Source: Eledone cirrhosa
Lineage: Eukaryota
Assembly (NCBI GenBank): GCA_964016885.1
Contig: OZ024743.1
Coordinates: 255,750,001-255,814,000, forward strand
Direction: 5' to 3'
Length of the DNA: 64,000 nt
Part shown: positions 1-64,000 of the stretch, in pieces
Numbering within the stretch: position 1 is the stretch's first letter
Layout of the letters: the number at the start of each line of letters is the position of its first letter
Translations under genes and position numbers: made by a program
Notes under the pieces: generated by a model
Seen by the model: the letters and a program-made list of their open reading frames with translations, nothing else
Database searches by the model: none
Told to the model about the DNA's origin: nothing

Positions 1-103
1 TATGAGCAAGACATAGTCATCCGACCCATCTTGCCTTTAAATGGGACCGATCTAACCCATGCTAGTGTGGAAGATGGACGTTAATCAATGATGATGATGA
101 TGA
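1..103 (+). mobile_element. 3' tail of RTE LINE or RTE-tailed SINE
   Basis: ACCCATGCTAGTGTGGAAGATGGACGTTAA followed by (GAT)n, matching the tails at 58300-58356 and 59960-60028. Confidence 0.8.
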
Positions 104-443
104 TTGCTATTATTACTTTAAAACTCGTTTATAAAACAAAATAACTGAAACAATGCATATGTTCATATTAAGATGGCTGAACTAACAAACTGAGAGGACA
201 TATTAAGATCTTCCCAGTGAAACACGTGTATTCAGAAAATGCACTGTTGATGTAATACAAGCAATTTATATAACACAATTCGTCTCTCAGCTTGAGTGCT
301 CTAACAACTTTGTATATTTATTACGAAATTCAAATCCATTATATACATATATATTGTCTAACCCATTCTAGCATGGGAAAATGGACGATAAGCTATGTTG
401 ATCATGATATGAGTGAGTATGTGTTTGTGTATATATTATATAC

Positions 444-480
<37 letters not shown>

Positions 481-485
<5 letters not shown>

Positions 486-738
486 TATGTACACGTACAT
501 ACATATATGTATACAGACGTACAGTAGTATGTATATTTGTCAGTATTGAACAAACGAGCAACGATGGTTGCTAGACACTATGGCTTAATACAGGATGTTT
601 GTTTACAAACACACCGAGCATTATAATAAATGTTCGGTGAATCCATACGTACATATATATATGTGTGCATGTATGTATATATATATACATACTACTGTAC
701 GTCTGTATACATATATGTATGTACGTGTACATACTTAT
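481..738. repeat. Perfect 56-bp inverted repeat with ~146-bp spacer
   Basis: 481-536 is the reverse complement of 683-738. Confidence 0.9.
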
Positions 739-796
739 ATTTAAGTAACAGCCGTACTAAGAGTGGGAAATGAAATTCTGTTTCATTTTTTCCGTT

Positions 797-900
<104 letters not shown>

Positions 901-911
901 ATTACAAATTT

Positions 912-1723
912 GAGTTAAAGACCCACAATCATCCCCTATATTTTAATGAGCTCAAGGAACAGATTGTGGGTCCTTTATAAATCAGCATACAGAGAGAGGT
1001 ATACATAAAGATATGTTTTCACATACTTTATTTTGAGCATGTCCAGATGTTATAGTAATAATTGAATGGTTAGTTCCTTTTAATATATTCTTTTAATTAA
1101 TTTGTATTCCCCATTCCCTTTGTAGTTAATATGTTCCTCACACTGATGGTTTTCTGTCTCCTATAATTGAACACATATCTCAATGTGTACTTCTCTCAAT
1201 ATGCTGATTTATAATAAGCCCGGAATCTGTTCCTTGAGCTCATTAAATTACAGGGGATGATTGTGGGTGTTTAACTCTACTTTTGATATAATTGTTCCAG
1301 TTTCATTTGTATATATGAGTAGAGCTTCTTAAGTTGAATGGTTCTGAGCTGTTGTTTTTAGCAGACTTAGGTCTATTCACACCACCATGGACTATAAAAT
1401 GTACATATGCTTTGTCTATACCATGTGCGTTTTTTTAGTTATCTGATAGAGTTTTAGAAGTGAAGACTGTATTGATAGGGCATCCGCCGTTGGGCTACAC
1501 TACAATATGTAACTTACACTTGAAATAGCAAAACATGCTCTATTTTGAGTGTGTCCAGGTGTTTTAGTTATAATTGGATGGTTAGTGCATTTTAATATAT
1601 TCTTTTAATGTATTTGTATTCACCATTCCTTCCATAGTTAATATGTTCTTCACTCTGGTGGTCTTAAATCCCTTATAATTGAACACATATCTCTATGTGT
1701 ACTTCTCTCTATATGCTGATTTA
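912..1723. mobile_element. Inverted plus partial tandem repeat element, PLE pseudo-LTR-like architecture
   Basis: 912-1016 is an imperfect inverted copy of 1173-1277; 1021-1211 is imperfectly repeated directly at 1533-1723; flanked by microsatellites. Confidence 0.55.
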
Positions 1724-1790
1724 TCTATATGTATCTATCTATCTATCTATCTATCTATCTCTCTATATATATAATAGATCTATATATATA

Positions 1791-3513
1791 ATAGATCCAA
1801 CAGAGGGACCAGCTATTGAGATTGACGAATATAGGGTCCAAGAGGCGATTAAGGAAATGAAAAAGGGTAAGGCCGCTTGACCATTGGGGATAGTTGCTGA
1901 GATGCTGAAGGCGTCAGTGGACGTAGGCACTAAACTGGTTGCACGCTTCATCAATCAGGCTATATATGGTGGTGTCATACCCAAAGACTGGTGCAGCAGT
2001 ATTCTCATAAATTGCTACAAAGGTAAAGGGGATGCTCTGGAGAAGAGCAATTATAGGGACATAAAACTGATGGATCAGGTCATGAAAGTGGCAGAAAGGA
2101 TATAAGCACAACTAATTAGAGAAAGGGTCAAACTAGATGAGATGTAGTTTAGTTTTGTGCCTGGGAAAAGTACAACGGATGCCCTCTTCTTAGTGAGACA
2201 ATTACAAGAGAGGTTCTTAGAGAAGAATAAGCCACTATACTTAGCTTTTGTTGACCTAGAGAAACCCTTTGATAGGGTACCCCAATCTGTCATCTGGTGG
2301 TCCCTAAGGAAGCTAGATGTTGAGGAATGGCTTGTGACAGTGCAAGCTTTGTACAAAGGTGCTGTCAGTAAAGTGAGGGTAGGAATGGAGTTTAGTGAGG
2401 AATTCCAGATACAAGTAGGTGTACATCAGGGTTCGGTCCTCAACCTGCTCTTGTTCATTATAGTCCTCCAAGCAGTAACAGAGGAGTTTAAGACTGGCTG
2501 TCCATTGGAAATTCTCTATGCCGACGATCTGGTTCTTATAGCAGAATCAGTAGAGGAGCTAGAGAATAAATTCTGGCTATGGAAACAGCAGTGGGAAGCA
2601 AGAGGACTGAGAGTGATCCTAGCTAAGACAAAGGTGTTGATGAGTAGAAAAGAGGACAAAACTCTGATTACATCAGGGAAATGGCCATGTCCTATATGCA
2701 GAAAAGGAACTGGCATAAATTCTATAAAATTCTACACAATCCAGATCTTGGGTACACAAGAGATGTAGGGGGATAGCAGGCAAACTAACAGGTAGGGAGA
2801 AATATGTATGCAGTAGATGTACAGGGAAATTTGACATTAGAAGACGCATTGATATACATATTTTTCAAATGCAGGTGGGTTCTATAGAAGTGGTTGATAA
2901 CTTCCGGTACCTAGGTGATCAGATTAGCATGGGAGGGGATGTGTTCGGAGGCCATAGTATCTAGAATAAGGACATGTTGGAGGAAGTTTAGGGAGCTGCT
3001 TCCTCTGCTGACGAAGAAGGGTTTCTCCCTGCGTACGAAAGGCCGGTTATATGATGCCTGTGTGAGGTGCACAATGATGTATGGTAGTGAGACATGGACA
3101 GCAACTGCATAGGATATGCGACAGCTGGAGAGAAATGAAGCAAGCATGCTCCGTTGGATGTGCAATGTCAATGTGCGTGAATGACCAAACATAGATGAGT
3201 TGAGAAAGAAACTGGGTATAAGAGGGATAAGTGGTGGTGTGCAGGAGAGAAGACTGAGATGGTATGGACATGTGATGCGCATGGAGGATGACCAATGGGT
3301 GAAGAAGTGCCAAGAAATGCCAGTTGAAGGAAAACGTAGTAGAGGAAGACCATGAAAAGCATGGGCGGAGGTGGTAAGAGCAGACCTTAGATCGCTGAAG
3401 CTCACGGAGGAGATGACGAAGGACCGTGACAAGTGGAGAGATGCTGTGCTGAATAGGACCCATCCCTTGCAAGTAGGGAAAAGCGGATGTAAAATGATGA
3501 TGATGATGATGAT
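1791..3513 (+). mobile_element. 5'-truncated, decayed RTE LINE (same family as 28091-31504)
   Basis: RT motifs FVDLEKPFDRVP, GVHQGSVL, LYADDL; MMYGSETW; stops and frameshifts; (GAT)n tail. Confidence 0.95.
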
Positions 3514-3704
3514 ATATATAATTTATATAAGTATATATATATAATTTACATATATATATATATATATATAATTTATAAATGTATATATATATAAATTATA
3601 TATATATAATTTACATATATATATATATATATATATAATTTATAAATGTATATATATATAAATTATATATATATAATTTATATTTGTATATATATATATA
3701 TATA

Positions 3705-5272
3705 TCATCATCTTCATTTAGCGTCCATTTTCCACGCTAGCATGCGTTAGACAGGAATTGTCCCACCTGAGGCAAGGTTGGTTGGGTGACCGAGTCTCGC
3801 TCATATAGGACTATCTAGCCGGTTTTCTACGGCTGGATGCCCTTCCTAACACCAACCACATTTACAGTGTGGAACTGGGAACTTTTTACCGTGTTACCTA
3901 CACGGCCGCTTTACAGCGTGGACTGTGTTTTTTGTCGTGACACCTACACAATCTCGATTTCATTATCTCCTGCTGTTGGTGGGAGTGGGAGGATAGGGTA
4001 GGTGTAGTGGATTGTGGTGTATATTTGGTTAAGAGGTCCTTACTGACTCTAGGATTCACTTTGTACATAGGCAAGGTTATTCTTCAGTATTACTGCGTAG
4101 CGCCAAAGATCTCGGTCCAGAGACATTGTCTTAGAGAGATTTAAGTGCGTAAGATCGGAATTTATCAGATCATCCCATGTTTTTCTGGGTCTACCTACTC
4201 TGTAACTACCATAAATTTTGATTGCCCTTCACTTTTTTATGCAGCTGTCGTCTTTCATGCGCATCACGCGACCATACCAACATAGTCTTCTCTCAAGTAA
4301 ACAGCATCTGATCCCTCTTATTCCTAATTACTCATTTAGTTCATTTATGCTTTGCCGTTCACGTATATTACTATTACACATCCAACGGAGCATACATGCT
4401 TCGTTCCTTTCCAGTCTACGCAGGTCCTCTGCACGTAATGCCCATGTTTCACTGCCATGTAGCATTGTTGTTCTTATACAGGCATCATACAATCTTCATT
4501 TCATTTTTAGAGAGAAACCTTTTGTGGCCAACAGCGGTATAAGCTCTCTGAACCTTTTCCATCCCGTTCTGACTCTGGCTACTGTACTTTCAGAACACCC
4601 TCCACCACTGTTGATTTTGTCACCCAGGTAACGGAAAGTGTCTACTATTTCTATAGAACCATCTGGGCAATAGAAGGAGCTAGTATCCTTTGGACACTTG
4701 CTACTTATTTCACCTGAGCATTGGCCACATATAAAGTCTACATTCTTAGATAGTTTACCTGTGATCCCACTACATCTTTTATGTACCCATACTTTGCATT
4801 TGGGACACAAAATGGAATTTCTGCCTACTCCTTTCCTACACACTGAGCATGGCCATTTCACTGAGGGCACTTGTGCCCTATTTTCCTTTCTACAAACTAG
4901 AACTTTAGTATTCGACAAGTTAACTTTAAGGCCTTTTGATTCTATGCCATGCTTCCATGTTTCGAATTTCTTCTCTAGTTCAGCCATTGATTCAGCTATG
5001 AGCGTTAGATCGTCGGCGTATAGGAGTTCCCATGGGCAGCTGCTCTTGAACTCCTCTGTTATAGCCTGAAGGGCAATAATAAATAAGGGGGGGGGGGGGC
5101 TAAGGACAGCCTTGGTGAACGCCAAATTTTACACTAAATTCTTCACAATATTCATTGTTAATTCTAACCTTACTGACTGTTTCATTATACATAGCTTGTA
5201 CAGCTCTCACAAGCCATTCATCTACACCTAGTTTTCTAAGAGCCCACCAGGTAATGGAGCGGGGGACTATGT
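3705..5272 (-). mobile_element. 5'-truncated RTE LINE (related to 43617-47300 and 55553-58356)
   Basis: ORF 4496-5125 with WELLYADDL and Cys/His finger; 3' UTR and (GAT)n tail at 3705. Confidence 0.95.
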
Positions 5273-5306
5273 CACTTACTTCTTTTTTTACCAAAGGAAG
5301 GGAGAT

Positions 5307-5350
5307 AAACTGACAGATCTGTTTCACACTGTTCATGTTCATCAGAGCCT
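5307..5350 (-). ncRNA. Type I hammerhead ribozyme
   Basis: Minus strand AGGCT-CTGATGA-ACAT(gaaca)GTGT-GAAAC-AGATCT-GTC-AGTTT: intact core, helix I and II pair, palindromic helix III ACAGATCTGT, GUC site. Confidence 0.85.
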
Positions 5351-5493
5351 AGTACTCGCCGACCTCTGCTAAAAATTATAGAGGCTGGATTTTTATAGAA
5401 TTCCAGAAATAATCAGGAACTGATTATGCCAAGCGATTGCCTTTCCAGCAAAAATTAAAAATTAGGATTTGTGTGATATATAATATATATATA

Positions 5494-5530
<37 letters not shown>

Positions 5531-5692
5531 ATATATATATAGAATTAGCCGTCGAAACGGCTTGAGCTCAGCCGTCGGGGTCTTACTTGTTCCTATTGCC
5601 CACTCTACTACCCTAAGTATGGAGTACTTTGGTGCGTTATGGTCCACCTGGTTCCTTACCACATTTCCTTCGATATATATATATATATATAT

Positions 5693-6033
5693 ATCATCAT
5701 CATCATCATCATTTTACGTCCACTTTTCCCTGCTTGCAAGGGTGGCACGGGAACTGATTCTGGCTTGATTTCTACAGCTGGATGCCCTTCCTAACACCAA
5801 CCTCATGTACAGTGAGTGCTGGGTGGTTTTTGCCGTGGTACCTTCATGACCACTTTGCAGTGGAATGATAAGGACCCCAGTCCCTATCATCTCATTTCTA
5901 TAGCTGAGTAAACTGGAACAATGTGAAATAAAGTATCTTGCTCAAGGAAACAACACATCACCCGGTCTGAGAATTGAACTCACAACCTTTCGATTACAAG
6001 GCCAATGCTCTAACCTCTAAGCCATGTGCCTCC
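5693..6033 (-). mobile_element. tRNA-derived SINE with CORE-like middle and RTE-derived tail
   Basis: A box TGGCTTAGAGG, B box GAGTTCAATTC, TGTTTCCTTGAGCAAGATACTTTA body, RTE tail with (GAT)n. Confidence 0.8.
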
Positions 6034-6045
6034 ATATATATATAC

Positions 6046-6815
6046 TTAAGGTAAACATTGATGCAATTTAAGTCAAGCACTCAATGTACTTTTCCACATA
6101 GGAGTGACGGAGTATATATCGAATAAGAAAAAGCGAAGTAGTTTCAGATGTTAAAGTCCTTTACTGATAATGCTGTGATACATATTTCAATGGCGACAGT
6201 GGCCACACGGTTCCATGCGCCAGTGCCGCGACATCGTCAGACAGCTTGTTACATAATAAAGTTATGTTTCCGAGGCAATCCAAATTGTTCCCTTGTGAGT
6301 ACCAATTCACTAGCCAGTTACCCTTCTCAACCAAACAATGATCCATCCAGACCTGTAGTATGACACGGTTATAGCTTACTGCTAGCCACCCTGTTAGTGG
6401 CAGTCGTCCGAAAGCTAGTGGGGTTGGGAGAGTATGCATATCAATAGGTTTCAATACTACCCTAAATTAAGCATGGACAGAAGAATTGACCATCAACCTC
6501 TAAGAGAATATATACTTATTTCTATGTATTATGGTTTCACAGTGGAAATTATGAATGAGAGTTGGAAATTAAAACTACAAATTAAAAATCAAAAATTAGA
6601 AATCAACAGTTAAAAAATTACAAGTTAGAATCTAGATTGGAGTGAGTAAACAAATATATACACATATAATAACTAATAAATAGGAAGATGTTTAAGTAAG
6701 AAGTTTTGAAAGGGGGATCAATGTTACAGATATATTATCTACATACTGAACGATAGTACCGTACAGTAGAACAGAGGGTAAATTACAGTATGAAGGTAGT
6801 AGTTAGGCGAATACA
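6046..6815 (-). mobile_element. Non-coding hammerhead-bearing element, probable PLE 3' UTR/pseudo-LTR
   Basis: Lies between TA tracts and carries a hammerhead ~130 bp from its minus-strand 3' end. Confidence 0.55.
6172..6245 (-). ncRNA. Type I hammerhead ribozyme with extended helix II
   Basis: GCTGT-CTGACGA-[long GC-rich hairpin]-GAAAT-ATGT-ATC-ACAGC: perfect 5-bp helix I, AUC site. Confidence 0.85.
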
Positions 6816-6827
6816 TATATATCTATA

Positions 6828-6905
<78 letters not shown>

Positions 6906-6968
6906 ATATGTATATATATATATATACATAATAATTGTAAAATGTGGAGATGGAGCACACGAGTTGGA

Positions 6969-6995
<27 letters not shown>

Positions 6996-7000
<5 letters not shown>

Positions 7001-7400
7001 ATAAGTAGAAAAAGACGATTATTAGAAAGAAACAAATTCTTTTTTTCCCTTTTATTTTTTTCACTATTTTTTGGGGTTAGAAAATGTTTAAAACAAAATA
7101 TTTTATGTTGTGTGAAGTGTTAAGGTATTAGTTAATTTATTTATTAATTAACAATGGCATTTATTTATTTATTTATATATTTAATAATTGTCTATTACCG
7201 GTTTCAGCATTATATGCATTATCTAAGGGTGGAATTTATATTGGTGTAAAATGTTGGAGAGAAAATTATGTGATATTGAACATGTTAAGAAAATGAGGAA
7301 GAAAGAATAATAGTATTTACAAAGAAGGTTTTTGAAGTAAAAAGATAAAAGAAAAAAAAAGGGGGTGATGTGGAACATAATAAGGTAATGGGAAAGAAAG
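6996..7400 (-). mobile_element. Terminal module shared with 34307-34510, with a non-canonical hammerhead-like motif
   Basis: 6996-7196 aligns with 34307-34510; minus strand TAGATAA-tGCAT(ata)ATGCt-GAAAC-CG-GTA at 7225-7196. Confidence 0.55.
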
Positions 7401-7448
7401 ACTATATATATAATTTATATATGTATATATATTTATATATACATATAT

Positions 7449-7619
7449 ACACTGTAAATGTGGTTGGTGTTAGGAAGGGCATCCAACTGTAGAAAACCTG
7501 CCAGACAGTCCTATGCGAGCAAGAAAATCACTCTTGCCTCAAGTGGGACTACCCCCGTCCAAACCCATGCAAGCGTGGAACACGGACGTTAAACGTTGAT
7601 GATGATGATGATGATGATG

Positions 7620-7621
<2 letters not shown>
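7449..7621 (+). mobile_element. Short young RTE 3' fragment
   Basis: Near-identical to 58187-58356 (one substitution seen); (GAT)n tail; inside (TA)n. Confidence 0.9.
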
Positions 7622-7650
<29 letters not shown>

Positions 7651-7651
7651 A

Positions 7652-7783
7652 TTATTAAAATAACAGATTTAATACTTTAATCTGTTATTTTAATAAATAT
7701 TTGCTCTACGGTTCTTATATATTTGATATATATTTATCCTTATCGAGCCCTCTTTGGATTTTAGTCTTCAAATTTATTATTAT

Positions 7784-7787
<4 letters not shown>
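7652..7787. mobile_element. Miniature fold-back derivative of the PLE at 18802-21173
   Basis: 18-bp inverted arms 7652-7669 and 7679-7696, then a tail matching 21083-21173. Confidence 0.85.
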
Positions 7788-7816
<29 letters not shown>

Positions 7817-7820
<4 letters not shown>

Positions 7821-8337
7821 TCTACAGGACTAAAACTGTTTCATTCATGAGAAATCATCAGGGAGCTGGCTGTCCAAAGTAGTAATATTTATATCTTTTC
7901 TTTTCTGGTGGTAGGAGAGGGTGGGGATTGGAATTGAGGGAGGTCATTGGTTGAAGGATTTAAAGAAAAGGGAGTTCATTAAAAGCTAATTCTTTAAAGC
8001 TATAGTATTAACAAAGGCAGGAAGAATACTGTAAACAAAATCATATTTGGAATACCAATCCTAGTTTATCAATTAGACTAACAATGCCTGTAAGATAGGT
8101 GTCTACAGGATGGGTGGGGTTCAATGGTTTAAAGAGAAGGGACATTTTTTAGAAGCTAATTCTTTAAGGCTTGAATAAGGGTGACAAAGGCAGAGAGGGT
8201 ACCCCTTATTGTGAAGTTTCTCTTAATATATATTCCAGGTGTCGACAAGCACATTCACACACTCGTCCAATTACACATGTACACACACATACACGCACGC
8301 ACACACAGGCAGGCACACACACAACAAACATACATAA
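7817..8337 (-). mobile_element. PLE pseudo-LTR fragment, homologous to 21993-22551, with hammerhead-like core at 7822-7866
   Basis: Reverse complement aligns along its length with 21993-22551; CTGATGA-tTTC(tcat)GAAt-GAAAC...GTC. Confidence 0.75.
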
Positions 8338-10255
8338 GGTGGTCTTGATATTTGACCCAGGTCTCGCAGGCATAAAGAAGAGAAGAGAGCACACATGCCT
8401 TGTACACCTTTACCTTTGTCTTCTTGCATATGTCTCGCCGACCCCAGAGTAGCCTTTCTAGCTTTCCGAAAGCATCACTTGCTTTCCTAATCCTGAGTGG
8501 GATTTCATTATCAAGGTTGCTGTATCGATTGACAGTGCTTCCCAGGTAGACAAACTGATCGACCACTCCAAATCTTTTACCTTACACATAGATATTTGGT
8601 TCACTGTACTGCTTACCAGTACAGTGAACGACGGTTTTCTTGAGACTGACAGTCAATCCTAGGGCAGTGCAAGCATCAGAAAATCCATTCAAAATGTGCT
8701 GCATATCACTCTCTGTGTGCACTACAAGATCGCAATCATCTGCATACAAGAGGTCTCTTATGATTGATGTAAATACTTTTGTTTTTGCAGCAAAGCGCCT
8801 GATGTTAAATATGCTGCCTGAGGTTCGATATCGGATGTAAACACCATGCTCGCAATTCCTGAATGCAATATAGAAAACCATTGCAAAGTATATGGCAAAC
8901 AGGGTTAGTGCTGGAATATCCACCTGTTTCACTCCATTCTTTACCGAGATAGGCTCCTACATGTTACCTCCGACATTAACCCAAGCCCACATGTCATCAT
9001 GGAAAGACCTAACTAAAGCAAGGAACTTGTCAGGGCAACCAATTTTATGGAGAACCTTCCATAATGCATTTCTGTTAACAGTATCGAAAGCTTTTGTCAG
9101 ATCGACAAAAACCTGATACAGATCCAAACCTTGTTCCATGCACTTCTCCTGGAGCTGTCTAGCTGAGAAGATCACATCAGTAGTGCCACGTCCAGCATGA
9201 AAACCAGATTGACTTTCAGGAAGAACACAATCTGCAATGTGTGTCAGCAGACGGTTCAGAAGCACTCTACATAAAACTTTCCCTACAACAGAAAGCAATG
9301 ATGTACCTCTGTAGTTCCCACAATCATTCCTGTTACATTTTTCCTTGTACAATACCACCATTACTGCATCTCTCCAGTCCTCAAGTACGGATTCATTAGA
9401 CCATATCCTGCCAAAAAAAGAGTGAAGATGTTGCAGGAGTCTCTCACCACCATATTGTATGAGCTCTGCATGTATGCCATCCATACCTGGAGACCTTCCA
9501 CTTTTCAGCTTCGAGATAGTCACTGCAAACTCCACAAGCGTCGGAGGTTCTGCGAGAGCTACTTTCACAGGACTTTCTGGAATGAGATTGAGGAAATCTT
9601 CATTGACAACAGACGGCTGATTCAAAAGCTCATGAAAGTGCTCTCGCCACCTTCGTAGAATTCTTTGTGAGTCACGAATAAGTTCTTTACCATCTTTACT
9701 GCGAAGCGGTTTCACCAGAGAAGAAGACGGTCCATAAATTTCATGCAAGAGACTGTACAACAGCTTTGTGTTATTGGAATCTGACGCAGTTTGTATCTCA
9801 TCAGCCTTCTCACTCCACCACTGATCCTTCATCTGAGAAAGACTCTGCCTAACACGTGATTTCACATCCTTAATTTCCTTATGCAACATATTCTTCTCCT
9901 GTGGTTTTGCCGTCAAGTAGCGTGATAGAGCACGCCTCTTATCAGCCTACAAGTCTTCTATATGTTCATCATTCTCATTAAACCAGTCTTGCTGTTTTCT
10001 CTGCATTCTCATTAAACCAGTCTTGATGTTTTCTTCCCAGAACACGCCTGCCTACATCATAAACGACTTTTTAAGGGTCGGCCAATCCTCACCAAGATCT
10101 GCAACGTGCATCACTTCTTGAAATGTCCTCTTCACATTTTTATCCCTAAGACGAGCAGCATTCAATCTTCTGGGCAGAGCAACACCAGGAGCCCGGATTT
10201 TACGTTTAGTGATTAGCTTCACTTTTGCGCGTACCAGGCTGTGGTCCGTCCATAC
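8338..10255 (-). mobile_element. Decayed BovB-like RTE LINE, internal fragment (end of endonuclease, RT)
   Basis: WTDHSLV, CGNYRGTSLLS, FVDLTKAFDTV, LLYADDC, LLYACETW; interrupted on both sides by PLE sequence. Confidence 0.9.
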
Positions 10256-10257
10256 GC

Positions 10258-10269
10258 ACATACATACAT

Positions 10270-10322
<53 letters not shown>

Positions 10323-10382
10323 AATATATATATACATTTACACATACACACACACACATATATATATATATATATGTATATA

Positions 10383-10471
<89 letters not shown>

Positions 10472-10472
10472 G

Positions 10473-10520
<48 letters not shown>

Positions 10521-13500
10521 CAATCATACACATACAATCGTACGGCCAGTCATACAAATACGTACATACATACACTCATAAATATACACAAATACACACA
10601 TATATATACAGTATTAAGATGAAGTACGCTCTATATGCGGAAAGAGCAGATAGGTAAGAAGTACTTACATGACCATAGTGCCGTGTTTCGGGTCGAGAGG
10701 GGGTAGGGGTAGGGTGGGAAGGAGGTGGAGGGGTATTTTGTCAAGTGGGGTTAAAAATAAAAAAAAGTTAATCTATTTTAGCTATCTGTCATTAACACTG
10801 GCTTAAGGTATTTGAAAGTTGCAAAGTGTTGTGCATGCAATTTGGGCAGTGTTCAGAGAGTTTGTTCAGTAACGGGTCCTTGGCAAATAATATTTCGTAG
10901 CTCTCTAATATTCAATGGTCGCAGCACTTGTGTACTCCCTTGTATGAACGCGGTTCTGGAGTATTTTCCGTTTAAGCGTGAAGACGGGGCGGGGGAGAGG
11001 AGAGTTCCTTTTGAGGGCCCAGAAATAGGAGGCGAGTGTTATCTGATTTGATTTGTCCGGTTTCTGAAAGTGTGGGTATGGGCATACCACCGGGTCTTAA
11101 AATTATTGGAAGTCATGCCGTTGTAAGTCTTTTTGTTGTTGCTATCATCGGTGCCTGAGATGACATCACATTTGTATACCATGTCATTTGTCAGGCATTT
11201 GTTTTCAAGTGGGCAGGCTTTCTTATTTAGGCAATTGCACAAGGCTTCAGCCCGGGGATTGGGTTCGGAGGTAGTTGGCTTATTTAATTTTTTAGAATTG
11301 AGATTGGCTATATTCCTAGCTAGGTTAAGTGTAGTGGAGTAGGAGGATCTTATTGTGTTCTTATTGAAGATGGTGTAGTACCTATGTTGTATGGGGAAGT
11401 GTGTGTTCAGCAAAGTGAAGAAAGTGCTAGCTATAGTTGTAGAGACCTCTCTATTGAATAGGTGTTGTACCAACTAATCTGCCTATGCCTATTCCTCCTA
11501 GGTAGGCTTGCGGTGGTTTCTAGGTAAGTTATCTGTTCTTTAAATCCACCGCGGGCGAGGGTGTCATTGTAGTAGGAGGCGGGGGCGTTAAATATATCTT
11601 CATTGGCCGAGAGGCCAGAGATTCTAATTGAGACGCGTTTTACTAAGTTATCAGTGATGTTTTGGGGGTGGTTAGAATTAACATTAATATATCTAAGGGA
11701 CTCGTAGGTTTGTGGTACGGGTAATAGAGGGAAGTATCTAGTTCGAGGGTGACATCTAAAAAGTTGGCCCTAGTCATATTAGACTCAATGGTTATACTAA
11801 ATCCTAGATTACGGAAGAACGAGATTAAGTTTCTCCGAAACCCATCAGTGGTTCTGGGGTTAACCTTGTGCGAGGTGAAGAGGCCATCGTCTCGGTATAA
11901 ACCTCCGGTGAGGCCAGTAAAGAGGTTCTTCAGGTGATGTAAAATGTACAGGCCCACGAGGTCGCTTATTTCAGCCGAATCACTCGCTCCCATGCTGACG
12001 TCAAAGGGGGTCTGAGACTTCTTGTTGATCCAGTAAGATCCCTCGTGGTGTAGGAAGGTCTTATGGGCATGGAGGATTACATCTTCCTCAGCGTCAGTTA
12101 TGGTGGTAAAGTTCCTGGCAAAAGTAAGTGCGTCCTTCAGGAGGGCCTCTGAGATAGAAGCATAGTAGTCTATTATGTCGAGTTGCAGGAAGCCAGTGTG
12201 GCATTTGTCGGGCAATTCTTGGAACCAAGAAATTGCCTCAGATGTTCTGCTCCAGAGTGGGAATGGTGAGGCAGCCCGCAATGATGGTAGAACTCTATAG
12301 AGGATCTTTTTGCTGATACGCCGATGTCCGAAGGTTTGGGGTTGATAAGTCTGACTGATGGTTTGTTGAGGAACTTTCCCTTGTGGTTCTTCAGGGTAAA
12401 GTGCGGCGTCTTTACCCTTAAAGATTCCGTTCGGTCGTGTATTTTAAGGGACTTGGCGATTTCTTTTCGGGCCGCATTTGTCTCAGTCAATGCCATCTGG
12501 CATTTTTTTGCCAGCTTATTATAGGTCTGTGGGTCTAGCTCATAAACGTTTTTGGTTTTATCGGAGGAGACATGGAGATTGGGGGAATTTTTTATATTCC
12601 GCATTTCAGTATTTAAGTAGGCCTGGAATGGTGTGTTGGCTCTACGAAATTTGATATATTTGATCATCTTGAAGAGGTCTTCCTCAAATGGTTCAAGTAG
12701 GCTGTTGGTGGGTGGTGCCTTATTCGTTTTGAAGCCAAACTTCTCATCATTGGTAGATGCTACATCAGGGTTGTCGGGGAAGAAGGCTCTCCATCTAATT
12801 CGCTTGATGAACTCGTATGTACGTCTGAGTGTTTTTAGGTAAAGTTTCCTTGTTGGGATGATGATGTTCTTCATGGAGATATCAAGGTCGAGTTTGGTCA
12901 GCATAGTTTCTTGGTGATGGTTATGAGGTGCACTAGGAGTGCTAAAAGATAAGTTATTCCGCGTTGAATCGGAGGTAACCACAGTAAGTAAGGTACTCAA
13001 TACATAGCAGAGTATAAAAGTGGTATGCCCATAACCACTCTTTCAGAAGACCGGATAAATCAAATCAGACAACACTCGCCTCCTATGTCTGGGACTTCAA
13101 AAGGAACTCCAGCCCGTTCATGCTTAAATGGATAATATTCCAGAAGCGGCTCATACAAGGGAGGACACAAGTGCAGGGACCTTTGTATCTCAGAGAGCTA
13201 CGAAATATTATTTGCCAAAGGCCCGTTACTGAACAAACTCTCTGAACACTGCCCGAATTGCATGCATAAAAACTTTGCAGCTTTCAAATACCTTAAAGTA
13301 GTGTTAATGGCAGATGGCTAAAAAAGATTACCTTTTTTTTTTTAAAACTCCACTCGACAAAATACCCTCTCCACATCCTTCCCACCTCACCCCTACCCTC
13401 TCTCGACACGAAACACGGCACTAAGGTCATGTAAGTACTTTTTACCTATCTGCTCTTTCCGCATGTAGAGCGTACTTCATTTTAATATTGTATATATGTG

Positions 13501-13632
13501 TGTGTGTATTTGTGTGTATTTATGAGTGTATGTATGTACGTATTTGTATGAGTGGTCGTACGATTGTATGCGTATGTTTGTGTGTACGTGCGTTTATATG
13601 TATTTACGTATATCTGCATGTGTGTATGTATA

Positions 13633-13717
<85 letters not shown>

Positions 13718-13750
13718 GTATATATATATATATTTGTATGTATGTATGTA
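10258..13750 (-). mobile_element. Near full-length decayed Penelope-like element (Naiad-like) with inverted terminal arms
   Basis: N-terminal ISMKNIIIP, SSDKTKNVY, RT LDIIDYYASI/MGASDSAE/LYRDDGL/FLDV, CNC-x5-CPL knuckle and GIY-YIG; arms 10258-11090 and 13020-13750. Confidence 0.9.
10800..12904 (-). pseudogene. PLE reverse transcriptase plus GIY-YIG endonuclease, frameshifted
   Basis: ORF pieces 12173-13000, 11643-12281 and 11039-11473 are collinear; likely ATG at 12904. Confidence 0.9.
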
Positions 13751-13752
13751 TG

Positions 13753-14362
13753 TCAGGTCACCAGTTGGTGCTACTGGTAACATGTATCCCAGTACAACCT
13801 GTCCCATGGTCGGGTCGTTGGCGACTAAACTGGCAACCCCACCAAGGTTTCTTGGTGAGGAGGGTGACTTTGGACATCCTGCAGGACTAAAAACAAAACC
13901 TGTCAAAGGGCAAAGGAGCTCTTAAGAGTCAATGGCCATCCAAAATCACCGGGAGGGATGACCCCTTAGCCTTTGTCAAGGCAGAATTCTAGGAGAAGGA
14001 AAACTCTGATATAACACCTGCAACCCTGATGGTATCCAATGATGTTGACTTGTTCTTCTTTTTGGTAAATATCATCTTGGTTAAGAGAGTGGGACTGGCT
14101 TTGTGCAGTGCCTTTGCTCACTATAAAAGCTTCACGGCACAGGCATTGCTTTATATCTGAAGATCTCTCTGCACTTGTCGTCACATGGTACCATGGGCCC
14201 AGCACTATGTGTCAGTAATTGTCACAAGTGTAGTGTTTGTACCAGAGTTTTCGAGTCGCTGGCTGGACTAAAAAGTCACACTCGTTCAGCGCATCGGTAG
14301 GGGTTCTCCTACATGGATATAAAGTAGTGGCCGTACTCGAAAACGAGTTGGCAGCCACCATG
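13753..14362 (+). mobile_element. Internally deleted non-autonomous RTE derivative (5' UTR, last zinc finger, tail)
   Basis: RTE 5'UTR-like GGAGAAGGAAAACTCTGA; HKCSVCTRVFESLAGLKSHTRSAHR* at 14223-14300; tail TGGCCGTACTCGAAAACGAG..GGCAGCCACCAT shared with 14954-14987. Confidence 0.65.
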
Positions 14363-14394
14363 TATGTATGTATATATGTATGTATATATATATA

Positions 14395-14987
14395 TTGCTG
14401 TTGCACTTCCAGACGGCGAGGGTCCTCCTATGGTGCTGACATGCAGCGTCTGTGCGAGACTCTGCCTAAGCAAAGCTGGACTCGAAAGTCATCTTCGCAG
14501 TCATAAAGTAAGACCAGTGGTTGACTACCAGGCTGCTGTTGGAGATGCTACTCATCATGCTTGCCAAGCCTGTGGTAGATAATGTAAATCAACAGGAGGG
14601 CTCAAGCGACATGCAAAAGTACATGAACTCCAACCACAGCCGGCTATTCCCAGTGAATGTTTTGGTTTCCGACTCTGTGCAAGACATTTTAGATCATTGG
14701 CTGGGCTAAAAAGCCACATTCGATCCCAGCGCTGTTAGTTGCTATCGTGGGTGTGTGTGTGTGTATAGATATGTTTATGTGTGTGCGTGTGTGTGTATAT
14801 GTATATGTATATTGTTATTGTTGTTGTTGTCGTTATTATTATTGTTGTTATTATTATTATTATTATTGTTATTAATATATGTATGTGTATGAATATATGT
14901 ATATGTATGTATGTATGTATGTGTGTGTATATATATATATTTTTCTCGTGCAATGGCCATACTCGATAACGAGGGGGCAGCCATCAT
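14395..14987 (+). mobile_element. RTE 3' end encoding three tandem C2H2 zinc fingers
   Basis: CSVCARLCLSKAGLESHLRSH, CQACGR*CKSTGGLKRHAKVH, degenerate third finger; microsatellite UTR; tail shared with the preceding element. Confidence 0.7.
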
Positions 14988-15087
14988 ATATATATACATG
15001 TATATATATAAGAATTAAAATACTAGAGTGTGTTGGAGTTAAACACACTCTTCATATTATAGAAACGACAGTATAAGATAGAGTTCA

Positions 15088-16383
15088 ATGCAATTAAACA
15101 GAGCCGAAGATTACTCTGGTAAAATACGTTATAATGAGGACAACCTTAGAAAGTCTCCGTTTACCCATAATAATAATAACGTAATTTCCCATAATATGGC
15201 CATGAATGGGAATAGAAAGCATAAGAATCGTAGAAATCCCATAGGTGTATCCGAACCCATGCATAGGTTAAGCTACCGTAATCGTAATAGTGAGTCTAAT
15301 GGTACACTTTTCGTGATTAGTTCTAGGGAACAAGTTAGGCACTCTGATCGCTCACCCAGTGGGAATGTTTTTACTAATTCTAATAGTGTTGTTTCAACTG
15401 ATCCTGGTAGTAACCCTGATCCTATTGATATGATTCCAGATAACAGTAGATATACTAAAGGTAGAAACAGAAGGAGATTCAATAGGGTTTCGGCAACTTC
15501 TAATAATGTTGTTTCAACTAGTCCTCGTAGTAACCCTGATCCTATTAGTGGGATACTGGATAATGGTAGAGTTCGTAAGGATAGAAATAGGAGGAGACTC
15601 AATACTTATTTTAACCCGCCTTATGATCATGAAGTGTTAACTAACATCCCTAGGTCTTTCTTTTCTATCTTAGAGAAAAATTTCCCTCCTACTAATGAAT
15701 ACCATGGTATTTTTAATAAAAATGTAATTAAACTATTATTCTCTACCACCCCTAATAATAGTTCTCATTTAGCTAGCACTAACAATAAGAAAATTAGGGA
15801 CAGCTACTCCTCTTTGCGTACTACTAGTCTTGATAGATCCATTAATGCCTTACCACCTGAGCAGACCTTATCTTATAATAACCCTAGAAGTGATGCATCA
15901 CTTATTCAACCGGTAAATAGCACCAGGATGTGTAACTGTAGAGTAAGTATTAACTACCCTTTAAATGGCCACTGCCTCTCTAGGAACATTGTTTATGCTT
16001 GTGAAGTTAAGACTGATTCTTCTAATAGCACATATATAGGCTCCACATCTAATACTTTTAAAACTAGGTTTAATTCTCATATCTCTAATTTTAAGCATGT
16101 TAAGTTTAAGAACTCTACTTCTTTAGCACACCATATCTGGGATCTTAAGGGGGCAGGCATGCCATATAGCCTTAATTGGCGTATAGTAGCACGCTCTAAT
16201 AACCTATCAACACACACTAAATTCTGTAATCTCTGTATCCTAGAGACCCACTCTATAATTTTCTCTAGGGAAGTTTTGCTTAATAGAAAGTCTGAGATAT
16301 TTTCTTCCTGCACCCATGCCATTTCTAATTCTGTCTTCTATTATAGACCTAAAAGTTCTGGTAGTTTAAATCGTATCCATTAG
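15088..16383 (+). pseudogene. PLE C-terminal GIY-YIG endonuclease region, open but lacking RT
   Basis: YFNPPY, CNC..PLNGHCL, NIVY...TYIGST, FKTRFNSH, CNLC..E, LNRKSE..CTH. Confidence 0.9.
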
Positions 16384-17883
16384 CTGCTATATTTCCTTAT
16401 CTTTTTTGTTTAGGTTCATTTTGATTACCATCATCTTTATTATTAATAGTTTTTTTTTTGTTTTTGTTTTTTACAACTTTTCGATTTTAGTTTCCATAGT
16501 CTTTTGGCTACCATACCCTATCTATCGTCTTAAGAATTATTATAGTTTCACTACTAACACCTTATGGGTTTATATCTTATTAAATACTTTGGGTTGGAGT
16601 CTCATTCAACTAGTGTACCTCCTCCTCTACACACTTAATATCCGCCCCTTCTATTATACTATATATAAATTTCACCTTTATGCTCCTTTTATGTATTATA
16701 TAATATATTGATTTTACTTTTATGCTCCTTCCTATCCTCCATAACCTCTCTTCTTTCTGTTCCCATTGGTCTACCATAGTTCTATTTAGAGTCTTTTTAT
16801 TTGATAACGTTATTTGACTGAACAGAGCATATTTTACTCTATTCTTGATAATTTTATTGAAATATCTCAAACTTATACGTTTTTTATGACTTAAAATATA
16901 GCCAATTTTGAAGTGACTAAATATGTATTTTAAATACTTTTATTATTAATTAATTTAAAAAGGTTTTCTAGTCAATTCGCCGCTTACATTTCTATCTCTT
17001 CTTTCACTTAACCGCTTGTGACACGTAAGTAAATATGCTTGTTTTTGTTTTTCGATCTTAGGTTTATTTAATTTATTTTTTTACTACCACACGCTGTTTG
17101 TCTGACCATGTAATTTCATTAATATATGTCTGTATGTCAACCACGTAAATATATTTTGTAATATTTTGTGATATTTTGGTAATATTTATGCCAATGTAAA
17201 ATGACTTGACCTCCGTGTATTTGTTACAATGGTATAGATATTTTTTTCAACTCAATTTTTCAACACTATTTAGTTCTATATGATTTTTTTCTTACCCTGT
17301 GTAAAACTTTATACTATTTGTTAACCTTGAATTAATTATATATATGATGTAATTTTGTATATCTTTTGATGCCAATATATTATAATATTATTATTATAAT
17401 GTTATTATAATGTTTTTATATTGTTTATGCACACTGACAGCGAATTATATATTATATTTTATTTTTATTTTTATCTTTATTATATTATACTGTAAACAAT
17501 ATATACATATATATTTAAATACTTAATAAGTGTTAGTTTGTGTTTGTACTAATGTATATATGTATAGATAGATATATATATACATATATTAAGCTTTTTA
17601 TTATCACCATCTATTATACTATATTATATTCTATATCGTACTGTAATTCTCGCATTATATTGCCATTTGTGTTTCAAGTTTTTGCATTATATAATATTTA
17701 CAATGTGGGTTCAACATGTTAATCACTTCCTTGCTATTTGGTCTATATCTATCTTTGTAAATGCTTACTCTTAATCTTAGCCTACTTTTCCTTGATATCC
17801 TTCCTAGGCTTTAATAGATGTATACTCCATATTCTTCTGAGTTTTTGGCTTGTATTAGCCGATAATGCTTCTTGTAGATTTAC

Positions 17884-17926
17884 TTGCCCTGATGAGTCCT
17901 TAATAGGACGAAACATTGTTGGCTAA
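17884..17926 (+). ncRNA. Minimal type I hammerhead ribozyme
   Basis: GCC-CTGATGA-GTCCT(taat)AGGAC-GAAAC-ATT-GTT-GGC; sister copy at 27219-27261 has GUC. Confidence 0.9.
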
Positions 17927-17968
17927 TAAAGACTTTTGATGTATTGAAGGGTTCTTTGGTTTATTTTT

Positions 17969-18027
<59 letters not shown>

Positions 18028-18085
18028 TGTGTATGTAGGTGTTTATATATTTTTATATTTTTATATGCATATATATGTGTGTATG

Positions 18086-18183
<98 letters not shown>

Positions 18184-18194
18184 CAGAGGTTATA

Positions 18195-18665
18195 TTTAAT
18201 TTGTTGGGATTGAACAAACTTAAACATTTTTATAAAAGAATTAAAGCACTCAACTGATTAGTGGAGATTAGTGGAGTTAATACACAATATATTAATAAAT
18301 GGAAACTATATTTATTTCATTATAATAAATGGAAACTATATTTATAAAACCATATTTATTTTATTATACATATTTCAAGGGCAAGCAAGGCAAATTATGG
18401 TGCGCTTTGATCAGAAAAAATACAGATTTGTATTATAAATAAATATTGAAATACCCGGAATAAAGACAACCTTAACAGTTGGAGCTTCCTATCCAGGAAA
18501 CTCCAACGGTTAAGGTTGTCTTTTTGGTGTGTATGTCAATATTTATTTATCAAACAAATCTGTATTTTATCTGATGAAAGCGCACCATAATTTGCCTTGG
18601 TTGCCCTTGAAATATGTATAATAAAATAAATATGGTTTTATAAATATAGTTTCCATTTATTAATA
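18195..18665. mobile_element. Fold-back non-coding PLE terminal module
   Basis: Arms 18324-18489 and 18495-18665 are imperfect reverse complements; homologous to ~55270-55500. Confidence 0.8.
18563..18628 (+). ncRNA. Type I hammerhead ribozyme
   Basis: TATTTTAT-CTGATGA-AAG..CTT-GAAAT-ATGT-ATA-ATAAAATA: 8-bp helix I, AUA site; a mutated copy lies on the inverted arm. Confidence 0.85.
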
Positions 18666-18674
18666 AATTGTATA

Positions 18675-18801
<127 letters not shown>

Positions 18802-21173
18802 TTATTAAAATAACAGATTAAAATTTAAGCAAAGAATCGCTGCTTTCACCCTTAACGGGATCTTCTGAAACTACCAAAGTCAATCTGTAAACGCAGAAGT
18901 GGATATTTCAAAAAACGTTGCAACCGGAGGAAAACAAGAAGACGATACTTTGGTTCGTGGAAACGTTCGCTGGCAAAGAACGGGAAAAAACGAATATAAT
19001 ATGTCATTAATAGGAGCGGTGAAAAACAATTACCCGCAAAGACAGAACCACGTTTATGGTATAAAAGAGGTCGTAGACTAATGTTCTCTTAGGTGGTTCA
19101 TAGAGACGTTCTCTGGCAATGAACGAAAAAAACGAAGATTATACGTCATATGTGGAGCGTGGAGAACAATAGCACGCAAAGACAAAACCACGTAAATGGT
19201 ATAGCAGAAGTCGTAGACTAAAATTCTAACTAGGAGACCGAATGAATCTCCGCTAAAGAGTTAAGAACAAAGTAAATAAATACAATACAGAAGTAATAGA
19301 AATAAATAAATACATACACGCAAACAAATACGTACATACACAAGCATACGCAAAACACTTACCATAGGTATACAAAACCACGCACATATAAATATGTGTG
19401 TGTGTATATGCGTGTATACAAATAAATAAATAATTATATAAACGTATATAAATAAATACGTCTATAACAAGCGCACACACATACCTACATGTAATACACG
19501 AATGTTCGGAGACGTAAGTCAACCAAAACATGAAGTACACATATACACACACCCTACATACGTACGAAGCTGCATACTCACACAGACGCAAAACTCCCGT
19601 ATACATATAGCCAAACCATATGTACCAGAATATATAAAAAATGATACGCCATAACATAAACAATCAAATATACGTACGAGAAGGTATACGTACCTTCACA
19701 AAACATACGGGTAAAATATACTTACCTATGCAAATAAGTAATGGTATAAACAAAACATATACTTAGCTCCCACATCAAGACGTAAAATATCTACGAATAA
19801 ATCGTACTATCCGTTAGGGTATAACGTGGGGCTATAATACAGGAAAGTTTTGTGCAATTTATGTTTACAAGCCGAAATTGCCTCAGATTTTTTGTTTAAG
19901 ATGTGGTCTGTGGCGTAGAGTATTTCCAGGGCCTCAGCGGCGCAGAGGTCACATGGTCTTTTATTTCCGTTATACGATCTAGCCCTAGCTAGGATCTCCC
20001 AGTGTAACTTTTATTGAGTGTGGTTGTCTTTTCGACTCCAGATATAAGCTGAAAGTGACGTCATATTCCTTCTTAGAGGGTAACGAAAGGAATGGGTATG
20101 CATGTAAAGACGCTGCTTGAATCTATTGGCGGTTAACCCTATGTAGGCCCTACGGGACGTGGGTGTTACAACCTTACAGTAGTAGACAATGTTACTATAG
20201 AGGCATTTCCCGGATAGGGGGCAATCAACCCGATTCCTACAATTACAGTTAGTACTAACTACAGGATTGCACGTGTTCCTACGGCTAGGTAGTTTAGCTA
20301 AATTTGAAGCTGTGATGTTATGTGCAAGGTGAGGAGTCGTAGAGTAAGAAATTTTAATAGTATTTCTATTTAAAATTTTACTATATTTATGTGTAGGGGG
20401 AAAATGCTTCGTAATAAGGGAAAGAAAGATCTTAGCTAATGGTGTGGCCACCTCCATATTATATGGTGGGTTATACCAACAAATGCGACGGGATCTATTT
20501 CTTCTAAGTCTATTTTCGTACACTGTATATGCTACCTTATCGACAAATCCACTTCGAGCAAGAGCTTCATTGTAATAAGTGGAATGGTCGTTGAAAATAC
20601 GCTCGTTGGTGGAAAGACGGGAAAGCCTCAACGAAACGTTTCTTACCAGGTTCTTGGTTATGCTGGCAGGATGGTTGGAATGCTTACTTATGTAATTAAG
20701 CGTATCATTCGGCTTTCTATACGGGTAATACAACCCATTCAATAAATTGAGGGTAACGTCGAGATAATTAACGTTCATTGCCAGAGAACGTCTCTATGAA
20801 CCACCTAAGAGAACATTAGTCTACGACCTCTTTTATACCATAAACGTAGTTCTATCTTTGCGCATAATTGTTTTTCACCGCTCCCATTAATGACGTATTA
20901 TATTCGTTTTTTTTCCGTTCTTTCCACGAACCAAAGTATCGTCTTCCTGTCTTCCTCCGGTTGCAACGTTTTTTGAAATATCCACTTCTGCGTTTACAGA
21001 TTGACTTTGTTAGTGTCAGAATATCCCGTTAAGGGTGAAAGCAGCGATTCTTTGCTCAAACTTGAATCTGTTATTTTAATAAATATTTGCTCTACGGTTC
21101 TTATATATTTGATATATATTTATCCTTATCGAGCCCTCTTTGGATTTTAGTCTTCAAATTTATTATTATTACT
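18802..21173 (-). mobile_element. 5'-truncated PLE with inverted arms
   Basis: ORF 20011-20778: YLDVTL (end of RT), WYNPPY, CNC-x5-CPL, NIVY..YIGLT; arms 18802-19125 and 20772-21082; extra tail to 21173. Confidence 0.9.
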
Positions 21174-21308
21174 ATATGTATATATATATATATATATACG
21201 TATGTGTGTCTATGTGTATATATATGTATGTGTATATATATATATGTAGTTTATTATATGAACAGAAAACAGAGAGGTAGTACAAATGATATGGTTTTAA
21301 GTTTCATG

Positions 21309-21344
<36 letters not shown>

Positions 21345-21367
21345 TCACATATGTGTGTGTATACATG

Positions 21368-21416
<49 letters not shown>

Positions 21417-21484
21417 ATATATGTGCGTACGTGTGTATATATGTATGTATATGTGTACGTTTGAATGTCTGTATGCATGAGAGC

Positions 21485-21553
<69 letters not shown>

Positions 21554-21554
<1 letters not shown>

Positions 21555-21805
21555 GAATAAACAAGAGAGATGAAATAGTTTCCAAAACTGTCTGGTTGTT
21601 TCCAGGCGTTTGCTGAATATTGCTCTGTTATTTTTCTTAATTTAATACTTAAAATTAAGTCTGACAAACCATATTGCTTTAGTTAGTATTTTTTTACCCT
21701 AGCAAACTTGGTCCTCACGATTCGAACACATGTAGGTTTATATTAGTGTTCATCTCTCTTGTTTATTCATTAAATTACATCTCTTGTTTATTCATTCTAA
21801 TTCCC
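21554..21805. repeat. Small element with 21-bp inverted repeat between TA tracts
   Basis: TGAATAAACAAGAGAGATGAA at 21554-21574 versus 21749-21769, followed by a partial direct duplicate. Confidence 0.7.
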
Positions 21806-21917
<112 letters not shown>

Positions 21918-21992
21918 CGTGCGCGCGTATGTATGTACGCATATTTGTATGTATGTGTATATATTTGTATATGTGTATGTGTGTATGTACCA

Positions 21993-22635
21993 TTATGTAT
22001 GTTTGTTGTGTGTGTGCCTGCCTGTGTGTGCGTGTGTGTATGTGTGTGTACATGTGTAAGTGGGCGAGTGTGTGAATGTGCTTGTCGACATCTGGAATAC
22101 ATAATATATTAAAGGAAACTTCATAATAAGGGGAATCACCCCAACACTTGAACCTGTTGATGGAACCCTCTCTGCCTGTGTCACCCTTATTGCAGCCTTA
22201 AAGAATTAGCTTCTAAAGAATTTCCCTTTTCTTTAAACCATTGAACCCCACCCATCCTGTAGACACCTGTCTTACAGGCCATGTTAGTCTAAGTGATAAA
22301 CTAGGGTTGGTATTCCAAATATGATTTTGTTTACAGTATTCTTCCTCCCTTTGTTAATACTATATCTTTAAAGAATTAGCTTTTAATGAACTACCTTTTC
22401 TTTAAATCCTTCAACCAATGGCCTCCACCCATCCCAATCCCCACCCTCTCCTACCACCAGAAAAGAAAAGATATAAATACCACTACTTACTTGGACAGCC
22501 AGCTCCCTGATGATTTCTCACGAATGAAACAGTTCTAGTCCTGTAGAAGCTCTTCTATATTAAAACTTTTCTGCTCTGGTATGTATTGAGTACCTTACTT
22601 ATTATGGTTTCCTCCGATTAAACCCGGAATATCTT
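21993..22635 (+). mobile_element. PLE pseudo-LTR with hammerhead-like core
   Basis: Homologous to 7817-8337; 22565-22635 is homologous to the 5' leader (13020-12950) of the PLE ORF. Confidence 0.8.
22501..22551 (+). ncRNA. Hammerhead-like motif, imperfect helices
   Basis: CTGATGA-tTTC(tcac)GAAt-GAAAC-agttcta-GTC; helix I pairing is weak. Confidence 0.55.
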
Positions 22636-22652
22636 ATATATATATATATATA

Positions 22653-23913
22653 TTGGAAAATGTGTGTAATCCTTGGTACAGTTAGGTATATTAAGACAGT
22701 GGGGAAAAAAAAATGGCTTCACTTGTGCTTTCAACAAATTTATTTTCTTCACAAAATCCCAAAATAATTTTTTTCCGGATTGGAAAATTTTTTTTTTTTT
22801 TTCTTAAAAAATGTTTTTATTTTATAAATTAAGTTGTTGGTTGTTGGTTAGGTCTTAGGAATTCGTGGTTAACGTAGGAGGTATTGTTTCGTTTTTAGAA
22901 CGACCTTTCACGCTGAGGTGCGCTTGTCAAACTGATGTGTATGTGGTGTGTTGTTCTATATATAGGGATTTAACATGTCTGTGGTGTGGTGGCGGTTTTT
23001 TTGTATATACATATATACACATACACGCACATGTGTGTGTATGTGTGCGTGTATGTGTATATATGTATATTTAGTTATGTATCTTTATGTGTGTATATGT
23101 ATGTATATGTATGTATGTATATATATATATATATACCCATGTGGTGGTATGAGTACATATTCGTGTGTGTTCGTATGTGTATATGTATTTTTATATGTGT
23201 CTCTATATGTTTTTGTGTATGTATGTGGATGTATATGTACATGGGTGTGTGATTGATGGTGTGTGCCTATATATTCTTACATATTCCCGTGTGTGTATGT
23301 ACGTATATACGCACATATGTGTGTGTTGAACAAAGGACTAATTTTGGGATGAACGTAGAAAAATTCTTCAGAAAAAAATAATTGTTTACAAACTTGGCAG
23401 GTGCGATTTGTCTGTGACCATTCTCAACACAAAAGGAATACTAAAAGCTTTTTCCCCTGAATAAAGGAATTTTTCGAGAATGACCGAGGCAGGCCGCACT
23501 TGCTACATTTCTCCCCACCCAACCCTACTCACCGTCTCAACTCATTACTGCTATTAACAATTTTTCAACACACCTACACCCATACACTTATTAAAGGGGG
23601 AGGAAAAAACCCCCCACCACACCACAGACATGTTAAATCCCTATATATAGAACAACACACCACATACACATCAGTTTGACAAGCGCACCTCAGCGTGAAA
23701 GGTCGTTCTAAAAACGAAACAATACCGCCTACGTTAACCAAGAATTCCTAAGACCTAACCAACAACCAACAACTTAATTTATAAAATAAATTTTTTTAAG
23801 AAAAAAATTTTTTCTAATCCGGAAAAAATTATTTTTGGATTTTGTGAAGAAAATAAATTTGTTGAAAGCACAAGTGAAGCCATTTTTTCTCCCCCTCCCC
23901 ATGTCTTAATATA
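22653..23913. mobile_element. Fold-back element with ~310-bp inverted arms, probably PLE-derived
   Basis: 22687-23001 is the reverse complement of 23604-23913; extra ~34-bp tail on the left arm only; TA flanks. Confidence 0.75.
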
Positions 23914-24078
23914 TATATATATATATATGTATAATTTATATATGTATATATATATAGATATACATTTTGCGAGGTTTTTTTACAAAAAAACGTGATGTCC
24001 TACGCGAGTGAAAGTATAAGGAAAAAAGATGAATTCGAAAATGAAACTGGAGCCTTTTTTTAAATATTTATTTTGTTC

Positions 24079-24114
24079 CTTTACCGGTTTAACAGTTCTT
24101 GTGTTTTTCAAAAG
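24079..24114 (-). ncRNA. Degenerate U3-A8 hammerhead relic
   Basis: CTT-TTGAAAA-ACA(caagaac)TGT-tAAAC-CG-GTA-AAG; G12 is mutated. Confidence 0.4.
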
Positions 24115-24265
24115 TAGAATTGAGATGGAGAGTTTGTGGCTTTTCATATATATATATATATCATTTCTATATGTCTGTATATATATATATATATATATCA
24201 TTTCTATAGGTATATATATATATATACAATTTATATATATATATATATATATATAAACATATATA

Positions 24266-24304
<39 letters not shown>

Positions 24305-24627
24305 CAGTTATATGCATGCATGATCAAATGAATGTAGATACATTGAAATATTTTCATATATGAAATCTCCCTACTACTGACTGTTTAATATCTTAATAAC
24401 TACCAATTAAACTGCAGCCAATATTATGTAATTACTTTGAAATTAATTTTCACACTTTTCCCTTGTTAAATAAAATTTCAGATAGTGAATTGATAGACTC
24501 ATTGATCTGTTGAATTCAATAAATACACACAATCACATTTCACAAATTTACTTTTATTTATTGATTAAAGATGGCACTTATGGATTGATTGTCTTTCATA
24601 TTAACATTTTTATGAGGAGATGGATAT

Positions 24628-24830
24628 ATCATTGTCATCATCAACTGCATCATCGTTACTATTATTATCGCCATCATCATTTTCTTTATCGTTGTTGCTG
24701 TCGTCATCGTCAACATTATCATCTCTATTATCATGAACTTTAACATTATCATCATTACCATTATCATTGTTATTATCCTGACCATGATTATCATTGTTAT
24801 CAGCATCATCATCGTTTGTGTCATTGTTGT
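24628..24830. repeat. Degenerate (ATC/ATT)n trinucleotide repeat
   Basis: Direct reading. Confidence 0.85.
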
Positions 24831-25197
24831 GTTTATGTCTCCTTTTCCATGTTGGTAGGTGTTATATGATACTTCTCAAGACAAGAAATTATTGCAAACT
24901 GCCCTTTCTGACACCAAACAGAAATATAGAGTAACTTTTCTTTGTCAATGTTCAATTCCTTTCATGTTGACTAGTAACATTAGTTGAATGGGAAGAAATT
25001 TGGTAAAGTTCACCTGCTGCATTCCTCTATATATTGGCTGAGAGGGATCCTTCTTGTGTATGGATTCCAAATTTTCTTGCAGTGTCCGTCATTCTTTGTT
25101 GAAGTGTTAATTCTGTTGGATCAAAATTTTCCGAGTTGCACGAAAAGTTTTTCCTAGAAACATTTAGGCCAAAGTTGAACTCTTTGCACATATAATT

Positions 25198-25318
25198 TTA
25201 ATACCAGGCCACACCAGATTTACGTTCTTTGTCAAGGTTGAAGTTTGCTTCTTCAACATAAGGGCAACATTCTACCATTGCATCCCTTGTTTTAACAAAA
25301 TCATAAGCAACAATAACT
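25198..25318 (-). CDS. Candidate host coding exon, product unknown
   Basis: Non-repetitive; pyrimidine-rich ...GTTCTTTCAG acceptor ending at 25319; one open frame VIVAYDFVKTRDAMVECCPYVEEANFNLDKERKSGVAWY*. Confidence 0.45.
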
Positions 25319-26112
25319 CTGAAAGAACATGTATAATAAAGACAAGCAGAGATATAGAGGTAGGACAACAGAAATGCTAAAAGTTGCTCTTTGTTGGGCC
25401 TATAAGTAAGCTCAACTAAAATTATATACATCAGGAGTGATTTGATCAATACACAATAATATCGATAATTTTGTCTGGCAATCATTGGTGAATGAAACAG
25501 TCATGAAAAGAACATGTTAGAGCATACTGATCAGTTAATATTACCTATAAAGTTATATGTGTGTCTGTGTTGATACCCTATAAATTAACTGTTTAACAAA
25601 AATGAGAACAATAAAATGAACAGGAGACTTATTAGATAAATAGTCAAAGTGGTACCCTAGCATGGTCACAGTCTACTGACTGAAACAAGTAAATATATAA
25701 ACCCTTTTATACCCCTCCTTCTTCCTTTAAATTATTCATTGTACAGATATAGAGATTTTATTTCAGACCACACTCGATTATATTCAAAATTCTCTCAGAT
25801 ACCATTTTTCACCAGACTTCCATACATACAAAACAAAAGATATAAAAACCTTAGTTTAGCGACAAAATGTTTTAGTATTATTTTGTTTTCACTTCATAAA
25901 CACTAAAGATTATTGACATTTTGTTTTATTTTTATTAAAATATCAGTAAAATATTATATAAATATAAATAAGAAAAATGATACTTTCAGGACAAGTTTTT
26001 TGTGTGTGTGTATTTGACTGGAAAACATAAAGCCTGTAACATTGTATTTCTATATCAAATCACATAGTTTTATGAATTATACCAATATGACTACATCATA
26101 ATGTTAAAGTAC

Positions 26113-26169
<57 letters not shown>

Positions 26170-26355
26170 TATATATGATATTTTGCAATTTTGCAATAAC
26201 CACACATACTGAATTAATCCGCCAAGACTAGGGGTTCTCTCCCTCTACCCCCACGTGGGTTTAGATAGCGGTCAGTTCCTTAGCTTTGCATAGAACTAAA
26301 TGCCTGTTGAAAAAGTGACTTCCTTGTTCGATCATCATACCAAAAGCTTAACATT

Positions 26356-26462
26356 CCGCCGAGGTTAACGTTGCCTTTCATCCTTACGGGGTCGATAAAA
26401 TAAAGAACCAGTAATGTACTGGGTAATTGCTGGCCTTGTGCCAAAAGTAGAAACAATTATTT
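26356..26462 (+). mobile_element. Partial tRNA-SINE (3' half)
   Basis: GCCTTTCATCCTTACGGGGTCGATAAAATAAAG domain as in 51033-51213. Confidence 0.8.
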
Positions 26463-26464
26463 GT

Positions 26465-27012
26465 TTAAGCAGACAGTAACTGATTTAGGAGTTGCAGAAA
26501 CCCTATATTGGATTTTACCACCGTTTCCTGGGGTCCAGGTATTATTTTCAATCATATATTATTATCTGTTTGACCCGAATAGCTTGGTCGCTACCTTGGC
26601 TCTGCGGTTAATGGTTTAATCATCGTCTCAGTGTGTTTGGCCTTTTAATGTTTGTTGTTGCTATGGAGCGCTTGCCACACATCTCGGAAGTTGTTTTTCG
26701 GTAATTTCCAATAGCCGAAATGCGATTCCCGGTAATTTTAAAATTAAAAATAAAATTACAAAGAATCGGTCCGGAGCCTTGGAGTTATGCAATAGATGTT
26801 TGGTGATGTGTGGACAACGTGTGAAAAATTCACTTCTCGTGTTTAGGCAATCACTATTGCGTAATCTCTTAAGGATAGCTATTCGTTTGTCGATACATAA
26901 GCCACACGTCAGATTTCCCCTTGCGTATGGCTTGGACTTAGTGATGGCTTTCCATTGATTGGAGTAGCCTTTACTTGAGTCCTTGAGGGACCATACGTGG
27001 CTCGCGAGTTTC
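26465..27012 (-). mobile_element. PLE GIY-YIG C-terminal fragment with 3' UTR
   Basis: LASHVWSLKD...CGLC...LNTRSEFFTRCPH. Confidence 0.8.
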
Positions 27013-27026
27013 ATATATACATACAT

Positions 27027-27069
<43 letters not shown>

Positions 27070-27074
<5 letters not shown>

Positions 27075-27340
27075 ATTAGAATACCGGAGCGTGTTGGAGT
27101 TAAACACCCTCTTCGTATTATAGAAATGACAGTAAAAGGTATAGCTCAATGCAGTTAAACAGAGCCAAAAAATTAAGAGAGTAAAACAAAGAATCCTTTA
27201 ATACATCAAAAGTTTTTATTAGCCGACAATGTTTCGTCCTATTAAGGACTCATCAGGGCAATCAAAACAACAAGAAGTAATATCGGCAGATACAAGCCGG
27301 AAACTCTGAAGAATATGGAGTGTGCATACACTAAAGTCTT
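27070..27340 (-). mobile_element. 3' terminal module of the PLE family at 15011-17972
   Basis: Aligns with 17800-17972 in reverse and with 15011-15113 directly. Confidence 0.85.
27219..27261 (-). ncRNA. Minimal type I hammerhead ribozyme
   Basis: GCC-CTGATGA-GTCCT(taat)AGGAC-GAAAC-ATT-GTC-GGC. Confidence 0.9.
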
Positions 27341-27489
27341 ATAAAAATATATGATAATAAAAATGAAAATAAAAATAAAAATAAAAATAATAAAAATATA
27401 TAAGAAGAAGAAGAACTAAGGATGTGAACTTGTCTTGTACACCATCTTTCTTTATTTCCTTCTAGTCCCTTCTCTGTACCAACACACTT

Positions 27490-27554
<65 letters not shown>

Positions 27555-27561
<7 letters not shown>

Positions 27562-27629
27562 CAATAATAGCATCAACACCATTGTCTGCAGCAACAGCAA
27601 CAGTGAAATGAAGAACAACAACAACAGCG

Positions 27630-27689
<60 letters not shown>

Positions 27690-27810
27690 GCAACAACATC
27701 ATTGTCTGTGTTGAATGTGTGTGTATGTATGTATTTATATATATGCGACTACAATAACAGCATCAACACCATTGTCTGCACCATCAGTGAAATTAAGAAC
27801 AACAACAACG

Positions 27811-27842
<32 letters not shown>

Positions 27843-27960
27843 AGCAACTACAATAACAACTACAGCAACAACAACTGCCACCACCATCACTGACCATCCA
27901 CCACCACCACCATCACCATAATGACACCATCCACCACCATTCACCACCACCACCACCATT
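27555..27960. repeat. Duplicated (AAC/AGC)n unit followed by (ACC)n
   Basis: GACTACAATAA.AGCATCAACACCATTGTCTGCA recurs at 27557 and 27747. Confidence 0.85.
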
Positions 27961-28090
27961 ACCAGCGTAAAGCAAACAATTATTATTATTATTATATAAA
28001 AACTGAACTGGACTGGGAAAAGTCAACAGTTGACATGATTTTGATTTTGGATTTGTATCAGTACTGCCGGTAATATATATATATATATAT

Positions 28091-31000
28091 GTTTGTGAGT
28101 GGTGTGTGTGTTTGTATGCATGAATGAGTGTTGGTATGTGAGTGACGTTTGTGGTTTGTATGCATGAGTGTTGGTGTGTGAGTGTCGTGTCAATAAGTTG
28201 TTGTTTTTTTGTTTTTTTTTATAACCATGCTGTAAAATGGAAGGGTAGAGAGGGCCCTTGAGTCTAGTAAGACATCCTCTCTAGTGCTGGTGGCACAAAT
28301 AAAAGCACCCAGTCCATGCTGTAAAGTGGCGTTGGTGTTAGGAAGGGTATCCAACCAGTGTATTAATGCCAAAACGCTTATCAGCACAGCAACAAATAGG
28401 AACAACAAAATATGATGACGTCGCATCTCAGAGTTGCAACACTTAATGTTGGCACTCTCAGAGGTAGATCTGCTGAAATAGCGGAGATGCTGGAGAGAAG
28501 GCAGGTGGATGTGTGCTGCTTGCAAGAGGTGAGATGGAGAGGTGCGTCTGCGAGACTAGTCGTAGGCAAACGTCTTAGCTATAAGCTATTCTGGGTAGGT
28601 AAGGATGATGGGTTAGGGGGAGTAGGCATTTTCCTGGCTGAGAAATGGATCAATAAGACAATAGAGGTAGTTCGAGTTAGTAATCGAATAATTAAGCTTA
28701 GATTAGTTGTAGGCAGGAGACTACTGACAATCATCTCGGCCTATGCTCCCCAAGTAGGCATAGGAAAAGATGAGAAAGACTGCTTTTACGAGAAACTTTT
28801 ACAAACAACCGCAATGACAGAGGACGGAGACATCGTTATGCTAGCAGGAGACTTCAATGGTCATGTTGGACAGCTTCAGGATGGTTACACTGGGGTACAT
28901 GGTGGGCACGGTTACGGCTCAAGAAATGAGAAGAAGGAGTGAGACTTCTTGAATTTTGTGATGCAGGTACATTGACTATTTGCAACACAAACTTCCAGAA
29001 ACCTGCCAATCACCTAATAACCTACAAATCTGGTGAGCGCATAAGCCAGATTGACTTCTTACTAGTTAGGCAGCGGGACAGGCAGATAGTGTCTAATACC
29101 AAGGCATACCCTGGGGAAGAATGTACCCCACAGCATAGGTTAGTTGTTAGTGATATCTCAATAAGCAAGAGATGGAATGAGACATATAGGAAGGTGTGGA
29201 GAAGAAAAGTCTGGAAGCTAAAAGACCTTTCACTAAAATACAAATTTAGGAAAGCCCTTCAAGATGTATATGACGAAAAAGAAGACGATTTAGAGACCTA
29301 TGACATAGATAATAACTGGAATTTCTTATGTGACAACTTGCTGCAGGCTACTGATGAAACTTGTGGCTGGAGCACAGCTCCAACCAGACAGAGAGTGACC
29401 TGGTGGTGGAACAGCACAGTAGATAAGGCCATTAGAGACAAAAGACTGGCATGGAAGGCTTGGAAAAAGGGTGGGAGTAGGGAAGAATATACAGCCACTA
29501 AGTGAGAAGCTAGACGTCAGGTGTACTTAGCACGCAGGGAGACGGAGAGTAGGAGATTTGCCAATGTTCTGCGACGGGAAGATCAGAGGCGTGCGGTGTT
29601 CCACATTGCAAGGCAGTGTGTCAATGCAAATCAGGATATTGTTGGAGATAAATGTGTCCGGGATGATACCGGTGTACTTAGTGTCACGAATGATCAGAAA
29701 AAGGAGGCATGGAAATGTCATTATGAGAGACTGATGAATGTGGAGAACGAATGGGAGATAGAGAAATTACCCTTAGTAGATCCGACAGAGGGACCAGCTA
29801 TTGAGATTGACGAATATAGGGTCGAAGAGGCGATTAGGGAAATGAAAAATGGTAAGGCTGCTGGACCATCGGGAATAGTTGCTGAGATGCTGAAGGCATC
29901 AGGGGACGTAGGCACTGAACTGGTTGCACGCTTCATCAATCAGGCTATATATGGTGGTGTCATACCCAAAGACTGGTGCAGCAGTATTCTCATAAATTGC
30001 TACAAAGTTAAAGGGGATGCTCTGGAGAGGAGCAATTATAGGGGTATAAAACTGATAGATCAGGTTATGAAAGTGGCAGAAAGGATATTAGCACAACTAA
30101 TTAGAGAAACGGTCAAACTAGATGAGATGCAGTTTGGTTTTGTGCTTGGGAAGAGTACAACAGATGCACTCTTCTTGGTGAGACAATTGCAAGAGAGGTT
30201 CTTAGAGAAAAATAAGCCACTATACTTAGCCTTTGTTGACCTAGAGAAGGCCTTTGATAGGGTACCCCGATCTGTCATCTGGTGGTCCCTAAGGAAGCTA
30301 GGTTTTGGGGAATGGCTTGTGAGGACAGTGCAAACTTTGTACAGAGGTACTCTCAGTAAAGTGAGGGTAGGATTGGAGTTTAGTGAGGAATTCCAGATAC
30401 AAGTAGGAGTACATCAGGGTTCTGTCCTCAGCCCGCTCTTGTTCATTATAGTCCTCCAAGGCATAATAGAGGAGTTTAAGACTGGTTGTCCATGGGAACT
30501 TCTCTATGCTGACGATCTGGTTCTTATAGCAGAATCAGAAGAGGAGCTAGAGAATAAATTATGGCTATGGAAACAGCAGTTGGAAGCGAGAGGACTGAGA
30601 GTGAACCTTGCTAAGACAAAAGTGTTGATGAGTAGAAAAGAGGACAAACCCTGATTCCGTCAGGGAAATGGCCATGTTCGATATGCAGAAAAGGAACTGG
30701 CATAAATTCTATAAAATGCACACAATGCAGATCCTGGGTACACAAGAGATGTAGCGGGATAGCAGGCAAACTAACAGGTAGGGAAAACTATGTATGCAGT
30801 AGATGTACAGGGAAATTAGACAGTAGAAGTAGCATTGATAGACACATTTTTCAAATGCAGGAGGGCGCTATAGAAGTGATGGAAAGCTTCCGGTACCTAG
30901 GAGATCAGATTAGCATGGGAGGAGGGTGTTCTGAGGCCATAGTATCTAGAATAAGTACGGGTTGGAAGAAGTTTAGGGAGCTGCTTCCTCTGTTGACGAA

Positions 31001-31504
31001 GAAGGGTTTCTCCCTGCGTACGAAAGGCCGGTTGTATGATGCCTGTGTAAGGAGCGCGATGCTGCACGGTAGTGAGACATGGGCAGCAACTGCAAGAATA
31101 TGCGACGGCTGGAGAGAAATGAGGCAAAAATGCTCCGTTGGATGTGCAGTGTAAATGTGCGTGAACGACCCAGCATAAATGTGTTGAGAGAGAAACTGTG
31201 TCTGAGAGGGATAGAATGTCGTGTACGAGAGAGGAGACTGAGGTGGTATGGACATGTGATGCGCATGGAGGATGACCGATTGGTGAAGAAGTGCCAAGAA
31301 ATGCCAGTTGAAGGAAGACGCAGTAGAGGTAGACCACGAAAAACATGGGCGGAGGTGGTGAGAACTGACCTCAGATCATTGAAGCTCAGGGTGGAGATGA
31401 CGAAGGACCGTGACGAGTGGAGAGATGCTGTGCTGAATAAGACCCGTCCTACCCTTGCAAGCAGGGAAAAGCGGACGTAAAATGATGATGATGATGATGA
31501 TGAT
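28091..31504 (+). mobile_element. Near full-length RTE LINE (APE endonuclease, RT), few disabling mutations
   Basis: LRVATLNVGTL, CCLQEVRW, SAYAPQ, GDFNGHVG, QIDFLL, QHRLVV; RT FVDLEKAFDRVP, HQGSVLSP, LYADDL; (ATG)n tail; TA on both flanks. Confidence 0.97.
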
Positions 31505-31559
31505 ATATATATATCCATCCCCGTTTTCATACACTTCCTATGAATGCAGGCTGAAGCAT

Positions 31560-32082
31560 ACATCTAATCTGCACACTTTCTCCTCCATCCCCTTTCCATA
31601 CACCTCCCCCATCCTAACACCTCACCCATGCCCGAAACCTCCATCTTTCATACATGTCCCTATCGCTACACACCTCTCCTACGAAAGACCCCAGCCCACA
31701 CACTTAACAGGTCATGTAGGGAACTTGACAAAAAGCACCAAGCCCACACTATGAAGTGGTTGTGTAAGTGTCACGCAAAAAGTATCTAGCCCATAATGTA
31801 AACTGGTTGTGTAGGTGTCACGACAAAAAGCATCCAGCCCACAAAGTGAAGTGGTCCACGACAAAAAGCAGCCACTACACACTGTAAATGTAGTTGGTGT
31901 TTGCAAGGGCATCCAACCATAGAAACCAAGTCAGTTCAGTATGAGCAAGACATGGTCATCTGACCTGGATCATCTCATAATGGGACAATTCATCTAACAT
32001 ATGCTAGAGTGGAAAAATAGATGTTAAACAACCCATGCTAGCATGGAAGAATGGACGTAAAACGGTGATGATGATGATGATT
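31560..32082 (+). mobile_element. RTE 3' UTR or non-autonomous derivative with short tandem units and doubled tail
   Basis: Repeated GTGTCACG.CAAAAAG units, AAGGGCATCCA motif, two tail stems, (GAT)n. Confidence 0.75.
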
Positions 32083-32400
32083 ATACTTTATATAACTTTT
32101 TTACTAATCAGTCTGTGTATGCAACACTCCAATCAGTAAATGATGATGCAATCATATTCAAACGCCCAACATGTGTAACCTTCCAAATGTGAAGGCTATA
32201 TCTAGAAAGTGATAACACATTTTATTCAGAATTTGCCGTTTTACATATTCTTGTGGTGTTCATGGTTATGCAATGCAACCACCAACACAAATTCATCAGA
32301 CAGATGGACCGTAGATATCGGTGTTGAAATACACTGTGTTCCTTCTCCCGCAGCCTATCGCCTTTATATATATATATGTGTGTGTGCGTGTGTGTGTGTT

Positions 32401-32486
<86 letters not shown>

Positions 32487-32549
32487 CATATATAAAGGCA
32501 AAAGGCTGCAGGAGAAGAAATATATATATATATATATATATATATTCCT

Positions 32550-34218
32550 TTAGCCTTCGACCACCCCCCTCCCCCCACACTTATCCCCCACTAACACCAC
32601 TAACACACTCCTCCTTTTCACCGCCCACCCCACAACTAACAATACTAACACCTCCACTCCACCCCTCATCTGACCACCCTTCCTCAACTAACATACTAAC
32701 ATCCCTTCCCTCCCCTCTTCTCCTCCTCCTCCTCCTTATCACACGCACACACCCACCGGCACATATATACACGCGCTCACACTAAACACACACCCTACTA
32801 CCACCACTAACCCTCACCCCCACACCTCTCACTCCCACACCTCCATCCCACCACCCCGCAACTAACCTCACTAACACCCCCTAACCCCAAGCACACGAAC
32901 ACACGCACCCACTTACACCACCCACCCCACACGCAACTAACATCACTAACACCACCCAACCCCACGCACACGTACCCACACACCCTCGTACACCACCAAC
33001 TCTACACACCCTACCACCACTAACCCCCACTCACACCTGCATTCAACCCCTCCCCACCTCCCGTATACTAACACCCACTAACACCTCTTCATCAAACTAC
33101 ACACACACCAGTACACCACACTCCCTCCATAGAACCACACACACCCTTCTCTCCCCGCTCCACCCACACCCTCGCTCCACACTCACTCATCCCACTAACA
33201 CCCCTACTAATACACACACACACACACACCCTCCTCACTCCAACTTTCACACCTACCCATCCTCGCCCCCTTACCATTCCACCGACTGCTGCTATGCCCT
33301 CTGAGCACCTCCCAGCACTAACAGACCACAGCACTCCCACTGCTGACCACTTCCTGTTGCGCGCGCACCCCACATCTCTCCTCTTCCGACCACCGCTTCA
33401 TGGATTACCCACACGCATACATTCACCTACAACCAATCCACTAAACAACTTTGGAATTTACCAACTTTTCAACCATCCTCTTACGTAATCACCTATATAA
33501 CTCACCCACACACACACCCCAAACAATTTTTTTTCTCCACACGCCACCCACACCCACAACACGCTTAAACCCCACACACACGTGCTTTCCACCACATATT
33601 TACACCCTCAGCCTCCTGATTCCTCTCCCCCCACCCCTCTATCCACACACGCACAGACACTCCGACCCCCCCCCCCCCCCCCCCCCCACACACACACACC
33701 TCTTCCTGAACATGCAACCCCGTTCTTCCCCCAACCCTTACTTTCACATACACACACACACACACGCACACCTACACACACACACCACCTTCAGCCCTCC
33801 CCGCTCGGACACCCCGTCTCCCTCTCCCCACTCCACCTGCCACCACCCCTACACACCCCACACCCTTCCACCACCTGTTTACCCCCCTTTTAATTTCAGT
33901 TTATTTTGATCATGCCTTTATTTTTAAATTTATCTCATTCCTTGTATTTTGATCATGCTTTATTTTTATTTTTATTTTTATTTTTATTTTTATTTTTATC
34001 TTTACTTGTTATTTTTTCATTCGCACCGTTTCCTTTCGCTATATGTCTCTCCACCACTCCCCTACACACCCTTTGAACTCTGTTCCCACACACTTCTCAC
34101 CTGAGGAAGGGCTTATGCCCGAAACGTCGTCCCCCACCTACACCCCACTCTCCAGAGCGTGAAATTAATAAACATTTGTTGTACTGCCTCTCTGTTTTGT
34201 CCCTGTTCAAATTTTTCC

Positions 34219-34220
<2 letters not shown>
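32550..34220 (+). mobile_element. C/A-rich low-complexity element ending in a hammerhead, probable PLE 3' UTR
   Basis: Strong C skew, hammerhead at 34098, TA flanks. Confidence 0.55.
34098..34131 (+). ncRNA. Minimal type I hammerhead ribozyme
   Basis: CTGAGGA-a-GGGC(ttat)GCCC-GAAACGTC with palindromic ACGT helix III; helix I only ~2 bp. Confidence 0.7.
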
Positions 34221-34289
<69 letters not shown>

Positions 34290-34486
34290 ATTTATATATA
34301 TATATATGAAAACAGGGAGAAAGAGACGATTATTAGGAACAAACATTTTGTTTTTCCCTTTTTTTTATTTCTCTCTCTTTTTTTTCTGGGTTAGAAAATG
34401 ATTAAAACGAAATGTTTTACTTTGTGTGAAGTGTTAAGATATTAGTTGATTTATTTATTATTTAACAATGCCATTTATTTATTTAT

Positions 34487-35750
34487 TTATATATTTAATA
34501 ATTGTCTATTGAAGTTTGGATGTCTCTTATAGTTGTATTGGCCCCTGCTGTTGTTGTAAGATGGTGTGTAGCTGTGCTGGTTGTTGAGTTTAGGTTGTAT
34601 CGTGTGGTTGAATTGAGCCCTGCTGATGGTGTAGGGTGTGTAGATTTGATGGACGTGGTTATAGGGTGTGAAGTTGTGGTGGTTGTTGAATTTGGGTTGT
34701 ATTGTATGGTTGTGTTGAGCACTGCTGTTGTTGTAGGGTATGTAGACTTGGTGGTAGTTGTAATAGGGTTGTCTTGTGTGGTTATATTGAGTCCAGTTGT
34801 TGCTGTTATATGGTGTGTAGCTATGGTGGTTGTTGTGGTTAGGGTGTCTCGTGTGGTTGTATTGTCCCCTGCTGGTGTTGTTGTAGTAGGATGTGGTTAG
34901 TGGGGGAGGGCAGATTAGGGTTTCCTTATAGTTGGTGTGTGGTTGTGAGGCCCTGTGTGACATGTGTGGTAGTTGTGTATTTTGGGTTCTATGCTGGAAG
35001 TAATGATGGTTGTGGGTTTGTTGTGTGGGGATGTTATGGGGGTTTGTAAGTGTGGGGGATTTTATGGTTTCTCCTGTTGGGAGTGAAGTTGTAGTGTCTA
35101 TCTTGTAGCTGATGTTTCTCTATTACTATATTTGTTGCTTGGGTGTCCGTGTGGAGGATGTAGGAGGTAGAGGTGAGGTGATGCCTTCTTTTGTTGCTAT
35201 GTGAGGAAGTATTGTTTTGTTGTTGTTGTTGGTTGTTGTGTGGTGTTTGGGTGTTGATTGAGTTTTCTTGTTATTATGGTTTTAATGCAGTGGTTCTTGG
35301 ATGTGTGTTCTTTTTGGAAAAGTGTTTCATAGTTAAAGAACCAGGTTTCGTTTATTTCCCAGCGTTGAAGGGATTTTAATTCTTCCTTATTACAGTCCTC
35401 TAACCATAATTTTGAAATATTTTCTAGGGTGGTGTCTTTGGTTATATTGATAATTGCTAGATTAATCTCATCATCGATTGATTTGATCCTATCATCATTT
35501 ACTTCGGCTCTCAATTTAAGGAGTTCAATTTCGGTTTTTATGTTATCAAGTGCCATTCTTTCCTTAGGCGTCTTTGTGTCTCTGGTTCGTTTGGGATGGA
35601 TTTAAGTTGTAGTTTGCGGGGGATGATTAATGGGGATAAGTTAATCCATTTTTCATAGATCTCCGCTTTGTTATTGTTTTTTATCATCTTCCAAAAGGAG
35701 AATTTCCTGTTTTTAAGTGATGTGTACCATTGTGGTATTAATTTGTTTTT
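34487..35750 (-). pseudogene. Frameshifted unknown ORF: helical/coiled-coil region then Asn/His/Tyr-rich repeats
   Basis: ORF pieces 35538-35750 ([25 protein letters not shown]), 35197-35556 (heptad-like) and 34487-34963 (QYNHTRQP repeats). Confidence 0.6.
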
Positions 35751-35878
<128 letters not shown>

Positions 35879-35905
35879 TATGCATATATAATATATCAGA
35901 TCAAA

Positions 35906-37268
35906 AGAAAAATATATTGTTTTACATAGAGAGGTTGAAAAACCGTTGGAAGATAATGTATGAATTAAAAGAATTTGAAAATTAACGAAGAGAAAAATAA
36001 TGTAAAGTTAAGGTTTGTATATTGAAGGGTTTAATAATATGTGCGATGAAAAGAAATTGTTAATATGTATTAAGAATAATATTTAAGGGTTTAATAATAT
36101 GTGCAATGGAAAGAAAATGTTAATATGTATTAAGAATAATATTTAAGGGTTTAATAATATGTGCGATGGAAAGAAAATGTTGATATGTATTATTAAAAAT
36201 AGCAAAGGTAATGTAAGTAAGGATATATTGTGAAAAGAGTAGAAGATAGGATGAAACATGAAAGTGAGAAAAAAAATAATGAATTGAGGATGAATAATCT
36301 AACGTCAAAAAAATGTTTATGTTTACGAATGATTTTTTCAAGGTGATATAAAGTAAGAATATATTGTATTGTGTAATAATTGTTTCTATGTTAGGCACAG
36401 TGAGAAAAGGTACAGATTAGGGGTTAGAAATTAAAAGAAAAAGAAAAGAAAAGGAAAAGGAAGAAAGGGAAGTGATAAATAGGAGTGATATAGAATGAGT
36501 AACAAGTATTATATAATGTATAATAAATAACTTTGAAATAAGGTAGAAAGATGGGTATATTTTTAAAGAAGTATATATATATATATATATATGTGCCTTT
36601 GAGAAAAGGATTCTAAATTGATAAAGTTTTGGATATTAGCTGTATACTTTATGGAATGTTCTGTGGAATTTATGCAAGCAGAGAGAAAACAAGTCAGTGC
36701 GTCTATTTATTATAGAATCTAAATTAGATATAATGGTAAATTTTACATTTAGACAGAGATTGTAAGTTTTGGATAGAGAACTGTTCAAGTATGGAACAGC
36801 AGAAGAAACCTTTTTCCAAGAGATGTTATATTTAATATTTTTGTCTTTCAATGACCATATGAGTTCTGAGAGAGCCGTGTTGGTTCTTTTAAGTTGGTAT
36901 TTAAAAGACGAATGATGATTATAAAGACGAGCTTTAAAGGAGGTGGAAGTGGAGCCAAAATAGGTGAAGGAATTGGTGTCAGTTATAACTTTACATTCGT
37001 AGATTAACTTTTTATCAAGACAATGGTTGTTGAGAGGACATTTAATTTTAACAGGGCAATTGCAATTGCGATTAGAGAGATTATTAACGAGTGACCTAGT
37101 GTTATCTATAGAAGGAATTATACTGGAGAAATTATTTGCGATAGGAATAATAGTTTCTTGATTTAGAATGGGATTAAGAACATTTAGCGAAGTTGTGTTT
37201 GCCGTTATTCCATAAAGTATACAGCTAATATCCAAAACTTTATCAATTTAGAATCCTTTTCTCAAAGG

Positions 37269-37321
<53 letters not shown>

Positions 37322-38410
37322 TTCTTTAAAAATATACCCATCTTTCTACCTTATTTCAAAGTTATTTATTATACATTATATAATACTTGTTACTCATTCT
37401 ATATCACTCCTATTTATCACTTCCCTTTCTTCCTTTTCCTTTTCTTTTCTTTTTCTTTTAATTTCTAACCCCTAATCTGTACCTTTTCTCACTGTGCCTA
37501 ACATAGAAACAATTATTACACAATACAATATATTCTTACTTTATATCACCTTGAAAAAATCATTCGTAAACATAAACATTTTTTTGACGTTAGATTATTC
37601 ATCCTCAATTCATTATTTTTTTCTCACTTTCATGTTTCATCCTATCTTCTACTTTTTTCACAACATATCCTTACTTACATTACCTTTGCTATTTTTAATA
37701 ATACATATCAACATTTTCTTTCCATCGCACATATTATTAAACCCTTAAATATTATTCTTAATACATATTAACATTTTCTTTCCATTGCACATATTATTAA
37801 ACCCTTAAATATTATTCTTAATACATATTAACAATTTCTTTTCATCGCACATATTATTAAACCCTTCAATATACAAACCTTAACTTTACATTATTTTTCT
37901 CTTCGTTAATTTTCAAATTCTTTTAATTTATACATTATCTTCCAACGGTTTTTCAACCTCTCTATGTAAAACAATATATTTTTCTCAGTTATAAAAGCTA
38001 TCTCTCTCTCTCTATCACCCATCTCTCCTCCTATCTCATCCTTCCTCATTATACTCCTCCCCCTCCATTTTTTACTCTCATCTCCTCCTCTTTTTCACCC
38101 CCCCCCCTCAAAACATTTTTTCCCCCCAATATCACACATCAATCTAAAACTACTTTTCATATGTTGATTTAAAACTGCACTATCCACAAGTGTTTTTTAA
38201 CCTTCATATCATGTCTTCCTATTTTATCTGATGAAAACACAAATGTTATTGCATGATGATATTTGTTTTTGAAATGCGCATAATAAAATACATGGAACTC
38301 TTTTAACCATCTTTTGATCTTATATATTATGTATACTCCAGTCCTACAAATTGTAGAGTGCTTCTTATCCGATATCTGCATTGCTTTATTGTACTACAAT
38401 AAAACTCACC
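35906..38410. mobile_element. Young 5'-truncated PLE with ~750-bp near-identical inverted arms
   Basis: GIY-YIG ORF 36636-37206 on minus (CNCPVKIKCPL, LIY..TYFGST); arms 35906-36657 and 37207-37985; right arm continues to a hammerhead. Confidence 0.9.
38220..38290 (+). ncRNA. Type I hammerhead ribozyme
   Basis: TATTTTAT-CTGATGA-[long hairpin]-GAAAT-GCGC-ATA-ATAAAATA: palindromic ATGCGCAT helix III, 8-bp helix I. Confidence 0.9.
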
Positions 38411-38904
38411 TCCTACATTATATACATATATATATATATACATGTATGTATATATATATATATATGTCCGTGTGTATGTGTATAATATGCATGTATAATA
38501 TGTGTGTGTATGCATGCGTGTGTTTAACAATGTGCCTGTGTTATGAGAATATTTTAATGTTGGAAGTGTGAAATAGTGTTCTAGAAATTAGGATATATAT
38601 GTGGTTTTGCCTGTGTTGTAAATCTGTGTGTGTGTTGGTGTGTGAATGTATGTTTGTATGTATGTATGCATGTATATATGTATGCATGTGTGTTGTGTGT
38701 TATAAACAGACAGTATCTTTTTTTCGGAATGACTGAATCAATCAATGATCTGTAGGTGAACTTGTACTTTTTCACATGTATGTATGTATATGAGTATTTG
38801 TGTGCCCATGTGCACATTAATATTTATGTGATTGTGTGTCTCTATGTGTATGGGTATAGGTGTTTGTGTATATATCTGTGTGCATATGCTTGTTTGTATA
38901 TATG

Positions 38905-38936
<32 letters not shown>

Positions 38937-39654
38937 AGTGCATGTGTGTATTCACATGTGCACACACACAGATGTGTGTGCTTCTTTCTGTATGGAACAA
39001 TAAATAGGGTTATGCTGGTTGAGATAAGTGATGAAACTTGTAAATATTTTTCTCCTGTAATTTGAGAAGAGTCTCCCTCTCTCACCTTCTCACTTGCTGT
39101 CTCCTCTCTCTCCTCTGTTGTTCCCCACCTCCACTATCCTCTCATATCCCATTTTGTCTCAATAAAACAAAGTGATGTGTTGAACAATACTAGGAGAAGT
39201 AGATGTGAGAGGAAGCAATGATGAGGGAGAAGAAGGACTATTTCATTCTTTGATTTGTGAAGAAATTGAAGTTTGCCAAAGCCAGTGGTGTAGAAAATAA
39301 AACTGAGATAAAGGAATAAGACATCAAAAACCAACCAGAATATTGTCATGCCAGGGGAAAATTAGTTTTATTGATTAAAAACATTTTGTTTGCTCTAATT
39401 AGAGCAATTATTGGCTTCAAAGTGCAAAAATACATTATTTTGAAACTTCTGTTTCTTTTTAAATTTTTGTGTTTTGTTATCTTAAAAATAATAACTTTTT
39501 TTCAATTTGATTTTAAACAATCCCTGGTTCTGTGTTTTAGGTTTTTTGGTAGAATAAAATCTATTTTCCATTGAAAGTATGAGTAACATCTATTCATATA
39601 TAAGTGTTGAGAGCACACATTATTTGTCTCAAGGATATTACATCTATAGTGCTA

Positions 39655-40055
39655 ATGTTGCAATAAAATACCTCATGTAAAGTGGTAAGGTTGTTGGTTA
39701 TAGGAAGGGCATCCAATCATAGAAACTGTGTCAAAACAAGAATGTGAGTAAGCAAAATATGGGCCTGATGGCCCATTAGTATGAGCTGAGTAACTCCTAT
39801 TCAGTACTGACTTGGTGATGTTCACCTATCCAACCCATGCCAGAATGGTAAATTAGATGTTAAATGATAATATCATCATCATCATCATCATCACCACCAT
39901 TTTACGTCCATTCTTCCACGCTAGCATGGGTTAGACGAGTTGTCCTGTTGTGGTCAATGTTAGGTCAGGTGACCTTGTCATGCTCATAAGGGAACTGATT
40001 TTGGCTTGATTTCTACAGCTGGATACCCTTCCTAACACCAACCTCATTTACAGTG
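39655..40055. mobile_element. Two RTE-type tails facing each other
   Basis: AGGAAGGGCATCCA motif and tail on plus (to ~39870) and on minus (39873-40055). Confidence 0.75.
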
Positions 40056-41103
40056 ATTTACAACCCAATTTCAAGGCCTGGTTCTCTCCACGCGTTGAAC
40101 CCTTCACAGTACGAAACCACCTTGGCTTTGGATGACATGAATATGCGAAGAGGCCAGTTGGAGCCCAGTACTGGATGTCACCATTACGAGGAGCCTAACC
40201 CAACTCACAGTGCAGTCTTAGTTCTGTATACCAACATCGGATGGCACTATCGTGAGGAGGGGCAGGCCAATGCCCACACCAAACCCACCGCACAACGTAA
40301 CCTAAGTTGAGGGTCCCTATACTGGATGATGTGGCTATGAGGAAGGATAGGTGTGGGTCTGCAGTATGAGATCCTAGCTCACAGCAGGAACACACACAAT
40401 TCCACTTGACCTACCTTTCAGCGTCCCTCTGTTGATGGTTGCCACTCTGAAATCACGGGTGGGGCATACATCTTTCCTGGTGGTGGGTGATATCTTTGCA
40501 CCATTTATATGTGCCCAGTTTGGGATTTGCATTGTGACGTTGTCCATTATTGATATTAATTACTGGTCAACGCTATTTGCATGTATTAGTGGTTGCTAAA
40601 TTAGCAATAGGGTTCTTTTTGGGGGAGGAGGTAATTAGAATTAGAAGATGGTGTGGAGGTATGTGTATAATGTGGTTAGATTTATATGTCAGTCTCATTT
40701 TTGATTGAAATTTGTTAGGGTGAAGTGTGGGGGTAGGGCAGGTCAGAAGAATGTCAACGATATTTGAGATGCTTTTTTTTTAGCTCTTAACTACACATGT
40801 TATAATTAAGATATTCTAAATAACTATTTACTTAAGCAATATGACAAAATAAACATACAAAAATAATCAGTGTTGACAAAATAATTAAATGTATATACGT
40901 AGGTAGGTATGTATATATTATGCACACACACACACATACACATATATATATTTATATATGTAACATGATGGAGGAGATATCAGTTTAACACATGTTTCAC
41001 CAGTGATCAGGCTCAGAGACATTCCCAATTACATAACATTATGTAACAGTAGGGCTCAACCCCTTAGGTCACTGACTCTTCAAATATATTAAAATATTAT
41101 ATA

Positions 41104-41699
41104 CCAGCAGCAGAACCCAGCGTTGCCTGGGTAGGCAAAATAATATCTGCTTTGATGAAAAGGTGTTGATCTTAGCGACTGCTTCTCGATGACTCATCCA
41201 TGGCCACACACAGGCCATGCGGAGGAGGGTGGTCATGACCTCTATCACTGAGAAATTGTAAAATTTGAACAAAGTAGGTTGTTTAATGTGGGAGCTAGAG
41301 CTGAAAAAGTGGAAATTAGAGTCTAAAATTGGTATTTTGAATATTTAAGCGGCTGTCGCACCGTCCCTGAACAACAAATGCAAAATATAAAGACATTACA
41401 GGATGTGCAATGATAAATTCTATTTTGCTTTAAAATTTGAACGAAATCGCTGGCAAAATGTGGGAGCTAGAGCCCCAAATCCTATTTTTCGATACCTAAA
41501 AAAAGGTGACCCCCCCCCTATCGATTTTTATCTGCAGAATGACCCCAGAATAAAAAAAAACATACGCTGATACATGGGAAACACTTCCCGGTGACTAATC
41601 TATGAGCCTGTAAAGTTTCATCAAAATGGGTCGTAAGATGTAGGCCCCTATAGGTAATACACAGACACACACATACTTAATTTTATATATATACAGAAG
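41104..41699 (-). mobile_element. Non-autonomous Helitron
   Basis: Minus strand starts TCTGTATATATATAAAA and ends with hairpin CCCAG(gcaacg)CTGGG then CTGG before a T. Confidence 0.7.
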
Positions 41700-41726
41700 T
41701 ATACATATTATATGTATATATATATA

Positions 41727-42356
41727 TATAAAAAACATGGGAAGAAAGAGGAAAACTGCGTGGTTGCACATGGGTTACATATTATAAAATTAGTCCCTCA
41801 TCAGTGATTTGCCAACCATCATTGGTATTTCATCGCATTAAAAATCATATACCTCAGGTTGGTGCGAGCAATAACTAAAATAAGCTATTGGGACAAGTGA
41901 ATCGCGTAAAGCGAGTGAGACAAGTAAACAACATAGAAGGAAAAGCAAACCGAAGGTAGGAAAAAAGCAAGCAACATGATGGTTATCCGATCAGCATAAA
42001 CTGGGTGAATTTCATGAGCGGTCAGAAAACAGACCGTTCGACGTGAATGAGATGTGAGAAAGAAAGAATCCCACTACTAACGAACGGGAGGAAGTGAGAA
42101 GGGGAGAAACAGAGAGTGGGAGTGCGAGGAAGAGGTCAGTCGAGAGAAAGTGTAACTGACAGAGGAGGCGAAAGAAGGTTAGAGAAACAGAGAGGACGGG
42201 GGAGCAGAAAGAGAGAAACAGACAATCGCAGTCGAGGTAAATATGTATAAAAAACATGGGAAGAAAGAGGAAAACTGTGTGGTTGCACATGGGTTACATA
42301 TTATAAAATTAGTCCCTCATCAGTGATTTGCCAACCATCATTGGTATTTCATCGCA
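41727..42356. repeat. 111-bp near-identical direct repeats around a ~408-bp core
   Basis: 41727-41837 and 42246-42356 differ at one position seen. Confidence 0.9.
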
Positions 42357-42769
42357 CACATATACACACATATTACCATCTAGGATTTAAAAAAGCTTTC
42401 AGACACATATTCTTACCATCTCCTTTATATAAAGATTTGTTACAACTGTCTCTTACGTAGATAATGTTACCATCCCCTTTCCATAAAGACTTCTTACAGC
42501 TATGACTTTTTCATAAAGACTTGCAGCAGTTCTCTTTCATTAGAGAGTTGTTATCAGAAGAAAAAGGTTGATCTCCCATCATAGTTGTTATAAGATAAAT
42601 AACAGCGTGAATATATCCTAACAGAACAAAAATAGTAACACAAACAGCAACATTAAACAGACACAAAGGTACAAGGAAGAAAGAAAAAGATGGTAGTTAG
42701 AGAGTTAATAGAGAGAGACCAACACAATACTGCTATAGATATAAACAGAAGTTTAAATGTTTATGACAG

Positions 42770-43595
42770 CCTACGTTCAAATCCTACCAAGGTTTGCTTT
42801 GGATTTCATCCTTACAAGATCAATAAAATAAAGCACCAGTTATGCACTGAGGTCAATAATCGAATTCCCCCCCTCCCCCCCCCCCCCACCCGAAAAAAAA
42901 ATTACTGGCCTTGTACATAAAGTTGAATCATTATTATTATTATTATTATTATTTTGACATAATATTTCGGGAATTAAAAATCCTTCGATCAAAATGTTCT
43001 GGTTTTGTTGCTTTGATATTTTATTCAAATTTTAAATTTAGAATCTTTCAAGCATTGTGGTTGACGTTTGCTGTAGTATCTATGAGAAGCAGGTGGATGA
43101 ATTTACTATAAATGATGGTTTCTACTTTTGGCACAAGGCCAGCAATTATCCCAGTGCATTACTGGTACTTTATTTTACCGACTTCGTAAGGATGAGATGT
43201 AAAGTTAAGCACTACGGGATTTGAACTCAGACCATAAAGGGACATAATTCTATGCTGTGAAGCAGGGTTTCCGACGCTCTACCAATTCTGCCAGTCCACC
43301 ATAAATAATTGTTTCTACTTTAGGCACAAGGCCAGCAATTACCTAGTGCATTACTGGTACTTTATTTTATCGAACCCGTAAGGATGAAAGGCAAAGTCAA
43401 CCTCGGCGGGATTTGAACTCAGATCGTAAAGGGACGTAACTATGCTGGAAAGCATGGCGTCCGACCCTCTACCGATACTGCCAGTTAACAGAATTGGGAG
43501 AACATTTCTGACAGGAATCGATTATATCGACACCAGTGCATTAATGGTACTTTATTTTATTGAACACGTAAGGATGAAAGTCAAAGCAACCTCAG
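42770..43595. mobile_element. Cluster of tRNA-derived SINE copies
   Basis: Copies at ~42770-42935 (+), 43113-43300 (-), 43305-43485 (-) and 43505-43595 (-); A box TGGCAGTATCGG, B box GAGTTCAAATC. Confidence 0.85.
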
Positions 43596-43616
43596 AGGAA
43601 TTAAAGGGCTGCAACT

Positions 43617-46600
43617 TATCATCATCATCGTTTAACGTCCATCTTCCACGCTTGCATGGGTTTGGACGGGAATTTTCCCACTTGAGGCAAGATTGGTTGT
43701 CTTGCTCGTATAGGACTGTCTGGCGGGTTTTCTACGGCTGGATGCCCTTCCTAAAACCAACCACGTTTAACGCGTTACCTACACGGCCACATTACAGCGT
43801 GGACTGTGTATTTTTTTGACGTGACACATACACGACCTCATTTCTTTTGGACTGGATGTTGTGGTACCAACATAACTTTATATTGAAAGGGGTGGTGTGG
43901 ATGGGGTGGGGGTAGTGGGACGGGGGTGTATTTTTGTTAGAGGTGCTTACTGATTGTAGGTTTCGCTTTGTACTTAGGCAAGGCGGGTCTTCTGTATTAC
44001 TGTGTAGCGCCAAAGATCTCGGTCTAGTGACATTGTCTTGGAGAGCTGTAAGTGTGTGAGGTCGGAATTTATCAAGTCGTCCCAGGTTTTTCTGGGTCTG
44101 CCTACTCCGTGGCTACCGTCTATTTTTATCGCCCTGCACTTTTTTATACAGTTGTTGTCTTTCATGCGCATCACGTGACCGTACCAACATAGTCTTCTCT
44201 CGAGTAAACAACATCTGATCCCTCTTATTCCTAATTTCTCCCTTAGTTCGTTTATGCTTTGCCGTTCACGTATATTACTATTACACATCCAGCGGAGCAT
44301 GCAAGCTTCGTTCCTCTCCAGTCTGCGTATATCCTCCGCACACAATGCCCAGGTCTCACTGCCATGTAACATTGCTGTTCGTATACAGGCATCATACAGC
44401 CTGCCTTTCATTTTTAGAGAGAAACCTTTAGCGGCCAATAGTGGTATAAGCTCTCTGAACTTTTAAAATCCCGTTCTGACTCTAGCTACTGTACTTTCAG
44501 AGCACCCTCCACCACTGCTGATTTTGTCACCCAGGTAACAGGTGTCCACTATTTCTATAGAACCATCTGTGCAATGGAATGGGCTAGTATTCTGTGGGCA
44601 CTTGCTGCTACTTATTGCACCAGAGATCCGGACACATATACAATCTATATTCTTAGTTAGCTTACCTGTGATCCCACTACATCTTTTATGCACCCATACT
44701 TTGCATTTGGGACATAAAATGGAGTTTCTACCTACTCCTTTCCTACACACTGAGCATGGCCATTTCCCAGATGGGACCGGCGCCCTATTTCCCTTCCTAC
44801 AAACTTGAACTTTAGTCTTAGAGAGGTTAATTTTAAGGCCTTTTGATTCTAGGCCATGCTTCCATGTTTGGAATTTCTTCTCTAGTTCGGCCATTGATTC
44901 AGCTATGAGCGTTAGATCATCTGCGTATAGGATTTCCCATGGGCAGCTGGTCTTGAACTCCTCTGTTATAGCCTGAAGGGCAATAATAAATAGTAAGGGG
45001 CTAAGAACGGAGCTCTGATGAACACCAACTTTTACGCTAAACTCTTCACTATATTCGTTGTTAATTCTAACCTTGCTGACTGTTTCTTTATACGTAGCTT
45101 TTATAGCTCTCACAAGCCATTCATCAACACCTAGTTTTCTAAGAGCCCACCAGATAATGGAGCGGGGGACTCTGTCAAAGGCTTCCTCCAAGTCAACAAA
45201 AGCTAAGTATAGGGGTTTACTTTTAGCTAGGTACTTCTTCTGTAGTTGTCGTACAATGAAAAGAGCGTCTGTGGTACTTTTACCTGGCACAAACCCGAAC
45301 TGCATTTCATCTAGATCAATTCGCTCTCTGATTTAATTGCGCTATTACTTTTTCTGTGACCTTCATGACCTGGTCGATTAATTTAATGCCTCTATAGTTA
45401 CCCCAATCTAGGGCATCTCCTTTACCCTTGTAGCAGTTAAAGATGATGCTGCTACGCCAGTCCTTCGGAACGACCCCATCTGTATGACTTGGTTTACTAT
45501 CCGGGTGACAATAGTGTGTCCCACCTTTCCAGATGCTTTCAGCATTTCAACAACTATTTCCGAAGGCCCAGCCGCCTTACCCGTCTTCATATCTTTGATT
45601 GCCTTACTTATTATACTACCTTCAACTAGCACTGCTGGTCCCTCTATTGGATCGATGTGGGGGAGACTGTCTTTTTCCCATTTATTCTCCTCATTTAGTA
45701 GCCTTTCGTAGTGACACTTCCAAGCTACCTTCTTATCAGCATCAGTGATGGCAAGTACACCATCATCATTAAGGACACACTTCTTCCCGACAATATCATG
45801 GTTTTCCTTGACACATTGCCTAGCAATCCTGAACACCTCATGTTTTTGGTCCTTGCGTTGTAGAACATGCTTGAATCTTCTTCCCTCTTCTTCCCTTCTT
45901 GCGAAGTACACTTGTCTCCTAGCTTCCCTCCTGGCCACTTGATAGTCTTCTCTACTTCCCCCATCCCGCTATACTTTCGAAGCCTGCTTTCTGGCCTTAA
46001 TTGACTCCTCCACCTTACTGTTCCACCACCACGTTACTCTCCTCCTGCCTATAGGCCTGCTCCAGCCACAGACTTCATCTGCCGCCTTCAGCAGGTTAGC
46101 TTTCAGGAATTCCCACTGTTCCTCTATATTGTACGACTCTAATTGCTCTTCCTTACTGTCAAAAGCATCAAGTAATATGCTTTTAAATTTATTACTGGCT
46201 GTGGGTTCCTTTAGCTTACATATTTTTCTCCTGAGTATAGTCCTCCACTGTTGTTGAGTACGTCTTGTCCTGACTATGAGGTCGCTGACTATGAGTCTAT
46301 GTTGGGAGGTGCATTCTTCATGGGGGAGGGATTTAGTGTTTATAACAGACGTCTTCTGGTAAGGATATAATCTATCTGACTGGCGTGTTCCCCTGATCTA
46401 TGGGTGATCAAGTGATTGTCTCGTTTTTTGAAGTTAGTGTTACAGATAGTTAGGTTATTTGCGTCACAGAATTCCAGGATTCTTGAGCATTCCCCATTTC
46501 TAGTATCAAACCTATAGCCTCCATGGATTCCGTCATAGCCATCACAATGTTGTCCAATGTGACTATTTAGGTCACCAGCAATAATTATGTGGTCACTGTT

Positions 46601-47300
46601 CGTTATTTGGGAGGTAGTGAGCATCAGTGTCTCATAGAATCTGTCTTTTATAACACCAGGCAGTCCGGATTGGGGTGCATACGCAGATATTACTGTCACA
46701 ACAGTTCTATTTAGGACAAGTTATATTGTAATTATTCTGTCGTTCACTCTATTTACGTCTATTATCTTATCTACCCATTTTTCTGCTAACATGATTTCTA
46801 CCCCACCCAGCCCATTGTCATTTCCCACCCAGAAAAGCTTATAGCATCGTTTTTTACCCACAATGAATCTAGCAGACCCACCCCTCCACCTGGTCTCTTG
46901 GATACAGCAAACATCAACCTCCTTACGTTCAAGCATTTCTACAACCTCGTTAGAGCGACCTTTTAAGGTGCCTACATGCATGGTACCAACTCTGAAGTTT
47001 TTGGATTGCATTTGGTGGGTGGGAACGATGGGGCGTGGGGAGGGGTGCTGGGGTGCTGGGGTTGGGGTTATGTTGGCCATCTGCGGCCGAAATAAAGAGG
47101 AGGAGTTCTTGCCTTTTCGTCAGGCAGCATGAGGTGAATTTGTCTTTTTCTTAACTATATGCTGAAAGGCATTGTGTAAGGTGCCCTACCAATACTGACA
47201 AATCACTGCCCCAGAACTTGTGTTTTTTAGCCCAAGGACAGATATAGCCTCATGACTGATGTTTAGCCCCAGGACAGACAGAGGTAGCTTAGCGACAGGA
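43617..47300 (-). mobile_element. Near full-length decayed RTE LINE
   Basis: APE motifs FRVGTMHVGTL, CCIQETRW, SAYAPQ, QIDYIL; RT ORF 44463-45305; 3' UTR and (GAT)n; 5' boundary uncertain. Confidence 0.95.
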
Positions 47301-47324
47301 GTGATGTTCTTTAGCCCCAAGAGT

Positions 47325-48527
47325 ACACCTATGAACCACCATGAAGTTCCCCCTATTTAGCTGATGTGGCTGTTACTTCCAGCACACTTATTGACCACCA
47401 TGAAGTTCCCCCTATTTAGCTGTATAGATGGTGTAGCTGCTATTTCTAGCACAACTAAGGACCACTATGAAGTGCCCTATTTAGCTGATATTTCTAGCAC
47501 ACCTGGACCATTTAGCTGCTAATTTTAGCACACCTATGAACCACCATGAGGTTCACTCTGTTTAGCTGCTATTTCTAGCACACATCTGGATCACAATGAG
47601 GTTCCTTTTATTTAGCTGGTATTTCTAGCACGCATATGGACCACCATTAGGCTCTCCCTGTTTAGCTGCTTTTGCTAGCAAACCTAATGACCACAGTAAC
47701 ATTCCACATATGTAGCTCCTAATACTAATATCCCTATGGCCCAAAATGAGATTCCCTCTATTTAGCTGCTATTTCTAGCACGTCTACGGGCCACCACGGT
47801 TTTATCCGTGTTTAGCTGCTCTTTCTAGCACACCTATGGACCACCATCTGGTTCCACCTGTTTAGCTAATGTACCTGCTATTTCTAGCAAACCTATGGAC
47901 CACTATACCATTTCCTGTATTTTTAGCAGACTTATGAATCATTGTGTTTCCCCCTGTTTAGCTGAGGTTGCTGATATTTCTAGCACATCTAATGACTACA
48001 CGAGGTTCCTCATTTTTAGATGTTATTTCTAGCACACTTATGGAACACCACAAGGTTTCCCTATATAGCTTCTATTTCTAGTACACTTGTGGACCACCTT
48101 GTAGTTCCCACTATTTAGCTGTTCATTGTACCACACCAATCGACCACCATGATGTTCACCCTATTTAGTTGCTATTTCTAGCACACTTATGGAGCACCAT
48201 AGTGTTACCCCTATTTAGCTGCTATTTTTAGAACAAGAATGGACCACCTTTATGTTCACTATTTATCTACTATATCTTGCACACATATGAACCAACATAA
48301 GGTTTTCCCTATTTAGCAGCTATTTTTAGCATGCCTATGGACCACCCTGCTGTTCCACCTATTTACCTGCTATTTTAGCACACCTATGGACCACCATGAT
48401 GATCCCCTATTTAGCTGCTATTTCCAGCATTCCTATGGAACACTATGAGTTTCCCTCTATTTAGCTGCTATTTCTACCACGACTAAGGACCTGTTTAGTT
48501 GATGCAGCTGCCATTTCTAGCACACCA
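47325..48527. repeat. Degenerate minisatellite, ~53-bp unit, roughly 20 copies
   Basis: Recurring TATTTAGCTGCTATTTCTAGCACACCTATGGACCACCATG. Confidence 0.9.
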
Positions 48528-49149
48528 GTCTAATGAAAAGTAGTTACAACAACAATAATAATAACAGTCTGCTGTTTGAAATTACAATTTAACTTTGACC
48601 AACACTTTGTGATATTGGTTCATCTAAAAGATGAAAAAGATGGAGAGAGACAGTGTGTGAAATGAGAGAGTTGAGAGTGAGTGAAAAACAGAAGAAAAAT
48701 GGTAGGCAGAGAAAGTGCTAGTGAGTTGAAAGAGAGGGGGAAGCATGTTAAGGATAAATAAAATATCCCTATTAATCTCACATTTTATTCATCCCTACTC
48801 TCTCACCTGAATTTGAATTACTTACAAAACAATGACCACTTAATATGTAAACAGAAATAATACATTTTAGTATATGGTAACGTAGGCATGCATTTTCATA
48901 AAGTACATACATCTCTTGATTGAGGTTTAGTCTATAAGAGTGAATTACCCCCAATAATAGAATGTGGCTTCTGGAGGGCTAACATCCCAAAAGTATTTTA
49001 TGAATATGTATGCTTAATTTATTTTGTATATGTATGAGCATATGTATGTATATATAGAGAGAGGGGGCGGAGAGAGATAAACAAACATGCACTCACACAC
49101 ATATTGTTTTTGTATATTTTGTGTTAAAAAGTTGAAAACACTTAATTAT

Positions 49150-49560
49150 AAGGTATATCCAATAAGTAATGATAAAATTTCAGTCATGACATCATTTATT
49201 TTCAAGAGCTTATAAAACTATGTTTCCTTCAAAATCATGACCTCTCACATCTATACATTTCCCCACTCCTGGAAAACTTTTTCCCAGTCCTTTTTCTGCA
49301 CTTCCATCAGAAAATTTGCTGATGCTTTGTTCTAATTCCCCTGAGGCTGTCTTTCATACAGCCTTACAGGAAAAGGTTATGAGGAGCCAGGTTTGGGCTG
49401 TAGGATGGGTGTTTTCTCACTTTTATTCCCCTGGAAGTCATCCAGATTGCCACCAGCATTGGCCGGTGGCATGAGGCTTTGTTTTGATAGAATCACCAAT
49501 CTCCAATGTTCCACACGTATCCTCTCCCTAAACCTCTTCAGAAAATTGCTTTGCTCTTCA
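49150..49560 (-). mobile_element. Mariner transposase relic (C-terminal part)
   Basis: Minus strand PSYSPNLAPHNLF (cf. YSPDLAP) and YQNKASCH (cf. HDNAxxH). Confidence 0.65.
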
Positions 49561-49599
49561 ACTCAACTACATAGGGCCTCCTCTAACATTTCATAGGCT

Positions 49600-50949
49600 T
49601 CTTGATTGATTTGCATGTGTTTAACACAAAATTTGATTGATCCCTAACTCCATAACTCCAGCTGCTGTGATCAACTCATCGAGTTTCTTGAAGTTATTTC
49701 CTGGATCACTGATGGTGGTTAATGGGTTGATGTTGTTTATCTTGACTTTGCTAAAGCTTTTAATTATGTGCCACACAAAAGACAAATGGCAAAACTCTCT
49801 GGTTGAAGTCCTTCATTCTCAGTCAAAAAGAGGTAGTCATAGTTTTAGGACAGCATTCTTCACCCTATGAGATGTTTACCACAGGGATCTGTTCATGGTC
49901 CCTTTTTGTTAGTTGCATACATTAATGGCATAGATGCTAACTTAAAGAATGCCACAGTGTGGAAATATGCAGATGACATCAAGCTGTACCTTGAGATAAA
50001 AAGGACAGATACTAAACACTATAGATCTTACCTGCAATCAGATCTGGACACAATGCAGTAATGGATCATGGACTGGCAAGTTAAGCTAGCAGTGGACAAG
50101 TGTACCACCATGCATTTTGGGAGGAAAAACCTAGCATTCACATATTCCTTCCACAAAACTAATCTTAAGAAGTCTTCTGGTGAACATGACCATGGCATTA
50201 CAGTCAGCAGCGATTTGTGTTGGACAAAGCACATCTCTAAAATTGTTAAGATGGTCGAGGGTGTCTCGGCATCACTCAGCAAGACCTTTTTCAGCCGCTC
50301 TCCAGCTATCTATTTAAAGTTGTATATAGCTATGGTGCAGCCACAATTAGAATTTGCATTACTAGTCTGGAACTCCTATCTTGCTCAGAATATTGACTTC
50401 CTGAAAACTGTTCAGAGACATGCAACCAAGCGTATACCCTCCATTGGGCATCTACCGTACTCTGAATACCTTGCTTCCCTGGACATAGATACATTGAAGC
50501 TTTGACATCTGGCAACTGACTTGGTAAACACCCACAAAATTATTAACCATCTTGCAAGCATCAACCCTAGCACTTTTTTGAATTCTATGTGTCTCGCCCA
50601 CGTGGGCATACCTACAAAGTCAGAAAACAGCACAGCTCCCATGACTTTCGGAAACATTTTTCACATTCAGAGTTACTGAAGCATGGAACAAACTACCCGC
50701 ATCGGTTGTTAGCTGTCAGGACACTGCACTCTTTAAAACCTCCATGCTTCCCGAAATTCACCAAAACTACACATGATATTCTGACCCAATACACACGCAC
50801 ACATATATCTCTGTGTATATCATGACTTATACACTGTTCACTTTCCTGACATTTGTACATTATTCTATGTACTATACATGTACCTTTGATGAGTTGTTGC
50901 GCACCTGAGCACTGTACACAATAATTTCATTATTATTATCATTATTATA
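49600..50949 (+). mobile_element. 5'-truncated CR1-clade LINE
   Basis: VDVVYLDFAKAF, PQGSVHGP, YADDIKLY, WQVKLAVDKC, VQRHATK, RGHTYK; (TTA)n tail. Confidence 0.9.
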
Positions 50950-51032
50950 AAGTTGCTCATATTATTCACCGATCTGCTCTAATAGGGATAATGCCACCTC
51001 TGTTGTACATATAAACATTATATTATTTGGAT

Positions 51033-51213
51033 TGGCAGTATCGGTAGAGGGTCAGACGCTATGCTTTGAGGAATAAAGTTACGGCCCTTGCCATTCTGAG
51101 TTCGATTCCCACCAAGGTTAACTTTGCCTTTCATCCTTACGGGGTCGATAAAATAAAGTACCAGTAATACACTGAGTAATTGCTGGCTTTGTGCTAAAAG
51201 TAGAAACAATTAT
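51033..51213 (+). mobile_element. Full tRNA-derived SINE with conserved central domain
   Basis: A box TGGCAGTATCGG, B box GAGTTCGATTCC, GCCTTTCATCCTTACGGGGTCGATAAAATAAAGTACC. Confidence 0.9.
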
Positions 51214-51799
51214 TCTATTCATGGGCATGTTCTTTCTGTCATATAGATAAACCTAATATTATCAACAAATGTATACACTATTTGTGGTAGTGTGCCCTTA
51301 GGTCTTATGAAGAAATTCATATTTGTCACGAGACTGTTCCATCTGATGTACTCATCACTTCTGTCTTATCAATAAACTTCATATTATTCACCATTTTACT
51401 CTACTTATTGATGTGTTATGATATCTGTTAGACAAAGATGCTTCATATTAACTACCACATTACTATATTTGAGGTAGTGTGACTTCTGTCTTACAGATAA
51501 ACACATTATGCACAACTCTAAATAAGGCAGTGTGGCAGTGTTCCCTTATCAGATATTTCTAATTTTCTCTTTCAAAAACTCCCAGAATTGTTTTGTTCAT
51601 ATAAATCACGTTTGCTTTAGGCCTCAACTGCAGAAAGAGTTGCAGTGGAGGGCTGTTGTAACAAATTGCATATGAATATTCTCCATCTATCACAGCTGCA
51701 TGTTATACCTCAAATCTGGGCTAATGATGTACCTGTCAATTTATACACACACACACACACATATATATATACACACATACACATATATATATATATATT

Positions 51800-51855
<56 letters not shown>

Positions 51856-52064
51856 TTATATATAGGTATATAGAAATATACGTGAGTGAGTGAGAGTACG
51901 TGTATTCCTTTAGATTCTAAAAAGTTGGATTCCATTTACAATATTAATTAATCTTAATGAAAAATTTCATCAAAAGAAATTAACATGAAATAATTACCAT
52001 CAAAACAAACTACTATGCTTATATATATATATAGCACTTACATATATTTATATATATAAACATT

Positions 52065-52104
<40 letters not shown>

Positions 52105-52163
52105 CACATACATATGTATTGATATCTATAATCATTTATATAAACATATACATGTTTACATAC

Positions 52164-52200
<37 letters not shown>

Positions 52201-52479
52201 CAGACACACACATATATATATATATATGCGTACATACATACATATATATATATATATTTATATAAATATAAAAATATATAAACACAAAACAATTATTTAT
52301 CAGTTTAGCTTTACTAAATAAAGACTTTGAATAAAGCAATAACTCATTTAAATTGCTCATCCCACGAAGATATAATTACACTTCTATAATTAACAATTTG
52401 CAATATTTGAAAATTGAATCAAGTTTTTTACCATAAGGATGGTTTTATAGCTGTTTCCCTAATTTTATATATTTATAAT

Positions 52480-53292
<813 letters not shown>

Positions 53293-53667
53293 TGTATGTA
53301 TATATGTATATGTGTGTGCATGTGTGTGATAATATATTTTTGTTTTTGTGTGTATTGAATATCTGACAAATAATTTAACAAAAATATTTCCCTCTTTCTT
53401 TTTCTGTCACTCTATGCAGGTATATCACTGTGTTTGTTCTGTTTTGTATTTTCTTTTCTTTTGTTGTTTTCTCGTAAATAAGGTATTTTTGTTTGTATTT
53501 CTAACAATGTTTCTACTTATATATTTTTATTCTTGTTATTAACTGGAGGAGTTCTTTATTATTTTGATTTGATTTCTTTTCTTTTTACATTTTAGTTTTA
53601 GTTATACGTTTCTGTTTCTGTTAAGCCTTCTATTTATCTGTCTGTTTTGCCGTTCTCTCTCTCTTTC

Positions 53668-53795
<128 letters not shown>

Positions 53796-55320
53796 TATAC
53801 AGGTAATTTTACAAATGTATTGTGTTAGTTTGAAATTTAGAAATTTATTTGCTTTTATAATTAACTATAAAATATATATATTAACTATATATTAACTATA
53901 AAATATTTGACTTAGTTGGGTAAAATACCTTTAGAGATGATGAAAAAATGGACAGAGATGAATAAAGTGTAAATTGGTTGGAAAAAGAAAATGTATCCTG
54001 TGGTTAGTGACAGGAAAATCATCCAGCCATAGAATATTTGCCTGAATTGAGAGGCCTCAGTAATTGTGTTAAAAATATAACAACATCCCTACATAATAAA
54101 CACACCCAATACATTCTCTAAAGTGTTTGCTACTAGGAAGGGCATCCAGCCATAGAAAACATTCCAAACAAAGACATAACACTCGCCATTGTCCTGTACA
54201 TTCTGTAAAGTTGTTGAGACAGGAAAAGAAAGCAGCTATAGAAAACTTGCCTAACAAAGGGTTGAAAAAATTCCTCAGTTGTGTCTAAAAGTGATTGAGC
54301 CATGATAATATGCACTCCGAACACCCTCTAAAGAGGTTTGTGATAGAAAGGGCATGCAACCATATGAAATAATTGCCAAACATAGTGTGAAGAGAACTTT
54401 AAAGTTGTGTCAATGTGACATCCTCCCTAATGCTGGTGTCATGATAAGTCTCCATATCTTTGAAACCTACACAGCTAATGATGGTTAATTCACCAAAACC
54501 AACCAAGTGTGCTGGACTTCAGGGTAGATTCAATTTAAAAAGCAGTATCTGGCACTTGAAAACAGGCAGTTCAACATGAGACTACATCATTGCTTAACCC
54601 CTACCCATTCAAATTTAAGTTTCTATTGTTAATTCTATTTATATTTTGTGCTATGTTCATAGTAGTAGATTAAGATAGTTTTATAGTATGACTGTTAAAA
54701 ATAGAATGGTATCTATGGGATTTAGGAAAACACTTATGTAATGCTTTGAAAAATAGGTTTGCAACATGTGTTTTAACGCCTATCTATATAATATTATAAC
54801 ACATGATTTGAATAGATCCAATAATTAGTTGTATATCTCAATTTAAAAAATTTTAAATTGGTATTCTACCACTTCAACACATTTTTAATTCTCATATTAT
54901 TTTATAAATACTACCAAAATATATGATTATATAATTAAATAATTAAATATAATTATATCACTCTCTTTACACCATCACTGATATGATGCATACAATTTTA
55001 TCTTAATAATAATAGTGTATTTCTAACTATAATTTTTTCTTATACTCATTCCTTAATTTTTTCTTATGCTCATTCCTTGAATTTTCTTACACCCTAATAT
55101 TAAAATTAGCCTATCTTTTTCTTCTTCCCTTATAAATTATCCTAATAATTATTTAAATTTACCCAGCGTCTAAATATAACGATCTTTTTTAGCCTTACAT
55201 TTCAACCGCATTTAAATATTCATCCTAAAGATTTGAAATTTTTCTTTCACTATCAAAACTGAACCCGACACGATAAGGTCTGGTTTCTTGGGTATGTCAC
55301 CATTTATAAAACAAATTTTG

Positions 55321-55381
55321 TATTTTATCTGATGATAGCGTACCAAAATGTTGGTACCCTTGAAATATATATAATAAAATA
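55321..55381 (+). ncRNA. Type I hammerhead ribozyme in a PLE terminal module
   Basis: TATTTTAT-CTGATGA-tAGcGTACCA(aaatgt)TGGTACcCTt-GAAAT-ATAT-ATA-ATAAAATA; flanks homologous to 18510-18665. Confidence 0.85.
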
Positions 55382-55508
55382 AATATGGTTTTATAAATAT
55401 AGTTTCCATTTATTAATATCATTGATATTATGGTCCAGAAACTTGTAGAGTGCTTCAAATCTGTTATAAGAAATTTGTTGAATAACCAACAAATTAAGTA
55501 CCTCTTTG

Positions 55509-55552
<44 letters not shown>

Positions 55553-55557
<5 letters not shown>

Positions 55558-58354
55558 ACGTGACAGAGTGTCTTTATATCCTTACCAGAAGACGTGACAG
55601 AGTGTCTGTTGTAAACACTAAATCCCTCCCCCATGAAGAATGCACCTCCCAACATAGACTGATAATTAGCGACCTCATAGTCAGGACGAGACGTACCCGA
55701 CAGCAGAAGAGGACTATCCTCAGGAGGAAAATATGGAAACTAAAGGACCCCACAGCCAGAAATAAATTTCAAAGCATATTACTTGATGCTTTCGACAGTA
55801 AGGAAGAGCATCTAGAATCGGACAATATAGAGGGACAGTGGAAATTTCTGAAAGCAAACCTGCTGTTGGCGACAGACGAGGTCTGTGGCTGGAGCAGGCC
55901 TGTAGGCAGGAGGAGAGTAACATGGTGGTGGAACAATAGGGTGGAGGGGTCAATTAAGGCCAAAAAGCAGGCTTGGAAAGTATGGCGGGATGGGGGAAGT
56001 AGAGTAGACTATCAAGTGGCCAGGAGGGAAGCTAGGAGAGAAGTGTACTTAGCAAGAAGGGAAGCTGAGGAAAGAAAGTTCAAGCATGTTCTACAACGCG
56101 ATGACCAAAAACGTGAGGTGTTCAGGATTGCCAGGCAATGCGTCAAGGAAAACCGTGATATTGTCGGGGAGAAGTGTGTACTTAACGATGATGGCATCGC
56201 CGACTTGCCATCACCGACACTGATAAGAAGGTAGCTTGGAAGTGTCACTATGAAAGGCTACTAAATGAGGAGAATAAATGGGAGAAAGACAGTCTCCCCC
56301 ATATCGACCCGATAGAGGGACCAGCAGTGTTAGTCGAGGGGAGTATAATAAGTAAGGCAATCAAGGATATGAAGACTGGTAAGGCGGCTGGGCCTTCGGA
56401 AATAGTTGCTGAGATGCTGAAGGCATCTGGCACGGTGGGACACACCATGGTCACCCGCATATTTAACCAAGTCGTACAGAATGGGGTTGTTCCGAAGGAC
56501 TGGCATAGCAGCAGCATCGTTAACTGTTATAAGGGTAAAGGAGACGCCCTAGATAGGAGTAACTATAGAGGCATTAAATTAATCGACCAGGTCATGAAGG
56601 TCACGGAAAAAGTAATAGCGCAACTAATCAGAGAGAGAATTGATCTAGATGAAATGCAGTTCGGGTTTGTGTCAGGCAAAAGCACCACAGACGCTCTTTT
56701 CATAGTACGACAACTACAGGAGAAGTACCTAGCTAAAGGTAAACCCCTCTACTTAGCTTTTGTCGACCTGGAGAAAGCCTTCGACAGAGTCCCCCGCTCC
56801 ATTATCTGGTGGGCTCTTAGAAAACTAGGCGTTGACGAATGGCTTGTGAGGGCTATACAAGCCATGTATAAAGAAACAGTCAGCAAGGTTAGAATTAACA
56901 ACGAATATAGTGAAGAGTTTAGCGTAAAAGTTGGCGTCCATCAGGGCTCTGTTCTCAGCCCCCTACTATTTATTATTGCCCTTCAGGCTATAACAGAGGA
57001 GTTCAAGACAGGCTGCCCATGGGAACTCCTATACGCAGACGACCTGACACTCATAGCGGAATCAATGGCCGAGCTAGAGAAGAAATTCCAAACATGGAAG
57101 CACGGCCTAGAGTCAAAAGGACTTAAAATTAACCTCGCTAAGACCAAAGTTCTAGTTTGTAGGAAAGAAAACAAGGCGGCGGTCCCTTCTGGGAAATGGT
57201 CATGCTCGGTATGTAGGAAAGGCGTAGGTAGAAACTCCATCTTATGTCCTAAATGCAAAGTATGGGTGCATAAAAGATGTAGTGGGATCACAGGTAAGCT
57301 AACTAAGAACATAGACTTTACATGTGGCCGGTGTTCTGGTGCAATAAGTAGCAGCAAGTGCCCACAAAATACTAGCTCTTTCAATTGCGCAGAGGGTTCT
57401 ATAGAAATAGTGGACAGCTTCCGTTACCTGGGCGATAAAATCAGCAGTGGGGGAGGGTGCTCTGAAAGTACTGTAGCTAGAGTCAGAACTGGTTGGAAAA
57501 AGTTCAGAGAGCTTATACCACTATTAGCTGCTAAAGGGTTCTCCCTAAAAATGAAAGGCAGGTTGTACGATGCCTGCATACGAACAGCAATGTTGCATGG
57601 TAGTGAGACCTGGGCATTGTGTGCAGAGGATATACGCAGACTAGAGAGGAACGATGCTTGCATGCTCCGCTGGATGTGTAACAGTAATATACGTGAACGG
57701 CAAAGCATAAACGAACTAAGGAAAAAATTAGAGATAAGAGGGATCAGATGTTGTTTACTCGAGAGAAGGCTGCGTTGGTATGGACACGTGATGCGCATGA
57801 AAGTCGATAGCTGTATTACAAAGTGCAGGGCAATAAAGATAGACGGTAGCCACGGAATAGGCAGACCTAGAAAAACATGGGATGAGCTGATAAACTCCGA
57901 CCTCACACACTTACACCTCTCCAAGACAATGTCACTGGACCGTGACCTTTGGCGGTACTCAGTAACAGAGAAGACCCGCCTTGCCAGTAGGCATCTCTAA
58001 CAAACTACACCCCGTCCCGCCACCACCCCCACCCCATCCACACCACCCCGTTCCATGTAAAGTTATGTTGGTGCCGCGCCATCCAGGTCGAAACAAACGA
58101 GATCGTGTAGGTGTCACGACAAAAAAACACACAGTCCACGCTGTAATGTGGCCGTGTAGGCAACACGGTAAAAACCTCCCAGACCCACACTGTAAATGTG
58201 GTTGGTGTTAGGAAGGGCATCCAACTGTAGAAAACCTGCCAGACAGTCCTATGCGAGCAAGACAATCACTCTTGCCTCAAGTGGGACTACCCCCGTCCAA
58301 ACCCATGCAAGCGTGGAACACGGACGTTAAACGTTGATGATGATGATGATGATG

Positions 58355-58356
<2 letters not shown>
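55553..58356 (+). mobile_element. 5'-truncated young RTE LINE
   Basis: 557-codon open RT-to-C-terminus frame at 56327-58000; 3' UTR; (GAT)n tail; TA on both flanks. Confidence 0.97.
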
Positions 58357-58405
<49 letters not shown>

Positions 58406-58431
58406 TACATATATATATATATATATATATA

Positions 58432-59994
58432 TAAAGTACCTAGCTAAAAGTAAGCCACTCTACTTGGCATTCGTCGACCTCGAGAAAGCCTTTGACAGAG
58501 TTCCACGTGCTGTAATCTGGTGGGCTCTTAAAAAACTAGGAGTAGATGAATGGCTTGTGAAAGCGGTCCAAACCATGTATAGGGGAGCAGTCAGCAAAGT
58601 TAGGATTAGCAATGAGTATAGCGAGGAATTTAGCGTACAGGTTGGGGTCCACCAGGGCTCTGTTCTTAGCCCCCTCCTGTTCATCATAGTCTTGCAGGCA
58701 ATAATGGAAGAGTTTAAGACTGGATGCCCATGGGAACTCCTGTATGCTGATGACCTCGCACTCATAGCTGAATCTATGGTTGAACTAGAGAATAAATTCC
58801 AAACTTGGAAGCAGGGACTAGAAAGAAAGGGTCTCAAAGTCAACATGACAAAGACTAAGGTCCTTGTAAGTAGACGAGAAAACAGACCCCAGATCCCCTC
58901 TGGGAAATGGCCTTGCTCAGTATGTAGGAAAGGTGTAGGTAGGAACTCCATTATCTGCCCCAAATGCAAACAATGGGTACACAAGAGATGTAGCGGGATC
59001 TCAGGAAGCTTAAATAAGAATGTAGGCTTTACATGTAGCAGCTGTGCTGAGACAGCAAGCAGCAAACAGCCACAGGAAACAAGTACCACCAATCTCTGGG
59101 AGGGCTCTGTAGAAACAGTAGACAGCTTCTGCTACCTAGGTGACCGAATTAGCAGCGGAGGTGGGTGTTCAGAAAGTACAATAACTAGGGTAAGAATGGG
59201 ATGGAAGAAGTTTAGGGAACTACTACCACTGCTAGCTGCAAAAGGCTTCTCCCTCAGAAAGAAAGGCAGACTGCATGATGCGTGTATCCGAACAGCAATG
59301 TTACATGGTAGTGAGACCTGGGCGCTGAAGGTGGAAGACTTACGTAGATTAGAGAGAAACGAAGCCTGCATGCTCCGATGGATGTGTAACAGTAATATAC
59401 ATGAACGACAAAGCATAAATGAATTGAGAGAGAGACTGAGCATAAGAGGAATCAAATGCTGTGTGCAGGAGAGGCGGTTGCGCTGGTATGGACATGTGAT
59501 GCGTATGAAGTATGACAGCTGCATAAAAAGGTGCAGAGCACTAGAAGTTGATGGAAACCGCGGAGTGTAGAGACCCAAGATGACCTGGGATGAGGTGATA
59601 AAAGCCGACCTTACCCAATTACACCTCTCAAAGGCAATGACACACGACCGTGACTTCTGGCGTCACGCAGTAATACAGAGTACCCAACCTCCCATGGGTA
59701 CAAGCTGAAGCATATAGACAATATGCCCCCACCCCCCACCCCACCGCAAGGTGGTCATGGAGGTGCCACAGCAAAAAAGAACCCAACCCACACTGTAAAG
59801 TGGACGTGTAGGCGCCACGAAAAAGCACCCAGTACTCACTGTAAATGAGGTTGGTGTTAGGAAGGGCATCCAGCTGTAGAAATCAAGCCAAATCAGTTCC
59901 TGTATGAACAAGGCATGGTCAGCCGACCAGACACTGCCCACAACAGGACAACCCGTCTAACCCATGCTAGCATGGAAGAACGGACGTAAAACGG

Positions 59995-60028
<34 letters not shown>
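58432..60028 (+). mobile_element. 5'-truncated RTE LINE, sister family
   Basis: ORF 58464-59570 with RT motifs; (GAT)n tail; TA flanks. Confidence 0.95.
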
Positions 60029-60389
60029 ATATATATATATTATGTAGCTAAAATGTGTATGCATGTATTTAGAGAGTACAGTTAATATTCTAAGTATTTT
60101 TGGCCATAAATATGATGTGTAACAATTTCCTAATAGAAAATGATTTCTTAAAAAGCCAGAAATATCAAGAGATACTTAACAAAAGATGAGAAATGTATAA
60201 ATAGAAGGAGATGAAATATTCATATCCCCATTTTGTGTATTCTATTGTGCAGTAGACTGAAATTAAATGAAACCTTTTATTTTTTTCACTAACTTCAAAT
60301 ATCAAGTGATATTTATCATTGGTTACTAACTGCCAGGAAAAAATAGATAATAAATAATATTTCAGTTATTATTATTTATCATTATTATT

Positions 60390-60570
60390 TGGCAGTATCG
60401 GTAGAGGGTCGGACGCCATGCTTTGCAGCACAGTTACGTCCCTTTACGGACTGAGTTCAAATCCTGCCGAGGTTTACTTTGTCTTACATCCTTACGGGGT
60501 CGATAAAACAAGTACCAGTAATACACTGGGATAATTGCTGGCCTTGTGCCAAAAAGTAGAAACAATTATT
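60390..60570 (+). mobile_element. Full tRNA-derived SINE
   Basis: Same family as 51033-51213; a partial copy also lies at 61036-61205. Confidence 0.9.
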
Positions 60571-60589
60571 ATCATTATTTTTATTATTT

Positions 60590-61600
60590 TGCACGTTATC
60601 ACTGCATTATCGAGCACAGCTCTGTGTGCCATGGGTATGTACAGTCTGGTTTTTGGCGATGTTATTTCGATTGTATTGAGAGTACTCTTCATAATATGTG
60701 TGTGGTGCCTAGTAGTGCTAACATTTTGTATGCTGTATATATTTGTGAGTCCTGGAGTTTGGGTTATGTATTTTTCTGTGTGCTTTTTTATCATTCTCAG
60801 AGCACATATTTATTATTATTATTGTTGTTGTGTTATTTCATTTAGATCAGTTCTGTTTCTTTATTGCCAGGTTCAGGCCTTGAACCTAGGGCAATAGATG
60901 TTTTCATTGTAGAGAGAAAACTCCTCTGAGAATGTGTGCTGTTGCGAGTAACCCGACCTTCTGTAGCTCATATTTGCTGTTCTGGATTTGCAGTATCACT
61001 AGAGTCAGATACCATGATTTGCAGCCTAGAGTTACAGTCCTTTACGGTCTGAGTTCAAATCCTGCCGAGGTTAACTTTGCCTTTCGTCCTTACAGGGTTG
61101 ATAAAATAAAGTACCAGTCATGCACTGGGGTCGATTAAATCAACTTTCTCCTCCCCCAGAATTGCTGGCCTTTTGCCTATATAAGAAACCATTATTATTA
61201 TTATTATTATTTTCATTATTATTATTTCGTTTTTCTTAACCTAAACATTTCATTGTTCTTCCATCGTTATTTTTTCTTTTGGTTTGCTAGATATTAAACT
61301 GTCTCCTACAGCCTTAGGTATATCTAGTATCATCCTTATGCTTCTTGATGTGCCAAGGAGGCAAACATTTGCAATAGCTCTACTGGACACTCTATTTCTA
61401 TTTTCTTTTAGTTCCTTTAAATTTCTTTTCTAACTGTACCCAAGGCCCCAATTACAATCAGCACTCTCTTCACTTTTTTCATTTTCCACTGCTGGGCTAT
61501 CTCGTATTTAAGAAATTTAAGAAGATTGTACGTCTACTTTCTCACCTTTCCTCTTTAATATCCATGAGTCAAATGGGAATGCAATGCCGATTACAATACA
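60590..61600 (-). mobile_element. Three 3' fragments of R4/Dong-like (restriction-like endonuclease) retrotransposons
   Basis: ALRMIKKHTEKYITQTPG (60590-60815), YELQKVGLLATAHILR (60835-60995), LKYEIAQQW..IVIGALGTV..CLLGTSR (61300-61600); each abuts (TAA)n-like tracts. Confidence 0.7.
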
Positions 61601-62776
61601 CACAATGATTATGATGATCATTATTTAATGTCCAATCTTCCATGCTGCTTAAGTTGGAAAATGCTAATAATGATGGATAAAAGTTGTGATAAACCTCACA
61701 GCTAATAAAACTCAAGTATATATATATATAAACCTAATTAAACCTAATTAAACATTCTAAATAGCAACTCACTATAGTTCAATGTGACATACCATTTGTT
61801 AGTATCCTCTTCTCCTAATTATACGCCTTCCTGTTTATTTTTTTATTTTTTAACCTTTTAATTTTTTAGCTTCCATAGATTCATGCGTTACTGACTAAGG
61901 GCATCAAGGTACATAACCACCTGTAATTGCATGGGTATACATGTATCTATGTATGTATGATAAGAGAATATATATATATATGTATATATATATATGTGTG
62001 TATGTGTGTGTATATGTGTATGTACATGTGTGTACATGTATAAGTGTGTATATTTATATATATATTTGTGTGCGTGTATATATGTATTTATATATGTTTA
62101 TATCTATGTATGGGTATGTATGTTTTTAATGGAGTATCAATGTATTTATACTTCTATCTATATATGTGGATATATGTACTTTTGTGATCTAAGAAAATTA
62201 TGCGTTTTGACTATAAGTCAACATGCATTTATCTAAGTTTGATTACTCACACATAGACCCACTTGAAAATATTTACTATTTTATATTTTATGATGCATCA
62301 TACGCTATACTGCCTAAAGTAGAAACAATTATATTATATTATTATATTATCATATTTTATTTTCTCATTATAATTTTCATCTTTTAATATACAATCCTTC
62401 CTAGTTATGACCATTACTTTACCTATCTATATATATCCTAGTTATTTCTGTATATTTTATATTTACTTATTTATATTCACCTAAAAATTCCATACAACAC
62501 AACTCAACATTTAATTTTTACATTCCTTTTTAAACTTCACTCCACCATCTACATTCCACTATCAATATAACAATTCCTTTTTATTTATAGGTTCTTTATA
62601 GTAATTCTATTTTTAACACCATTCAACCATTCCTTTCAAAGGGTCATAACCTCAACTAAGGTGAGTTATATTTCATCTTAACATCATATGGCAAAAAACC
62701 ATTTGATTGGTTTGTTCTTCAGCTACCTCCAAATAAGGTCATAGAATTCAATTTACAATTGATTTTGAATAAAATT

Positions 62777-62922
62777 TTCATTGCTTTTAACAACGGCTGG
62801 TGATATACATGTAGATAAATATATTCTTTATTTCATATTTTGTAACTAACCCTACATAGATCGATAACAAAATATGCGTACGATATATTATTATCACCTA
62901 GAAACGATCGTAAAGCAGTGAA
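62777..62922 (+). ncRNA. Non-canonical hammerhead-like motif with very long helix II
   Basis: TTCATTGCTT pairs with AAGCAGTGAA; core TTAACAA; GGTGATA...TATCACC; GAAAC-GATC-GTA. Confidence 0.55.
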
Positions 62923-62985
62923 GTATATTTCTAATGACTTGAATTTTTATTTCATTGTTTTAACTTATATATATATATATATATA

Positions 62986-64000
62986 ACTCTCATAGCTGAA
63001 ACTATGGCTGATCTAGAGAAGATCTTCCCTGTTTGAAATTCCAAACATGGAAGCATGGCCTAGAATCAAAAGGCCTTAAAGTTAACTTGTCTAAGACTGA
63101 AGTTCTAGTATGTAGAAAGGAAAATGGAACACAGGTGCCCTCTGGGAAATGGCCATGCTCAGTGTGTAGGAATGGAGTATGTAGAAATTCCATTTTATGT
63201 CCCAAATGCAAACTATCGGTACATAAAAGAAGTAATGGGATCACATGTAAGCAATCTAAGAACGTAGATTTTATATGTGGCTGATGCTCAGCTGCAAAAA
63301 GTAGCAAGTGCCCACAGGATACTAGCTCCTTCTATTGCCCAGATGGTTCTATAGAAATAGTGGACACTTTCCGTTACCTGGGTGACAAAATCAGCAGTGG
63401 TGGAGGGTGCTCTGAAAGTACAGTAGCCAGAGTTAGAACGGGGTGGAAAAGGTTCAGAGAGCTTATACCACTATTGGCCACAAAAGGTTTCTCTCTAAAA
63501 ATGAAAAGCAGATAATATGATGCCTGTATACGAACAGCAATGTTACATGGCAGTGAGACATGGGCATTTTGTGCAGATGACCTGCATAGACTGAAATGGA
63601 ATGAAGCATGCATGCTCCGTTGGATGTGTAATAGTAATATATGCGAACGGCAAAACATAAATGAACTAAGTGAGAAATTAGGAATAAGAGGGATCAGAAG
63701 CTGTTTACTTGAGAGAAGACTACGTTGGTATGGTCAGGTGATGTGCATGAAAGACAACAACTGTATAAAAAATTGCAGGGTGATCAAAATTGATGGAAGT
63801 AACGGAGTAGGTAGACCCAGAAAAACCTGGGATGATTTGATAAATTCCAACCTTACACACTTTCACCTCTCTAAGACAAATGTCTCTAGACCGAGATCTT
63901 TGGCGCCACACGGTAATACAGTAGACCCACCATGCCTATGTACAAAGCGAAGCCTACAGTCAGTAGACACCTGTTAACCAAATATACACTCCAACCCACT
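62986..64000 (+). mobile_element. 5'-truncated RTE LINE running off the window
   Basis: HGLESKGLKVN, WPCSVC, MLHGSETW, GRPRKTW; starts in (TA)n. Confidence 0.93.

Follow-up and report, generated by a model that had tools for sequence, protein, structure and literature searches.

A deleted Penelope-like element copy in Eledone cirrhosa, its two-ORF family and an excess of copy starts at a predicted hammerhead cut site

In a 64,000-nt stretch of the Eledone cirrhosa genome, analysed here as a whole and called the window, a decayed coiled-coil ORF is joined to a terminal module at what looks like the cut site of a ribozyme. To which element does this ORF belong, and how did the join arise? A sequence-only reading had proposed an accessory ORF of an element associated with Penelope-like elements (PLEs). 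We favour, with a probability of about 0.65, a joint reading in which the element is an endonuclease-bearing (EN+) PLE with two ORFs, a -1 frameshift likely gives access to the reverse transcriptase (RT), and the join reflects run-off of the RT at a hammerhead-made RNA end.

The window copy and its element

From the alignments, we read positions 34307-35751 (minus strand) as a dead copy of a 4.6-kb endonuclease-bearing PLE, 5'-truncated and internally deleted (Table 1). The copy aligns to family positions 363-1625 and 4431-4684. Its ORF1 part (363-1625) is 96% identical to the family majority, and the ~2.8 kb absent in between comprise the end of ORF1, the whole RT-EN frame, most of the 3' UTR and the hammerhead. 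Between 35751 and 34510 (minus strand), the decayed ORF lies in three frame pieces with long helices and QYNHTRQP-type repeats. As first described, its part inside the window has neither an RT nor a nuclease motif. It stops 19 nt short of the slippery heptamer discussed below, which is absent from the window copy.

The 3' module belongs to a repeat pair, 34221-34510 / 6874-7196, with 78% identity, the (TA)n run included. The match of 34307-34510 to 6996-7196 that had been noticed earlier lies within this longer pair. Homology ends where it had been said to end, at the minus-strand A of GAAACCGGTA (34510 = 7196). The join reads CTTC on the ORF side, then the shared AA, then TAGAC. Because of this 2-base AA microhomology, it fits three positions, which are -1, +1 and +2 when counted from the predicted cut, and one of them is the predicted cut site. 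The solo pLTR near 7 kb carries a ~60-nt tail running toward the ORF1 start.

The (TA)n run at the 3' end is common to the studied copy and a plus-strand PLE 3' end, tail-to-tail. The C-rich stretch at ~32560-34220 is this 3' end, of another PLE family, and finishes with a canonical C3-G8 minimal hammerhead, CTGAGGA...GAAACGTC, at 34101-34128 (plus strand).

Table 1. Features of the studied copy and of the related 3' end in the window.
Feature	Position	Strand	Remark
ORF1 remnant	34510..35751	-	~residues 92-510 of ~530; frameshifts and stops throughout
Piece of conserved all-helical ORF1 domain	35266..35750	-	W/P-conserved, heptad helices
His/Asn/Tyr-rich imperfect repeats (QYNHTRQP type)	34510..34890	-	low-complexity C-half of ORF1
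Deletion junction, AA microhomology	34508..34510	-	34509 is the first base past the predicted GUA cut
Terminal ~200 nt of 3' UTR/pLTR	34307..34509	-	downstream of the hammerhead cut site
(TA)n at element 3' end	34221..34306	.	target microsatellite
(TA)n at 5'-truncation point	35752..35890	.
Solo 3' end/pLTR with (TA)n	6928..7399	-	sister subfamily
Minimal hammerhead, U3-A8 core	7196..7225	-	U4 decayed to A; predicted cut after GUA, between 7196 and 7195

Searching the genome with 34900-35750 gave 714 candidates, and 40 were scored; the window itself aside, these are 89-94% identical to the query. In all 29 other copies fetched, the ORF extends beyond the point at which it breaks off in the window. 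Twenty long stretches define an element of 4.6 kb that ends in (TA)n and has pLTRs and inverted partners. The pLTRs derive from partial tandems and, like the inverted partners and the tail, are present in family copies. A 34-base pattern taken from the 3' end occurs, without mismatch, 1,103 times in the genome, which corresponds to more than 1,000 3' ends. The flanks of the other copies hold the RT, GIY-YIG and hammerhead of one and the same element, and the terminal module is the 3' end/pLTR of a PLE, as had been supposed. Pfam RVT_1 scores above its cut-off in family copies and is deleted from the window copy; GIY-YIG reaches 30.2 bits against a cut-off of 22.6 in one copy (L039). Family copies also show the PLE-type RT motifs GxKF, DKG and YLDD, a CX4CxxC linker, a C-terminal GIY-YIG and a 3' UTR of ~650 nt that contains the hammerhead, followed by the (TA)n end.

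The linker that connects RT with EN reads CGRPNCGIC or its equivalent in four families of the genome. This conforms to CX2-5CxxC, a mark of Neptune/Nematis PLEs (PMC8557442, Craig et al. 2021). As described there, Neptune/Nematis elements resemble the present one in their C-terminal GIY-YIG, CCHH-type cysteines, CX2-5CxxC, GxKF and DKG, and also in their pLTRs, inverted 5'-truncated partners, tail, (TA)n targeting and hammerhead near the 3' end. By its linker, RT and GIY-YIG motifs, we place the element among EN+ PLEs of the Neptune/Nematis type.

Elsewhere in the window, a short piece of GIY-YIG from another PLE lies at 24932-25143 (minus strand; tblastn E 2e-5). Further repeat families, probably LINEs, have several long copies, at 1789-5274, 28428-31509, 43617-46995, 55574-60040 and 62981-64000.

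Copy starts at the predicted cut site

The family hammerhead motif, U-UUGAUAA-U-GCAU-loop-AUGC-U/A-GAAACCGGUA, is conserved in 84 parsed read-through copies of a first sample (S1). Its core is TTGATAA, with U4 in 81 of the 84. The sequence-only reading was right about a non-canonical hammerhead, which has a U3-A8 core; the TAGATAA core that it gave is a decay of the 7-kb copy. In that copy, stem II is GCAU/AUGC and helix III the palindromic ACCGGU. Helix I, already noted as poor, has 1-2 bp in family 1 and a perfect 4 bp in family 2. The core is conserved although the upstream sequence varies between subfamilies, and stem II and helix I show compensatory changes between families. The U3-A8 core recurs in families 2 and 3, with stems II of other sequence. 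Four relatives from outside the genome have a canonical C3-G8 core, the same GAAACCGGUU (ACCGGU palindrome) and a helix I of 4-9 bp.

The motif in the pLTR, with its covariation and predicted cleavage, is by these features a real minimal hammerhead of the U3-A8 variant. Among PLEs, cores of the U3-A8 type, a palindromic helix III and a helix I of 2 bp have been described (PMC4209133). The core variant is as in Schistosoma Cercyon and the short helix I as in Drosophila Penelope, which has 2 bp. An extra base after A9, a G10.1-C11.1 pair and a helix III that needs a dimer are further features shared with the minimal PLE hammerheads of that study. No hammerhead fold is predicted for the family-1 monomer, as expected for dimer-dependent motifs. 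Rfam gave no score for the hammerhead studied here; it scored only a different one, at 27218-27262, with 31.7 bits for Hammerhead_1, below the gathering score of 34. This one (minus strand) and another at 17889 (plus strand) are type I hammerheads in a short dispersed, retrozyme-like repeat. Hammerhead-like sequences CTGATGA...GAAACAGTT also occur at 22507 (plus strand) and 7861 (minus strand), in the repeat 7808-8337 / 21993-22560. In one subfamily (L217, L253, L270), the sequence upstream has been replaced exactly where the hammerhead core begins.

Overall, copies begin at the predicted cut site in three- to six-fold excess. In S1 (98 copies anchored at +2, among the matches listed), five copies begin at +2..-2. 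A second sample, S2, comprised 104 copies anchored at +77, and four of its seven events are also in S1. Seven of its 89 at-risk copies begin at +3..-2, against 1.07 expected (P=1e-4). Another 13 of 102 copies begin in the AT-rich +4..+45 (also given as +7..+45) and none at -3..-17. Among 29 BLAST-selected copies, one begins at -4 and three begin at the cut site. Four copies begin at -31, a subfamily boundary which they inherited and which does not reflect separate events. About 92% of family-1 copies read through the cut site.

The excess could have a local cause. The cut site is AT-rich, and its AT dinucleotide promotes fold-back as well as joins to (TA)n. A deletion or template switch of the ordinary kind, with starts drawn to an AT palindrome and to TAATA microhomology with (TA)n, would agree with the AA at the window join, with the 13 starts in the AT-rich segment and with a family 2 sample that is not significant (3/79 at the site, P=0.5, against a background including its main peak). 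This explanation was confronted with a single control site, 65 nt downstream in matched TAATA context, with hand counts and a null share of 0.50. Genome-wide, 31 distinct (TA)n joins fall at the cut site and 12 at the control (P=0.003). Joins in which the +1 A stays out of phase with the repeat number 15 against 1, in a class defined after the data were seen. Head-to-head palindromes occur at 4 independent loci against 0, three palindromic loci that are segmental duplicates being counted once. The counting of junctions at the GUA that had been proposed earlier thus shows enrichment by both routes (7 against 1.07; 31 against 12). The S2 gap at -3..-17 in family 1 also speaks against a local cause. 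A possible splice donor, GTAAT, lies at -3, a position that starts avoid.

Family 2, with 12,331 genome matches, separates cut site and local sequence: its cut is followed by AAGG and the site has no ATA. Still, joins peak at +1, with 15 of 52 distinct joins (one ambiguous) and 6 at the next best position, or 15 of 36 among nine neighbouring positions, in a hand tally of the first 100 of 479 pattern matches in which near-anchor positions are favoured and +1 absorbs some +2 starts. Taken together, a purely local cause appears unlikely. Start pile-ups can have other causes, since the main start of family 2 lies elsewhere: 39 of 88 3'-end copies (L417-L486) start 64-75 nt upstream of the cut, often as head-to-head pairs. 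This start is probably a promoter or transcription start, or the start of a ~165-nt non-autonomous unit with more than 12,000 genome matches. No such pile-up was seen in family 1 within 1.1 kb upstream (89 copies, 17 censored).

ORF1 and its overlap with RT-EN

In the majority sequence of 17 copies, ORF1 has ~530 aa from the first Met. Its N-half is predicted to form six helices (pLDDT 91.6). Homologues have R/N/Q-rich tails where the window copy has His/Asn/Tyr repeats. The ORF1 profile finds 730 homologue clusters at E<=1e-3, and each of the best 150 of these is at most 473 aa long. No Pfam family is common to more than 1 of 103 members, in keeping with an ORF that is not the ORF1 of an ordinary LINE. 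None of the LINE ORF1 types (L1, RRM, esterase, CCHC, PHD) was recognised in these members, and ORF2 is an RT-GIY-YIG protein, not an apurinic endonuclease-RT. Foldseek gave no match to the ORF1 model at E<=0.001. The best VIA Z score was 8.9 (rmsd 6.4), with matches to generic helical bundles, and fold and PDB sequence searches returned only generic helical or coiled-coil proteins. Leads from a language-model atlas to gag-like clusters are weak, all below 0.9. An initial metagenome scan with the ORF1 alignment found no matches, and a homodimer prediction computed without an alignment scored 0.02. By its sequence, ORF1 is the first ORF of an autonomous RT+GIY-YIG element, normally 2.8 kb upstream of the 3' module, and the set of at least 730 clusters constitutes, on the same evidence, a large unclassified all-helical protein family. 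Clade elements also appear inside bacterial metagenome-assembled genomes and under bacterial protein names (L411-L416; P0190, P0216, P0220, P0236), probably through host contamination.

The RT-EN frame of the majority sequence, 780 codons long, lies in -1 and overlaps ORF1 by 43 nt. In family 1, the overlap contains CAT-TTT-TTA, with no Met ahead of GxKF. The T6A of the heptamer T-TTT-TTA is exact in 23 of 29 copies. Layout and heptamer recur, with many intact copies, in three more families of this genome, at 56-75% identity to family 1 in RT and 35-48% in ORF1. An inherited defect in place of a programmed shift was rejected on the ground that the layout is common to families at 56% RT identity. 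With an RT alignment, 86 loci were fetched from outside the genome, six of which match the ORF1 profile. Nine were inspected, these six and three close relatives with upstream DNA. All nine have an in-phase TTTTTTN with RT in -1, the RT being broken in one; a tenth, L350, has no upstream DNA and is excluded from this count. The other 76, seen by script screen only, are mostly distant PLEs without such a site.

Protein sequences tell the same story at larger scale. Among 70 ORF1 homologues of at least 340 aa, 60 have FL within the last 60 aa and 4 have it in the preceding 60 aa, taken as control. In 20 of the 60 (P0008-P0155), FL stands exactly 12 residues from the C-terminus. The ORF1 stop lies 30 nt past the heptamer in five of the nine outside loci (L333, L337, L340, L344, L345) and in families 1 and 4. 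Although lengths up to 1357 were permitted, none of the best 120 RT-EN homologues exceeds 803 aa. The 30-nt spacing from heptamer to stop, found in many distant relatives, is about one ribosome footprint.

A stem is predicted to follow the slippery site in families 2 and 3 (-8.7 and -9.3 kcal/mol, computed without shuffle control or pseudoknot folding). No stimulatory structure was found after the site in families 1 and 4, with -1.5 to -2 kcal/mol in family 1. In family 3 (L316-L320, L327, L329), a poly-C run 40 nt past the slippery site varies in length, and this change fuses ORF1 and RT-EN in frame in at least five copies. A single-ORF lineage was rejected for these copies; their poly-C lengths differ, and we read the fusions as copy-level slippage.

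Retroviral and LTR-element Gag-Pol is made by -1 frameshifting on U-UUU-UUA, with the structural ORF in excess and the enzyme as a minor fusion. LINE ORF1 proteins combine a coiled coil with a basic or low-complexity tail. The present element resembles both in layout; sequence and fold searches matched its ORF1 to neither Gag nor LINE ORF1 domains. The RT-EN protein could also be reached if the polymerase slips within the T6 run, or else through splicing or re-initiation. T6 runs can slip during transcription, PLEs have introns, and families 1 and 4 offer no stimulator. Against this, all families and the outside loci hold the run in a single codon phase (X-TTT-TTN), no Met lies between the heptamer and GxKF in any of the four families, and T7 copies are rare (1 of 29). 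We therefore regard these routes as improbable, and the pattern of conservation argues that RT-EN is very probably made by programmed -1 ribosomal frameshifting.

In the available text of several reports, EN+ PLEs are described as single-ORF elements (PMC8557442, PMC6431247, PMC11167929), and one of them divides PLEs into those with a single ORF and EN and those with two ORFs and no EN (PMC6431247). Neptune/Nematis elements are likewise described with a single ORF, whereas ORF1 is here a separate frame and the -1 slippery site is conserved, with two overlapping ORFs in four families and nine of nine outside loci. We treat this layout as a variant within EN+ PLEs, not as a ground for exclusion from the class. 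The legend of Fig. 1 in Craig 2021 (PMC8557442) and its preprint mention an ORF1 separated by a frameshift and a pseudoknot, the clade being unnamed, and a killifish Neptune is given two non-overlapping ORFs with no frameshift (PMC12602865). In the literature covered, which included few subscription papers, we found no report of two ORFs with a frameshift, or of junctions at the cut site, for EN+ PLEs. Priority for ORF1 and the frameshift in EN+ PLEs is uncertain.

Proposed course of events

How could such an element give rise to the window copy? Most ribosomes would make ORF1 alone, and a minority would slip to make ORF1-RT-EN. ORF1 may package RNA as a helical oligomer with a disordered tail, in a role like that of LINE ORF1 or Gag. 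In a tandem transcript, two hammerheads would pair via ACCGGU and cut now and then. Target-primed reverse transcription would begin at the (TA)n end and reach the cut end after 200 nt. There, the RT could join target DNA, fold back, or switch template by 2-3 bases of homology. A switch into ORF1 would yield the window copy and also L137, a second chimera that joins ORF1 to the cut site. For the window join itself, run-off at the cut end followed by a jump into ORF1 via AA pairing is the reading towards which we lean slightly.

Ribozyme cutting is the likeliest cause of the start excess, with stalling and microhomology as alternatives; occasional, dimer-dependent cutting by the hammerhead is probably what produced it. 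As ~92% of copies read through, cutting would be occasional or usually repaired by a seamless jump. Stalling of the RT at the 3' base of a folded or dimerised hammerhead, whose helix III begins at -2, would place starts at -1..+2 without any cleavage, nearly the same positions, and minimal PLE hammerheads cut poorly in vitro (PMC4209133). The hammerhead structure is weak for such a block. A defined end at +1 fits better with L271, a head-to-head join with both arms ending exactly at +1, and with the non-repeat bases found directly before +1. Stalling is thus quite improbable, and we return to cutting as the preferred cause.

The least tenable proposal is that an accessory ORF, from a Terminon-like element or a non-autonomous one, was captured at the end of a PLE: a coiled-coil ORF without enzyme motifs does adjoin a hammerhead-bearing end, yet in all 29 other copies the ORF continues into the same element's RT region, EN is present, the target is (TA)n and no telomeric repeats are found, which makes the proposal extremely improbable. 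A separate coiled-coil PLE ORF, as first suggested, does exist; its accessory status does not hold. Coiled-coil ORFs, a 3'-end hammerhead and a two-ORF layout are shared with the EN-deficient Athena/Terminon PLEs of rotifers (PMC6431247, PMC5408684). Unlike these, with ORF1s compared by description, the present element is EN+, dispersed in (TA)n and 4.6 kb long, with no telomeric repeats beside its hammerhead or accessory enzymes.

Cervera and De la Pena reported low in vitro activity of PLE hammerheads, with no in vivo evidence in the text available (PMC4209133). The hammerhead of another PLE was dispensable in vitro, with no reads ending at the cut site (Frangieh 2024, PMC11167929). Action of PLE hammerheads in cells is stated as open in these papers and in PMC8557442. 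In the present element, copy starts are enriched at the predicted cut site, and this excess is likely the fossil record of cutting that took place now and then in cells.

The copy in the window is itself inert. The thousands of genomic copies provide a countable footprint of any PLE hammerhead action in cells and name the exact families and bases to assay. A conserved frameshift would alter the annotation of EN+ PLEs, where ORF1 is missed or called a host gene and RT is given a false start, and would alter how these elements must be expressed for biochemistry. The element also offers a large unclassified ORF1 family and a stimulator-poor frameshift site for study. On a broader view, the chances are about even that a large animal clade of EN+ PLEs is gag-pol-like, with an unclassified all-helical ORF1 and an RT-EN obtained solely through a -1 shift on U-UUU-UUN, frequently with the stop of ORF1 exactly 30 nt downstream, and that minimal hammerheads cut in the germ line. 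If this is true, the one-base start peak and the chimeras would be evidence of in vivo cutting that is absent from in vitro and RNA-seq work, and even a U3-A8 hammerhead with a 2-bp helix I would cut in the germ line.
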